64,000 nt of DNA from an uncultured Bacteroidales bacterium (GTDB lineage: Bacteria > Bacteroidota > Bacteroidia > Bacteroidales > FEN-979). The position numbers and the translations under genes were made by a program. The DNA lies in contig CAWDBP010000008.1 in the NCBI GenBank assembly GCA_963800585.1, forward strand, positions 146,104-210,103. Reading direction: 5' to 3'. Numbering within the stretch: position 1 is the first letter of the stretch; the number at the start of each line of letters is the position of its first letter. The notes beneath the pieces were generated by a model. The model ran no database searches. It saw nothing but the letters and a program-made list of their open reading frames with translations, and was not told the DNA's origin. Of this stretch, positions 1-64,000 are shown one piece after another.

Positions 1-252
1 ATTCTTACTTCCGAAGAATCATTCCGATGGCAATAAAAAATGTTCAAAGAAGGTGCTCATGGCTATATTCGGAAAACTTCAGGTAAAAGTGATCTCAAGA
101 CTGCCATTGAAATGGCAATGCGGAATGAAATATACTTTCCTTCGGATCTTAAACAATTCATTACGAACAAGGATCAACTTTTCTTTAAAATTTTAATCCG
201 TGCACGGATTAATTTTTTCCATTTTCTTAAATACACAAAATCAATCTTTTGA
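1..252 (+). pseudogene. 3' part of a NarL-type receiver (REC) domain response regulator with an in-frame TAA at 34-36; 5' end lies outside the window
   Basis: Frame 1 reads ILTSEESFRWQ*KMFKEGAHGYIRKTSGKSDLKTAIEMAMRNEIYFP, matching the REC beta4-alpha4-beta5-alpha5 pattern (ILT..., GA.GY+.K). No HTH follows. Confidence 0.5.
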
Positions 253-381
253 GTTCTTCAAACCCGTAAGGTTTTCTGTATAATCAATATCAGAAAACAT
301 CCTTTGATTCCTTACCCGGAATAGCAGAAATTCGTTTGCAATTAAACCTCAATTTAATTTCAAACTTTAAAACTCATTCCT

Positions 382-774
382 ATGAAAACATTGAATCTTC
401 TGGTAATCCTTTTTCTGTTTATTTACGGTTCTGGATCAGTTGCAGGTCAGCGCCAGTCCATTCCTGATTATCCAATTCCTTCCACAAATATTGTGGTATA
501 TGGATTAGCAGATTTTGCAAACCAACCTTCTATTTTGCCTAAAGTCATAGAGGAAAAAAGACAAGTTCATATCCATTTGACCTCAGTTGAACAAGATCAA
601 CCTGATTGTCAAGCAATGGTATGGGTGTATTCGCTCGATGGGCTTACAGTTTTGGGGCCTTTTACGGCCGTTTGTGGACTAACTCTTGATGTAGATATTG
701 ATAATAGAGACTGGGGTGTATTGGTGGATTCCGATATAAAAGTAATTGTGGATGTCTGGTTTACAGAGGAGTAG
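382..774 (+). CDS. Hypothetical exported protein (130 aa)
   Basis: MKT-hydrophobic signal peptide, two Cys, beta-rich C-terminal part. Confidence 0.65.
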   Translation: MKTLNLLVILFLFIYGSGSVAGQRQSIPDYPIPSTNIVVYGLADFANQPSILPKVIEEKRQVHIHLTSVEQDQPDCQAMVWVYSLDGLTVLGPFTAVCGLTLDVDIDNRDWGVLVDSDIKVIVDVWFTEE

Positions 775-781
775 AAATTCT

Positions 782-1501
782 TTAAATATTGAAGTTCCTT
801 CTCGTCCTCAATATCACATGAAGGATTGACCAAAAGAAAAGCAACTGACCTAATGCGTAACTAACCCAGTTGAATGTATCCGGCTTAAATCCGGCAGCAT
901 ATTCAAGTATTGATCTGTTTTGGTGGTAATGGATCAATTCGGAAACAGAGAACCTGTCAAGCATATAACTCATATAAGGCCGTGTGTAAACAAAGATCAT
1001 GATAAGGGATCCTGTTATTAGCAAAAACCACTCGAAGAAGGTCAACCGAAAAGTGTTATCCTTTGTTCTGTAATAAAGGATGATCACTGCCAGCAGGATC
1101 ATAGTGAGTGAATTGATCACCGGGGCCATCACAGGTCCGACCCAGGTTACCGGGATGAGGAATAACAGGTCCCATGTGAAAAAAGAAGATGGCCATCCGA
1201 TCAGGAGAACCAGGTAGAAATAGTATAAGATATCCCAGATGGCAAAGGCATAAATAAAAACTGCAAAACGGGTGATCAGACTTTTGGTTGCGATTACAGC
1301 TATAGTTATGAGCATGACCATTGTTGCTGCTTCCCTGAAGATTTCTGTGACAAGGATGGTCTGATTCATAACCTTCAAAGGGAACATGAATCCTTCAGGA
1401 TAATAAAGTGCACGTAAATATACCACCACTGCGCTTTCGGGAAAAGCCATCGCAGCAGCAAAAATACCTGTCCAGAGAAGAATGTATGCCGGTTTGTTCA
1501 T
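782..1501 (-). CDS. Conserved hypothetical polytopic membrane protein (probable start MNKPAY at 1501)
   Basis: Multiple hydrophobic helices; motifs ESAVVVYLR, E..REAAT, WDILYY, WDLLFLIP..W.GPV. Confidence 0.75.
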   Translation of the reverse strand: MNKPAYILLWTGIFAAAMAFPESAVVVYLRALYYPEGFMFPLKVMNQTILVTEIFREAATMVMLITIAVIATKSLITRFAVFIYAFAIWDILYYFYLVLLIGWPSSFFTWDLLFLIPVTWVGPVMAPVINSLTMILLAVIILYYRTKDNTFRLTFFEWFLLITGSLIMIFVYTRPYMSYMLDRFSVSELIHYHQNRSILEYAAGFKPDTFNWVSYALGQLLFFWSILHVILRTRRNFNI

Positions 1502-1624
1502 GGAAAGGTTATTTCTGAGGATAAAAATAATACTTTTTTTCACCGCTGAATGAAGCAATGACGCAAAGGTCGCAAAAAGATTCCTCATAATTCCCGATTC
1601 AATCTCCAAACTCATTAATAAAAT

Positions 1625-1663
1625 TACTCTGTCACTCTGTCACTTTGTTACTTTGTCACTCTT
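1625..1663. repeat. Degenerate 8-bp tandem repeat (GTCACTYT-like, about 5 units)
   Basis: ttactct gtcactct gtcacttt gttacttt gtcactct. Confidence 0.75.
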
Positions 1664-1683
1664 CTAAAAAGTTATTCGCATTA

Positions 1684-1715
1684 TTTGTTTAATCAAAAAT
1701 TTAGTTCTATTTTTG
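1684..1715 (+). promoter_or_regulatory. Bacteroidetes primary-sigma promoter of the rplM operon
   Basis: TTTG (1684-1687), 20 bp, TATTTTTG (1708-1715): fits the -33/-7 consensus. Confidence 0.75.
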
Positions 1716-1767
1716 CACCCCTTTTTGATGGGAATAGTATTAATGATATAGCAACCAGTAGAAATTC

Positions 1768-2223
1768 ATGAATACGTTAAGTTACAAAACAATAAGTGCC
1801 AACGCAGCAACGGTAAATAAAGAGTGGGTACTTATTGACGCAGAAAACCAGGTACTTGGGCGATTATCGACCAAGGCAGCACGATTGCTCAGGGGCAAGC
1901 TGAAAACCAATTATACACCACACGTTGACTGTGGCGACAATGTGATCATCATCAATGCCGAAAAGGTTATCCTCACAGGTAAAAAGATGACGGATAAAGA
2001 ATATGTCCACCATACGGGTTATCCCGGAGGACAGCGCTTCGCATCACCAAAGGAACTGCTGGCGAAGAAGCCCACTGCCGTTGTGGAAAAAGCCATTAAG
2101 GGAATGCTTCCTAAAAATCGTTTAGGCAGTGAATTGTTTCGTAACCTCTATGTTTATGCAGGTCCGGAACATCCACATCAGGCTCAGCAACCCAAAGTAA
2201 TCAATTTAAATTCAATCAGATAA
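1768..2223 (+). CDS. rplM: 50S ribosomal protein L13
   Basis: WVLIDA..VLGRL, YTPHVDCGD, HTGYPGG. Confidence 0.99.
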   Translation: MNTLSYKTISANAATVNKEWVLIDAENQVLGRLSTKAARLLRGKLKTNYTPHVDCGDNVIIINAEKVILTGKKMTDKEYVHHTGYPGGQRFASPKELLAKKPTAVVEKAIKGMLPKNRLGSELFRNLYVYAGPEHPHQAQQPKVINLNSIR

Positions 2224-2224
2224 T

Positions 2225-2611
2225 ATGGAAGTTATCATGACTCTCGGCAGAAGAAAAACTGCCGTCGCGAGGATTTATTTAAAAGAAGGTGAAGGAAAGA
2301 TTACGGTCAACGATCGTGATTATAAAGAATATTTTCCAACGGTAATTTTACAGTACCAGGTTGTTGAACCCTTCAATGTTACAAACACTTTTGGAAAATA
2401 CGATGTCAAGGTCAACCTCGATGGCGGTGGAATTACCGGACAGGCAGAGGCCCTCAGTCTTGCCATTTCCCGTGCTCTCTGCAAGATCAGCGAAGAAAAC
2501 CGGCCCGCACTGAAAGCAAAAGGATTGATGAGACGGGATCCGCGTATGGTCGAACGGAAAAAGTTCGGTCAGAAGAAAGCAAGGAAAAGATTCCAATTTA
2601 GCAAACGTTAA
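2225..2611 (+). CDS. rpsI: 30S ribosomal protein S9
   Basis: GRRKTAVAR, GGGITGQA, C-terminal QFSKR. Confidence 0.99.
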   Translation: MEVIMTLGRRKTAVARIYLKEGEGKITVNDRDYKEYFPTVILQYQVVEPFNVTNTFGKYDVKVNLDGGGITGQAEALSLAISRALCKISEENRPALKAKGLMRRDPRMVERKKFGQKKARKRFQFSKR

Positions 2612-2629
2612 AATTATAGTAAAGAAATT

Positions 2630-3571
2630 ATGTCAAGAATCACTTTTGATGAATTATTAGATGCTGGTGTTCATTTTGGTCACCTTAAGAGAAAATGGAA
2701 CCCGAGCATGGCTCCCTATATTTTCATGGAACGTAATGGGATCCATATTATTGATCTCTACAAGACCATGGCTAAGATGGACGAAGCAGCTTCTGCACTC
2801 AAACAAATCTCAAAATCAGGGAAACGCATTTTATTCGTCGCTACAAAGAAACAGGCAAAGGAAATTGTTGCAGAACATGTAAAGAGAGTCAATATGCCTT
2901 ATGTAACAGAGCGGTGGCCTGGTGGAATGCTTACCAACTTTGCTACTATCCGTAAGGCAGTCAGGAAAATGGCTTCCATTGATAAATTAATGAGCAGCCC
3001 ATCCTATAACAATCTTTCAAAAAAGGAACGGTTGACTATTACCCGTGAAAGGGCAAAACTTGAGAAGAACCTTGGAAGTATTGCCGATCTGAACCGACTT
3101 CCCGCAGCTGTGTTCGTAGTGGATATTCTGAAGGAACACATTGCAGTTGCAGAAGCAAAGAAATTGAACATTCCTACATTTGCTATCGTCGATACAAATT
3201 CTGACCCACGCCAGGTGGATTTCGCAATCCCGGCAAATGATGATGCTTCCAAATCCATTTCCCTTATTATCGGAACCATGGTGAATGCCATTGAGGAAGG
3301 CCTTGTTGAACGTAAACTCGACCGGGATAAAAAAGCTGCCGATGAAGAACATGAAGGTAAAATTGAAGGGACAGAAGAAGAATTCGGGACACGTACAGGT
3401 ATCGACGTTCTGGATCTGGATGAAGAAGAAGAAGGGATAAAGATTTCGAAGAAAGATTTTGTCGAAACCAAAGTCGCCAAGCTGAAGACAAGTTCGGATG
3501 AGGAAAAGGAAAAATCAAAACCTCCCCGTAAGCGAATCAGCAAACCCGCTGGAAAATCGAGTAAAAAGTGA
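2630..3571 (+). CDS. rpsB: 30S ribosomal protein S2 with a charged C-terminal extension
   Basis: AGVHFGH, RWPGGMLTN, DTNSDP, PANDD. Confidence 0.99.
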   Translation: MSRITFDELLDAGVHFGHLKRKWNPSMAPYIFMERNGIHIIDLYKTMAKMDEAASALKQISKSGKRILFVATKKQAKEIVAEHVKRVNMPYVTERWPGGMLTNFATIRKAVRKMASIDKLMSSPSYNNLSKKERLTITRERAKLEKNLGSIADLNRLPAAVFVVDILKEHIAVAEAKKLNIPTFAIVDTNSDPRQVDFAIPANDDASKSISLIIGTMVNAIEEGLVERKLDRDKKAADEEHEGKIEGTEEEFGTRTGIDVLDLDEEEEGIKISKKDFVETKVAKLKTSSDEEKEKSKPPRKRISKPAGKSSKK

Positions 3572-3629
3572 GACCTCTGATCTCCGACCTCCGATTAATT
3601 AATCCATAAAACTCAACACATACCATTAT

Positions 3630-4466
3630 ATGATAAATATAACTGCTGCCGACGTTAATAAATTACGTCAAATGTCCGGCGCCGGGATGATGGATTGCAA
3701 AAAGGCGCTTCAGGAAACAGAAGGCGATTTTGATAAAGCAATTGATTACCTTCGGAAAAAAGGACAAAAAGTTGCTGCAAAAAGAGCAGACCGCGATGCC
3801 AATGAGGGCATCGTTATCTCAAAAACCAATGAGGATCATACCTATGCAGGAATGATCATGGTAAACTGCGAAACAGATTTCGTAGGTAAAACTGACGATT
3901 TTAGAAAATTCGCTAAGGACCTGCTCGACATCTGCATCAGTCATCGTCCATCCGGCCTTGAGGCCATTCCGGCATTGAAACTACATGAGATGACTGTGGA
4001 GGAAAAACTGAATGAGATGCTGGGAAAAACAGGTGAAAAAATCCAGATTGCTCATTATGAATTCCTGGAAGCTCCTTTTGTTTCTTCATATAACCATCAT
4101 GGAAACAGGCTTGCGACCCTTCTCGGACTTAATAAAAAAGATGCAAAGAAAACAGCTGAAATTGCACATGAATTAGCCATGCAGGTAGCAGCCATGAATC
4201 CAATTGCCATAGACAAAGAGGATGTTTCGCAGGAAATTATTGACCGCGAAGTTGAAATCGGGAAGGAACAAGCCCGGCAGGAAGGAAAGCCGGAAGAAAT
4301 GCTTGAGAAGATCGCTACCGGGAAACTGGGGAAATTCTTCAAAGACAGTACCTTATTAAACCAGGATTTTGTGAGAGATACCAAAAAGACAGTTCGTCAA
4401 TACCTGGCTGACAATGATAAAGATCTCCGCGTTACCGGCTTCAAAAGACTGATGCTCGGAGTATAA
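3630..4466 (+). CDS. tsf: Elongation factor Ts
   Basis: LRQMSGAGMMDCKKAL, NCETDFV. Confidence 0.99.
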   Translation: MINITAADVNKLRQMSGAGMMDCKKALQETEGDFDKAIDYLRKKGQKVAAKRADRDANEGIVISKTNEDHTYAGMIMVNCETDFVGKTDDFRKFAKDLLDICISHRPSGLEAIPALKLHEMTVEEKLNEMLGKTGEKIQIAHYEFLEAPFVSSYNHHGNRLATLLGLNKKDAKKTAEIAHELAMQVAAMNPIAIDKEDVSQEIIDREVEIGKEQARQEGKPEEMLEKIATGKLGKFFKDSTLLNQDFVRDTKKTVRQYLADNDKDLRVTGFKRLMLGV

Positions 4467-4486
4467 TATTAATCTGATTGATTTTT

Positions 4487-4527
4487 AAGGGATTGTCGGT
4501 TTTTCAGATGATCCCTTTTTTCTTTTT
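4487..4527 (+). terminator. Intrinsic terminator after tsf
   Basis: AAGGGATTGTC...GATGATCCCTT stem (G:U pairs) followed by a T tract. Confidence 0.7.
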
Positions 4528-4543
4528 AAGAACCCGGGTACTC

Positions 4544-5236
4544 ATGAAAGAGAAAAAACAGATTCAAAAGATGTTCAACGATATTTCAGGCCGTTATGAC
4601 TTTCTGAATCATTTTCTTTCGCTTGGCATTGATTTCAGGTGGAGAAGAAAATTAGTAAACAGGCTTTCCCACTTCCATCCGAAAAGTATTCTGGATGTTG
4701 CAACAGGCACTGGTGACCTTGCCCTGCTTATATGCGACCTGGAACCTGAAAAGATTACAGGGATTGATATAGCCGCAGACATGCTCGCAATAGCAAAACA
4801 GAAGGTTGTACAAAAGCATTTGCAGGAACTACTAATATTTCAGGAAGGTGATGCCGAAGATCTTCCGTTTCCGGAAGAATCTTTCGATGCAGTTACGGTG
4901 GCATTCGGTGTCAGGAATTTTGAAAATCTTGAAAGAGGATTGTCAGAAATGAAACGGGTGATGAGAACAGGAGGGGTGATGATGATCCTCGAATTCTCAC
5001 ATCCAGTCGCTTCCCCATGGAAACAATTGTATGGGGTCTATGCTAAATATATGATTCCTTTCATTGGGAAAATGGTTTCCGGAAACCAACAAGCTTATTC
5101 TTACCTGCCCGAATCTGTTTCCGGCTTTCCATCCGGGGAAGATTTTATTAATATCATGATAAAGACCGGAATGAAAAATACTACCTGGAGTCCCCTTACA
5201 TTTGGCATAGCTACTATATACACAGGGGTAAAATAA
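4544..5236 (+). CDS. menG: Demethylmenaquinone methyltransferase (UbiE/MenG); start placed at ATG 4544
   Basis: MFNDISGRYDFLNHFLSLG, LDVATGTGD, AFGVRN, ILEFS, YSYLPES. Confidence 0.93.
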   Translation: MKEKKQIQKMFNDISGRYDFLNHFLSLGIDFRWRRKLVNRLSHFHPKSILDVATGTGDLALLICDLEPEKITGIDIAADMLAIAKQKVVQKHLQELLIFQEGDAEDLPFPEESFDAVTVAFGVRNFENLERGLSEMKRVMRTGGVMMILEFSHPVASPWKQLYGVYAKYMIPFIGKMVSGNQQAYSYLPESVSGFPSGEDFINIMIKTGMKNTTWSPLTFGIATIYTGVK

Positions 5237-5322
5237 ACATAACCCTTACAAGCGTTAATCCTTTAAATAAAATAAAAGTTCAGTTGACCCGTTAATATAA
5301 CTCACTAAACCACTCCCGATTA

Positions 5323-6117
5323 TTGAAACCTGTCCGGATTATCATCGTATTCCTTTTACTTTTTTACCTTTTTTTGCCGGGGAAAGGATATGGACAGGCC
5401 GGACAGAAGGAATGGGTTCTGAACAATCCAACCTATGATTCGGATTATAAATTTCATTTTGGATTCGTTTTAGGTGCCAATTTGAGTTATGTCACAATAC
5501 GTCCGATTAAAGACCTGACAACCCACAACTTCGATTCGTTATATATTCCTGATATCCTGCCGTTGCCTGATTCGGCCAAGATCTTATCGATCACTTCAAC
5601 TGCTGAACTTGGTTTTGTTATCAGTATCGTCAGCGATATGAAAATGGGTAATAATTTTAACCTTCGCTTTATCCCGTCTCTTTCCTTTGGTGATCGCCAA
5701 CTCCTTTATACAATCAGGATTTACAAGAATGAGAGTGAATCTGTTATAACCAAAACAAAGGATGTTCCGTCAACCTATGTGAATTTTCCAATCGAGGTCA
5801 AATTTAAATCCGACCGTTACAATAACTTCAGGGCGTACCTGATGGGAGGTGCTCAGTATACCCTCGACCTGGCTTCACAGGCAAAGAAAAGGGAGCAACG
5901 TAATGCAGACCAGAAGATTGTTAAATTCAACGAAAATGATGTTTATCTGGAAACCGGCGTGGGCTTCGATTTTTACAATGAATGGTTTAAACTGGGTTTA
6001 GAATTAAAGATGATGTATGGGCTGTTCGATCAACTGAAAAGGGAAAACAACCTTTATACAAACAGCATTCAAAGTTTAAAATCAAAAATCTTCCAGCTCT
6101 CTGTCTCATTTGAATAA
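5323..6117 (+). CDS. porT: PorT/SprT-family T9SS outer-membrane beta-barrel
   Basis: Signal peptide; HFGF.LG.N, FNLRFIPSLSFGDR, P+E+KFKSDR.NN; terminal FE; follows ubiE/menG as usual in Bacteroidota. Confidence 0.85.
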   Translation: MKPVRIIIVFLLLFYLFLPGKGYGQAGQKEWVLNNPTYDSDYKFHFGFVLGANLSYVTIRPIKDLTTHNFDSLYIPDILPLPDSAKILSITSTAELGFVISIVSDMKMGNNFNLRFIPSLSFGDRQLLYTIRIYKNESESVITKTKDVPSTYVNFPIEVKFKSDRYNNFRAYLMGGAQYTLDLASQAKKREQRNADQKIVKFNENDVYLETGVGFDFYNEWFKLGLELKMMYGLFDQLKRENNLYTNSIQSLKSKIFQLSVSFE

Positions 6118-6147
6118 TTTACGATTTATTTGAGTGAGCAAACAGTT

Positions 6148-6206
6148 AATCGTAAATCTCCAATCGTCCAATTCAATCGTAAATCTACAATCGTCCAATC
6201 GTAAAT
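6148..6206. repeat. Degenerate 7-bp tandem repeat (AATCGTM-like)
   Basis: aatcgta aatctcc aatcgtc c...aatcgta aatctac aatcgtc caatcgta aat. Confidence 0.75.
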
Positions 6207-6236
6207 TTTGTTTATGTTTGCGGTAGAAATGTTTTC

Positions 6237-6722
6237 ATGATGAAAAAGATCGCTGTTTTTCCGGGATCCTTTGACCCCATTACCCGTGGGCATGAATCGA
6301 TCATACGGAGGGCACTTCCCGTATTCGATGAAATAATAATTGCATTGGGAGAGAATGCTGAAAAGAAATCCTATTTCCCCCTGGATGACCGTTTAAAATG
6401 GCTAAAGCAGGTATTTAGTGATGAACCGAGGATCAAGGTTATAAAATATTCAGGGCTTACCGTCGATTTTTGCAGGAAGATAAAAGCAGGATATATCCTC
6501 CGTGGGTTGAGAACCTCAGCCGATTTTGAATTTGAACGGACTATCGGGCTTATGAACAAAGCCATTTCCCCGGCAATCGAAACGGTATTTCTTCTAAGTA
6601 CACCTGAATATGCAGCCCTGAGTTCATCGGTGATCAGGGATATTCTGAAGAATGGAGGTGATGTCACCAAGTTTGTCCCCGATAAAATTGCAAAGGAAAT
6701 ACATGAGGCAGGAAATTTATAG
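6237..6722 (+). CDS. coaD: Pantetheine-phosphate adenylyltransferase
   Basis: PGSFDPIT.GH, RGLR..DFEFE, SSS; TATGTTTG promoter box at 6213-6220. Confidence 0.97.
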   Translation: MMKKIAVFPGSFDPITRGHESIIRRALPVFDEIIIALGENAEKKSYFPLDDRLKWLKQVFSDEPRIKVIKYSGLTVDFCRKIKAGYILRGLRTSADFEFERTIGLMNKAISPAIETVFLLSTPEYAALSSSVIRDILKNGGDVTKFVPDKIAKEIHEAGNL

Positions 6723-6860
6723 AGTCAAAGAGTTACAGAGTATTAAACATTAACATACATTACCTTATAAAATTTTCATTTTCAATTACAATTTACCAAA
6801 TACCCAAAACCTAATACCCAATACCCATTATCAATTATCAATTGTCAATTATCAATTATT
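6721..6860. repeat. Patchwork of different degenerate 7/8-bp tandem repeats
   Basis: agagtcaa/agagttac; aataccc x3-4; attatca/attgtca x4. Confidence 0.7.
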
Positions 6861-6861
6861 A

Positions 6862-8253
6862 ATGAAGCCCATCCTGTCATTTATCCTATTTGTATTTCCT
6901 TTTCTGCTGTTTCCTCAAGCTGTAAAAATAACCGGAATGGCGCCAGGCGCTGAAGGAAGGAAGATTGAGGTGATCACTTCTGCTGATTTGCTGACCGGTT
7001 TGGAGAAGACAGTTGCACAGGCTACTATTGATTCTACTGCTTCTTTTACCCTTTTCGTGAATACTGATAAGACAATTTCTGTCTTCCTGTGTATCGATTT
7101 TCACCGTGGTGAACTATTTCTTGAACCAGGCAAATTATATACACTGGCAATAGCTCCTCTGAATTACAACGAGATTCAGGAAATAAACCCATTTGAAGAA
7201 TCGCAAAGCCTTGAAATAACTTTACAGGGAAGCAAACCTGATGATTTAAACACATTGATCCAGTCATTCAATACTGATTACAATAAATTCGTACTCGATA
7301 ATTTCAACTATTTATACCGGGAAAAGGACAAAGCAAGGCTGGATACTTTCCGCGTTCAAATGATGAGGAAATTCCCGGATGTAAAAAAGTCCTATTTCAC
7401 CGACTATGTAAAATACAAGCTTGGTTCACTTGAACAGGTAGCCAACGTGATGGGCAAATCTCCTATGGTGCAAAAATATTTTTCCACTTCTCCCATTCTC
7501 TATGACAATGTCGAGTACATGGATTTTTTCAGAGAATTCTTTTCGAAATACATAACCACGACTTCGAGGCCGTTGAAATTTCTCAATTATACGGGGATGT
7601 TGAATGGACCAGGCAGTTACCCGGCCCTTATGAAGGCGCTGGAAGCCGATACCCTCTTGCGAAAACCCCAGTTACGTGAACTGGTATTACTCAGGGGCCT
7701 GATGGAAATGTATGACGATCCGTTGTATAAGCAGGAAAGCATTCAAAATGCACTGGCTTCAATTGCAAAGGATAGTAAGTTCGCAGAAAACAGGTTGATT
7801 GCGGAAGATTTAATTAAATATCTGACAAGGCTGAGACACGGAAGTGAGGCCCCCGGGTTTACACTTCAGGACAGGAACCATAAAAATGTTTCACTTAAAA
7901 ATCTCAAAGGAAAACCTGTTCTGATTGGTTTCTGGACCACTTATTGCCAATCATGTCTTAGTGAGATGGAGTCACTGAAACCACTTTATGATAAATACCA
8001 TGACCGCATGGCTTTTGTCAGTATATCTGCAGATAAGGAATTCCTGAAAATGAATTATTTTCTTAACCTTAAAAAAGATTTTACCTGGACATTCCTCCAT
8101 TTAGGAAGTGATATTGAGTTGTTGCGCGATTATGATGTACGTTCGTTCCCTTTGTTTGTCCTGATAGACAGCCAGGGAAAAATAGTGAAATACCCGGCCG
8201 AAATGCCTGACAGCGGACTCGAGTCATCGCTTGAGCGGCTCCTGAATCCTTAA
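6862..8253 (+). CDS. Exported TlpA-family thiol-disulfide oxidoreductase with a long N-terminal domain
   Basis: Signal peptide; C-terminal AP.FTL.D...GKPVLIGFWTTYCQSC, Y.V..FP.FVLID..GKI. Confidence 0.85.
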   Translation: MKPILSFILFVFPFLLFPQAVKITGMAPGAEGRKIEVITSADLLTGLEKTVAQATIDSTASFTLFVNTDKTISVFLCIDFHRGELFLEPGKLYTLAIAPLNYNEIQEINPFEESQSLEITLQGSKPDDLNTLIQSFNTDYNKFVLDNFNYLYREKDKARLDTFRVQMMRKFPDVKKSYFTDYVKYKLGSLEQVANVMGKSPMVQKYFSTSPILYDNVEYMDFFREFFSKYITTTSRPLKFLNYTGMLNGPGSYPALMKALEADTLLRKPQLRELVLLRGLMEMYDDPLYKQESIQNALASIAKDSKFAENRLIAEDLIKYLTRLRHGSEAPGFTLQDRNHKNVSLKNLKGKPVLIGFWTTYCQSCLSEMESLKPLYDKYHDRMAFVSISADKEFLKMNYFLNLKKDFTWTFLHLGSDIELLRDYDVRSFPLFVLIDSQGKIVKYPAEMPDSGLESSLERLLNP

Positions 8254-8331
8254 AATTCAAAATCTGAAAAGCGGATCACTGGATTTTGCTTACTTTTGTT
8301 CAGCATTTGTTGATATACCAATTAATTTATT

Positions 8332-11300
8332 ATGGATTTTTTTAAACAATTTCTGGGAAACAAATCTCAAAGAGATATTAAGGAGATTATGCCTTATATC
8401 CACTCTGCCCTGGGATTTTACGAGGAAATAAAAAACCTGAGCAACGACGAGCTCAGGGCCAAAACCATAGAGTTTAAGCAAAAGATCGCTGACCATATTT
8501 CAGCAAAAGAGAAAGAGATTGAAGATCTTAAGATACAGCTCAACTCTGACGAAATCGAGATTGACGAAAAAGAAAAGTTATACTCCCAACTTGATAAACT
8601 TGAAAAGGAAAGTTATGAACTGACCCAGGAAATATTAAATGAAATTCTGCCCGAAGCCTTTGCTGTGATGAAAGATACGGCGAGGAGGTTTGTTGAGAAT
8701 GAATATGTGGAGGTTACTGCTACTCAGATGGACCGTGATTTTGCTGCCGTAAAAGCCAATGTTGTGATTGAAGGAGATAAGGCAAGGTACAAAACAAGCT
8801 GGATTGCAGGTGGAAATATGATCCGGTGGGACATGATTCACTATGATGTTCAGCTGATCGGTGCTGTGGTACTTCACCAGGGAAAGATCGCAGAGATGGC
8901 TACCGGTGAAGGAAAAACCCTTGTGGCTACACTTCCGGTATACCTGAATGCACTTCCTGGAAAAGGAGTTCATATCGTCACTGTAAATGATTACCTCGCA
9001 AAACGAGATTCGGAATGGATGGGGGTTCTTTATGAGTTTCACGGACTGAAAGTGGACTGTATAGACAAGCATGAGCCGAATTCTGATGCCCGCAGGAATG
9101 CTTATAACGCCGATATAACTTTTGGAACAAACAATGAATTTGGCTTTGATTATCTGCGTGATAATATGACCAGCAATCCCGAGGAAATGGTTCAGCGGGT
9201 GCACAACTATACAATTGTTGATGAGGTTGATTCTGTTTTAATTGATGATGCCAGGACTCCGCTTATTATTTCAGGCCCTACGCCACAAGGAGAAAACCAG
9301 GCTTTTGAGGAATTGAAGCCCAATGTGGTAAAGTTATACAATGCACAAAGGAACCTGGTCACAAAATTCCTTGCCGATGCAAAATCGCTGAGTGAGGATG
9401 AGAATAACAACGAGAATATGAAAAAAGCGGGCGAACAAGTGCTCCGCGCTTTTCATGGACTTCCGAAAACAAAAGCACTGATAAAATTTCTTAGTGAGCC
9501 AGGCATGAAGGCACTTCTTCTGAAGACAGAGAATTTCTTCATGCAGGAACAATCAAAAAACATGCATATCATCGATGATGAACTTTATTTTGTAATCGAT
9601 GAAAAAAACAACACTATAGAGCTGACAGACAAAGGGATCGACCTGCTGACTGAATCTTATGATGATCCCACATTCTATATTCTGCCGGATATCGGTAACG
9701 AATTAGCCGAACTTGAGCATTCAAACCTCCTTGAATCTGAAAAACTGGAAAAAAAGAACCAGATGATGATTGATTATTCGATCAAATCAGAACGGGTTCA
9801 CACCGTAAACCAGTTATTAAAGGCCTATGCCTTGTTTGAAAAGGATGTGGAATACGTCATCATGGACAACAAAATCAAGATTGTCGATGAACAGACCGGT
9901 CGTATCCTTGAAGGAAGAAGGTATTCTGAAGGGCTTCACCAGGCTCTTGAAGCAAAAGAAAGTGTAAAGGTTGAAGCTGCTACCCAGACTTATGCCACAA
10001 TCACCCTGCAGAATTATTTCAGGATGTACAAAAAACTGTCCGGGATGACCGGTACTGCAGAAACGGAAGCTGGTGAATTTTGGGATATTTATAAACTGGA
10101 TGTCGTAGTTATCCCTACCAACAGAAAGGTAATCAGGGATGACCGCCAGGATCTTGTATATAAAACAAAACGGGAAAAATTTAATGCCGTCATCAAGGAG
10201 ATCGAGCACCTGATTTCCATTGGAAGGCCCAGCCTGGTAGGAACGACTTCTGTTGAGACCTCAGAATTATTGAGCCGTATGCTAAAACGGCAGAACATTA
10301 AGCACAATGTGTTGAATGCAAAGCTGCACCAAAAGGAAGCCGATATTGTATTAGAGGCAGGTATTGCAGGTACCGTGACCATCGCCACAAACATGGCAGG
10401 ACGTGGAACCGATATCAAGTTGGGTAAAGGGGTTGTGGAGGCTGGTGGGCTTGCCATCATAGGCACAGAAAGGCATGAGTCACGACGTGTTGACCGGCAG
10501 TTACGTGGTCGTGCAGGACGGCAGGGAGACCCGGGAAGTTCTCAGTTCTTCGTTTGTCTCGAAGATGACCTGATGCGTATGTTTGGTTCCGACCGGATTG
10601 CCAAGATCATGGACCGGATGGGAATCAAGGAAGGAGAGGTTATCCAGCATTCCATGATTACGAAATCGATCGAACGGGCACAAAGGAAAGTCGAGGAAAA
10701 CAACTTTGGCATCAGGAAAAGACTTCTTGAATATGATGATGTCATGAACATCCAGCGGGATGCCATCTATAAAAAGCGCCACCATGCCCTGTTCGGTGAA
10801 CGACTTGCTGTGGATATCAGCAATATGATTTACGATGTTTGCGAAACGACAGTTATCGATTACCAGGAAACAAATGATGTTGAAGGCTTCAAACTTGAAC
10901 TCCTGCGCGAATTTGCTACGGATTCCCCATTCGGGGAAGATGATTTTCAATCGAAAAGCACTTCAGATCTGGCAGACAAGCTTTATGAGCACGTTTACAA
11001 GCGTTACAAAGAAAAGAACGATTCAATCGCAAAGAAGACATTCCCTGTCATTAAGCAGGTTTTTGAGAATGAAACGCAATATGAAAATATTGCCATTCCC
11101 GTTACGGATGGAATAAAAACCCTGCAGGTCATCACAAACATCCGCAAAGCGCTCGAAGATAAGGGGAAAGAAGTGCCATTATCCATTGAAAAGGGAATTG
11201 TCCTGGGCATGATAGATAATGCCTGGAAGGAACACCTGAGGGAAATGGATGACCTGAAACAGTCGGTCCAGAATGCAGCGTATGAACAAAAAGATCCCCT

Positions 11301-11616
11301 GTTGATATACAAATTTGAGTCGTTTGAACTCTTCAAGTCCATGGTTCAGAGAACAAACAAAGAGATCATCTCTTTCCTGATCAAGGCCGACGTTCCAATC
11401 CAGGCAGAAAATGTACATGAAGCACAACGGCCAAGAAAAATGGACCGTAGCCGCTTAAAGGAAGAAAGATCAGATTTGCTCTCACAAGCTAATTCGAACA
11501 CACAGGAAAAACAAAAACCTCAGCCTGTGCATGTTGAAAAAAAGGTGGGGCGCAACGATCCCTGTCCTTGTGGGAGCGGGAAGAAATATAAGAATTGCCA
11601 TGGCGCAGGACAGTAA
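8332..11616 (+). CDS. secA: Preprotein translocase subunit SecA
   Basis: [41 protein letters not shown] motif [14 protein letters not shown]. Confidence 0.99.
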
Positions 11617-11691
11617 ATAATGAAGTATTGAAAATTAAAAAATGTCTCAATAACAAAAATCCACTATGTATTTAAACAAATTCTAATCCTT

Positions 11692-12396
11692 ATGAAACTC
11701 AAACGGATCCTTTTGAAATTAAGCGGAGAGGCGCTTCAGGGCCAACAGCAATATGGTATCGACCCGGAAAGACTTATGGATTATGCAAAAGAGATAAAAG
11801 CTGTTGCCGATGAAAAGATCCAGGTGGCCATCGTAATCGGAGGAGGTAACATCTTCAGGGGGCTTCAGGGAACAAATGGAGGTGTTGACAGGGTTCATGG
11901 CGATTATATGGGTATGCTGGCCACCATCATTAACAGCATGGCGTTACAGGATGCTTTTGCACGTCTTGCAATACCTTCGAAGATACTATCCGGAATTGCT
12001 ATCGACCCGGTTTGTGACCTTATGAGCAGTTCCAGGGCGATCGAATATTTAACTAAAGGATATATTGTTATCATAGCTGGAGGTACGGGCAATCCATATT
12101 TTACGACAGACACAGCCTCCGCTCTGCGTGCCCTCGAGATTAAAGCTGATGCCATTCTGAAAGGAACCCGTGTAGATGGTGTTTACTCTGCTGATCCCGA
12201 AAAGTCCCCTCAAGCAGTAAAATACGACTCCATTTCATTTGATGAGGCATATGAGAAAGGGCTTAAAGTGATGGATTTGACGGCATTCACGCTTTGTCGC
12301 GAAAACCATTTACCAATTTTTGTCTTTAATATGAATGTAAAAGGAAACCTTTTAAAAATTATCAGGGGAGAGAAAATCGGGACGATGGTAAAATGA
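11692..12396 (+). CDS. pyrH: UMP kinase
   Basis: LLKLSGEAL, GGGNIFRG, DYMGMLAT, GNPYFTTD. Confidence 0.98.
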   Translation: MKLKRILLKLSGEALQGQQQYGIDPERLMDYAKEIKAVADEKIQVAIVIGGGNIFRGLQGTNGGVDRVHGDYMGMLATIINSMALQDAFARLAIPSKILSGIAIDPVCDLMSSSRAIEYLTKGYIVIIAGGTGNPYFTTDTASALRALEIKADAILKGTRVDGVYSADPEKSPQAVKYDSISFDEAYEKGLKVMDLTAFTLCRENHLPIFVFNMNVKGNLLKIIRGEKIGTMVK

Positions 12397-12427
12397 AGAA
12401 TGAAGGAATCTTAAAAATCATGATATT

Positions 12428-12991
12428 ATGCATGAAGAGATAGAATTTGCTCTCGAAGAAGCAAAGGAAGGAATGCATCATGCCCTCCTTCACCTGGAAA
12501 AAGAACTACAGAAAGTGCGTGCTGGAAAAGCAAGTCCTCAGATGTTGGATGGAGTTAGGATTGATTATTACGGTGCGATGACGCCCATTGATCAAACTGC
12601 AAACATCAGCACTCCTGATGCCCGGCAGATTATTGTTCAGCCCTGGGATAAAAGTGTTCTGGGATTGATTGAAAAGGCTATTCTTGCTGCAAACCTTGGG
12701 TTTAACCCCAAACATGAAGGCGATATCCTTCGCATAGTTGTTCCGGCTCTGACCGAAGAGCGACGCAGGGACCTGGTCAGAAAAGCGAAGGCTGAAGCTG
12801 AAAACGCAAAAATCAGCATCCGTAATATCCGTCGCATTGCCAATGAGGCTGCCAAGAAATTTAAAAAAGACGGAGTTCCTGAAGATGAGGTGGATAAACT
12901 GGAAGAAGCTATTCAGAAATTAACCGATGAACATATTCTTAAAGTTGATAAGATTCTGGAGGGAAAAGAAAAGGATATTTTGACGGTTTAA
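12428..12991 (+). CDS. frr: Ribosome recycling factor
   Basis: RAGKASP, DYYG, QPWD, P.LTEERRRDL. Confidence 0.98.
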   Translation: MHEEIEFALEEAKEGMHHALLHLEKELQKVRAGKASPQMLDGVRIDYYGAMTPIDQTANISTPDARQIIVQPWDKSVLGLIEKAILAANLGFNPKHEGDILRIVVPALTEERRRDLVRKAKAEAENAKISIRNIRRIANEAAKKFKKDGVPEDEVDKLEEAIQKLTDEHILKVDKILEGKEKDILTV

Positions 12992-13025
12992 TTAATAATT
13001 GACAATTGATAATTGATAATTGCTA
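12991..13025. repeat. 7-bp tandem repeat (AATTGAY-like) after frr
   Basis: attaat aattgac aattgat aattgat aattgct. Confidence 0.7.
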
Positions 13026-13096
13026 CTAAGGCTAAACCGGAAATATAATATTAATATTTTCCATCTCCGGCGACCAGTATCCCACGCACCCGGTAT

Positions 13097-15445
13097 CTAG
13101 AAAACAGCAATTTCATCTGCAAACAGCCAGCAGGGTTGTCCTTTACCTTCATGCCAGGGAGGACATACACCAGTGTTTTTTGCGCGGATACGAACGTAAC
13201 GGGCTGGTGTTGAAGGGAAGGTCTGAGAAAATTGCTTGATGACACTTTCTTCGGTCTTTTTAGATACAGTATTCAATTGTTCATTGATGGAATGAAATCT
13301 CTTTCCGTTGGAAGATAGCGAGAATGTTACTGAATCAGGGAAGAAGATCCAATTTTTAGTACTTTGGAGAAAAGTGACAAATGCGGTTTTTACGGGTTGA
13401 ATATTGCCAAGGTCAATAATCACATCAAGGTTATTACCCAGGAATCCCTGCCAGTTTCCCTGCTGATAATCGACGGTTCCACGCAATCCGTCTATTAATG
13501 CTTCATTCCCGCCACCAGTATAGCGATAACTATAAGGTTCGAGGTACCGGATTTTTTTTCCGAGGGCCTGATGGTTGATAAATGTCCTTTCTGTAAGCTG
13601 CATTACCTTCCCATCACGAAGTAATCCGGCTTTGATATAAGCATTCTTTTTGATCTCAAAAGGTCCGTTATAAACAGGAGTTGCAGGAGTAGGATCATTA
13701 CCATTGAGGGTGTAAACAATCGGCGTTCCTGGTTGTTCTGATTCAATCCAGCATTTCATCGACTGGCTCTTTTTGTCAAAGTGGGTACGAATTTCAACTT
13801 TATCGGAACCTTTGCAATAATTAACATGCAGAAGATCCAATCTGCGGAATTCGGGTTCCAGGCGTGCGCGGAAGTCATTCCAGTTCTTGAGGTTTCCTGG
13901 AGTCCAGTTTACTTCGGCGAGTGCGATCATACGCGGTACAACCATGTATTCAGCGTGCTCAGGAGTCGGGACATATTCAGTCCACAGATTTCCCTGGGCC
14001 CCAAGAATATATTTTGATTGCTCTTTTGTCAACTCACGTGGAACAGGTTCATAGGAATATACTTTCTTCAAAGTTAGGAACCCGCCGATAGCTTTGGGCT
14101 CTGTTTTAGGATCACCCTGGTAATGATCAAAGTAACAGAAAGAACCAGGTGTCATTATCACATCATGATTCTGCCGGGCAGCAGCGATGCCACCTTCGAG
14201 TCCACGCCATGACATTACGGTCGCTTCAGGTGCCAGTCCTCCTTCCAGGATTTCGTCCCAACCAATTAACTTGCGACCCTTCGAGGAGACAAATTTTTCG
14301 ATACGTTTGATGAAATAACTTTGAAGTTCTTTCTCATCTTTCAGACCCTCAGTCTTGATCCGTGCCAGGCATTTGGGGCATTCCTTCCAACATGATTTGT
14401 CTGCCTCATCACCGCCGATATGAATGTATTTGGAGGGGAAAATATCCATGACTTCCGTGAGCACATCTTCCAGGAAAGTAAAGGTGGAATCATTGCCGGC
14501 ACAAAGGATGTCGGAATTTGGCCAGTAAGTTCCGGGTGGTACTGTGAATGGTCCACCCGTACAGGAAAACTGTGGATAAGCGGCAAGCACTTCCACCGAA
14601 TGTGCCGGCATTTCTATCTCAGGGATGATCGTCACATATCTTTTCTTTGCATATTCAACCACTTCCCTGATCTCATCCTGTGTATAGTATCCTCCATAAT
14701 TTGCTTTCTCCCCGGCTTTCTGTGGCGGGCGCTCCATCCAGGGCAGGTTTTCACGGTCAACATGCCATGCAGCAGTCTGCATTAGTTTTGGGTACTTTTT
14801 TATTTCTATTCTCCACCCATTATCATCTGTAAGATGCCAGTGGAAAGTGTTCATCTTAAAAGAGGCAATGAGATCGATATATTCCAGAATGAATTCCTTC
14901 GGAAAGAAATGCCTTGAAACATCAAGGTGCATTCCACGGTACGGAAAACGCGGATGATCCTGGATTGTGATACACGGAACACTCCATGTATTACCAGGCT
15001 GTAATGCTTTTGAAGCGAAGATTTCAGGTGGAAGCAGCTGAAGTAGCGTTTGCATACCATAAAATAACCCAGAGCCACTTCCTCCTTCAATGATGATGCT
15101 GTTTTTAGTAACGGTTAACACATAACCTTCGGTAGGGATGTGAGCGTCTTTTTTTATACTAAAAACAATTCCTGGAATATTCCTGTAATTTTTGCTAACG
15201 CCAAGTGCTGTTAAAACAGGGCCTCCTGCCATTTCAAGGTGACCTGCGAACATCCTGGCAGTATTCATGGCTTCTTCATCACCTGCGTTAAAGAGCAAAG
15301 CAGTACGGTCATTTATAAGGAAATTCCCGGTTCCCATTTTCATCTTTACAGGCTTCGGGATAACGGAAATGGCCTGACTTCCTGCCATCCCAGACGAGAA
15401 AAAGGATAAAATCAGAAGGGTGGAAATTGCGATTTTTTTCAACAT
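13097..15445 (-). CDS. GH20 beta-N-acetylhexosaminidase with C-terminal Fn3-associated and F5/8-like domains
   Basis: YRGMHLDVSRHF, FHWHLTDD.GWR, PEIEMPAH, catalytic HIGGDE; signal peptide; TAAGTTTG box at 15468-15475 (-). Confidence 0.95.
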   Translation of the reverse strand: MLKKIAISTLLILSFFSSGMAGSQAISVIPKPVKMKMGTGNFLINDRTALLFNAGDEEAMNTARMFAGHLEMAGGPVLTALGVSKNYRNIPGIVFSIKKDAHIPTEGYVLTVTKNSIIIEGGSGSGLFYGMQTLLQLLPPEIFASKALQPGNTWSVPCITIQDHPRFPYRGMHLDVSRHFFPKEFILEYIDLIASFKMNTFHWHLTDDNGWRIEIKKYPKLMQTAAWHVDRENLPWMERPPQKAGEKANYGGYYTQDEIREVVEYAKKRYVTIIPEIEMPAHSVEVLAAYPQFSCTGGPFTVPPGTYWPNSDILCAGNDSTFTFLEDVLTEVMDIFPSKYIHIGGDEADKSCWKECPKCLARIKTEGLKDEKELQSYFIKRIEKFVSSKGRKLIGWDEILEGGLAPEATVMSWRGLEGGIAAARQNHDVIMTPGSFCYFDHYQGDPKTEPKAIGGFLTLKKVYSYEPVPRELTKEQSKYILGAQGNLWTEYVPTPEHAEYMVVPRMIALAEVNWTPGNLKNWNDFRARLEPEFRRLDLLHVNYCKGSDKVEIRTHFDKKSQSMKCWIESEQPGTPIVYTLNGNDPTPATPVYNGPFEIKKNAYIKAGLLRDGKVMQLTERTFINHQALGKKIRYLEPYSYRYTGGGNEALIDGLRGTVDYQQGNWQGFLGNNLDVIIDLGNIQPVKTAFVTFLQSTKNWIFFPDSVTFSLSSNGKRFHSINEQLNTVSKKTEESVIKQFSQTFPSTPARYVRIRAKNTGVCPPWHEGKGQPCWLFADEIAVF

Positions 15446-15517
15446 AAAGATGATTATTTTTAGTGATCAAACTTACGGTTTTTTTCTGTTATGGAGAGAA
15501 GAAAAGTTTGTGAAATA

Positions 15518-15577
15518 TCAACAGCCTGACACTGTCCTTTCAACTATATCTTTAATCTGTTCAAACTTCTTTTCCAT
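15518..15577 (-). other. 19-aa small ORF (MEKKFEQIKDIVERTVSGC) directly downstream of the GH2 gene; possible gene remnant
   Basis: ATG 7 nt after the GH2 stop; amphipathic helical sequence. Confidence 0.3.
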
Positions 15578-15584
15578 GGATATT

Positions 15585-19561
<3,977 letters not shown>

Positions 19562-19666
19562 AAGGATTAAAAATTACGATTTACGAATTTCCGAAATATT
19601 TCAATACCGATTGTGTGCTAATCATTATAATTCTAAATTTGCTGTAAATAAATAAAACCGATTATT

Positions 19667-20200
19667 ATGCCAGAAGAAATAGAAGTTCCGACCGAGCATC
19701 TCCACGAGGAGCTTGAACATGCAGCTCATCACAGCCAGGAGAGGTGGATTATGATGGTGGCACTCACAGCGGCATTGCTGTCAGTGCTTGCGGCTATCAC
19801 AGCCTTGTTTGCAAGTCATTGTGCCAATGAAGCCATGATTGAACAGATCCAGGCTTCTGATCAATGGGCATTTTACCAGGCAAAGGGAATTAAATCTGCA
19901 GTTCTGGAAAGCAAGATGGAATTGCTGATTCAGATGGGAAAGGAAGCCGATCCAAAGGATGTCAAGAATGCTGAACGGTACAAAGGTGAACAAAAGGATA
20001 TTAAAAAAGACGCAACAGAAAAACAGGAAGGATCGGCAAGGTATCTTGTGCAGCACAATGCACTCGCCAAAGGTGTCACCTTGTTTCAAATAGCAATAGC
20101 AATTTGTGCAATCTCTGCACTTACCCGCAAGAAATGGTTGTGGTATGGCAGCATTTTACTGGGTATTTCGGGTGTCATTATCGTTTGGGTCCTGATATGA
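19667..20200 (+). CDS. DUF4337-like membrane protein
   Basis: His/Glu-rich N-terminus, TM segment, ASDQWAFYQAKGIK, two C-terminal TMs; TAAATTTG box at 19634-19641. Confidence 0.8.
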   Translation: MPEEIEVPTEHLHEELEHAAHHSQERWIMMVALTAALLSVLAAITALFASHCANEAMIEQIQASDQWAFYQAKGIKSAVLESKMELLIQMGKEADPKDVKNAERYKGEQKDIKKDATEKQEGSARYLVQHNALAKGVTLFQIAIAICAISALTRKKWLWYGSILLGISGVIIVWVLI

Positions 20201-20439
20201 CAAGTGTTTAGTGATACATAAAACAATGTCCTGACCTGGATATCAGGATACTTACATTTGCCTACGATACAGGGGAACGTTATCTTTCTGTCGAAGGTCT
20301 GTTTTAGTCAAAGGGTACATTCATTTTCCTAATTGAGACTTCAATTATTGGTTTGTCCATTGCATCTATTTTTTGTATTTTCGCAAAATACAAATCTATG
20401 CAGATTTCCTCTTTAAACAGGAAAATGTTTTTTAATTAA

Positions 20440-21720
20440 ATGACTGAACAGATTCTTATTCTTATTTTTCTTATTCTTTTGAACGGGCTCTTTGCTATGT
20501 CTGAGATTGCTATTGTTTCTTCACGGAAATCAAGACTGGAAGAGTTGATGCGAAAAGGAAACAAAAAAGCGAAACTCGTTTTACACATCTCGGAATCACC
20601 CAATCGCTTTCTTTCTACCATCCAGGTGGGAATCACGCTTATTGCCATCCTGATAGGGGTTTTTGGAGGTACTGGACTAGCACATGAACTCGATACAAAA
20701 CTCTTTACACTTGGAATATCAGAGCCTCTCAGCAATAACATTTCATTGATCATTGTTATCTTTCTGATCACTTTCTGTTCAATCATTGCTGGCGAACTGG
20801 TTCCAAAGCGGATTGGGATGACTAACCCTGAATCCATTGCCATGGCCATTGCAAAACCCATGTTTGTTCTATCGAAAATAATGTTGCCTTTTGTTTGGTT
20901 GCTAAGCAATACTACCGAAGTTATCGTAAACCTTTTCGACCTGCATAAAAAGTCTGATTCGCAGGTTACAGAAGAAGAAATAAAAGCTCTGCTGGAAGAA
21001 GGTACTGAAGTTGGCGAGATACAGGAAATAGAGCAGGATATTGTTGAACGTGTATTTCACCTGGGCGATCAGCGAATCGGTGCACTGATGACAAATCGCA
21101 ACGATATCGTCTGGCTGAATACTGAAGACGACAACGATACGAATGTGAAGATCATTACCGATAATACGCATTCCGTATACCCGCTTTGTGAGAAAGAACT
21201 CGATCATGTCCTCGGGATCATTTATGCCAAGGACCTCCTTATCGCAATGCTAAAGGAGCCTGACCTTGATCTTAGGAGATATATTAAAAAAGTTAACATC
21301 GTCCCGAGTGATAAAAAGACATACCAGGTACTTGAAAAGTTCAAAGAAACGAGGATCCATTGCGGACTTGTCGTGGATGAGTTCGGATCAATTGAAGGGA
21401 TTGTGACCATCACCGATATATTGGACGGACTCGTTGGCGATATTACCGACATGGATGAACCCGAAGTTATCAAACGACCGGATGGCAGCTGGATGATTGA
21501 TGGGAAACTTGCCTTTTTCGAATTTATTCATGAATTCGAGATCGAAGATTACGATTTTACGGGTGCCCAGTTTCATTCCATTGCAGGATTTGCAATCCAT
21601 CAACTGAAAGAGATCCCGAAAACAGGGGATTCTTTTGATTGGGGTGGATATCACTTTGCCATTGTGAAAATGGATGGCAACCGGATCGATAAAATTCTTC
21701 TGACAAAGGTCGGATCCTAA
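20440..21720 (+). CDS. HlyC/CorC (CNNM/DUF21-CBS-CorC) family transporter
   Basis: NGLFAMSEIAIVS, FLSTIQVGIT, GELVPK, CBS pair with VVDEFG. Confidence 0.93.
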   Translation: MTEQILILIFLILLNGLFAMSEIAIVSSRKSRLEELMRKGNKKAKLVLHISESPNRFLSTIQVGITLIAILIGVFGGTGLAHELDTKLFTLGISEPLSNNISLIIVIFLITFCSIIAGELVPKRIGMTNPESIAMAIAKPMFVLSKIMLPFVWLLSNTTEVIVNLFDLHKKSDSQVTEEEIKALLEEGTEVGEIQEIEQDIVERVFHLGDQRIGALMTNRNDIVWLNTEDDNDTNVKIITDNTHSVYPLCEKELDHVLGIIYAKDLLIAMLKEPDLDLRRYIKKVNIVPSDKKTYQVLEKFKETRIHCGLVVDEFGSIEGIVTITDILDGLVGDITDMDEPEVIKRPDGSWMIDGKLAFFEFIHEFEIEDYDFTGAQFHSIAGFAIHQLKEIPKTGDSFDWGGYHFAIVKMDGNRIDKILLTKVGS

Positions 21721-21726
21721 TCTCTT

Positions 21727-22902
21727 ATGAAACATTCCGTCCGACCTATTCAAAAACTTCTTATTGACCCTATCTTAGCTCTGGCATCCGAAGGTAAACT
21801 ATCCGGTTTATTGCTGATCACGGCCACAATAATTTCCATGTTTATCAGTAATCTGTCATTTTCAGGAACTTATCTTGTTTTTTGGAATTCCATGGTGGGT
21901 TTTTCTTTTCTTCATATGACCATTATCGAATGGGTAAATGATGGCTTGATGCCTGTTTTTTTTCTCCTTGTGGGCCTTGAAATAAAACGGGAATTATTAA
22001 AAGGGGAGCTATCTCAGCTTAAACAAGCAATTTTGCCGGTGATTGCAGCAGTAGGAGGAATGGTATTTCCTGCAATAATCTTCTTCCTGTTCAATATGAA
22101 TAATCCTGGTACTATTCATGGGTGGGCAATCCCGACAGCTACCGATATCGCTTTTTCGTTAGGGGTATTATCACTTCTCGGGAAAAAGATCCCTTTCACT
22201 CTGATTGTTTTTCTAATGGCGCTTGCAATAATTGATGACCTCGGCGCCATTCTTATCATTGTTGTCTTTTATTCAAGAGAGCTTCATTCAGTCATGCTGA
22301 TTAGTGCCCTTGGAATAACGGCTTCGCTTATCCTTCTGAATAAATTGAATGTAAGATATATTGCGGCTTACCTGGTTCCTGGAGTTTTCCTTTGGTATTT
22401 CGTTTTAAGATCAGGGATACATCCTACCATAGCAGGAGTTATCCTGGCGATGACCATTCCATTATTTCCCGGTGAACTGATCGAACAAAAACTGACAAGG
22501 ACTGTTTCCTATCTTATTCTCCCGGTTTTTGCCCTTGCCAATACTGCTATTCCGCTATCTTTAGGATTGGCCGGGAGCCTGTTTTCAAAGCTTTCCGCGG
22601 GTATTATTCTGGGTCTGTTAATTGGGAAGCCTTTAGGAATATTACTGTCTGCCTGGATACTGGTGAAGGGGAAAGTAAGTCCCATGCTGAAAGGGGTTAG
22701 CTGGAAAATGATGATTGGCCTCGGGCTGGTCGCAGGAATAGGGTTCACCATGTCGATCTTTATTACAACCCTTTCCTATGGGAATGCGGCTCAGGCTGAC
22801 ACCGCAAAGCTTGCGGTAATATCAGGTTCAATTATCTCAGCATTGGCCGGAATGGTTTTGCTTCAAATTGTTTTAGTAAAGCGGGAAAACAAAACCCTGT
22901 AA
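21727..22902 (+). CDS. nhaA: Na+/H+ antiporter NhaA
   Basis: WVNDGLM, GLEIKRE, GWAIPTATDIAF, LAIIDDLG, GIGFTMS. Confidence 0.95.
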   Translation: MKHSVRPIQKLLIDPILALASEGKLSGLLLITATIISMFISNLSFSGTYLVFWNSMVGFSFLHMTIIEWVNDGLMPVFFLLVGLEIKRELLKGELSQLKQAILPVIAAVGGMVFPAIIFFLFNMNNPGTIHGWAIPTATDIAFSLGVLSLLGKKIPFTLIVFLMALAIIDDLGAILIIVVFYSRELHSVMLISALGITASLILLNKLNVRYIAAYLVPGVFLWYFVLRSGIHPTIAGVILAMTIPLFPGELIEQKLTRTVSYLILPVFALANTAIPLSLGLAGSLFSKLSAGIILGLLIGKPLGILLSAWILVKGKVSPMLKGVSWKMMIGLGLVAGIGFTMSIFITTLSYGNAAQADTAKLAVISGSIISALAGMVLLQIVLVKRENKTL

Positions 22903-22919
22903 TGAAATCATGAAAAGCG

Positions 22920-22952
22920 AAGTTGCTGCTATGTTGCACAACAGCAACTTTT
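22920..22952. terminator. Probable bidirectional terminator between convergent genes
   Basis: AAGTTGCTG...CAGCAACTT inverted repeat. Confidence 0.65.
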
Positions 22953-22977
22953 AACTGATCCTGACTTTTAGTTCTAC

Positions 22978-23526
22978 TTATTTTTTATGATTGTCCTTCA
23001 TTTTCTGAAGATTCTCCATTCCATGGATGTTCATTGATTTGGAGAGTTTTGAGATTGTGGACAAATCGATTAATCCGGTCATATCCAGGACTACTATTTC
23101 ATCTTTTCCTTTTACAAGCATTACCATCTCCTCGATTTTACCTTTTGTGTCAGCTTTGGTAAGGAACCGAATGTTGCTACCTTCATCGTTAACAGTCATT
23201 AATTCCTTGTATTCGGGGTTATTAAAAATTGCGGAAGCTTCATTAAAGAAAGCAGCGGCTTTACCCGGTTTCAGTGAATCGGGTTTACAACTTAACACTT
23301 TCAGCCCGTTGAGCTGATCCATCATTTTTTTCATATCCCGCATACCGGTGTCTTTTTGATCGCCAATATTGGCAAACATCTGGAAGAGCTCCTTCGAAAT
23401 ATTTACGGAGGTATATCCCGTCTGCGTTGCATATTTCTCATAGAACTTGTCAAAAGGGCTCTGGGCGTTTGCCATGAATGAGATTGCCACGAATGCTATT
23501 ACAGTTGTTAATTTCAGGGTTTTCAT
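22978..23526 (-). CDS. DUF4252-like exported protein
   Basis: Signal peptide; F.KY....G.TSVNISK.LF, Y.ELM.V; typical context after an ECF/anti-sigma pair. Confidence 0.85.
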   Translation of the reverse strand: MKTLKLTTVIAFVAISFMANAQSPFDKFYEKYATQTGYTSVNISKELFQMFANIGDQKDTGMRDMKKMMDQLNGLKVLSCKPDSLKPGKAAAFFNEASAIFNNPEYKELMTVNDEGSNIRFLTKADTKGKIEEMVMLVKGKDEIVVLDMTGLIDLSTISKLSKSMNIHGMENLQKMKDNHKK

Positions 23527-23538
23527 TTTATTTTTGAT

Positions 23539-24120
23539 TTATGGGCGATATTGTTCGCCAGGGTTAATAATTATTTGTTGATATTGATAGAATTTCGAAA
23601 ATTTGTTCATCTGGTCTATTCCCTTTTGAAAGGATTGTAGCTTTTGTATTTCTTTCATTCCTTTCTGGAAATTTTCAAGTTTCTGTACCTGGTCAATACC
23701 TGTATTAAAGTTGGCAGATAACATGACCAGGGCATTTTTTGCCTGCTGATAAGCAATTTCATTGTTTACTGTGTTTTTCGCTGAGTGCTGGAAAAAATCG
23801 TTGCGGAAGGTAAAGATCATTCCAACAAGAATGAGTATAGTGGCGGCGATCCCGGTGAGGAATAAAAAATGTTTTCTTTTTGAGTACATCGGAATAACGG
23901 GTGATTCTTGGATTTGAGAAAGGAAATGGCTTTCAAATTCCGGATCGGGAACTTCTTCTTTTCCCGCTGTTGTAAAAAACCGGAAAAGATCGGCATGTCC
24001 TGAAAGATGAGGTGGTACTATCTCATGGGTGAAATAATCCCTGAGTTGCTGTTCTTCTTCAAGTGACGTGACTCCTTCATAGAACTTTTCAAGCAGCTCT
24101 TCAATTTCTTTCGAATTCAT
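23539..24120 (-). CDS. Putative single-TM anti-sigma factor
   Basis: IEELLEKFYEG.TSLEEE..LR.YF N-terminus, one TM; overlaps the ECF sigma gene. Confidence 0.75.
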   Translation of the reverse strand: MNSKEIEELLEKFYEGVTSLEEEQQLRDYFTHEIVPPHLSGHADLFRFFTTAGKEEVPDPEFESHFLSQIQESPVIPMYSKRKHFLFLTGIAATILILVGMIFTFRNDFFQHSAKNTVNNEIAYQQAKNALVMLSANFNTGIDQVQKLENFQKGMKEIQKLQSFQKGIDQMNKFSKFYQYQQIIINPGEQYRP

Positions 24121-24616
24121 ATAGCTTTTTGTTTATCATTATTTCCCTCACTTTTTTCCTTGCTCTTGACAGGTTGACGCGTATAGCATTTTCATTCATT
24201 CCCAGGATCTCTGCAATTTCTTCAAAATCATAACCTTCAATGTCCCGTAACTGCATGATCGTCCTCATCTGCTCCGGGAGCTGCCCGATGATCTCTTTAA
24301 TTTTATCTGCAAGCTCAATGAGTTCCGTTTTTATTTCTATACCTGGTTCCGGGACATCCGACTTAAGGTTTTCAAGCCTTTCTGTTGGATATTTCTTTGC
24401 CTTAAGTTTATCCAGGCAAAGATTTCTTGTTGTCACCACTGCCAGTGCTTCCACGCTATGGTATTCATCGAGTTTTTCCCTTCGGTTCCATAATTTAATA
24501 AATACTTCCTGCACTATATCCTGAGCCTCTTCCGGATCACCAAGTAACCGGCTCGCCAGCCTGAACAACTTGTTCTTCAGAGGGAAAACCTTTATTTTAT
24601 AATCGCGGAGATCCAT
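24101..24616 (-). CDS. ECF RNA polymerase sigma factor
   Basis: AQDIVQEVFIKLW (region 2), LRDIEGYDFEEIAEIL...VNLSRAR (region 4). Confidence 0.95.
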   Translation of the reverse strand: MDLRDYKIKVFPLKNKLFRLASRLLGDPEEAQDIVQEVFIKLWNRREKLDEYHSVEALAVVTTRNLCLDKLKAKKYPTERLENLKSDVPEPGIEIKTELIELADKIKEIIGQLPEQMRTIMQLRDIEGYDFEEIAEILGMNENAIRVNLSRARKKVREIMINKKLYEFERN

Positions 24617-24626
24617 AATCAGGTGT

Positions 24627-24660
24627 AAGACGATGTAACCCTTGTTATATTACAAATTTA
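24627..24660 (-). promoter_or_regulatory. Probable autoregulatory ECF promoter overlapping a primary-sigma -7 box
   Basis: Minus strand TGTAAT-16 bp-CGTCTT just upstream of the sigma ATG; TAAATTTG at 24653-24660. Confidence 0.55.
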
Positions 24661-24993
24661 GGGCAATTTTTTGGAGGATAGAGGATTGAGATTTATGGCT
24701 GGGAAAATAAATTTGCGATTTATGTATTACCTTCCAGGCTCAACCCTGATAAAGAAGAAATAATAAAAAGTTTTAGAAATCAGGAGATCCTGAACTTATA
24801 ATCAACTGAATTTATCAATTTATAAATAATGCCTTAAGAAAATAAATTTATTCATTATCTTTGATCCGGAGGCCAGACATGACAAGCCTTTTACGTCTTT
24901 TTAGTAAATTTTAACTAAGAAGAATTATACTTGCCGGATTATTTATTAGTTTATAATTAAAACAAAGAATTTTGTCAATAAACAATTCATTAT

Positions 24994-25446
24994 ATGAACT
25001 TTATATGTGGTGTTGATATTGAAGTCCCTATTGATAAGGTAGTAGCATTGTTTAACGATCCGAACAATTTCAAGGAGTGGCAAGATGGTTTTATCAGCTA
25101 TGAGACAATTAGTGGTACTCCACGGACTATTGGCTCAAAATCCAAAATCAACTTTGATAACGGAAAACATAAAATTGAGCTTTTAGAAACCATAAAGGTC
25201 ATGAACCTGCCTGCGGAGATGACAGCACTCTATGAACATAAGCATATGGTAAACACCATGATAAACAGGTTCACAGAGCTACCGGGACAGAAAACAAGAT
25301 TTACTACTGATATGGGTTACTACAAATTCATTGGGTTAATGCCAAAATTAATGGCATTGATTATGCCTGGCATGTTTAAAAAACAAAATCAGAAATGGCT
25401 TGACCAATTCAAAAAATTTGCGGAGAAAGAATATCAAAAATACTAA
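24994..25446 (+). CDS. SRPBCC/START-family protein
   Basis: I..P.DKV..LF.DP.N.KEWQ.G, C-terminal helix WL..FK.FAE. Confidence 0.8.
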   Translation: MNFICGVDIEVPIDKVVALFNDPNNFKEWQDGFISYETISGTPRTIGSKSKINFDNGKHKIELLETIKVMNLPAEMTALYEHKHMVNTMINRFTELPGQKTRFTTDMGYYKFIGLMPKLMALIMPGMFKKQNQKWLDQFKKFAEKEYQKY

Positions 25447-25525
25447 CAGCCAGAGTTATTCTCTAGTCTGATCACATTCTTCTCATTTTGATTTGAATAA
25501 CTTTTTTTGAAGTTAAAAGGACAAA

Positions 25526-25694
25526 ATGTATCTATTCTTTGACACTGAAACTACCGGGCTGCCGATAAACTGGAAAGCACCTGTAACAGATTTAAGAAAC
25601 TGGCCCAGGCGTCGAAGAAGCACATAATGCGGCGGTCGATATCGATGCGACTGCAAAATGTTTCTGGGAATTAAAAAGAAGGCAAATCCTCTAA
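25526..25694 (+). pseudogene. DEDDh (DnaQ-like) 3'-5' exonuclease with its middle deleted
   Basis: MYLFFDTETTGLPINWKAPVTDLRNWPR (ExoI) joined out of frame to EEAHNAAVDIDATAKCFWELKRRQIL* (ExoIII). Confidence 0.85.
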
Positions 25695-25699
25695 AAAGA

Positions 25700-27106
25700 A
25701 TGTCAGAAGAAGTTGACAAGAAAACAGTGTTTTCATTAATTGAAGTGACCCGGAGTATTCAGAAAACACTTTCGGAAAGATATACCAGTTCATTTTGGGT
25801 CAAAGCCGAGATGAGCAAATTAAACTATTATAGCCATTCCGGTCATTGTTACCCTGACCTGATTGAGAAACAGGAAGGGAAAATAATTGCCCAGGTTAAA
25901 TCACACCTTTGGAAGGAAGATTATAATGCCATTAATGAGAAATTTTTAAAGGTTATCCATGAACCCTTAAAAGAGGGTATTAAAATTTTGTTCCTTGCCA
26001 GGATATCATTTGATCCTATTTATGGCCTTGCTTTGCGGATAATCGATATTGATCCTGACTTTACTTTAGGGGATTTAGAAAAAGAAAAACAGGAAACCAT
26101 AAGGAAATTAAAAGAGCAAGGGGTATTCAATAAAAATAAGATGCTTAAGGTTCCCATGTTGCTTCAGCGAATAGCAATTATTTCTGTGGAAACAAGCAAA
26201 GGCTATGCCGACTTTATAAATGTACTTGACACTAACCCCTGGAAGTATAAATTCTTCCATTATCTATTTCCTTCACTTTTACAAGGAGAAAAAGCTGTCG
26301 AGTCTATTACCTGGCAGCTTGAAAGGATTAAAAAGGTTATTGATCACTTTGATGTAGTTGCTATTATCCGGGGTGGAGGAGGAGATATCGGGCTATCCTG
26401 TTTTAATAACTTCGAACTTGTAAAAGAAGTCGCGTTATTTCCGATTCCTGTTATTACTGGAATCGGACATACAACGAATGAGACGGTGGTTGAAATGATT
26501 TCCTATACCAATGCAATTACGCCGACAAAGATCGCAGAAAACCTTCTTCAACTGTTTCACAACTTTTCAGTACCGGTTCATAAAGCTGAAGAAAAGGTCA
26601 TTGAGAAGTCAAAAAGGATCATTGCTGATGAGAAAGGAAAACTTCATGCCGAAGTCAAACTGTTTCGTTCTGTCACAGAAAATATACTTATAGAACATCG
26701 AAACCAGATTAAGAGACAGGTTCAGCGTATACAGCAGTACTCCGTATTCCTTTTAAAGATGCAGAAAGAATACATTGGCAACCTTATTAATAATACCAAA
26801 GGTGGAGTCAATACTTTGTATGTTACTATGAACTCTGAAATCAAGCACATTACATTTAATCTGAAAAAAGACAGTTTGGTTCAACTCAGCCGGATTAAAA
26901 TGCTATTAAAAGGCCTTGAAAACAATCTTGTCAATATGAGTCCCCGGAAGGTTCTTAAAAGAGGTTACAGCATAACTCTGGTGAATGGAATATCAATAAA
27001 AAATATCAAGCAGGTAAAAGAGAATGAAATCATAGAAACGATAGTGTTTGACGGAATAATAAACAGTGTGGTAAAATCAACAAAAAAACAAAAACATAAT
27101 GAGTGA
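25700..27106 (+). CDS. xseA: Exodeoxyribonuclease VII large subunit (probable start 25700)
   Basis: FWVKAE, SGHCY, IRGGG, PVITGIGH, TPT, VLKRGYS. Confidence 0.93.
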   Translation: MSEEVDKKTVFSLIEVTRSIQKTLSERYTSSFWVKAEMSKLNYYSHSGHCYPDLIEKQEGKIIAQVKSHLWKEDYNAINEKFLKVIHEPLKEGIKILFLARISFDPIYGLALRIIDIDPDFTLGDLEKEKQETIRKLKEQGVFNKNKMLKVPMLLQRIAIISVETSKGYADFINVLDTNPWKYKFFHYLFPSLLQGEKAVESITWQLERIKKVIDHFDVVAIIRGGGGDIGLSCFNNFELVKEVALFPIPVITGIGHTTNETVVEMISYTNAITPTKIAENLLQLFHNFSVPVHKAEEKVIEKSKRIIADEKGKLHAEVKLFRSVTENILIEHRNQIKRQVQRIQQYSVFLLKMQKEYIGNLINNTKGGVNTLYVTMNSEIKHITFNLKKDSLVQLSRIKMLLKGLENNLVNMSPRKVLKRGYSITLVNGISIKNIKQVKENEIIETIVFDGIINSVVKSTKKQKHNE

Positions 27107-27308
27107 AACAATTAATTACACAGAAGCCTTCGAAGAATTACAAACTATTGTGAGCGAGATTGAGAAGGGCGAAATTTCGGTTGATGAGTTATCTCAAAAG
27201 GTCAAGAGAGCCTCCCATCTGATTAAAATATGTAAAACCAAACTCTCGACAACAGAGGAAGACGTAAATAAGATACTCAAAGAACTGGATACTGCAACTG
27301 AAGCATAA
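27099..27308 (+). CDS. xseB: Exodeoxyribonuclease VII small subunit
   Basis: Y.EAFEELQ.IV.EIE.G+ISVDEL...C..KL; overlaps xseA. Confidence 0.93.
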   Translation: MSETINYTEAFEELQTIVSEIEKGEISVDELSQKVKRASHLIKICKTKLSTTEEDVNKILKELDTATEA

Positions 27309-27415
27309 GTCACTGGTTAAAGAATCCGTTGATTTTTGAACTTTGAAAAGAAACAATTTTGTTTATTTTTGCAAGGATCAAATCCCTGAGTAATTAACCC
27401 TTAACAAATTTAGTT

Positions 27416-29106
27416 ATGTTTAAAGGACATCCTAAAGGACTTTTTGTGGCGTTCTTCACCAACATGGGTGAGCGGTTTGGCTTTTACACCATGATCGCCA
27501 TATTAGCTTTATTTATCCAGGCGAAATTCGGTTTCGATTCAACCCGTGTAAGTTTGATATATGGGATATTCATGGCCATGCTTTATGGCCTTCCAATACT
27601 CGGTGGCCTGATGGCAGATAAATGGCTCGGTTACGGGAAGACAATCAGTTTCGGTATAATTGTTATGTTTCTTGGGTACCTGCTTTTGTCCATTCCATCA
27701 GCTCATGGGGAAGGTCTGGGCCTTGTCATCTGTGCCCTTGGAGTGGTTGCACTGGGAACAGGACTTTTCAAAGGGAACCTCCAGGCGCTTGTGGGTAATC
27801 TTTATGATGATCCGAAATACAGCGCTGTCAGGGACCGGGCATTTAACATTTTTTATATGGGGATTAACATCGGTGCAATGTTTGCTCCGACAGCCGCAGA
27901 GAAGGTTAGTAACTGGATCCTCAGTACATACCATTACACATATGATGCGAACATTCCAGCGCTTGCAAATAATTGCCTGACAGGGAACCTGATAGACCCA
28001 TCTGCTTACCTTGTTATTGCCCAACACCAGGATGCATCCGTGACCCTTACCACACTTCAGCAATTCTCGACCAATTATCTTGATGCCCTTGGTAAATCAT
28101 ATCATTATGCCTTTAGTGTTGCCTGTCTCAGCCTTATCATCTCCATGCTTATTTTCTGGATCTTCAGGAAACATTACAAACAAGCCGATCTGACAGAAAA
28201 GCAAAAATCAAAAAGCCAGGACTACAAAGCACAGGTTATAGAACTGACTCCAAAGCAGATCCGTGAGCGTTTAATTGCATTATTCCTGGTCTTCTTCGTT
28301 GTGATATTTCTTCTGGATGTCGTTTCAACAGAATGGGCTTTGCATGACATTCTTTGCACGGGATTACACACAACCCACAGTTGGGAAATTCACTAACCTG
28401 TTTTTCGATTTATTCGGATTGCTATCCATCTTCATTTCAGTAATTGGATTTGTTTACCTGGTGAAAAAAGGAAGCTCAGCTACCGCAAGGATTATCGGTG
28501 GCGTTGTTTTTGCCGGTTTTGCTGTTGTTGCAATTTTCAGGTATATGGGGTACCAGGATGTCAATCCCTTTACTCCTCAGAAATTCCAGCATTTCAATCC
28601 TTTCTTCATTGTGGCACTGACCCCGCTTATAATAGGGGTATTCGCCTGGTTAACAAACGAGGTAAAGAACCATCAGCTCCACGAAAGATAGGCTACGGGA
28701 TGCTTATCACTGCTATTGCTTTCTGCATACTTATTTTCGCTTCGATCGGCATGCCGAGTCCACATTCATTGAAACTATTGGGACGAACAGTAGCACCCCC
28801 GATGTGTTGGTCTCTCCTTATTTCCTGGTGGTTACTTATTTCATTCTGACCATTGCAGAATTATTTTTGAGCCCAATGGGAATATCATTTGTTTCTAAAG
28901 TAGCTCCGCCCAAATACAAAGGAACCATGCAGGGTGGTTGGTTTGCCGCCACAGGTATTGGCAATTTCCTTCTCTTTGTGGGAGGATGGATGTGGGGCTT
29001 TATGCCCTTATGGGGCTTATGGCTGGTTTTGGTAATTGCCTGCCTGCTCTCCGCGCTCTTTATCTTCTCGGTTATGAAAAGACTGGAACGGGTGACAACG
29101 GGTTAA
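27416..29106 (+). CDS. POT/PTR-family di/tripeptide:H+ symporter, split by about 3 frameshifts (near 28308, 28655, 28800); probably sequencing errors
   Basis: GHPKGL, ERFGFY, GTGLFKGN, FYMGINIG; FQHFNP in a second frame; KEPSAPRKIG in a third; ELFLSP.G+SFVSKVAP in the last. Confidence 0.85.
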
Positions 29107-30197
29107 TCTTCGTTCACGTGTTGTAAATCGAAGGGTACGCCTATTTTAGCACCTTCCCTGATCAGGTCTTCTACAATTGGTTTCACGAGAGGAACTCCAT
29201 GTTCGCGGTTAAACTTTTCGTATTCAAATTCCTTTTCTCCGGCTACCAGGATTTCCTCACGGCCAACTGCCAGTGGTGAACTCTTCAACAGCTTTATCAT
29301 GTCGTCCATTTGATTCCTGAAGTCGAAGACCGGTCTGAACGAATCAATATTAACTGCCATGAAGAAATGCGATACGCAGGTAGGATCTGGCTTACCAGGT
29401 GACCCTACAAGACCGAGATAACATCCACCGGATAAAGCCGAACAGAAGATCTCAACCAGAACAGCCAACCCATACCCTTTGTATCCTGCCGTAATTTCCA
29501 TGCCACCGAGTGGAAGCAGGGCACCATGTCCACCAGGTTTTATTTTTGTCGGATCGCTGGTGGGCTGTCCTTCTTCATCAACACCCCAACCGATTGGAAT
29601 GGGTTCATTAAGTTTTTCATGCAACTGGATTTTCCCATATGCCACTGCACTGGTGGCCATGTCGAGGACAAAAGGATGTGCTGTATTAGTTGGAGCTGCC
29701 AGGCTTATAGGGTTGGTTCCGAGAACGGCAGTCCTTCCATAAGTAGGAGCAACGAGTGGCTGTGAATTGGTGAAGCTCAACCCGAGCATATTGTGTTCAA
29801 GAGCCATCATCGCATAATAACCTGCAATACCATAGTGGTTGCTTTTCTTGACAGAAATTGCTGCGATTCCGGCTGTTTTTGCTTTTTCGATGCACATTTC
29901 CATCGCCTTTTTGGAAACAACCTGCCCACATCCATTTCCGCCATCGATCAAAGCTGTTGAAGGGGTTTCGTGAATAATTTTATAAGGTGTCAACGGATTG
30001 ATATACCCTTTCTGAATGCGACTGCCATAATAAGAGGCAAGACGGATCAGTCCGTGCGATTCGACCCCGCGCAGATCGGCAGAGACCAGAACATCACCAA
30101 CAATTGCCGCATCTTCAGCCGGAACGCCCATTTTTGTCATGTACCGGATCACGAAACCGATCAGGTCTTCTTTTTTGTATCTCAGTATTGTTTCCAT
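29103..30197 (-). CDS. Ldh_2 (type 2 malate/L-lactate dehydrogenase, ComC/YbiC-like) oxidoreductase
   Basis: ADLRGVESHG, DG.NG.G, SNHYG, GTNPI, DMATS, GYKGYGL. Confidence 0.92.
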   Translation of the reverse strand: METILRYKKEDLIGFVIRYMTKMGVPAEDAAIVGDVLVSADLRGVESHGLIRLASYYGSRIQKGYINPLTPYKIIHETPSTALIDGGNGCGQVVSKKAMEMCIEKAKTAGIAAISVKKSNHYGIAGYYAMMALEHNMLGLSFTNSQPLVAPTYGRTAVLGTNPISLAAPTNTAHPFVLDMATSAVAYGKIQLHEKLNEPIPIGWGVDEEGQPTSDPTKIKPGGHGALLPLGGMEITAGYKGYGLAVLVEIFCSALSGGCYLGLVGSPGKPDPTCVSHFFMAVNIDSFRPVFDFRNQMDDMIKLLKSSPLAVGREEILVAGEKEFEYEKFNREHGVPLVKPIVEDLIREGAKIGVPFDLQHVNED

Positions 30198-30220
30198 TTA
30201 AAATAAATATGAAAGATAAA

Positions 30221-31453
30221 TTATGAATTATGAATGATAGGATTTGAATTAGTGTTCAGAACGTAATTTTCGACTACCCATTTGGCAAAGGGGAAACTGC
30301 TTGTAAAAGCAGGGGAAACTGCATTCAGCACATGGATCGAGGAATCGTCTCCTTCCACGACAAAGTCCTGCACAAGTTCCAGCGTTTTTTTGTTCATTAA
30401 CTGAGCACGAATACCGGGTTTACTCCATTCCGTGAAACCTGATTTATCAATGCTGTGCACCAGCTTTGCAGCCAGTCTGACAAAGAAAGATTTGTTATAT
30501 TTCCTGACCTCTTCAAAGGCCAGGCTTCTGAAACCGAATGCATTGGTGAGAAAGAGACGACTTTCCCATCCAAGAATATTTGTCATTTCACCCCCCTTGA
30601 AATTGGCCATCCCTTTATAGTTCTCTCTCCAGAAAGCCGGAATGGAGGTCGGCCCGATCTTGATGGTTCCATCCACAGTAATCGTATAATGAACCCCAAG
30701 GAAAGGATTCTTAAGATTGGGTACAGGGTAAATATTAGTCTTGATGGGCTTGTCTTTTTTTGTGTATTTCAGATAAATGCCTTTAAAGGGGATGATGGTA
30801 AAATCTTTCGAAAAATTGAAATCCCTGGCGATTTTATCAGCATAAAGTCCTGCTGCATTAATGATCTTTCTTGCAGTAATGACCAACCCGCTTAATGTCC
30901 TCACAGCATCTGAACCTTCCCTGCATTTGTACCCGTCGTTAAAGATAAAGTTTACCCCTTTATTTTTCAATTCATTTTTAATGGCCATATTGACTTCTGT
31001 CGGATCGACGGTTGCAGTATTCGGTGAAAAAAGAGCGTAACGGAAAGTTTTTGCGTTAGGGTCGATGGCTTTCAGCTCTTCTTCTGTAATGATCGAAACA
31101 TCGACACCATTCTTTTTTCCCCTTCTGTCCAGCTCGTAAAGTGATTCCAACTCTGATTCGTCCTTGGCAACAACGACTTTTTTACACTCGTTCAATTTCA
31201 GGTTGTTCTGCCTGCAATATTCTTTCATCTGGATATTTCCATCACGGGTGAACTTCGCTTTCAGGGAATCAGCCGAATAATAAAACCCGGCATGTAAAAC
31301 CCCACTGTTCCGTCCACTACTGTGATATGCAACATCCGGTTCCTTTTCAATGATCAGTATCTCCGCATCCGGATACCGTGATCTCAATTCCCTTGCAATT
31401 GCCAATCCAATAATTCCTGCACCGATGATCAGGTAATCTGCTTTTTTATTCAT
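30221..31453 (-). CDS. lhgO: L-2-hydroxyglutarate oxidase/dehydrogenase
   Basis: IGAGIIG, HSSGRNSGVLHAG.YY, IYPVP...PFLGVH, GIRAQ, LNAVSPA. Confidence 0.9.
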   Translation of the reverse strand: MNKKADYLIIGAGIIGLAIARELRSRYPDAEILIIEKEPDVAYHSSGRNSGVLHAGFYYSADSLKAKFTRDGNIQMKEYCRQNNLKLNECKKVVVAKDESELESLYELDRRGKKNGVDVSIITEEELKAIDPNAKTFRYALFSPNTATVDPTEVNMAIKNELKNKGVNFIFNDGYKCREGSDAVRTLSGLVITARKIINAAGLYADKIARDFNFSKDFTIIPFKGIYLKYTKKDKPIKTNIYPVPNLKNPFLGVHYTITVDGTIKIGPTSIPAFWRENYKGMANFKGGEMTNILGWESRLFLTNAFGFRSLAFEEVRKYNKSFFVRLAAKLVHSIDKSGFTEWSKPGIRAQLMNKKTLELVQDFVVEGDDSSIHVLNAVSPAFTSSFPFAKWVVENYVLNTNSNPIIHNS

Positions 31454-31668
31454 TCTTCGATATATGTAAATATGTGCCAAAAATACAAAAAATCCCGTTC
31501 GTGGGTATTTATGTATTTATAATAATTTCGTTTCCTTCATCTGCCTTAGTGTGATTTTTTCTGAATGTTAATAAACGTTAAAAAGCTCAATCATTGAGAC
31601 TAAGTATTAAATTTGTAAGATATTCAGAAATTAATTATGTGAATTGGTACATTCTAAAAAGGTTACTT

Positions 31669-32815
31669 ATGGATTTCGAATTCACAGAAGAACAGAAAAT
31701 GATCCGGCAATCAGCGCGGGATTATGCACAGCGCGAGCTGATCAAGGATGTCATCGAACGGGATACAAAAGCCGAATACCCGGCGCATCATGTTAAAGGC
31801 ACTCGCAGAACTTGGCTTTATGGGAATGCTTGTTGATACAAAGTATGACGGGGGTGGCATGGATACTGTTTCTTATGTGCTTGCGATGGAGGAAATTTCA
31901 AAGGTCGATTCCTCCGTTTCTGTGATCATGTCTGTGAACAATTCATTGGTATGTTATGGGATCGAGGAGTTTGGTACAGAGGAACAGAAAGAAAAGTTCC
32001 TGAAACCGCTTGGCACGCGGTGAAAAGATCAGGGGCTTTCCTGCTTGTCGGAGCCGAATGCAGGATCGGATGCCACTTCACAAAAAACACTGGCCATCGA
32101 CAAAGGAGATCATTACCTCGTAAATGGAACAAAAAACTGGATCACCAACGGGAATAGCGCTTATACTTATATCCTGATAGCGCAGACGAATCCGGAAAAA
32201 GGACATAAAGGTATCAATGCATTAATCATTGACCGTCATGCACCGGGTATTTCGCTTGGACCTCATGAAGACAAAATGGGTATGCGAAGTTCCGATACCC
32301 ATTCTGTAATGTTCACTGATGTGAAAGTTCCGAAAGAAAACAGGTTGGGTGAAGATGGTTTTGGATTTAAGTTCGCGATGAAAACACTTGAAGGGGGACG
32401 CATCGGCATTGCTGCGCAGGCATTGGGTATTGCTTCCGGGGCTTATGAACGCGCCCTGAAATATGCAAAAGAAAGAAAAGCATTTGGAACGGAGATCATC
32501 AATCATCAGGCCATCGCTTTTAAACTGGCTGAAATGCATACCCGTATTGAAGCTGCAAGATATTTCTGCCTGAATGCCGCCTGGTTGAAAGACCAGGGTC
32601 AACCTTATGGAACAGCAAGTGCGATGGCCAAATATTATGCAGCTGAGACCGCGATGTATGTTACCACTGAAGCTGTTCAGATCCATGGCGGGTATGGCTA
32701 TGTAAAGGAATACCATGTGGAACGTCTGATGCGTGAAGCAAAGTTGACACAGATCTATGAAGGGACGTCCGAGATCCAGCAAATGATAATCTCCAGGGCA
32801 ATCATGAATGACTAA
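31669..32815 (+). CDS. Short/branched-chain acyl-CoA dehydrogenase, split by single-base insertions (about 31798 and 32012-32041)
   Basis: MDFEFTEEQKMIR; SEPNAGSDA, NGTKNWITN, GRIGIAAQALG, QIHGGYGY, IYEGTSEIQ. Confidence 0.9.
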
Positions 32816-32826
32816 ACATTTGATGG

Positions 32827-35800
32827 ATGCAGGTACCGGAAAGTTATCAGCCTAAAAACCCTATCCGCATTGTCACGGCTGCCTCCCTTTTCGACGGGCA
32901 CGATGCAGCAATCAATATCATGCGGAGGATCCTCCAGGCAAGTGGCGCTGAAGTGATCCACCTTGGTCATGACCGTTCGGTGCAGGAAGTGGTTGAATGT
33001 GCAATTCAGGAAGATGTGCAGGCCATTGCCATGACTTCTTACCAGGGAGGCCACATGGAATATTTTAAATACATGTATGACCTGCTTCATGAGAAGGGAT
33101 GCGGGCATATAAAGATCTTTGCTGGTGGAGGAGGAGTCATCCTCCCGCATGAGATCAAAGAATTGCATGAATACGGTATAACCAGGATTTATTCTCCTGA
33201 CGACGGCAGAAAGATGAGTCTTGCAGGGAATGATCAACAATTTACTTGAATTATGTGATTTCCCACTTGGAAAGTTAACTTCAGGCCATCATGATCTTAA
33301 AAAGAAAGAAAACAGGATCATCGCAAACCTGATCACCGCAGCTGAGAATTTTCCCAAGGAAGCAAGGCCATTCCTTGAAAAGACTGAAAAGCTTGCAATG
33401 AAAAGCAGAATCCCTGTTTTGGGAATTACCGGTACCGGAGGTTCCGGAAAATCCTCCCTGGTAGACGAGATTGTGCGAAGGTTCCTTACTGATTTCCCAA
33501 AAAAAACATTGGGCATTATTTCCATCGATCCCACTAAACGAAAAACCGGAGGAGCATTGCTTGGGGACAGGATCCGGATGAATTCGATTTTCAATGAGCG
33601 TGTTTATGTGCGTTCGTTGGCCACACGACAATCGAATCTTGCACTATCAAAATATGTCAGGGATGCAATCAATGTCCTTAAAGCAGCCGGTTATGACTTG
33701 GTGATCGTTGAAACTTCCGGTATTGGACAATCAGATACAGAAATTGTCGATCACAGCGATCTCACTTTATATGTGATGACCCCGGAATATGGAGCTGCAA
33801 GTCAACTTGAAAAAATCGACATGCTCGACTTTGCCGACCTCGTTGCGATCAATAAATTTGATAAACGAGGGGCATTAGATGCATTAAGGGATGTAAAGAA
33901 ACAGTACCAGCGTAACCACAAGCTTTTCGGAGCAGAACCGGATAGTATGCCTGTATATGGAACTACGGCTTCCCAATTCAATGATCCGGGCGTTAACGAA
34001 CTTTATAAAGCTCTGATCTCAAAAATACACGAAAAGACCGGTATTGCATTGACCAGCCATTTTAAAGGTCGTGATGTAATGACGAAGAAGATCTTTATCA
34101 TCCCTCCTTCACGCACCCGTTATCTTGCTGAGATTGTCGAAACTATAAGGAATTACAATCAATGGGTAGATGACCAGTCAGATATTGCCCAACAGCTTTA
34201 TGCAATCAACAAGACCATTGAGGCAATTCAGCATTCTCCTGAAATTCCGGTGGATGAAACCTCTTCCAAATCAGGAAACAGGACAGGGACAATGTTGGAG
34301 TTACATCTTCTTTATGAGAAAACATTTAAAAAATTAGATCCTTCAAACAACGATATTCTTGAAAGCTGGGAAGATAAGATCAAATCGTATAAGAAAGATA
34401 CATACACTTATAAGGTCAGAGGAAAAGAAATTCAGGTTGGAACGCATTCCGAGTCGCTTTCTCATCTGAGAATCCCTAAAATATCATTTCCAAAGTACAC
34501 GGCTTGGGGGGATATCCTGAGGTGGAACCTGAAAGAGAATGTCCCCGGTGAATTTCCTTATGCAGCAGGTGTTTTCCCTTTCAAACGACAGGAAGAAGAT
34601 CCCACCAGGATGTTCGCCGGAGAAGGTGGTCCTGAGCGTACAAACAAAAGGTTTCACTATCTTTCATCAGGGATGTCATCGGTAAGACTATCCACTGCCT
34701 ATGATTCAGTTACATTATATGGCCATGATCCTGGCAGGCGGCCTGATATTTATGGAAAGATCGGCAATTCAGGGGTTTCTATTTCCTGTCTGGATGATGC
34801 CAAAAAACTTTATTCAGGGTTCAATTTGTTGAATCCGAGTACTTCTGTATCCATGACCATCAATGGTCCGGCACCTGCAATGGTAGGCTATTTCATGAAT
34901 ACAGCCATCGACCAGCAATGTGAGATCTATATCAAAGAAAATGGATTGGAGGAAGAGGTAGAAAAGAAAATAAATGATGATATTTAAAAAGAAAGGAACA
35001 CAAACGACCCTCATATCAGGGTGAGCTTCCGAAAGGAAATAATGGACTGGGACTGTATTTGCTTGGGTATACCGGCGACCAGTATTACCGGCAGAAGTCT
35101 ATGAAAAGATCAAAGCTGAGACCATTTGTAAAGTCAGGGGAACAGTGCAGGCAGATATCCTTAAAGAGGACCAGGCACAGAACACCTGCATCTTTTCCAC
35201 GGATTTTGCGTTGAAGATGATGGGGGATATCCAGGAATATTTCATCGATCATCAATGTCAGGAATTTTTATTCCGTTTCCATCTCCGGTTATCATATTGC
35301 CGAAGCAGGGGCCAATCCCGATCACCCAGCTTGCATTTACGTCTGGCCAACGGATTTACTTATGTAGAATATTATGTTTCAAGAGGGATGGATGTAAATA
35401 AATTTGCACCCAATCTTTCTTTCTTTTTTTCCAATGGAATTGATCCGGAGTATTCGGTGATCGGCCGTGTGGCCAGGCTGATCTGGTCGAAAGCCATGAA
35501 ATATAAATACAAGGCAGATGAGCGTTCCCAGATGCTGAAATATCATATCCAGACTTCCGGGCGTTCCCTGCATTCCCAGGAAATCGACTTTAATGATATC
35601 CGGACCACACTTCAGGCGTTATATGCTATCTATGATAATTGCAATTCCCTGCATACCAATGCTTACGATGAAGCCATCACTACTCCTACCGAAGAATCGG
35701 TCCGGCGGGCAATGGCCATCCAGATGATCATCAACCATGAACTGGGGCTGGCAAAGAATCAGAATCCCCTTCAGGGATCTTTCATTATTGAAGAACTGAC

Positions 35801-36239
35801 GGATCTAGTGGAGGAAGCGGTAATGATTGAATTTGAGCGGATTTCCGAAAGAGGCGGGGTATTGGGTGCTATGGAAACCATGTATCAGCGGGGTAAGATC
35901 CAGGAAGAATCCCTGTATTATGAAAACCTGAAAAATACCGGAAAATTCCCTATCATGGGGGTAAACACATTCCTTTCCAGTAAAGGCTCCCCTACCGTTA
36001 TTCCGGGCGAAGTGATCCGTGCTACCGAAGAGGAAAAAGAGTACCAGATTGAGATGCTCGAACAATTGCATCAGACTTATCGGAAGAATCAAAGATCAGC
36101 ATTGAAAAGCTAAAGAATGCATGCGACACAAAATCAGAATATATTTGAAGCGCTGATGGAAGCGACAAAATATTGTTCCATTGGGCAGATTACTGCTGCA
36201 CTCTTTGAAGTTGGCGGGCAGTACAGGAGAAATATGTAA
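32827..36239 (+). CDS. icmF: Fused isobutyryl-CoA mutase / MeaB-like GTPase (IcmF), split by several frameshifts
   Basis: B12 domain FDGHDAAIN; GTPase [20 protein letters not shown]; mutase [28 protein letters not shown]; C-terminus GGQYRRNM*. Confidence 0.93.
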
Positions 36240-36259
36240 CACTATAAAGTTTGATTTTT

Positions 36260-37357
36260 ATGACAACCTTCAATATTCTCGTCGTAAACCCAAAAGACCA
36301 GGAAACACAGATAGCGGTTTACCATAATTACAAATTACGATACATGATCGGCAGAAAACATACCAAGGCAGAACTTGCCGGTTTCGAAAGTATATATGAT
36401 CAGGTCCCTTTTAGAAGAGATGTGGTTCTTAAGGAATTGACAAACAATCAGTTTTCACTGGAAGATGTAAAAATTGTAATTTCCCGTGGAGGGCTGTTAC
36501 ATCCCGTGCAATCAGGGGTATATGAGGTGAATGATCAATTGAAGCATGACCTTATTCACAGTCCTGTTGGGGAGGATATCATCAATATCGGCGGACTTCT
36601 TGCCGGTGCTGTTGCTGCAGAAATCCCAGGCGCTCAGGCCATGATAGCAGATCCTACCGTTGTAGATGAACTCGAAGAGATTGCCAGGATAACTGGTGCC
36701 CCCGGAATAAAACGAAAATCAATTTTTCATGCACTGAATCAGAAAGCGGTTGGGAATCTGCATGCTGAGACCCATAAACTTAAATATGAAGAGCTGAACC
36801 TGATCATTGCACATTTGGGCAACGGTACCACTGTTGGCGCTCATCGTAAAGGAAAGGTAATCGATGTGAACCAGGGCTTTGCCGGCGACGGTCCGTTCTC
36901 TCTGATCAGGTCAGGGACCCTGCCCTTGGGTGATATCGTTGAATTATGCTTCAGCGGCACAAAGACCAAAGACGAGATAGAATGTCTTCTCACCCGTTGC
37001 GGTGGACTGAATGCTCTTCTTGGGACCACCAATATGACTGAGATCGAAACAAGAATTAAAAATGGGGATGATTATGCAAAATTAATATTGGAAGCAATGG
37101 GCTACCAGGTTGCAAAATGCATCGGAGAGATGTATGCCGTTTTGAAAGGGGATGTTGATGCGATACTGATAACCGGCGAAGTGGCTCACAGCGATATTGT
37201 CGTTCGCTTTATCCTGAATCATATTGAAAAATTTGCACCGACCTTCATCTATGCAGGTGATAATGAAATTAAAGCAATGGCAGCAAATGCAATGCGTGTT
37301 ATCAAGGGGGAAATGGTTGTAAGGGAGTATGTCCATGAAATGAATGTAAAATCGTAA
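36260..37357 (+). CDS. buk: Butyrate-kinase homolog with degenerate catalytic motifs
   Basis: RGGLL.P..SG.Y.VN, DP.VVDE, FHALNQKA, AH..G.VIDVN; but NPKDQETQ replaces NPGSTSTK. Confidence 0.8.
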   Translation: MTTFNILVVNPKDQETQIAVYHNYKLRYMIGRKHTKAELAGFESIYDQVPFRRDVVLKELTNNQFSLEDVKIVISRGGLLHPVQSGVYEVNDQLKHDLIHSPVGEDIINIGGLLAGAVAAEIPGAQAMIADPTVVDELEEIARITGAPGIKRKSIFHALNQKAVGNLHAETHKLKYEELNLIIAHLGNGTTVGAHRKGKVIDVNQGFAGDGPFSLIRSGTLPLGDIVELCFSGTKTKDEIECLLTRCGGLNALLGTTNMTEIETRIKNGDDYAKLILEAMGYQVAKCIGEMYAVLKGDVDAILITGEVAHSDIVVRFILNHIEKFAPTFIYAGDNEIKAMAANAMRVIKGEMVVREYVHEMNVKS

Positions 37358-37363
37358 ATTGAA

Positions 37364-38209
37364 ATGGAATTATATCCAATAAATACGGGTAATCTTAAGC
37401 TTGATGGTGGTGCCATGTTTGGTGTAGTGCCCAAAGTGATTTGGAGCAAATTATACCCGTGTGATGAGAATAATCTTTGTAACTGGATCATGCGTGCCCT
37501 TCTGGTTATTGACGGTGAAAGGAAGGTACTTATCGATACCGGGATTGGAACAAAACAAACTGAAAGATTCTTCTCAAACTATTATCTTAACGGAGATGCA
37601 AGCCTCGACAAATCGCTTGCATCCTTGAGTATAACGGTAGATGACATCACTGATGTAATCCTTACCCATCTTCATTTTGACCATTGCGGTGATGCTATTC
37701 GTTGGAATGAAGACAAAACTGATTATGTTGCGACTTTCAAAAATGCGACATATTACATCAGCAGAAAACAATGGGATTGGGCAACGCACCCAAATAACCG
37801 TGAAAAGGCATCCTTCCTGAAGGAAAATATTCTTCCAATAAAGGAAAAAGCTAAACTTGTTCTTATTGATCAGGATTGTGAGTTGTTTCCTGGTATTTCT
37901 GTGCGGTTGTTTTACGGACACACGGACGGGCAGCTCATACCTTTTATCCAATACCAAGACAGAACTTTTGTGTATATGGCAGATGTCCTTCCTTCTTCAG
38001 CACATATCCCGCTGCCTTTTGTTATGAGTTATGATACCCGTCCTCTTATCACTTTGGAGGAGAAAGAAAAATTTCTTCATGAAGCTGTGGAGAAGAATTA
38101 CATCTTGTTCTTCGAACACGATCTTTATCATGAATGCTGCACGGTGGAGGAGACTGACAAAGGAATACGGATGAAAGAAAATTTACGATTAGAAGATTTT
38201 CGATTTTAG
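37364..38209 (+). CDS. YtnP-like metallo-beta-lactamase-fold hydrolase
   Basis: LDGGAMFGVVPK, THLHFDHCG, GHT.G, FEHD. Confidence 0.92.
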   Translation: MELYPINTGNLKLDGGAMFGVVPKVIWSKLYPCDENNLCNWIMRALLVIDGERKVLIDTGIGTKQTERFFSNYYLNGDASLDKSLASLSITVDDITDVILTHLHFDHCGDAIRWNEDKTDYVATFKNATYYISRKQWDWATHPNNREKASFLKENILPIKEKAKLVLIDQDCELFPGISVRLFYGHTDGQLIPFIQYQDRTFVYMADVLPSSAHIPLPFVMSYDTRPLITLEEKEKFLHEAVEKNYILFFEHDLYHECCTVEETDKGIRMKENLRLEDFRF

Positions 38210-38423
38210 AATAAATTGTTCGATTTAGGATTTACGATTAATAAGAGTGAGTCATAATTTTCACCCTTCGTTTCGCCCCTCACTCTTGGGGCAGAGGTCA
38301 GGAGTTTAATTTTCTTTCTCTAACCCATACAAATGCCAAGTATAATAAAAATTCAACATCAATACGGAATTTTCTTTCAATATGGAGGTTGAATCTTGAA
38401 AAAAGCAACGTTAGCAGTCACAA

Positions 38424-41400
38424 TTATCTGATCACAACCATTTTCTTTGTATCGGTTGTCTTGTCTTTCATGACAAGTGAATATACATATACTCCTGCTG
38501 GCATTAAAGAAGTGTTGCAAGTTATCTTTTGTACGCCATCCTTTAAATCTGTTATCGGAATTTCTTGTTGTAACCGACCCAAGTAATCATATATTTTGAT
38601 TGAAGCGTCTATTACCGAGTAGAGTTTGAAATAGATATCCGTAGTTAAATTGGTAGGATTTGGAACATTCTTAAGAAGCTGTCCACTTTGTAATTTGTTA
38701 TTACTTTTTTTCAACGTATGTTTGGGTAATGGCAATAGTCTGATTAATGAATCCCTTAACTTAACATAGCTTTTCCTGGTTTTAGGAACAAGTTGCGAAA
38801 TCAAACCAGCATATGTTGATTTTTGATTGGTGGAATCCATCAAAAAATATAGATGACCTAAATCAATTGTTGCAAAAATACTGTCTGTTTCACTTTCAGG
38901 ATCTTCAATGCCATTTATATAATAATCCATAGCATCAGCCCAGTTTTGCAATTGAATACTGCAATTATTTGCTAAATACCCTCCAAGATCCTGAAGGGTG
39001 CTGTCTGCCATAATTGAATCATTCGTCAGGTAATACAACTGTAAAGATGCGAAATCATTTCCTGCATAAGGTTCAATTGAATATAATTCTTTCATTGATG
39101 ATTGAGCATAATGCGAAGTAGGGTAGGTCTCCACTAAAAGTTGAAATAAATTCTTTGCATCAGAGTAATCTCCATTATTTACATCATTCATTGCGTTATC
39201 GTACATTGCTTCATCGTCAGGGAGGCCTCCACAACTTCCTGGGAAATTCCAAATAGGAGTATAAATATAATTTCCATAATTCGCATAAAGACGTGAACCT
39301 GGATTAACATTAAGCCCCCAGTAATTGCAATAAACATTTAGTGAAGGTGGTTTACTATAATAATTATCACCATAATATACAAATGTATCTTTAGAATTAC
39401 TATTCATTATAACATTATATTTTAATAGTGTAGGAAAACAATGATCCGTTGCATATATTTCATATCTTGTACAATTATTAATGTTCTGAGTTTCTGAAGG
39501 AGAAGTTGCATTTTGATTTCCCACTGATGTTGTACTGCTCACCCAATTTAATAATTTAATCCCAAATTGCCCCACTTGATTTCCTTCAATATCATTCGCT
39601 GTGAGATTAGCCGTTGAAGCTGAAGTGACAATTCCTGCTGAAGTACAATTGCTAATTTGATTACCTTGCACAAGATGATTCCCAATGTCGTTTCCACAAT
39701 AAAACAAACTTATCCCTTCAAGACCATAGGAAATTATATTATTTATAATGTTGTAATTATGAAAATCTTCTACTGTAATACTATTTATAGGTAACGGGTG
39801 CTGATTAAATGTACAATTTATTATATTTGCTGTAACTGTATCAGATGGATTGTTGTTACTAAGAAACAGGGCAGACTTGTTAAATGCTGAGTTTGTAATT
39901 CTGATCTTAGGATTGATATTAGACCAGTGAAAATCTAATGCAACAGGATTACAATTAGTAAAAGTTGAATGATCAATAGTTAAATTGGAGCAGTAATCAG
40001 CTAAATAACAGTTGTTAAAAGTAGCTTGTTCTAGATTTAGTGGATAAGAATTATCTTCAACGACTAAACCATTAACTTCGAATCCGTTATCCCCATTAAA
40101 TATTACTCCCGGTGAATTAACAGTTAATTGATTATTTGCAACTACATAAATAAATGAATTTGCTCCCAGAGTCAATTGTGCACTTTGATCAATTGTCATT
40201 GGTGCCCAGACATTTAATCTTCCTCCCAATAAGTAACTATACGAGTATGTACTTGAAACATAACCTTTAACCTCTTGAGAACTTGCTGAAGTATTTCCGG
40301 CAATCCCATTGAGACAAAATAATGTATCAACGCTGAAACCACTAATTACCCCCATCTCTGGGGTTTCAAAATCACCATTACTATTTTGTGCTAATTTACT
40401 TTGATTCCAATAACCATCCTGACACCATGTGTCCATAGCTTTGGCATACCTGAATGCTTCAGTAAGCTGAGTAAAACCATCATTGTTTCCAGGGTCGACA
40501 TTTCCAAATCCCGGAGTTCCCGAATCTGGATTGTAATCTAATGGATGTGGAGTCGGATGCCAACCACGACTAGGATCAGTCCATGGAAGGTTATTGAACG
40601 GAAGTTGTCCTACTGGATAGCTCCAATCCCAAGGCCAACGACCCTCATAATGTCCTCTTATTGCAGCAGTCCAATAGAATGTAAATTCATCAATATTTCC
40701 ACACGTGAACCATAATTCTTTATAAGAATTGGTTGAAGGATATGAAGGAGAACCATCACCCGTAGCAGCTTGCACTATTCTGTTTTGACATTTGGCAGTA
40801 GTATCATGTGTTAATGGATAAACAAAACATCCTGAATAATTTTGTTGCATAACAAAAATCATTTGAGCGCAATTAATATTGTGAACTGCCTGTTTTAAAT
40901 AAGTTGTTGTAAATTCATTTGGGGATTGTCCAGTTGAATAACACTGAAAATAAGCATCACAATAACTACAATCCTTGCCACCTGGACCAGTAATATAAAC
41001 AAATAATTGATCTTCTGGAGTAAGTGCTTTCGGACCATATGCAAACTTAGTTAATGTGTCATAAATAGCACTCCAGTAAGCTGGACCTTTAACTTCGTTT
41101 TTATTACAACCATTAGGAGGGTCGCAGTTGGTACCATCCCAATCATTACGGAAAGAAGACCTTCCCGCGGTGTCCGTTCCATTGGAATATAGAGTTATTA
41201 TATTTGCAGTATCATATCCGACTTCCTTCAACGCATTATACACCATGGCAATGTCATAATCACGATTAATATCACACGTGTAATTGCCACCGTCTACTCC
41301 GTTAATTAATACAGCATGTAAGTGAGGATTTGGACTCGCAATCGTAGGAGTCGGACTCGGACCAGAGTTGAAAACATTGGTATTACACACTGGCGGTGGA

Positions 41401-41786
41401 CATTGATAGACGATTAGAATTCCATGGTAATTCGTTTGAATATCAATAGGATAACAACTACTTGAATCAATTGTAAAATCCCCTGTATTCGAGTTAATAA
41501 AGATGTAACGACAAGTATGATTCCAATTTGCTACGGGATTATCATCTGAAAAAAACACCCAATTATAAGGATACGGTGGTGAAATGGTTTGGCCATTTAA
41601 TAAAATTATGTTACTTGTGTCTGGAATAGTGTCGTAAGAAGAATAAACATTTATATACCCAGTGTCACTAGCCAGGATTTGGTTAAGAACGAGATCTATT
41701 GCCTTTTGACGGGTAAATTGTCCTGATGAATAGAATGGCAATTGCAAAATAATTGCAATCAGAATTAAGAATCGTAATTTTATCAT
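38424..41786 (-). CDS. 1120-aa T9SS-secreted protein: C13/legumain-like domain (catalytic residues substituted), parallel beta-helix, TPR-like helices, T9SS CTD
   Basis: Signal peptide; HAVLING...+YNALK..GY...NIITLY, D.LFVYITG; Asn-rich I..N.I..N repeats; NVPNP...IYD..G...GVY..K.VV CTD. Confidence 0.8.
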   Translation of the reverse strand: MIKLRFLILIAIILQLPFYSSGQFTRQKAIDLVLNQILASDTGYINVYSSYDTIPDTSNIILLNGQTISPPYPYNWVFFSDDNPVANWNHTCRYIFINSNTGDFTIDSSSCYPIDIQTNYHGILIVYQCPPPVCNTNVFNSGPSPTPTIASPNPHLHAVLINGVDGGNYTCDINRDYDIAMVYNALKEVGYDTANIITLYSNGTDTAGRSSFRNDWDGTNCDPPNGCNKNEVKGPAYWSAIYDTLTKFAYGPKALTPEDQLFVYITGPGGKDCSYCDAYFQCYSTGQSPNEFTTTYLKQAVHNINCAQMIFVMQQNYSGCFVYPLTHDTTAKCQNRIVQAATGDGSPSYPSTNSYKELWFTCGNIDEFTFYWTAAIRGHYEGRWPWDWSYPVGQLPFNNLPWTDPSRGWHPTPHPLDYNPDSGTPGFGNVDPGNNDGFTQLTEAFRYAKAMDTWCQDGYWNQSKLAQNSNGDFETPEMGVISGFSVDTLFCLNGIAGNTSASSQEVKGYVSSTYSYSYLLGGRLNVWAPMTIDQSAQLTLGANSFIYVVANNQLTVNSPGVIFNGDNGFEVNGLVVEDNSYPLNLEQATFNNCYLADYCSNLTIDHSTFTNCNPVALDFHWSNINPKIRITNSAFNKSALFLSNNNPSDTVTANIINCTFNQHPLPINSITVEDFHNYNIINNIISYGLEGISLFYCGNDIGNHLVQGNQISNCTSAGIVTSASTANLTANDIEGNQVGQFGIKLLNWVSSTTSVGNQNATSPSETQNINNCTRYEIYATDHCFPTLLKYNVIMNSNSKDTFVYYGDNYYSKPPSLNVYCNYWGLNVNPGSRLYANYGNYIYTPIWNFPGSCGGLPDDEAMYDNAMNDVNNGDYSDAKNLFQLLVETYPTSHYAQSSMKELYSIEPYAGNDFASLQLYYLTNDSIMADSTLQDLGGYLANNCSIQLQNWADAMDYYINGIEDPESETDSIFATIDLGHLYFLMDSTNQKSTYAGLISQLVPKTRKSYVKLRDSLIRLLPLPKHTLKKSNNKLQSGQLLKNVPNPTNLTTDIYFKLYSVIDASIKIYDYLGRLQQEIPITDLKDGVQKITCNTSLMPAGVYVYSLVMKDKTTDTKKMVVIR

Positions 41787-42043
41787 GGATTGTTCCTCCT
41801 ATAATTTGATGATTAACGGTTCATGTTATTTGCAGGAATTTCCCGTTTACCTTCAAGTAAACGTGTATTAGCCCGGGCTGGCATGGTTGACAGCTATGGT
41901 TCAAGCCCGTGCTTTTTATGTTTGTTAGTACCTCCGTTCCAATTTTAAGGTATTAAAACAACCAATCTTTCTAAATGGATAAACGAAAAACGCCTACAGA
42001 TGAAAATTACAATATATATAAATTTTTAATAAATATATTTTAT

Positions 42044-43493
42044 CACTATTGTCCGACTAAAACCTGATTCTCATTTTGTTCGTTTGCAACTGTCATAGAA
42101 TCAGGTATATTTTGATTGTTTCTTTCATTTTCAAAAACAGACCCCTCTCATTTCAATGCAAATTTTAGCTGTGTTACCCGGTTCGGAGGGTGATCTTTGA
42201 CCAGATAATTTCGTTTTGTACTGCTAAGCAGTTCAAAAACATCCAGCAAGCTGATCAAATGAATCCTGACCAGGGATGCTACCACTGAGAAAGCCTTTTT
42301 TGTCATAGCAATCTTCTGAATGACCGTCAATAGAAGCTGAGCAATCAATGTACACCAGACTTGTGTATATATTGCGTTGACATTCTCGCCATAGAAGTAA
42401 TGAAGTTGAAAATTCTGCTTCATTTTTTTGAACAAAAGCTCTATACCCCATCGTTTTTTGTAAAGAAAGGCAATCTCTTCTGCTGAAATTTCAAAGTTAT
42501 TGCAGAGAAACTCGTAATGTCTGTTTTTTTCATCCTGGTAACTGACCTTTCTTAATCGTATTGTCTCTGTACGATTCATGATTTTCTTTCCCCGGTCATC
42601 TTCAGGATGATATTCCAGTTCAATAATTTCTTCTTTTATCACTATGGCTTTACCCGGGATCCTCGAGTGCGTCTGCACCGTCTCAATAACAGTATACACT
42701 GCGTTTTTCTTCATCCGGGTAACAAAAAAGATTTTTTTTTCTGTCCACAGTGCAAATTGCATATAGTAGTTGTAGGCACGATCAAATACGACCATGCTGT
42801 GAGAGATCAGATCCAGTTCTTTCAGAAAGTTTTTGTCGTGAACCTTAGCGGCTGTGATTTTGACAAACCGTCCTACCGATTGAACTGCATCGATTAGCAT
42901 ATGAACTTTGAGACCGCCTTTCTTTTTTCCGTCATCCTTTGGGTTACGACCGACTCCTTTGAGAATATCGCTAAACAAACGAATCGTTGTAGAATCAATC
43001 AAAAGCACTTCTTTGAATGTAAGCCCGAACGTTCGGCTGTCCGACAAAAAACTTTTATATCGATCCACCAAACTGAAGTAAACATCCTCGAAAAATTTAT
43101 TCGGTCTGTTTCTCAGTCCATCGCTGGCTGTGCTTTTTGCCGGGGATTTATCCAAACCCAGGTGATTCAGTTTGCCTCCCATAGCTCGTAATCCTTCACA
43201 GATCTCAGTCATCGAGTCACACCGGCTGAAAATCCCAAATAGCATCGTCACAAGATGTGTCTTTGCCCTGAACGCCTTGTAATAGCGGTCAGCATCATGC
43301 TTCTTGACTATGCTTTGTATGTTAACCCGTTCTATCAAATCCAGTATTTGTTTAAAAATCGGCTGTCCGACTAATTTTATTTCTGTAATTTTACCCATGT
43401 TGTAGTTTTTGAGTTCGCAAACTAAAAGTACAACATTGGGGGGAACCCTTCGGGGTGTACCCCCTCTTTTAAAAAGTTAGTCGGTCAGTAGTG
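42044..43493 (-). mobile_element. Complete IS4-family insertion sequence (1450 bp)
   Basis: 17-bp terminal IRs CACTATTGTCCGACTAA / CACTACTGACCGACTAA (2 mismatches); 9-bp direct repeat ATATTTTAT at 42035-42043 and 43494-43502. Confidence 0.93.
42148..43398 (-). CDS. IS4-family DDE transposase (DUF4372-like N-terminus plus DDE domain)
   Basis: IDSTTI, G.KVH, VFDRAY, YREK motif LYKKRWGIELLFK. Confidence 0.96.
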   Translation of the reverse strand: MGKITEIKLVGQPIFKQILDLIERVNIQSIVKKHDADRYYKAFRAKTHLVTMLFGIFSRCDSMTEICEGLRAMGGKLNHLGLDKSPAKSTASDGLRNRPNKFFEDVYFSLVDRYKSFLSDSRTFGLTFKEVLLIDSTTIRLFSDILKGVGRNPKDDGKKKGGLKVHMLIDAVQSVGRFVKITAAKVHDKNFLKELDLISHSMVVFDRAYNYYMQFALWTEKKIFFVTRMKKNAVYTVIETVQTHSRIPGKAIVIKEEIIELEYHPEDDRGKKIMNRTETIRLRKVSYQDEKNRHYEFLCNNFEISAEEIAFLYKKRWGIELLFKKMKQNFQLHYFYGENVNAIYTQVWCTLIAQLLLTVIQKIAMTKKAFSVVASLVRIHLISLLDVFELLSSTKRNYLVKDHPPNRVTQLKFALK

Positions 43494-43524
43494 ATATTTT
43501 ATATTATTAATTTGTTTAGCCATT

Positions 43525-45621
43525 CTATTCTATTACCAATTTTTGAACACTCAATCCCTTTTCGTGCGTTATTTTCACAAAATAAATTCCCGCCGGAAAA
43601 TCTATATCCACTTCAACAGCATCGCCTCTCCCAGTTGAAAACTCAGCACCATAAACCTTTGCACCCGTCAGATTGAAAATCTCAATACTTTTAATATCAC
43701 ACTTCGCACATTGCACTTCACACTTATCTTTCGCCGGGTTAGGACTAATGCTAAACCTTGCGATGTTTGGTTGTTTTTCATTCACTGATGTCCATCCTCC
43801 ATATCCCGTTTTTAATATGTTTGCCATGTTACCTACGGCATAACCCGTAACTGTATCTGTAAAAAATACCGAATATAGGGTATTCTCTGTACCGCTTGAA
43901 TCAGCTGTCCATGTTGAACCTGCATCTGTAGTATAAAAAATATCTCCACGCTCATCGACAATATATCCTTTTGAAGGTGTAATAAAAAATACTGACTTTG
44001 AGGAGCATCCACCATTGTTAAGATTAAAACCTGTCCAGGTTGCACCTCCATCAACTGTTTTTAGATTAACTCCCTCATACCCTACAGCATAACCAGTACT
44101 ATCATTTGTGAAGAAAACTGAAAAGAGTTCCTGTTCTGGTTTGTATGGTAATTTATTCCAGGTTATGCCTCCGTCAGTCGTTTTTACGATAACTCCGTAT
44201 GGAGTAGGAGAATCTATCCCTACCGCGTATCCTGTAAGAGAATCGGGGAAATAAACAGAGGTTAAGTCATAATTAACTAAGGTTGACGTCCATGTTACGC
44301 CTGCATCTGTCGTTTTTAAAATAATTCCACTGCTGGTCCAGGAATAATAATATCCTCCAACAACATAGCCATTATTTGCATTTGTAAAGAATACAGAATT
44401 CAAAGGATAGTTTATTCCAGTTAGCATTTGAGTCCATGTCGTGCCCCCATCGGTCGTTTTACCTATATAATCATCACTTGTCATAAATCCAATGTTAGTA
44501 CTGGTAAAATATAATGAATAAATGTATCTATGACCATCAATATAAGAAGATGACCAATCTGTTCCTCCATTCGTGGTTTTCATAAATAATCCCACCAAAC
44601 CACCTGCATATCCTGTACTTTCATCAGGAAAAAAAACTGTATATAACGCATATCCATTATTTGTTCCATATGATATTTGATTCCAGTTAGAACCTCCATC
44701 TAAAGTTTGAGATATTTCTGCCGCACCAACCATATAACCAGTATTGGCATTTGTGAAATACATAGCGCGACAACCTTGTTCCTGTGCAACACATTGAAAA
44801 TTCCATGTGGCGCCGGCATTTGTTGTTTTAAATAAATTCCCTACATCATCACCAACATAACCTGTATTTTGATCTGTGAAAAAAATAGATGGAAAAAAAT
44901 TTTGATCATATTGTCCTAAACCATTGATATCAAGAGTCCATGTAACACCTGCATTTATGGTTTTATAAATATAATCACCTGCCATATATCCATTATTTGC
45001 GTCAGTAAAAAAAATAGAGCACAAATCACCATGAGTAGTTGTTATTGAATCCCAGGTTGTTCCTCCATTATTTGTTTTTAAAATAATCCCTAACTGACTT
45101 CCAATATATCCGGTATTTTGATCTGTAAAATAAACAGATTCTAAATCATCAGTAATTCCTGAATTCTGGTGTGTCCAGTTGATACCTGCATCCGTTGTCT
45201 TAAGTATTTCACCATTAAACCCAACTGAGTAACCAACATTATTTGTTGGGAAATAAATTGAATTTAACCAAAATGCTGGTCCGGAATATACTTTATTCCA
45301 TGTTGATCCTGCATTAGTTGTTTTTAATATAAGATCACCTGTACTTCCATCTTGTCCTGCAATATAACCAGTATTATTGTCTGTAAAGAATATTGAACGT
45401 AGTACAATAGGATTTCCAGAGTAATAAATTGTCCAGGTCGTTCCTCCATCAGTTGTTTTTATTATAGTTCCAAAATCTCCAGCCGCATAGCCATTATTGG
45501 AATCAGTAAAGAAAACTGAATATAAAATATTACCCTGTGGTAATGGATTTTGCCAGTACCATTGGGAGAAAGCAAAGATGGAGAGAAAGGAAAAACAAAG
45601 TAAGAAAATACTTTTTTTCAT
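43525..45621 (-). CDS. YCF48/Asp-box (BNR) repeat beta-propeller protein with T9SS CTD
   Basis: About 14 repeats of S+FF.D...GY.VG..G.I.KT.D.G.TW; signal peptide; SPNP...GIYFV...KLVIE CTD. Confidence 0.9.
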   Translation of the reverse strand: MKKSIFLLCFSFLSIFAFSQWYWQNPLPQGNILYSVFFTDSNNGYAAGDFGTIIKTTDGGTTWTIYYSGNPIVLRSIFFTDNNTGYIAGQDGSTGDLILKTTNAGSTWNKVYSGPAFWLNSIYFPTNNVGYSVGFNGEILKTTDAGINWTHQNSGITDDLESVYFTDQNTGYIGSQLGIILKTNNGGTTWDSITTTHGDLCSIFFTDANNGYMAGDYIYKTINAGVTWTLDINGLGQYDQNFFPSIFFTDQNTGYVGDDVGNLFKTTNAGATWNFQCVAQEQGCRAMYFTNANTGYMVGAAEISQTLDGGSNWNQISYGTNNGYALYTVFFPDESTGYAGGLVGLFMKTTNGGTDWSSSYIDGHRYIYSLYFTSTNIGFMTSDDYIGKTTDGGTTWTQMLTGINYPLNSVFFTNANNGYVVGGYYYSWTSSGIILKTTDAGVTWTSTLVNYDLTSVYFPDSLTGYAVGIDSPTPYGVIVKTTDGGITWNKLPYKPEQELFSVFFTNDSTGYAVGYEGVNLKTVDGGATWTGFNLNNGGCSSKSVFFITPSKGYIVDERGDIFYTTDAGSTWTADSSGTENTLYSVFFTDTVTGYAVGNMANILKTGYGGWTSVNEKQPNIARFSISPNPAKDKCEVQCAKCDIKSIEIFNLTGAKVYGAEFSTGRGDAVEVDIDFPAGIYFVKITHEKGLSVQKLVIE

Positions 45622-46175
45622 TTAAAGATATTTCTATGGTGAAACAATATAATGGACTTTTACAATTTCACTTACGCAATAGCGGGAAACCACTATACAT
45701 TTTATTTGATTTTTATTATATTGTTGATTATCAATTATAATAATTGAAAAGTGCGTGCAGGTTGCACGCCACAAATCTTTTGTTTTTTTTACAAAAGAAA
45801 ACAAGTTGACAAACGTATAAAAAATAAAGACAAAAGTCAACAAAACATCAATAATTATTTAGCTTTTCTTCTGACTTTTATCCTTCAGAAATTCGTTGTA
45901 AACACTACCAGGTCCGGCAGTAAAGTTACTCAGGTTACTCAACTTCTCTTTCCCGGAAGCTATATCCATCATGGAGACGACTCCTGCAGCCATAGGAATA
46001 GTGTTCTTTGCTATGTAAGGTTTGATATAAAGGACATGTGTCATAGAGCAAAAGAAAAACAAGTTAACCCCATTGAAAATACTAGCAAATTTATCATAGC
46101 CTGACGGCTATGGGAGATGCGGGTTGGGCTCTTAGCACGCTTTTTTAATCAGAAAGAAAAACTGTAGGAGACAAT

Positions 46176-46589
46176 TCATCCATTATTTTTTCTCCTCTCT
46201 TTCTTCTCTGCATTCAACTTCTTTTCTTCCAGCCTTTTTTCTTTTGCTGCTGCATTTGGTTTGGTTGGTTTTCGTTTTTTTTTCGGGGTAAGTGATTTTT
46301 TCAACAGGGCATAGAATTTCTCTATGGTCTTTTCTTTATTCTTCATTTGGGAACGCTCATTCTGGGAAACAATGATCAGGAATCCTTCAGCATTGATCTT
46401 TTTTGGAAGGCTGTTCAACAAGATGTCTTTTTCTTCCTTTGTAAGGATTTTTGAATTTTGAATATCAAACCGTAACTCTACTTTTGTGCTGACCTTATTC
46501 ACATTTTGTCCACCGGGTCCGCTGCTTCGTGATGCACTGAAAATAAATTCCCTGCTGAAATCCCTTCCGGAAAATATGTCAATCGCCAT
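46176..46589 (-). CDS. arfB: Alternative ribosome rescue peptidyl-tRNA hydrolase ArfB
   Basis: SRSSGPGGQNVNKV.TKV.LRF, RSQ..N, basic tail. Confidence 0.95.
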   Translation of the reverse strand: MAIDIFSGRDFSREFIFSASRSSGPGGQNVNKVSTKVELRFDIQNSKILTKEEKDILLNSLPKKINAEGFLIIVSQNERSQMKNKEKTIEKFYALLKKSLTPKKKRKPTKPNAAAKEKRLEEKKLNAEKKERRKNNG

Positions 46590-46590
46590 T

Positions 46591-47154
46591 TTATTTCTCT
46601 TGCATCCTTTTTTTTGCTTCCATGACCCAAAGCAATTCATTCAGGAAGTACAGAGCACGTTTTTCAGTCCCGGGTTTATCAAAAGGATTGCCTTGTTCAT
46701 CATAGGCTTTATGAACATTGGGATTTGGGAACATCGCAGGGATTGTCAATGTATGCATTTTCCAGAGTGTAAACTGTATCGAAGTGATCACCTGATTTCC
46801 CCCAAAATCTCCATCGGAACAAGTGGAGATGGCGACAGGTTTTTTTTGCCATTCAGGGTAAAGAACATCAATTGCATTCTTCAGGCTTGCAGGATAACCT
46901 CCGTTGTATTCAGGGCTCACAATCAGAACGGCGTCAGCTTCTTTAATCCTTTTTGAATAATCAAGAAGGTCTGGGGAAGGGTTTTGTTGAAACATTAATC
47001 TTTCATTAAAGATTGGAAACTGGTATTCGCTAAGATCAATGATTTCAACAGTTGCCAGATTCTTCTCTTCAATCAGGCGTTTAAGAAACAAAGCCACCCT
47101 GTGACTATTTCTCCCGATTCTTACACTCGCCGAAAGGATTGCAATATGTGACAT
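46591..47154 (-). CDS. NAD(P)H-dependent FMN reductase
   Basis: SVRIGRNS, SPEYNGGYPASLKNAID. Confidence 0.92.
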   Translation of the reverse strand: MSHIAILSASVRIGRNSHRVALFLKRLIEEKNLATVEIIDLSEYQFPIFNERLMFQQNPSPDLLDYSKRIKEADAVLIVSPEYNGGYPASLKNAIDVLYPEWQKKPVAISTCSDGDFGGNQVITSIQFTLWKMHTLTIPAMFPNPNVHKAYDEQGNPFDKPGTEKRALYFLNELLWVMEAKKRMQEK

Positions 47155-47213
47155 TTTATTAGTTTTATAGAAATTAATCAATTAACTCGCCAGTTCACCA
47201 ATTCGCCAGTTCT

Positions 47214-48362
47214 CTAGTTATCATAGCAACCAATATACCTGGAAATTACCAGACGTTGGATTTCTGATGTTCCTTCACCGATCTGCAGCAGGCGTTGATC
47301 ACGGTAAAATCGTTCAATATCATAATCTTTCATCAAACCATAACCGCCATGTAACTGAACAGCTTCATCAGCTACTTCCTTAGCAATCTCCGAGCAATAC
47401 AATTTAGCCATTGCAGCCTCTTTTGCGAAAGGTTGATGATTCGACTTCAGCCAGGCCCCTTTGTATAACAGGTTTCTTCCAAGCTCTATTTTTGTTGCCA
47501 TATCAGCAAGTTTGAAGGCATTGATCTGGAATTCGGCAATGGGTTTGCCAAACTGTTTCCGGGATTTGGCATAGTTCATGGCCATCTCAAATGCCCCTTG
47601 TGCCAATCCCAGCCCCATAGCGCCGATAGCAAGTCTTCCGCTGTCCAGGGTATTCAGCATGATCCTTGAACCTTCCCCCCGAGAGCCGAGCAAGTTAGAT
47701 TCGGGAACACGGCAATCTTCAAAAAATAATTGAGCAGTATCCGACGCTCTCCACATCATTTTCCCATGCATTGGTATACGCTTGAATCCTGGTGTTTCGG
47801 CATCCACGAGAATCGTAGAAAATTCTTTTTGCCCATTCTCGTTTGCAGTCACGACCTGTACAGTTGCACCCTTGTTAATTGATGAAGATCCGTTTGTTAT
47901 AAAAATTTTTGATCCATTGATGATCCAGGATCCGTTATCAAGACGGGCAAAAGTCTTTGTATTTCGTGAATCACTCCCGGCATCCGGTTCGGTAAGTCCG
48001 AATGCCCAGGTGGCTTCTCCGGTCGATAACATCGGGAGGTACTTCTTTTTTTGTTCTTCGGAACCATAATTCATAATAGGTCCTATCCCCAGTGAAATAT
48101 GGGCTGCAAGCGTGGCTGCCTGGGAACTGTCAATCCTGGCAAGTTCTTCCACGGCGATTACATACGCAAGGGTATCCATATCGAGCCCCCCATATTCAGT
48201 AGAAGTTCGTAACCCAAACAGGCCAAGTTCCCCCATTCGTTTTGTCAGGGAAATGGAGAATTCGGCTTTCTCATCTAACTCTTGTGCGATGGGTTTGATT
48301 TCACGTTCTGCAAAATCCCGTACAGTCTTACGGATCATTTCATGTTCTTCGCTGAGGTACAT
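47214..48362 (-). CDS. Acyl-CoA dehydrogenase (probably isovaleryl-CoA dehydrogenase by context)
   Basis: FGLTEPDAGSD, NGSKIFITN, QLHGGYG, IGEGTSEIQ; sits in the mcc operon. Confidence 0.88.
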   Translation of the reverse strand: MYLSEEHEMIRKTVRDFAEREIKPIAQELDEKAEFSISLTKRMGELGLFGLRTSTEYGGLDMDTLAYVIAVEELARIDSSQAATLAAHISLGIGPIMNYGSEEQKKKYLPMLSTGEATWAFGLTEPDAGSDSRNTKTFARLDNGSWIINGSKIFITNGSSSINKGATVQVVTANENGQKEFSTILVDAETPGFKRIPMHGKMMWRASDTAQLFFEDCRVPESNLLGSRGEGSRIMLNTLDSGRLAIGAMGLGLAQGAFEMAMNYAKSRKQFGKPIAEFQINAFKLADMATKIELGRNLLYKGAWLKSNHQPFAKEAAMAKLYCSEIAKEVADEAVQLHGGYGLMKDYDIERFYRDQRLLQIGEGTSEIQRLVISRYIGCYDN

Positions 48363-48384
48363 ACGCTTGGTTTAATAATGTTTT

Positions 48385-49272
48385 TTATTTTTCAGATTCT
48401 TTTGGGGTGGGTGTGAATGTAACAGGCTCCATAAATGTCGATCCTACTAATTTGACCGCTTCATCCAATGCAGAGAAGTCTATTTTGTCAGCAAATCCGT
48501 GATTGCTTGCAAATGCAACAAGGTTTTCGGTTTTGAGGTTCCCCAGCATCTCCTTACCGGTCATTGGGCAGCCACCATAACCGTTGATCACCGAATCAAA
48601 TCTCCTGCATCCTGCTTCATATGCGGTAAGGACATTCTCCTGCCAGTTTTTATTTGTTGTATGAAGGTGAAGTCCAAATTCAATTGATGGGAATTCAGGG
48701 ATCAGTAACGAAAAAATATCATGGATGATAGGATTGTCAATCTCGATGGCAACATTTGATAGCGGAATTATCCTGATCCCGATCTTTTTCAATATCCGGA
48801 TAGTCTCAACTAATAATTCCATACTCCACGGGTCTTCATAAGGATTCCCGAAAGCCATGGAGATGTATATAACAAGTTGTTTCCCGGTTTGTTCACAAAT
48901 GTTTAAAATCTCACGAACGGTTTCAATTGACTGTTCAGTAGTTGCATTAAGGTTTTTCTTTAGAAATACAGGTGAGATTGAATGCGGGTATGAGATGTGT
49001 GTGATTTCCTTCACTCCGGATATCATTTCAGCTCCTTTTTTATTGACAACTAAGATCATCCTGTTTGAACGGGTTTCCGAGAAGTCAATTTGTTTCAGAA
49101 TTTCCATAGTATCTGCCATCTGTGGGATCAGTTTCTGAGAAACAATGCTTCCCACTTCGACCGTATCAAAGCCAACCTTTAACAACTGTTTTATATAACG
49201 TATCTTTTTCTCTGAAGGGATGGTATAATGCAGGCTTTGCATGCCTTCTCGAGGCGATTCAATGATTTTCAT
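48385..49272 (-). CDS. HMG-CoA lyase homolog (Bacteroidota type)
   Basis: IIESPREGMQ, YISMAFGNPY, FGLHLH, GYGGCP, GNL.TE. Confidence 0.85.
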   Translation of the reverse strand: MKIIESPREGMQSLHYTIPSEKKIRYIKQLLKVGFDTVEVGSIVSQKLIPQMADTMEILKQIDFSETRSNRMILVVNKKGAEMISGVKEITHISYPHSISPVFLKKNLNATTEQSIETVREILNICEQTGKQLVIYISMAFGNPYEDPWSMELLVETIRILKKIGIRIIPLSNVAIEIDNPIIHDIFSLLIPEFPSIEFGLHLHTTNKNWQENVLTAYEAGCRRFDSVINGYGGCPMTGKEMLGNLKTENLVAFASNHGFADKIDFSALDEAVKLVGSTFMEPVTFTPTPKESEK

Positions 49273-49277
49273 TTGAT

Positions 49278-50288
49278 TTATTTTTTTCCTGTCATTGATT
49301 TTGGTATTCTTCCATTCCGTATAGATTCGGAACGAAGACGTCTTCCAACAATTTTTTCCACCATGGTACCGATCTCTAAAACTTTATCAACATCCACGCC
49401 AGTGTCAATTCCCATTTCATCCATCATTACAACCATGTCTTCCGTAGAATTAAGACCTACAATATTTGGATCCTTATAATAATAGCTACCTGTTCCGGCT
49501 ACAGGGACTCCGCTTACAAAGTTTGCAGGTTGTCCACCGATCCCTCCCATGGTGGATTCATAATTGGTCATTCCTGCATGTAATGCAGCCAATACATTAG
49601 CCAGTCCCCATCCCCGGGTAGTATGAAAATGAACAATTTGTTTTTCCGGTCTCGGGATGGCGTCAAGGAGCATAGAATAATAAGCGTAAACCCTGTCGGG
49701 AGATGCGGACCCATCATGATCGGCATGCTCAACATCATTGGCGCCAAGGGAAAACCAGCGTTTTGTAAATTCAATTGCTTTGTTCATATCTGTCGGACCC
49801 TCGATCGGACACCCCCAAATTGTACTGACCGTTCCGTTGACCTTAAGTCCGGCGTCGTGTGCCAATGGAATATATTTTTCAGCCATTTTCCAGTACTCAT
49901 CGAGACTGATACCAGAGTTTTTTATATGGTGTGACTCACTGGTCGATACCATCAGAAGGATACGGTCGGGACCAAACCCTTCTTTCTTTGCCTGTATTGC
50001 CCGTTCAATAGCTTTCTCCCTGATGGTAATCGCTGTGAGGGAAACCTGGTTCATTTTATCGGCAATTTTTTTACTTGACCGGAGGGATTTTAGTACAGTA
50101 TCTGCATCCCTGAACTGAGGCATACCTTGCGGATTTCCCAGGTTTGTGACTTCAATATGACGGAATCCTGCGAGTATCAATTGTTCAGCAAGCCAAACTT
50201 TGGCTTCCGTAGGAATGAATTTTTCCTCATGCTGAAATCCATCCCTGACCGTTATATCTCCAATTGTGACTTTCTTAGGGTAATTCAT
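49278..50288 (-). CDS. Second HMGL-like DRE-TIM lyase ('pyruvate carboxyltransferase' type)
   Basis: DITVRDGFQ, STIWGCP, HFHTTRGWG, GGIGGQP, TED. Confidence 0.85.
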   Translation of the reverse strand: MNYPKKVTIGDITVRDGFQHEEKFIPTEAKVWLAEQLILAGFRHIEVTNLGNPQGMPQFRDADTVLKSLRSSKKIADKMNQVSLTAITIREKAIERAIQAKKEGFGPDRILLMVSTSESHHIKNSGISLDEYWKMAEKYIPLAHDAGLKVNGTVSTIWGCPIEGPTDMNKAIEFTKRWFSLGANDVEHADHDGSASPDRVYAYYSMLLDAIPRPEKQIVHFHTTRGWGLANVLAALHAGMTNYESTMGGIGGQPANFVSGVPVAGTGSYYYKDPNIVGLNSTEDMVVMMDEMGIDTGVDVDKVLEIGTMVEKIVGRRLRSESIRNGRIPKSMTGKK

Positions 50289-50347
50289 AGGTTTGATTTT
50301 ATGGTTTCATCACGAATCTTTTTTACGAAAAAATTGGGACAAGCCCA

Positions 50348-51004
50348 CTAAATAACCATTTCAGGAATCTCTCCTTCAACGATAAGCATCCCTTCTGTTG
50401 CGGCCCGGATCTCTTCAATGCTGACTCCTGGTGCTCTTTCAACCAGTTTGAATCCATTTTCAGTAATATCTACAACTGCCAGGTCGGTAATAATTCTATT
50501 TACACAATTTACACCCGTAAGCGGTAACGTGCATTTCCTGAGAAGTTTCGATTTTCCATCTTTATCTGCATGTATAGTGGCTACAATGATATTCTTTGCA
50601 GCCGCGACTAAATCCATGGCGCCTCCCATGCCCTTTACGAGTTTCCCCGGAATTTTCCAACTTGCAATATCGCCTTTTTCAGAAACTTCAAATGCACCGA
50701 GAACCGTCAGATCGATATGTCCTCCACGAATCATTGCAAAGCTTGCCGAGGAATCAAAAAATGCAGCTCCGGGCATTACTGTGATAGTTTGTTTTCCTGC
50801 ATTGATAAGATCGGGATCGACTTCACCGGGTTCAGGGAATGGCCCGATCCCCAACAACCCATTTTCCGACTGAAGAATTACCTCCATGCCTTCCGGAATA
50901 TAATTTGCAACGAGCGTCGGAATACCGATCCCGAGATTTACATAAAAACCGTCTTTCAGTTCTTTTGCTATTCTCCTGGCAATTCCATTTTTATCCAGTG
51001 CCAT
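50348..51004 (-). CDS. scoB: 3-oxoacid CoA-transferase subunit B
   Basis: VNLGIGIPT, catalytic LQSENG, GMGGAMDL. Confidence 0.93.
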   Translation of the reverse strand: MALDKNGIARRIAKELKDGFYVNLGIGIPTLVANYIPEGMEVILQSENGLLGIGPFPEPGEVDPDLINAGKQTITVMPGAAFFDSSASFAMIRGGHIDLTVLGAFEVSEKGDIASWKIPGKLVKGMGGAMDLVAAAKNIIVATIHADKDGKSKLLRKCTLPLTGVNCVNRIITDLAVVDITENGFKLVERAPGVSIEEIRAATEGMLIVEGEIPEMVI

Positions 51005-51024
51005 AGGCATTCAATTTGAATATT

Positions 51025-51717
51025 TTAAATTTTAATTGTTTTGAATTCAATCCTTTTTTCATAATTCGTTCCCTGGAAGATTCGTTGAACATAGATTCCG
51101 GGTGTATGAATATGATTAGGATCGAGAGTACCATAGGGAACAAGCTCTTCAACCTCTGCAATGGTTATCCTGCCTGCTGTGGCCATCGCCTGATTGAAAT
51201 TATTTGCAGTTTTATTATAGATGAGGTTCCCATGTGTATCTCCGTATTTAGCTTTTACGATTGCGAAATCAGCCGTAATCCCAAGCTCCATGAGGTGCAT
51301 TTTTCCAATGAATTCCCGGACTTCTTTATCCCCCTGTACTTCGGTTCCATATCCGGCCGGAACATAGAAAGCAGGTATTCCGGCACCTCCCGCACGGATC
51401 CTCTCTGCAAGGGTTCCCTGTGGGATCAGTTCTACTTCAAGTTCTCCGCTGAGCAATTGCCGCTCGAATTCTTTATTCTCCCCGACATATGAAGCCATCA
51501 TCTTTTTCATCTGGTGCTTCGCAAGAAGGACTCCCAGCCCAAAATCATCCACTCCTGCATTGTTCGAGATACAAGTCAGACCCCTGATGTTCGTAGCAGC
51601 TAAAGCTTTGATACAGTTCTCAGGAATTCCGCAAAGGCCGAATCCCCCAAATAAAATCGTCATGTTATCCGTGATCCCGCGAATGGCTTCATTCGCATCT
51701 TTTACTACTTTATTCAT
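51025..51717 (-). CDS. scoA: 3-oxoacid CoA-transferase subunit A
   Basis: [28 protein letters not shown]. Confidence 0.93.
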
Positions 51718-51736
51718 CTATCCTGTTTTTTTTATC

Positions 51737-53746
51737 TCAATCTTCATCTTTTTCCAGGGTAATCAATGCTCTGCCAGGATCAATGCGGTCATTAAGGAAG
51801 ACATTGATCTCTCTGACAAGCCCATTAACAGGAGAAACGATGGTATTCTCCATCTTCATTGCTTCAATGATCATGAGCCCTTCTCCTTTCCGCACTTTGT
51901 CACCCGCATTTACAAAAAGTTTAATGACTTTTCCCGGCATTGGAGAGAATACCTCGTTGCTATGGTTTGCAGATTCAAAACGTACTGGTGATATTGATTC
52001 CGGTAGAAAATCCTGCCTGTGTATTTTGAAAATATGTCCTTCAAAACTAATTATTCCATCCTCATTTTTATCGTTGGAGTAATAAACAGTATATTCTTTA
52101 TCATTTAACGTGAAGGAAATACCGTCTGAATCTTCACTTGTCTTTTTTATACTATATACAATGTCTTTAAGGGACAACTCAAAATAAGGATCTTTTGAAA
52201 CCAGGATACCAACCTTTAACAGAATGTCTGCAATTTTAATATTGATTGAATTCTGTTCCCTCCAGAATCCGGCTGAATTCCATATGTTCGTTGAATTTCC
52301 ATTCACGTATTCCTTGTTATTTTTTAATCCAAGGCTGATGATCAGGTATCCTATCAATGGTATTTCCAGTGGAATCAGGTTGTGTGCTTTCTGTATTTCA
52401 GCAATTATCTCATCGCTATGTTCATCGCAGAATTTTGTTGAAATTGAGTTTGAAATGAATGCCTTGCTCCTGAGAAGTTCTGAAAGAAAAAGAATATTCG
52501 TATGGATCCCCTGGATCACATATTCATCAAGGGCCGCAATCATCCTGAAGCGTGTTTCTTCCCGGTTTACTCCCCAGGAGACCAGTTTACAAATCATTGG
52601 ATCATAAAAACTTGTGATTTCTGTTTCAAGGGTGATTCCTTTATCGATGCGAATGTGATCCATCAATGGTTCCTTATATAAAGACATATGTCCAGGGGAT
52701 GGCATGAAATTATTTTCCGGATCTTCAGCATATATCCTGCATTCGATAGCATGACCTGTCTGGGTGAGTTTTTCCTGTTTCAGCCGCAGGGGATGTCCTT
52801 CTGCAATAAAGATCTGTTCTTCCACCAGGTCTAAACCAGTCACCATTTCTGTAACCGGGTGTTCCACCTGGATCCTGGTGTTCATTTCCAGGAAATAAAA
52901 ATTCATTCCTTTGTCGACCAGGAATTCGATGGTACCTGCATTCGTATACCCTATTTCTTTACCGATCCTTACTGCTGCAGCGCCCATTAGTTCACGCAAC
53001 TCAGGTGTCAGGGTAGGGGAGGGCGACTCCTCGATTATTTTCTGATATCGCCTCTGGATAGAGCATTCCCGCTCAAAAAGGTGGATTACATTCCCATGGT
53101 TATCACCAAATATCTGAAATTCAATATGACGTGGTTCATCCAGGTACTTTTCAATGTAGATCGTGTCATCACCAAAATAGGCCATCGCCTGTCTGCTGGT
53201 CGATTCCAGAGCTTCCTCCAGTTCTTTTTCCTCCCGAACAATCTGCATTCCCTTTCCACCGCCACCTGCAGCTGCCTTAAGTAAGATTGGAAACCCGATC
53301 CTGGCTTTGGCTTGTAACAATATTTCCTTTTTTCCTGTCAGGCCTTCAATGACAGGAACACCTGCATTTTTTACAAATTCACGGGCTGTAATCTTGTTTC
53401 CCATGGTCCGCATGACATCTGTCCTGGGACCAATAAATATAATTCCAGCCCTGTCACATGCCTCGACAAAAAGTGGATTCTCTGCCAGAAATCCATATCC
53501 CGGGTGAATTGCATCGCATCCGGTTTCTTTAGCAACAGTAACAATCTTGTCAATATTCAGGTAAGTTTCATGAAGTTCCACTTCCCCTAAACATTTAACT
53601 TCATCCACTTCCTGGACATGAAGGGATCCGCGATCAGCTTCCGCATAAACTGCAACGGTGTAAATCCCCATTTTCTTTGCAGTACGCATGATCCGCACTG
53701 CAATTTCACCACGATTGGCAACCAGTATTTTCGTAATCTTTGTCAT
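51737..53746 (-). CDS. Biotin carboxylase/biotin carrier alpha subunit (methylcrotonyl-CoA carboxylase alpha, LiuD/MccA-like)
   Basis: ANRGEIA, HPGYGFLAEN, GGGGKGM, EMNTRIQVEHPVTE, EAMKM biotinylation site. Confidence 0.92.
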   Translation of the reverse strand: MTKITKILVANRGEIAVRIMRTAKKMGIYTVAVYAEADRGSLHVQEVDEVKCLGEVELHETYLNIDKIVTVAKETGCDAIHPGYGFLAENPLFVEACDRAGIIFIGPRTDVMRTMGNKITAREFVKNAGVPVIEGLTGKKEILLQAKARIGFPILLKAAAGGGGKGMQIVREEKELEEALESTSRQAMAYFGDDTIYIEKYLDEPRHIEFQIFGDNHGNVIHLFERECSIQRRYQKIIEESPSPTLTPELRELMGAAAVRIGKEIGYTNAGTIEFLVDKGMNFYFLEMNTRIQVEHPVTEMVTGLDLVEEQIFIAEGHPLRLKQEKLTQTGHAIECRIYAEDPENNFMPSPGHMSLYKEPLMDHIRIDKGITLETEITSFYDPMICKLVSWGVNREETRFRMIAALDEYVIQGIHTNILFLSELLRSKAFISNSISTKFCDEHSDEIIAEIQKAHNLIPLEIPLIGYLIISLGLKNNKEYVNGNSTNIWNSAGFWREQNSINIKIADILLKVGILVSKDPYFELSLKDIVYSIKKTSEDSDGISFTLNDKEYTVYYSNDKNEDGIISFEGHIFKIHRQDFLPESISPVRFESANHSNEVFSPMPGKVIKLFVNAGDKVRKGEGLMIIEAMKMENTIVSPVNGLVREINVFLNDRIDPGRALITLEKDED

Positions 53747-53753
53747 TCGTTTC

Positions 53754-54540
53754 TCAGAGGATCCAATTTGGTTTTCGTTTCTCAAGAAAGGCATTCATAC
53801 CTTCTTGTCCTTCTTCCGAGGCCCGGATATCTGCTATCATCCGTGCCGTATAATCATAAGCTTCTTCCATAGTCAGATGATTACAAACCTCGTGAATAAG
53901 TCTCTTGCAATAGTTCATCGCATTAGGACCACTTGTGCGAAGATTTGCAATGATTTCGGCTATGGCTTCCTCGAGAAGTTCAGGTGGGACCGATTTATTC
54001 ACCAGCCGGAAAGCTTCTGCTTCCTTCCCATTGATTCTGCGCCCGGTAAGCATAAGTTCCCGTGCACCATACTCACCGATCCGTTTGATCACATAAGGAG
54101 AAATGCAAGCAGGGATGATCCCGATTTTAACTTCACTCAATGAAAAAACCGCGGTATCAGTTGAATAAGTAAGATCACATGCTGATGCAAACCCGTTTGC
54201 ACCTCCAAGAACAGCGCCATGCAAAACGGCGATCGTGGGTTTCGGACAGGTATAAATGGTTTCAAAACATTTTGAAAGCAGAAGACTCTCCTGGTAGTTC
54301 TGTTCATGGCTATTCCGGGAAACTGCTTTCATCCATTGAAGATCAACCCCTGCACAAAAGGATTTACCCCTTTCCGCGCAGCAAGATGCACAAAATATCA
54401 GGATTATCAGCATCCTCAAATATTTCAATCAATTCCTTTAACATAGTTTCGTTAAAGGAATTATGGATCTCAGGCCGGTTAAGGTTAACAGTCAGGATTT
54501 CATGGTAAAGATCAGCTTCCAGGGTCTCAAATTTTCTCAT
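53754..54540 (-). CDS. Methylglutaconyl-CoA hydratase (LiuC-like enoyl-CoA hydratase), one frameshift near 54368
   Basis: LNRPEIHNSFN in one frame; KSFCAGVDL.WM, SEVKIG+IPA.ISPY, EGQEG..AFLEKR in another; extra base in the CCCC run. Confidence 0.88.
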
Positions 54541-54544
54541 AAGT

Positions 54545-56152
54545 TTACATTCTGAATACTCCGTATGTTGTTTTTTCATATTTCCTGTTCTGGGAGATGG
54601 CAATCGCTAATCCAAGGATCTTGCGGGTATCCGTAGGATCAATGATTCCATCATCCCAGAGTCTTGCCGTACTATAATAGGCTGACCCCTCATCTTCATA
54701 TTTTTTCAGGATGGTCTGCATCATCTTTTCGCGCTCTTCCTTTGACAGGGTTTTACCTTGAGCAGAGAGCTGGTCTTCCTTTACTGTGATAAGGACATTT
54801 GCTGCCTGTTCTCCTCCCATGACTGAGATCTTGGAATTCGGATACATAAATAAAAACCGTGGTTCATAGGCTCTGCCGGCCATCGCATAATTCCCTGCGC
54901 CAAATGATCCCCCGAAGATAACAGTGAACTTGGGAACATTGGCATTGGCTACAGCATGCACGAATTTTGCTCCGTCCCTGGCAATTCCAGCACGCTCGTA
55001 TTCCTTTCCTACAATAAATCCCGTAATGTTCTGCAGGAACAGGATAGGGACGTTCCTGCTGGTGCAGAGTTGTATAAAATGAGCTCCTTTCAGGGCAGTT
55101 TCCCCGAAGAGTACTCCATTGTTAGCAAGTATTCCTACCGGAAAACCCATGATGTGGGCAAAACCGGTGACCAATGTAGGGGCATATCTTTCCTTGAATT
55201 CATGGAATTTACTGCCATCAAGGATTCGTGCAAGAATCTCCCTTGAATCCACGGGTTTCTTCAGATCGATAGGCAGGATGCCATAAAGCTCTTCCGTGTC
55301 ATACCAGGGGTCTTCCGCCGGAATTGTTTCGAGGGATTGAAATTCATGACGCTGCAATGATTCAAAAATGTTCCTGCAGATTTGGATCGCATGAACATCA
55401 TTTTCTGCCATGTGGTCAGCAACACCAGAAATTGATGTATGAACATCTGCCCCACCTAGTTCTTCTGCCGTAACTTCTTCTCCGGTAGCGGCTTTCACCA
55501 ATGGGGGGCCTCCGATAAAAATTGTTCCCTGGTTCCTGACAATTATCGTTTCATCGCTCATTGCAGGAACATATGCACCGCCTGCTGTGCAGGAACCCAG
55601 AACTAAGGCGATCTGCGGGATCCCTTTGGATGATAGTCTTGCCTGGTTGAAAAAAAAACGCCCAAAATCATATTTATCAGGAAAAACATTCGCCTGTTCC
55701 GGTAAAAACACACCTCCTGAATCTACAAGATAGACGCAGGGAAGATGATTTTCCATGGCGATCTCCTGCGCCCTGACATGCTTTTTAATGGTCTCCTTAA
55801 CATAAGTTCCGCCTTTCACCGTAGCATCATTGGCAATGAACATGGTTTCCTTTCCGTGGATCACTCCGATCCCGGTTATAATCCCGGCGGAAGGAAATTC
55901 ATTGTTGTATAGGTCGTATGCTGCCAGTGTTGACAATTCAATGAATGGAGTATTTTTATCCACAAGGAGATCAATACGCTCGCGGGCCAGTAATTTACCC
56001 CGTTCCTTATGCCTAAGCACAGATTGCTGAGGACCGCCCTGCCTGACTTTAAACAAGGTCTCTTTGAACTTTCCCAGGATAGTAAGGTACTCATCCCTGT
56101 TCCTGACGAATTCAGCGCTTTTGGTGTCTATCTTGCTTTCCAGTCTGAACAT
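54545..56152 (-). CDS. Carboxyltransferase beta subunit (methylcrotonyl-CoA carboxylase beta, LiuB/MccB-like)
   Basis: RGKLLARERI, ANDATVKGG, GSCTAGGAYVPAM, C-terminal YGVFRM. Confidence 0.93.
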   Translation of the reverse strand: MFRLESKIDTKSAEFVRNRDEYLTILGKFKETLFKVRQGGPQQSVLRHKERGKLLARERIDLLVDKNTPFIELSTLAAYDLYNNEFPSAGIITGIGVIHGKETMFIANDATVKGGTYVKETIKKHVRAQEIAMENHLPCVYLVDSGGVFLPEQANVFPDKYDFGRFFFNQARLSSKGIPQIALVLGSCTAGGAYVPAMSDETIIVRNQGTIFIGGPPLVKAATGEEVTAEELGGADVHTSISGVADHMAENDVHAIQICRNIFESLQRHEFQSLETIPAEDPWYDTEELYGILPIDLKKPVDSREILARILDGSKFHEFKERYAPTLVTGFAHIMGFPVGILANNGVLFGETALKGAHFIQLCTSRNVPILFLQNITGFIVGKEYERAGIARDGAKFVHAVANANVPKFTVIFGGSFGAGNYAMAGRAYEPRFLFMYPNSKISVMGGEQAANVLITVKEDQLSAQGKTLSKEEREKMMQTILKKYEDEGSAYYSTARLWDDGIIDPTDTRKILGLAIAISQNRKYEKTTYGVFRM

Positions 56153-56366
56153 ATGTACGGTTAATTGTGAAAAAGATAAGGAAAAATGAATGTATGTAGA
56201 TAAATAACTTTTTTAGGATGAGAAACAAAAATAATACAATTTAACAGAAAATGTTTTTCCGTTAACTTTTAATGCAATCAAAAACTATTCTGATCCCTGG
56301 ATTGATGATGTGACCATTCGATATTACTGAGAATTAGAATAGTGAAAAGAAATGAATGATAAAAGA

Positions 56367-58589
56367 TCAATCAATCTGAAATAACAGGTAATCCATCAGT
56401 AATGGCAGGTCATCTTCGTTAATCCCGTTATTCAGCAGATAAGGAATATCTTCTTCAAAAGCTGCTTGAAATGAATTTGTCGCAAAAAAAAGATCAGTTT
56501 TACTTTTCTTATAAAGCACCAGTGCTTCCTTTCGTTTTTTCAGGCAGAGTTTCACATGCCCGGCATTCATCAAATCAAAAGGACCGGGAGAATCGGTTCC
56601 TGAAAGGATCATCTGGTAAGATTCCTCTGCAGCAACGAGTTTTCCCAGAATGAATTGACAATAAGCAATTGGCCGGAGTACTTTAAGGTTTTCGGGTTGA
56701 AAGTATAATACCTTCAAATAACTGTTCAGAGCTTCTTCGAAATTCTTCAGGCTAAGATGACATTGGCCGATCTGTGCCTGGATGGTGAGATCATCGGGCT
56801 GGATTTGTGCACATTCTTCAAAATATTTCAGGGCATTTGTATAATCATTCAGTTTCATGGAGCACCAGCCCAGTTTTTTTAGTATCCAAAGGCGGTCGCT
56901 GTCAAACAGTTCTGCCTTTTCATAAAATTCGATTGCTTCAGAAAACTTGCTCATTTTTTGGTACGAATAACCGATCTTCTCATAATATTCGCCTTTCGGG
57001 CCTTCTTTCTCGATTAAATATTTATTGAGTTCTATGGCTTCAGGGTAATGGTTTTTATCAAAATAGAAAACTGCAAGTCGTGCGGTAAATTTATCCCGTT
57101 CGAAGAAGGTTTTATAAAACCAGAGTTCAGTAAACCTGATCTTTTTCTGAAAAATGTCGTTAAACTCATTGTGGAATGGATACAGTTTGAAGAACCTGTA
57201 AAGATCCTGGATATATTGGATAAAGATCGCATTCGATGCAGACGAGGGACTCAAAATCTCCTCTTCCGACGCCATATCCTTCATTTGTTCGAGTTCGGCT
57301 TCGAAATAGGTCATGATCATTGACCTTTGTTGAGGCGGAACGGCATTGAAATTCAGGGCAAATGAATATTTATCAGAGTTACAAAGATAAAAAGCCCTGC
57401 CAAGGCCTTCCAGCAACCTGTTGAAAATCTGTCCTTCTTCAGCCTCATTAATTTTAAGGTCGGGATGATCGGCATAAAATGGAACAAACCAGTTGCTCAT
57501 CCTGTTGAAGAAATCAAAACGTTTCAGTTGGGAAAAAGTACTCAGGAAGACATCACCGCCTTCCATCTGCATCCGTGTGAATTTTTCGATCCGTTCAAAA
57601 AGTCCCGGAACCTCATCAATCATGTCTTTCCAGTCAGGATTTTTTCCTTCCAGATCTTCTTCGCCAAAGATATTATCCAGTTGTAGCTTATCCTCGAATT
57701 TTGGCATCATTTTCTTCATATCAGGAAGCACTTCTTCTTCAAAAGACTTTACAATAGTTTCTGTTTCCTGGGCCATCAGCAATTGTAGAAGTAATGCTTC
57801 CATATCCTGTTGAATGGTTTCATCCTGGCTCAACTCATCAAGTCTTATCATAATCTCCGGGTAAAAACTGATTCTCCTGTCGTACCAAATCAGCACAAGT
57901 CCAAGGCCTGCAAGAGAACGCTGGTAGACTTCCATTTCATGTTCACTTACAAACTCCATTAGTAAAAGGATCTTCTGGGGATCAAAGAAATCGAGCAGGC
58001 TAAGGGTTAGTGCGGAAACAATGAGGCATTTTTCATGCTTTTCGAACAAGGCTGAATGTGCAATACGACGCACCTTCTCGACAGATGTATCTTTCATCTT
58101 ATGTGTCAGCCAGATTAATCGGAAAATATTTTCGACCGGTTTGTCTTCGGATGAAGATGTTCCTGTTTCTTTCAAGATCTTTTGAAGATTTTTTTCAGAT
58201 AGATATTCTTCCAGGCGGTCGGAAACTGCCTGTGGATCATCTCCAAGGAGACGCACCATAAGTGCTTTTTCAATATTTTTCTGCGGATAATCTTTTGCTG
58301 TCAAGGCATCTCTTACTTCGTCTGCCAAAGAAAGGACAGAGGCTGATATTTTCTTTAGGATATCTTTCCTGTCCGGGTCTATCACCCCTTCAAACGCATA
58401 ATTCAGAAGACTTTGATAATTCTCACTGATATTTTCCAGGTCGAAAAGATACTCTGATCTGTTTACGTTGCGAATCAATGCCCCCAATGCATCGAGGGCA
58501 GATTTTATCCGTCCGGCATTAATATCCTTGCAGACTTTCTTATATTTTCTTTCAATATCTGTCTTTTCCATAGATGATTGAATTAACAT
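56367..58589 (-). CDS. Large TPR-repeat protein
   Basis: C-terminal TPR array (IGYSYQK...EA...Y.KAE, LGWC..., IGQC...). Confidence 0.85.
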   Translation of the reverse strand: MLIQSSMEKTDIERKYKKVCKDINAGRIKSALDALGALIRNVNRSEYLFDLENISENYQSLLNYAFEGVIDPDRKDILKKISASVLSLADEVRDALTAKDYPQKNIEKALMVRLLGDDPQAVSDRLEEYLSEKNLQKILKETGTSSSEDKPVENIFRLIWLTHKMKDTSVEKVRRIAHSALFEKHEKCLIVSALTLSLLDFFDPQKILLLMEFVSEHEMEVYQRSLAGLGLVLIWYDRRISFYPEIMIRLDELSQDETIQQDMEALLLQLLMAQETETIVKSFEEEVLPDMKKMMPKFEDKLQLDNIFGEEDLEGKNPDWKDMIDEVPGLFERIEKFTRMQMEGGDVFLSTFSQLKRFDFFNRMSNWFVPFYADHPDLKINEAEEGQIFNRLLEGLGRAFYLCNSDKYSFALNFNAVPPQQRSMIMTYFEAELEQMKDMASEEEILSPSSASNAIFIQYIQDLYRFFKLYPFHNEFNDIFQKKIRFTELWFYKTFFERDKFTARLAVFYFDKNHYPEAIELNKYLIEKEGPKGEYYEKIGYSYQKMSKFSEAIEFYEKAELFDSDRLWILKKLGWCSMKLNDYTNALKYFEECAQIQPDDLTIQAQIGQCHLSLKNFEEALNSYLKVLYFQPENLKVLRPIAYCQFILGKLVAAEESYQMILSGTDSPGPFDLMNAGHVKLCLKKRKEALVLYKKSKTDLFFATNSFQAAFEEDIPYLLNNGINEDDLPLLMDYLLFQID

Positions 58590-59854
58590 CCTTTTGGTTT
58601 TAAGATCAACCGTAATGACGTATCATATGTAACATAATTCCAGAACCAGTTGATCAGGATCAGGAATCGGTTCCGGATGCCGACGATCGACATCAGATGA
58701 ATAAACATCCATACCAACCATGCAAAGGTACCATAGAACCTTACATTGGGTAATTCCACAATGGCAAGGTTCCGGCCGATCGTTGCCATTGTGCCTTTAT
58801 CTTTATAGGAAAAAGGGATCATTTCTTTTTGATCGTGCCTTCTTTTGAGGTTCTTTGCCAGGAGGTTTGCCTGTTGTATTGCAACAGGTGCTACCTGAGG
58901 GTGGCCATGGGGAAAATGGGTTTCCTCCATCATTGCGACATCACCCAGGGCAAAAATGTTTGAGTACCCTTTTACACAGTTAAATTGGTCAACCAGAATA
59001 CGATTATTTTTTCCATAGGAATTATCTCTCAACCCTTCAATCCTGGCACCGATGATACCAGCAGTCCAGATTACCAGGTTCGTTCTGATCTTTTTTCCGT
59101 CTGACGTTTCGATAAATTTCCCATCGTAATTTCGCACTTGTGAATTCAGGATAACATTTACCCGAAGCCGTTCCAGGAACTCTTTGGCTTTTTCAGATGA
59201 TTGTTCAGAGAGAGCCATAAGCAGGCGGTCCATCCCTTCAATCAGGTAAATGTGAATCTTCTCCTGGTTTAGTTCAGGATAATCCTTTCCGAGAACATAT
59301 TTCCGCATATCTGCAAGTGCACCTGAAACTTCCACTCCGGTTGGCCCTCCGCCTACCACCACCAGGTTTAGGAACCCTTCCTGGTCTTCCTCAGTTGTAG
59401 CAGCAAGCGCATCCTCAAAATTCTGAAGCAGAGTGTTACGCAGATCGAGGGCTTCTGAAACAGATTTCATTGGTTTGGAAAGAGATTCCATGTTTTTTAT
59501 TCCGAAAAAGAAATTAGTAGCGCCTTGAGTCATAACAAGGTAATCATACTGGATAATTCCTTTCGTTGTCCAAAGCAGTTGTTTGTCTGTTTCAATATTT
59601 GTTACCTCCGCAATTCTTATATAATAATCTTTATAATGCTGAAAAATCTTCCGCAAAGGGAATGAGATAGCACTTGGTTCCAGCCCGGCAGTGGCAACCT
59701 GGTAAAAGAGCGGCTGAAACTGGTGGTAATTGCGTTTATCAATAATCACTATTTGAAACCCTGAATATCTGAGTTTCCTTGCTAGTTTAAGGCCTGCAAA
59801 TCCGCAACCCACTATCACTACTCGTTTCTTTCCCATTAAAGGCACATTGATCAT
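58583..59854 (-). CDS. ndh: Type II NADH dehydrogenase
   Basis: VIVGCGFAG, FQPLFYQVAT, VVGGGPTGVE, GDVA, Y.DKG.MATIGR. Confidence 0.9.
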   Translation of the reverse strand: MINVPLMGKKRVVIVGCGFAGLKLARKLRYSGFQIVIIDKRNYHQFQPLFYQVATAGLEPSAISFPLRKIFQHYKDYYIRIAEVTNIETDKQLLWTTKGIIQYDYLVMTQGATNFFFGIKNMESLSKPMKSVSEALDLRNTLLQNFEDALAATTEEDQEGFLNLVVVGGGPTGVEVSGALADMRKYVLGKDYPELNQEKIHIYLIEGMDRLLMALSEQSSEKAKEFLERLRVNVILNSQVRNYDGKFIETSDGKKIRTNLVIWTAGIIGARIEGLRDNSYGKNNRILVDQFNCVKGYSNIFALGDVAMMEETHFPHGHPQVAPVAIQQANLLAKNLKRRHDQKEMIPFSYKDKGTMATIGRNLAIVELPNVRFYGTFAWLVWMFIHLMSIVGIRNRFLILINWFWNYVTYDTSLRLILKPKGC

Positions 59855-59956
59855 AAGTTCTGGCTTATTAGTGAAAAATAATATAACAAGGCAAAATGCA
59901 TACCAAAAGTTCTATATGACAGATTTACAGTCAGACCAGGAAAAATTCAGCCAGAC

Positions 59957-59988
59957 TTTGAACTCAATTGTTCAAATGTGTATTTTTG
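59957..59988 (+). promoter_or_regulatory. Primary-sigma promoter; implies the downstream gene starts at TTG 60007
   Basis: TTTG (59957-59960), 20 bp, TATTTTTG (59981-59988). Confidence 0.6.
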
Positions 59989-60006
59989 AAAAAAAATCCC
60001 AAGGAC

Positions 60007-62517
60007 TTGTCCCGACTTAGAATTCTGATCCTGCTAATTTTTCCGTTGTTTGGGTCTGTCGCATTGGTTGCGCAGAAAGGTACCTGCTCATATTCATTTC
60101 CTGTTCAGTACACCTTTGGATATTCGGAGGAACCAGATGTTCATTCAGGGATCTCAAATGAAATTATTTCCACGATTGCAGAAGATGAACTTAAACCTCC
60201 TTACATGATCTTTTTTACCCTGAATTCGATAATGAATATCCACATCGCAGTTCAGGAAGGCAAGAAACCATCGCTAGGAATTACTCTTGGGCCAAAGATA
60301 ATCAGTGGGAACATTCATTACAGAAAGTTTCCAATAGACGGGCCAATGATGCCTGATCATTTAACCTTCGGTTGCTACGTACAAAAAAAAGATGGTTCAT
60401 CTTTCTTCGACCTGCACCAATTGACAGGACAGAATCAACCAGAAAATGAAAGTTCCGTTCTGCAATGCAGGATCCCTCATTTTTCATGTGATTCAGATAC
60501 CTTAGTTGTGCATCATCTGCGTTTTTATTTTGATGAAGCTGCTCTTACACGATTTAAGGATCGTATAAACCTCATCAATGATTACTATGCTGCTAATGCA
60601 ATCCTGGATACACTGGATGAAATGGTAGAAAATGTTGACTTTAGCCTTATAGACCGTTATCCCTGCTATTTCATAAAGCTGGAAGAGATGAATAAGATTC
60701 TTACGATCCTGAAAGAGAAAAATTTTGTCCAGGGATTAAATCTTGATTCACTTGATCCGGTAGGATTCCAGGCGAAATATGAACGGATTTCAGGTATTTC
60801 AGCCCTTCAAACTTCGACATTTCTTAACAAGGTAAAAATGCTTGGGGCGCTGAATTTAAATTTCTCGCCAGATTCACTGATCAAACAGTTCCTTGACGGT
60901 GTTTCGCGCTATATCCGATGGTCATTGCTGGTTACAGAACGTAACAGTTCGATATACCAGGATTACCTGGACAGGTATTTCCATCTGAAAGCATTTAAAG
61001 ATGATCGTGGAGTGATAAAGGATCTGGTCAAAATCATGTATCCTGTTCAAAATATCGATTCTTCCCTCACCAGGATATCAAGACGGATACACAAAGCGTA
61101 TCGCGACAGGGCAGAAGAACTGATCAAAAACCAACAATATACTGAAGTTATTGATTTACTTCAGAATGCTTATAATTTAATCGAAGTTGACCCTTATCTG
61201 AAAGGAAAGGTCAACGACCGGGATCTTATTACCCTGGCCGCCAATGGTATTTATGATTCTTTTTTAAGCGTGGCTGATTTCGCAGTCCTTGATGGCAGAC
61301 AGGATATGGCCCGGGAATACATATCAAGAGCTCAAAATTTCAAAAAAGAGCATACAGGATATGTTACATCGGATTCTTTGTTTAATAAGGTATTTAAGGA
61401 AGTGACAGCAGTGCTTTTTTCAAAATGCGATACCCTTTATAACGCATCGCGCTATTTCGAAGCTCTTGACTGTTACAATAATTGTGAAAAGGGGTTTGAT
61501 CCAATGACATCTTTCCTGATCCATCAAAAGCTTGAATATAAGGCCCAGTTTTGCAAGTACAATGTTTTAATTTCTGACGGAAAGGATAGTCTCGCAAAGT
61601 ATGATATACATGATGCTTACAGGAAGTTTTTCCTTGCCAGGCAAATATCCAGGAGAGAACATTTTCCTCATGATTCTTTATTTGATTCACTTTGCAGGAT
61701 TACTTTTCCTGAATACCTGATCGTATTACTCCATTCGGGAGAAGAGTTGATTCTTTCAAACCACCTGGATAAGGCAAGGAAATTAGCTGATTCAACAGCA
61801 TCTATTTTCCGTTCGACCGGGATAGAATGTTCGAATGAGTTTTCAGAGGTAATGGCGCAATACCAACAAAAAATTGAAGAAAAAGAATGCTTGAACATTG
61901 CAGAATCAGTGACAGCTATTCTTCAGCGTTCACAGCGCGAACGGGAATTGAAGAATTACATTTTGTCAGCTTCCTCATCGGATTCAGTTAAGATTCTCAT
62001 CGAACATAATCCATATTGTTCAATCCAATTTGACGGATTACAGGATACTATCCTCCAATACGCACAGGCTGTTGATTTTCAAAAGATGCAGAAGAAGATT
62101 GATCGTTTTTTTATGGCAGGTCAATATGATAAAGCCATTTCCAATTATCCTGATATGGAACGCATTTTTTCGTTTGATAATATCAGTCGTTTTGGGATTG
62201 ACTGTGTTCCTATGTTTGATTACGTTCATAAAAAATCCCGGAATGAACTTACAATAAGTGCAATCCGGTATTTCCGGGAAAAGAATAATTTGCAGGAAGC
62301 CTTACGTTATTTGAAAATGCTGAGATCACAGAAGTATCCAAGGAAGAAAGCAACGCCAATTCTGGAGGAACTGGGAAAAGAATTTGCCCGCAAGGATTTT
62401 CATGACCAACCGGATGTGAAGCCTGTTTTATTGGTGATGGGTTATATTGGACAAGATAACTGGATGGCGAAATTCAAATTCGCATATGAAACCGAAGCCC
62501 GACATTTAAGGCATTAA
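60007..62517 (+). CDS. Large exported hypothetical protein, helical/TPR-like C-terminal two-thirds
   Basis: Long open frame; signal peptide SRLRILILLIFPLFGSVALVAQ; A...Y..A helical patterns. Confidence 0.75.
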   Translation: MSRLRILILLIFPLFGSVALVAQKGTCSYSFPVQYTFGYSEEPDVHSGISNEIISTIAEDELKPPYMIFFTLNSIMNIHIAVQEGKKPSLGITLGPKIISGNIHYRKFPIDGPMMPDHLTFGCYVQKKDGSSFFDLHQLTGQNQPENESSVLQCRIPHFSCDSDTLVVHHLRFYFDEAALTRFKDRINLINDYYAANAILDTLDEMVENVDFSLIDRYPCYFIKLEEMNKILTILKEKNFVQGLNLDSLDPVGFQAKYERISGISALQTSTFLNKVKMLGALNLNFSPDSLIKQFLDGVSRYIRWSLLVTERNSSIYQDYLDRYFHLKAFKDDRGVIKDLVKIMYPVQNIDSSLTRISRRIHKAYRDRAEELIKNQQYTEVIDLLQNAYNLIEVDPYLKGKVNDRDLITLAANGIYDSFLSVADFAVLDGRQDMAREYISRAQNFKKEHTGYVTSDSLFNKVFKEVTAVLFSKCDTLYNASRYFEALDCYNNCEKGFDPMTSFLIHQKLEYKAQFCKYNVLISDGKDSLAKYDIHDAYRKFFLARQISRREHFPHDSLFDSLCRITFPEYLIVLLHSGEELILSNHLDKARKLADSTASIFRSTGIECSNEFSEVMAQYQQKIEEKECLNIAESVTAILQRSQRERELKNYILSASSSDSVKILIEHNPYCSIQFDGLQDTILQYAQAVDFQKMQKKIDRFFMAGQYDKAISNYPDMERIFSFDNISRFGIDCVPMFDYVHKKSRNELTISAIRYFREKNNLQEALRYLKMLRSQKYPRKKATPILEELGKEFARKDFHDQPDVKPVLLVMGYIGQDNWMAKFKFAYETEARHLRH

Positions 62518-62572
62518 CCTTACTTTATCTATTTATTCTGGAAGTTCTTCCAGCGATTAGGTACATTTTTCG

Positions 62573-62609
62573 GGCATCCTTTCATGGTTATGTTCGCATG
62601 AAGGATGCC
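62573..62609. terminator. Hairpin between convergent genes
   Basis: GGCATCCTTTCATG...CATGAAGGATGCC (one bulge). Confidence 0.6.
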
Positions 62610-62639
62610 TTGAGAAATAATCTTGGGAGGAGTATCCTG

Positions 62640-64000
62640 CTATTGAACGATTAGTTTCCCGATTTCTGTGTGATCTCCGGCATCGAATTTATACATGTAC
62701 AAGCCCTGAGAAACCTTTTGTCCAGAATAATCCAATCCATTCCAGATCACAGTGTGAGTCCCTTTATCTACCTTACCGTCAAATAAAACAGCGATGGTTC
62801 TTCCATAGATATCCGAAACTGTGATCCTTATTTGAAGGGGTGTAATTAATTTATATTGAATTGTAAAAGCTCCTGACGATGGATTTGGATAAACCAGCGA
62901 ATATCTTCCATCCTGCTTAACAGCACTTCCTATGTCATCAACGCCGGTAAATTGTGGCTTAGGTAATTTTATTGTTGTATAAATATGATATTCACCAGGT
63001 TGAAGAGAAATCTGATCTGAGAGACTGGAAACATTCAATGTGTCACCTCCGAAGAAATCATACCATGGCCCGGTTTGACTGAATCCAGGTGTGATATTAC
63101 CCTGATAAACATCAAAATTTCCAACTACAATAACATTCATGTTTGAGCCAGTAATATTGATGTGTTTCAAGGCCCCTGTAAGCGAAACGGAATAATTGGT
63201 ACTGCGGAAGGCATCATTATTTATCTTCAGGTTTATAAGACTTGCACAGGTATTGAAAAGATATTTACGGTGCCACTGATTATAATAATCCCAGCGTATT
63301 GGTTTGTCAGACAGCCTGCAATCAGAAGTCATGCAAGGATAATTGATCGAATAATCATACCCGAGTTCACCAAATTGCCAAAGCATCTTAGGTCCCGGTA
63401 CGGTATAGAAGAACGCTGCTGCCATACCGTTCCGCTTTAGTGATTGGGCTGTATCCCTTACATTATAAGAAGCATCTAAGATGTTTCCGTAATGGATGTT
63501 GTTGTACATCAGTCGCTCTTCATCGTGACTTTCCATGTACCCAACCAGGTGTGGGTCTGCCCACCCCAATTGTTTATATGATATCGACGAAAAATCAGAG
63601 AGGCTACCGGTATTCCACCCCTCTGTAGCTTCGTTGTAATTGTAGTTCAGGTTTCCCCAAAGCAACATCCCATTGGCGCTCAGTTCAGTTTCTTCATCGT
63701 TATCTGCAAAATGTTCAAGGATTACATATGCATTTGGGTTGACTGAATGAGCAACATTGGCATAATTTTTCAGAATTGCAATGCGGCCTGTATCATAGGC
63801 TGCCCATAGTGTCATATTATCAGGGTAAGAATTTGTCTGTGTGAAACCTTTAGACATGTCAAAACGATAGCCGTCGACATGAAATTCCTGAAGCCAATAG
63901 CGGATCACCCGTTCACAGTAAGCTCTTGTCGCAGGACTTTCATGATTGAAATCGTTTCCTACATTGTAAGGATGTTTCGGGATTGGGTTAAACCATGGAC
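62640..64000 (-). CDS. GH13 alpha-amylase-family glycosidase with T9SS CTD (5' part outside the window)
   Basis: DFNHE, VDGYRFD, ILEH, YMESHDE, LWQFGELGYD; YPNP...W.G....G..V..GLY CTD. Confidence 0.9.
   Translation of the reverse strand, partial: PWFNPIPKHPYNVGNDFNHESPATRAYCERVIRYWLQEFHVDGYRFDMSKGFTQTNSYPDNMTLWAAYDTGRIAILKNYANVAHSVNPNAYVILEHFADNDEETELSANGMLLWGNLNYNYNEATEGWNTGSLSDFSSISYKQLGWADPHLVGYMESHDEERLMYNNIHYGNILDASYNVRDTAQSLKRNGMAAAFFYTVPGPKMLWQFGELGYDYSINYPCMTSDCRLSDKPIRWDYYNQWHRKYLFNTCASLINLKINNDAFRSTNYSVSLTGALKHINITGSNMNVIVVGNFDVYQGNITPGFSQTGPWYDFFGGDTLNVSSLSDQISLQPGEYHIYTTIKLPKPQFTGVDDIGSAVKQDGRYSLVYPNPSSGAFTIQYKLITPLQIRITVSDIYGRTIAVLFDGKVDKGTHTVIWNGLDYSGQKVSQGLYMYKFDAGDHTEIGKLIVQ

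Follow-up and report, generated by a model that had tools for sequence, protein, structure and literature searches.

A gene of a soil Bacteroidales bacterium (3.78-Mb assembly, 90.7% complete) encodes a predicted type IX secretion system (T9SS) cargo whose central domain resembled a legumain-type peptidase, with neither catalytic His nor catalytic Cys in place. The locus raised the question of what such a domain does for the cell once the residues needed for cutting have been lost, and whether the loss marks a new role or the decay of an old one. The window, which is the whole stretch of DNA that was analysed, covers 64,000 nucleotides, and its features of interest are collected in Table 1.

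Table 1. Features of the locus, with positions in the window
Feature	Residues	Position	Strand	Basis or remark
Target gene	1-1120	38424..41786	(-)	1120 codons + stop; frame without internal stop
Signal-like hydrophobic segment	1-22	41721..41786	(-)	ends SSG/Q; read off sequence
N-terminal alpha+beta domain, candidate PepSY-like prodomain	23-131	41394..41720	(-)	model pLDDT 94.4
Legumain (C13) fold domain without His-Cys dyad	153-495	40302..41330	(-)	fold match, profile
Asn174, aligned with the S1-pocket Arg in the YRHQAD motif of plant legumains	174	41265..41267	(-)	
Pro268 (CCA), catalytic His column	268	40983..40985	(-)	between invariant Gly267 and Gly269
Asn316 (AAT), catalytic Cys column	316	40839..40841	(-)	
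Right-handed beta-helix	approx. 496-800, boundaries approximate	39387..40301	(-)	family profile
TPR region resembling BamD/YbgF	approx. 851-1000	38787..39236	(-)	Pfam, PDB-chain matches
T9SS type A C-terminal sorting domain	1042-1118	38433..38663	(-)	TIGR04183
IS transposase gene (DDE_Tnp_1 + DUF4372)		42148..43398	(-)	between target and propeller gene
Propeller gene, 698-aa T9SS cargo with Ycf48/BNR repeats		43525..45621	(-)	PSII_BNR E 4.8e-48; Por_Secre_tail E 9.5e-10

Architecture of the protein and its legumain-type domain

From the N-terminus, a putative signal peptide and a possibly PepSY-like domain were followed by the dyad-less C13 domain, and then by predicted beta-helix and TPR regions and the T9SS sorting domain. 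Residues 2-19 were modelled as a helix by AlphaFold. In the N-terminal domain, W88 and H90 were invariant across the family and C92 nearly so; its fold was matched best by structures of PepSY type, at low scores (C-terminal domain of YpeB, Z 6.4; YpmB, 5.7; CD1622 and vibriolysin propeptide, 5.3 each), and neither Foldseek at E<=1e-3 nor Pfam returned a match. The first-pass annotation had described a T9SS-secreted domain joined to a beta-helix and a TPR-like stalk, and each of these parts was recovered by Pfam or profile matches. The family profile matched the beta-helix of the AlgG C5-epimerase (E 9e-8), and Pfam found Beta_helix in 3 and NosD in 2 of 15 homologs; the same region of the target itself gave a weak Pentapeptide_4 match and nothing else in Pfam. 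Matches to the TPR region comprised YfiO at residues 858-901 (E 6e-4), TPR_6, and BamD/CpoB chains. The sorting domain passed the TIGR04183 cut-off of 23 with 26.1 bits and just missed that of PF18962 (26.9 against 27). The genome carried SprA above cut-off (2569 bits) and 148 C-terminal-domain matches above cut-off among the 150 matches listed, while a GldM-like match was under cut-off and broken by stops. The target domain was present as a single copy in the assembly; a search for an active paralog turned up neither a PF01650 match nor another copy, which at a completeness of 90.7% does not imply absence. The G+C content of the 38-46 kb stretch was 0.34-0.38, below the 0.40-0.45 of its surroundings.

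The C13 motif pattern and clan CD fold previously read from the sequence were both upheld: all four motifs were present (HAVLING; VYNALKEVGYDTANIITLY; DQLFVYITGPGG; MIFVMQQNYSGCF), and the fold was supported by profile, Foldseek, and fold alignment to legumain. The AlphaFold model (pLDDT 89.6) aligned to human legumain (4n6o_A) with Z 21.2 and an rmsd of 2.8 Å over 221 of 263 residues; plant legumain enzymes were matched at Z about 20, and a Foldseek search with the domain model gave E 3.6e-8 at probability 1.00. Pfam Peptidase_C13 scored only 16.4 bits on the target alone (E 0.007), under its 22.8-bit cut-off, so that C13 homology was transitive, established via relatives and the family profile. 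PF01650 was matched by 7 of 15 close homologs (best E 1.6e-10), and the family profile matched the plant legumains and peptide ligases of the PDB at E 1.5e-9, with the family's 'tghGg' placed on plant TNHGA and 'qqcySG' on EACNAG. As modelled, residues 153-495 are a bona fide legumain fold (MEROPS C13, clan CD).

Legumains and plant peptide asparaginyl ligases (C13, PF01650) shared this fold with the target over the whole catalytic domain, and the order of motifs after strands beta1, beta3, and beta4 was common to both. The differences were the His, Cys, and S1 Arg of legumains, all three of which the target lacked; insertions that brought the target domain to 342 residues against about 260 in legumain; and the setting, which for the target is that of a bacterial T9SS cargo. 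A similar fold match was obtained with PIGK/GPI8 (C13; 8imx_K, Z 20.8, rmsd 3.0 Å over 226 residues), for whose partner subunits there were no homologs here. PIGK is a C13 member that acts inside a multi-protein complex; it is a eukaryotic ER membrane enzyme and retains the His-Cys dyad. The presumed prodomain was also placed differently, being N-terminal and possibly PepSY-like in the target and, according to an excerpt of PMC4357240, the C-terminal LSAM in legumain.

Loss of the dyad and probable remodelling of the pocket

Pro268 and Asn316 had been proposed to stand at the sites of the catalytic His and Cys. Both residues fell in the corresponding columns when the profile was aligned with plant legumains, an equivalence based on this alignment together with strand topology. 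The accompanying argument that each change required at least two substitutions held for Cys to Asn, which takes two, but not for His to Pro, for which one non-synonymous change (CAY to CCY) is enough. Contigs from three soil runs of one study spanned both codons with zero letter differences; these runs may contain the source sample and therefore gave no independent support for the two codons. In the S1 column, 61 of 99 dyad-bearing rows had Arg, and all 8 rows counted from the target's clade had Asn. Arg175 adjoins this column, one position off in the sequence alignment. The Ser of the plant SW/SSW motif was kept in the target as Ser354, in a column that we take to be that of legumain Ser216. 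The S1 residues of legumain are listed as Arg44, His45, Ser216, and Asp231 in an excerpt of PMC4357240. With Pro for His, Asn for Cys, and Asn in the S1-Arg column, cysteine peptidase action would not be possible for the target domain.

The loss was not peculiar to this protein. The family comprised at least 169 representative clusters at 50% identity (E<=1e-3), and of the 148 alignment rows that spanned the two columns, 108 had His and Cys, 35 had neither, and 5 had Cys only, so that the dyad was partly or wholly lost in 40 of 148, about a quarter. In a tree of 117 rows from which the catalytic columns had been taken out, the target fell within a 10-row clade that lacked the dyad throughout (SH-aLRT 100). 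In the sister group of this clade (support 98), the dyad was complete in four members, reduced to Cys in three, and missing from one. The recurrence of the loss among homologs, suggested earlier as a check, was found both in this clade and in the wider alignment, and the dead state is inherited within a distinct clade of an unstudied Bacteroidota family. The free tree needed 8-9 changes, with 5-6 forced by its starred branches, and the lone dyad-less rows P0022, P0065, and P0099 nested within starred H/C clades. Forcing the target's clade together with the 'VN' clade was not rejected by an AU test (p-AU 0.39, lnL difference 16.8), and it was thus not established that the two largest clades without the dyad arose separately. 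Of the 35 rows lacking both residues, 23 had Asn in place of the Cys, and these belonged to several lineages that the free tree placed apart.

Dyad-bearing members of the family (such as P0009, P0014, and P0015; loci L011, L012, and L016) had the target's five-part architecture at similar length (about 1030-1110 aa), 31-44% identity to it over residues 140-480, and an N-terminal domain with the same W-x-H-x-C motif; they differed in having both dyad residues and, for the most part, the S1 Arg. Within the target's clade, the former His column was hypervariable (N4 P2 I2 T1 F1) between the invariant Gly267 and Gly269, and the former Cys column contained N4 S4 D1 T1. The pocket-lining segments carried invariants specific to the clade, namely Cys171, Asn174, Asp176, Cys282, Cys362, Arg383, and Trp388, while the family-wide invariants E357, E367, R336, H414, D421, D436, and E443 were retained. 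A comparable case is that of the bacterial pseudo-orthocaspases (C14, clan CD), in which, according to an excerpt of PMC6426788, the HC dyad was replaced by Tyr/Ser and the protein kept across lineages. Some lineages of the target family likewise had Tyr at the His site (YN and YP rows; L018), but pseudo-orthocaspases belong to C14 rather than C13, have other replacements, and are not multidomain T9SS cargo.

These conserved positions also bear on whether the domain might still be an enzyme with a rewired site, through Cys282 or Cys362 with His414, or through Asn chemistry at the former Cys. The high conservation of Cys282 and Cys362 (each in 9 of 10 clade members), the invariance of His414, Glu357, and Glu367, and the repeated appearance of Asn in the former Cys column across lineages lacking both residues would all be in keeping with such a site. 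However, His414, Glu357, and Glu367 were just as conserved in dyad-bearing members and hence were not compensations, no clade-specific conserved His was present in the alignment columns of the target's clade, and the former His position was hypervariable. The nearby cysteines that the first-pass annotation had put forward for a rewired site fared poorly, as Cys273 (1 of 9), Cys276 (1 of 8), and Cys320 (1 of 10) occurred in the target alone and only Cys282 was conserved. Cys362 was perfectly paired with Cys171, the pattern that a disulfide of an exported protein would give: the two were found together in 8 rows and never singly, with 59 rows lacking both. This co-occurrence amounted to a single event in the clade and so did not constitute independent covariation; Cys171-Cys362 is likely a disulfide, putatively a new feature of the clade. 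On this evidence, we consider a surviving, rewired enzyme very unlikely.

Possible gene decay and the upstream propeller gene

Loss of the dyad could also be the first step towards loss of the gene, with the target being a protease relic that has had no selected function since and whose intact frame is transient. Several observations were consistent with decay. Five distinct loci without the dyad were read in genomes: the target and L018 alone were intact, and the other three were disrupted by a TAA at codon 51 (L009), a TAA near codon 181 (L003), or a common frameshift near residue 500 (L013/L014); a sixth relative, L010, was 5'-truncated at residue 306. Disruption was found in 0 of 11 H/C loci (L005-L008, L011, L012, L016, L017, and L019-L021, with L008 and L015 taken as one). 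The distribution was patchy: of the 36 same-family genomes that were searched, 4 had the domain, and of 12 in the same genus, 2 had it, at only 42-56% identity; an IS element lay directly upstream of the target, and the G+C content of the stretch was lowered. The concern that homologs might keep the dyad while this gene was under relaxed selection was accordingly touched in part, since several close relatives carried disrupted genes, indicating that selection on the gene was not uniformly strong.

Against decay, the clade had diverged to about 55% identity yet kept dozens of invariant positions and gained new clade-specific ones. Branch lengths were not raised (the target's end branch was 0.40 against a median of 0.58), the target had no stop over 1120 codons, and P0002, P0004, and P0005 were full-length (1131-1164 aa). 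Each broken relative carried a single lesion, which suggested that these genes were inactivated recently and separately and had not been neutral for long. The relatives compared for selection shared 45-60% identity, too divergent for dN/dS. As regards a maintained pseudoenzyme, clade conservation and normal branch lengths were found, yet 3 of 5 dyad-less genomic loci were disrupted. Taken together, we regard a relic heading for loss as unlikely.

The neighbourhood pointed to a possible partner. Orthologs of the Ycf48-like propeller (45-51% identity) were directly upstream in L009 (=L002), L010, and L014, which make up all three of the distinct relatives' loci whose sequence extends upstream. 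Dyad-bearing members also had a T9SS propeller gene directly upstream, of FG-GAP type (L011, L016, and L017) rather than Ycf48, with BNR repeats besides FG-GAP in L016. In the target genome, the IS element intervened, and its insertion may have cut a transcript shared by the propeller and target genes; one full copy of the element was present in the assembly, and neither terminal inverted repeats nor a target duplication could be made out convincingly at its ends. The target gene was not listed in any RNA run, the matches being DNA contigs from soil and permafrost metagenomes. A complex prediction for propeller residues 20-620 with C13 residues 150-497 scored 0.00 against a mark of 0.32, a result with no bearing on binding.

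Probable role of the dyad-less domain

The retention of fold and conservation alongside the loss of both cutting residues suggested that the C13 domain most likely has a binding or scaffold role. Pairwise identity of this domain was about as high in the target's clade (55%) as in the sister group (52%). The target would be a T9SS cargo, secreted or on the cell surface, that displays its C13 module alongside the beta-helix and TPR parts; the former pocket would have been remodelled with new invariant residues in the target's clade, and a functional tie to the Ycf48-like propeller encoded just upstream may be expected. We therefore regard as probable that the protein is an inherited-dead legumain-fold pseudopeptidase with a remodelled pocket, which binds ligands or proteins, or serves as a scaffold, without catalysis and in a functional tie to the propeller.

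Alternatively, the C13 domain could be a structural passenger, with the beta-helix and TPR region doing the work, such as the binding of glycans or proteins, and the dead domain kept for folding or export of the cargo. The TPR region was the most conserved part of the protein in the clade (61% pairwise identity), and the beta-helix is akin to carbohydrate-active beta-helix proteins, in keeping with this explanation. However, within the clade the C13 domain (55%) was more conserved than the beta-helix (41%), and its pocket-lining segments had gained new invariant residues instead of drifting. A passenger domain is thus quite unlikely. A bolder extension of the binding-module reading, which we consider doubtful, would hold that T9SS-bearing Bacteroidota repeatedly turned a secreted legumain-type protease into a dead surface receptor, with the nucleophile convergently replaced mostly by Asn and the pocket rebuilt and disulfide-locked, to act as a ligand or substrate trap in a fixed two-gene unit with the propeller.

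Full-text literature searches returned no paper tying C13/legumain to the type IX secretion system or to Bacteroidetes, and no description of a bacterial legumain pseudoprotease. Pseudopeptidases in clan CD are known already; bacterial legumain-like (C13) proteins are essentially unstudied, and our analysis defined a large family of T9SS cargo with one architecture and pointed to a conserved propeller partner gene. The family represents a natural series from active through Cys-only to dead members, which would lend itself to work on the conversion of clan CD proteases into non-catalytic binding proteins. If the bolder extension is true, the pairing of pseudoenzyme and propeller would be a new kind of surface recognition device.

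Fold assignment and the replaced dyad

The target reading frame was stop-free, and all of the motifs quoted in the first-pass annotation were found in its translation. The target itself matched Pfam Peptidase_C13 (PF01650) marginally (residues 172-329, E 0.007, 16.4 bits, below the 22.8-bit cut-off). A homolog search with residues 140-480 yielded 14 homologs at 31-52% identity, and PF01650 matched 7 of the 15 proteins that these form with the target (best E 1.6e-10). An 83-member family profile matched PDB entries of plant peptide asparaginyl ligases and endopeptidases (E 1.5e-9 to 1e-6), placing the family's tghGg over TNHGA and qqcySGgF over EACNAGSM/ESCESGSM, the motifs that carry the catalytic His and Cys in plant legumain-type enzymes. 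An AlphaFold2 model of residues 1-500, from an 83-row alignment, reached pLDDT 89.6 and pTM 0.91; VIA-align matched residues 153-494 to human legumain 26-283 (Z 21.2, rmsd 2.8 Å, 221 aligned residues), followed by PIGK (Z 20.8) and metacaspases (Z 18-19), and Foldseek also ranked human legumain as the best PDB match (E 3.6e-8, probability 1.00). The PF01650-matching homologs, the PDB profile matches, and the model's legumain match make the C13 assignment firm. Strand 260-266 of the model immediately preceded Pro268, and strand 308-313 preceded Asn316, a predicted placement that is the clan CD arrangement.

In one soil study, contigs of three runs spanned both dyad-site codons with zero differing letters; the runs possibly include the sample behind the assembly, and the agreement therefore speaks against an assembly slip only. 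The earlier argument that each replacement needs at least two substitutions held for Cys to Asn, which needs two, while His to Pro needs one non-synonymous change. The core of the earlier interpretation, a secreted, dyad-less legumain-fold domain within a beta-helix/TPR cargo protein, was right.

Coordinates of the target gene, its neighbors, and related loci (window positions unless a locus is named)
Feature	Position	Strand	Detail
Target ORF	38424..41786	(-)	1120 residues
Pro268	40983-40985	(-)	codon CCA
Asn316	40839-40841	(-)	codon AAT
W-x-H-x-C motif	41511-41525		residues 88-92
Acidic motif	40395-40547		residues 414-464
IS transposase gene	42148..43398	(-)	DDE_Tnp_1 + DUF4372; between target and propeller gene
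IS flanks	41787-42147 and 43399-43524		either side of transposase gene
T9SS cargo gene, Ycf48/BNR propeller repeats	43525..45621	(-)	698 aa; upstream neighbor of target
Frameshifted gene	L013:1144-4568 and L014:6001-9425		split into 544-aa and 589-aa ORFs
FG-GAP propeller genes	L011:4535-5956; L016:3934-6258; L017:4945-6363		
Rumen Bacteroidia homolog	L018:6001-7605		Tyr/Asn dyad sites
GldM/PorM-like match	G000:C5:45450-47021		own genome, outside the window

Dyad loss in the family

Exhaustive searching with HMMER, using residues 140-480 as the query, returned 169 representative clusters at E<=1e-3 and 105 at E<=1e-10, most proteins being ca. 1000-1130 aa long with the C13 domain starting near residue 140. 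After 159 proteins were aligned to the domain HMM, dyad states were counted in the 148 rows with both catalytic columns: 108 carried His and Cys (H/C), 5 Cys only, and 35 neither, so that the loss flagged in the first-pass annotation was found to recur among homologs. In rows with neither residue, the Cys column held Asn (23), Ser (7), or D/T/P/G (5).

When a maximum-likelihood tree was built from 117 rows without the catalytic columns, the target's clade comprised 10 rows, all dyad-less (SH-aLRT 100), and the sister group (support 98) comprised four H/C, three Cys-only, and one dyad-less row; together they look like a stepwise loss series. The free tree required 8-9 state changes, and 5-6 were forced by starred branches. 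Isolated dyad-less rows sat inside starred H/C clades, and loss was therefore recurrent. A second large dyad-less clade comprised 16 rows, mostly Val/Asn at the His/Cys sites; constraining it together with the target's clade was not rejected by the AU test (p 0.39), so the two may share one loss. Named relatives came from uncultured Bacteroidales/Bacteroidota assemblies and one Delongbacteria assembly. The rumen homolog at L018 lies next to three relatives that keep H/C and that stem from assemblies of ruminant gut (L019-L021); it seems to represent one more distinct lineage without the dyad.

Clan CD pseudopeptidases are already known, bacterial pseudo-orthocaspases (PMC6426788) among them. 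Our literature search returned no description of a bacterial legumain pseudoprotease and no paper tying C13/legumain to T9SS or Bacteroidetes.

Conservation, pocket, and secretion

Pairwise identity of the C13 domain was equal in the target's clade and the sister group (55% vs. 52%), and the clade's beta-helix was lower, at 41%. The target's terminal branch was 0.40, against a tree median of 0.58. Within the clade, the His site, flanked on both sides by an invariant glycine, was hypervariable (N, P, I, T, F), and the Cys site held N/S/D/T only. Legumain S1 residues are given in PMC4357240 as Arg44, His45, Ser216, and Asp231. The column aligning with the legumain S1 arginine kept Arg in 61 of the 99 rows that bear the dyad and held Asn in 8/8 target-clade rows, and the conserved Trp following it was Asp in 8/8. 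The clade kept the family-wide invariants Glu357, Glu367, Arg336, His414, Asp421, Asp436, and Glu443; judging from motif spacing, Glu367 may be the counterpart of legumain Asp231. The clade's own invariants were Cys171, Cys282, Cys362, Arg383, Trp388, Cys455, and Cys469. Cys171 and Cys362 occurred together in 8 rows and neither ever alone, a single clade event that would be consistent with a newly gained disulfide spanning the former pocket.

A binding or scaffold role of the C13 domain is the best-supported mechanism and probably applies; that the domain is a purely structural passenger is distinctly doubtful. Cys273, Cys276, and Cys320, previously suggested to form a rewired site, were found in the target alone, and no clade-specific histidine was found in the target-clade alignment columns, which makes a rewired enzyme very improbable.

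The acidic motif H-P-x-D-Y-x-P-D ... N-x-D-G ... E, in an insertion that legumain lacks, was kept family-wide in dead and active members and looks like a metal site, perhaps for calcium. The W-x-H-x-C motif of the N-terminal domain was invariant or nearly so throughout the family, likewise in active and dead members.

The first 22 residues read as signal-peptide-like. Residues 23-131 formed a confident alpha+beta domain (pLDDT 94.4) with weak best fold matches to PepSY-type domains and the vibriolysin propeptide (Z 6.4-5.3); a prodomain role is a guess. The C13 domain is followed by the beta-helix, TPR region, and T9SS type A tail. SprA was encoded intact in the genome, and at least 148 CTD matches exceeded the cut-off (among the 150 listed), a very large T9SS secretome for a 3.78-Mb genome. 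The genome's only GldM/PorM-like match was split into three pieces and scored under the family cut-off, the main piece containing one TGA and one TAG. The target gene was single-copy, and no other PF01650 match was found in the assembly (90.7% complete).

Gene neighborhood and disrupted relatives

The two genes flanking the IS are adjacent to each other in relatives, and the IS may have separated the target from an upstream promoter. The assembly held one full copy of the transposase, and no clear terminal repeats were seen. G+C at 38-46 kb (0.34-0.38) was lower than in the surroundings. In L009 (the same locus as L002), L010, and L014, the gene immediately upstream of the target's relative was an ortholog of the propeller gene (45-51% identity). 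Dyad-bearing relatives (L011, L016, L017) had an FG-GAP-type, T9SS-tailed propeller directly upstream, with BNR repeats also in L016, an arrangement that mirrors the Ycf48-type propeller preceding genes of the dyad-less clade. A secreted propeller beside the C13 cargo thus appears characteristic of the family. With CTD genes this abundant, mere adjacency is weak evidence, and the neighbors' orthology carries the weight.

Several relatives were broken. L009 (Phe/Asn) had a TAA at codon 51, L003, from the target's genus (Asp/Arg), had a TAA near codon 181, and L010 (the same locus as L004) started only at residue 306. L013 and L014 (Asn/Asn), from two separate assemblies 99.97% identical here, had a common frameshift at ca. 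residue 500, in the variable linker from the C13 domain to the beta-helix, which may reflect a genuine gene split, a pseudogene, or recoding. The intact dyad-less loci were the target and L018 (1371-aa open frame), and 0/11 H/C loci read were disrupted; in these small numbers of kin that are not independent, genes without the dyad seem more prone to loss. These lesions, with the family's presence in only 4/36 same-family genomes searched, favor a target gene in decay with no maintained function, but each broken gene carried one lesion and the clade was strongly conserved, and we consider decay unlikely. Because of the single lesions and the strong clade conservation, the most economical reading is that the target would be a functional but dispensable accessory gene, inactivated now and then.
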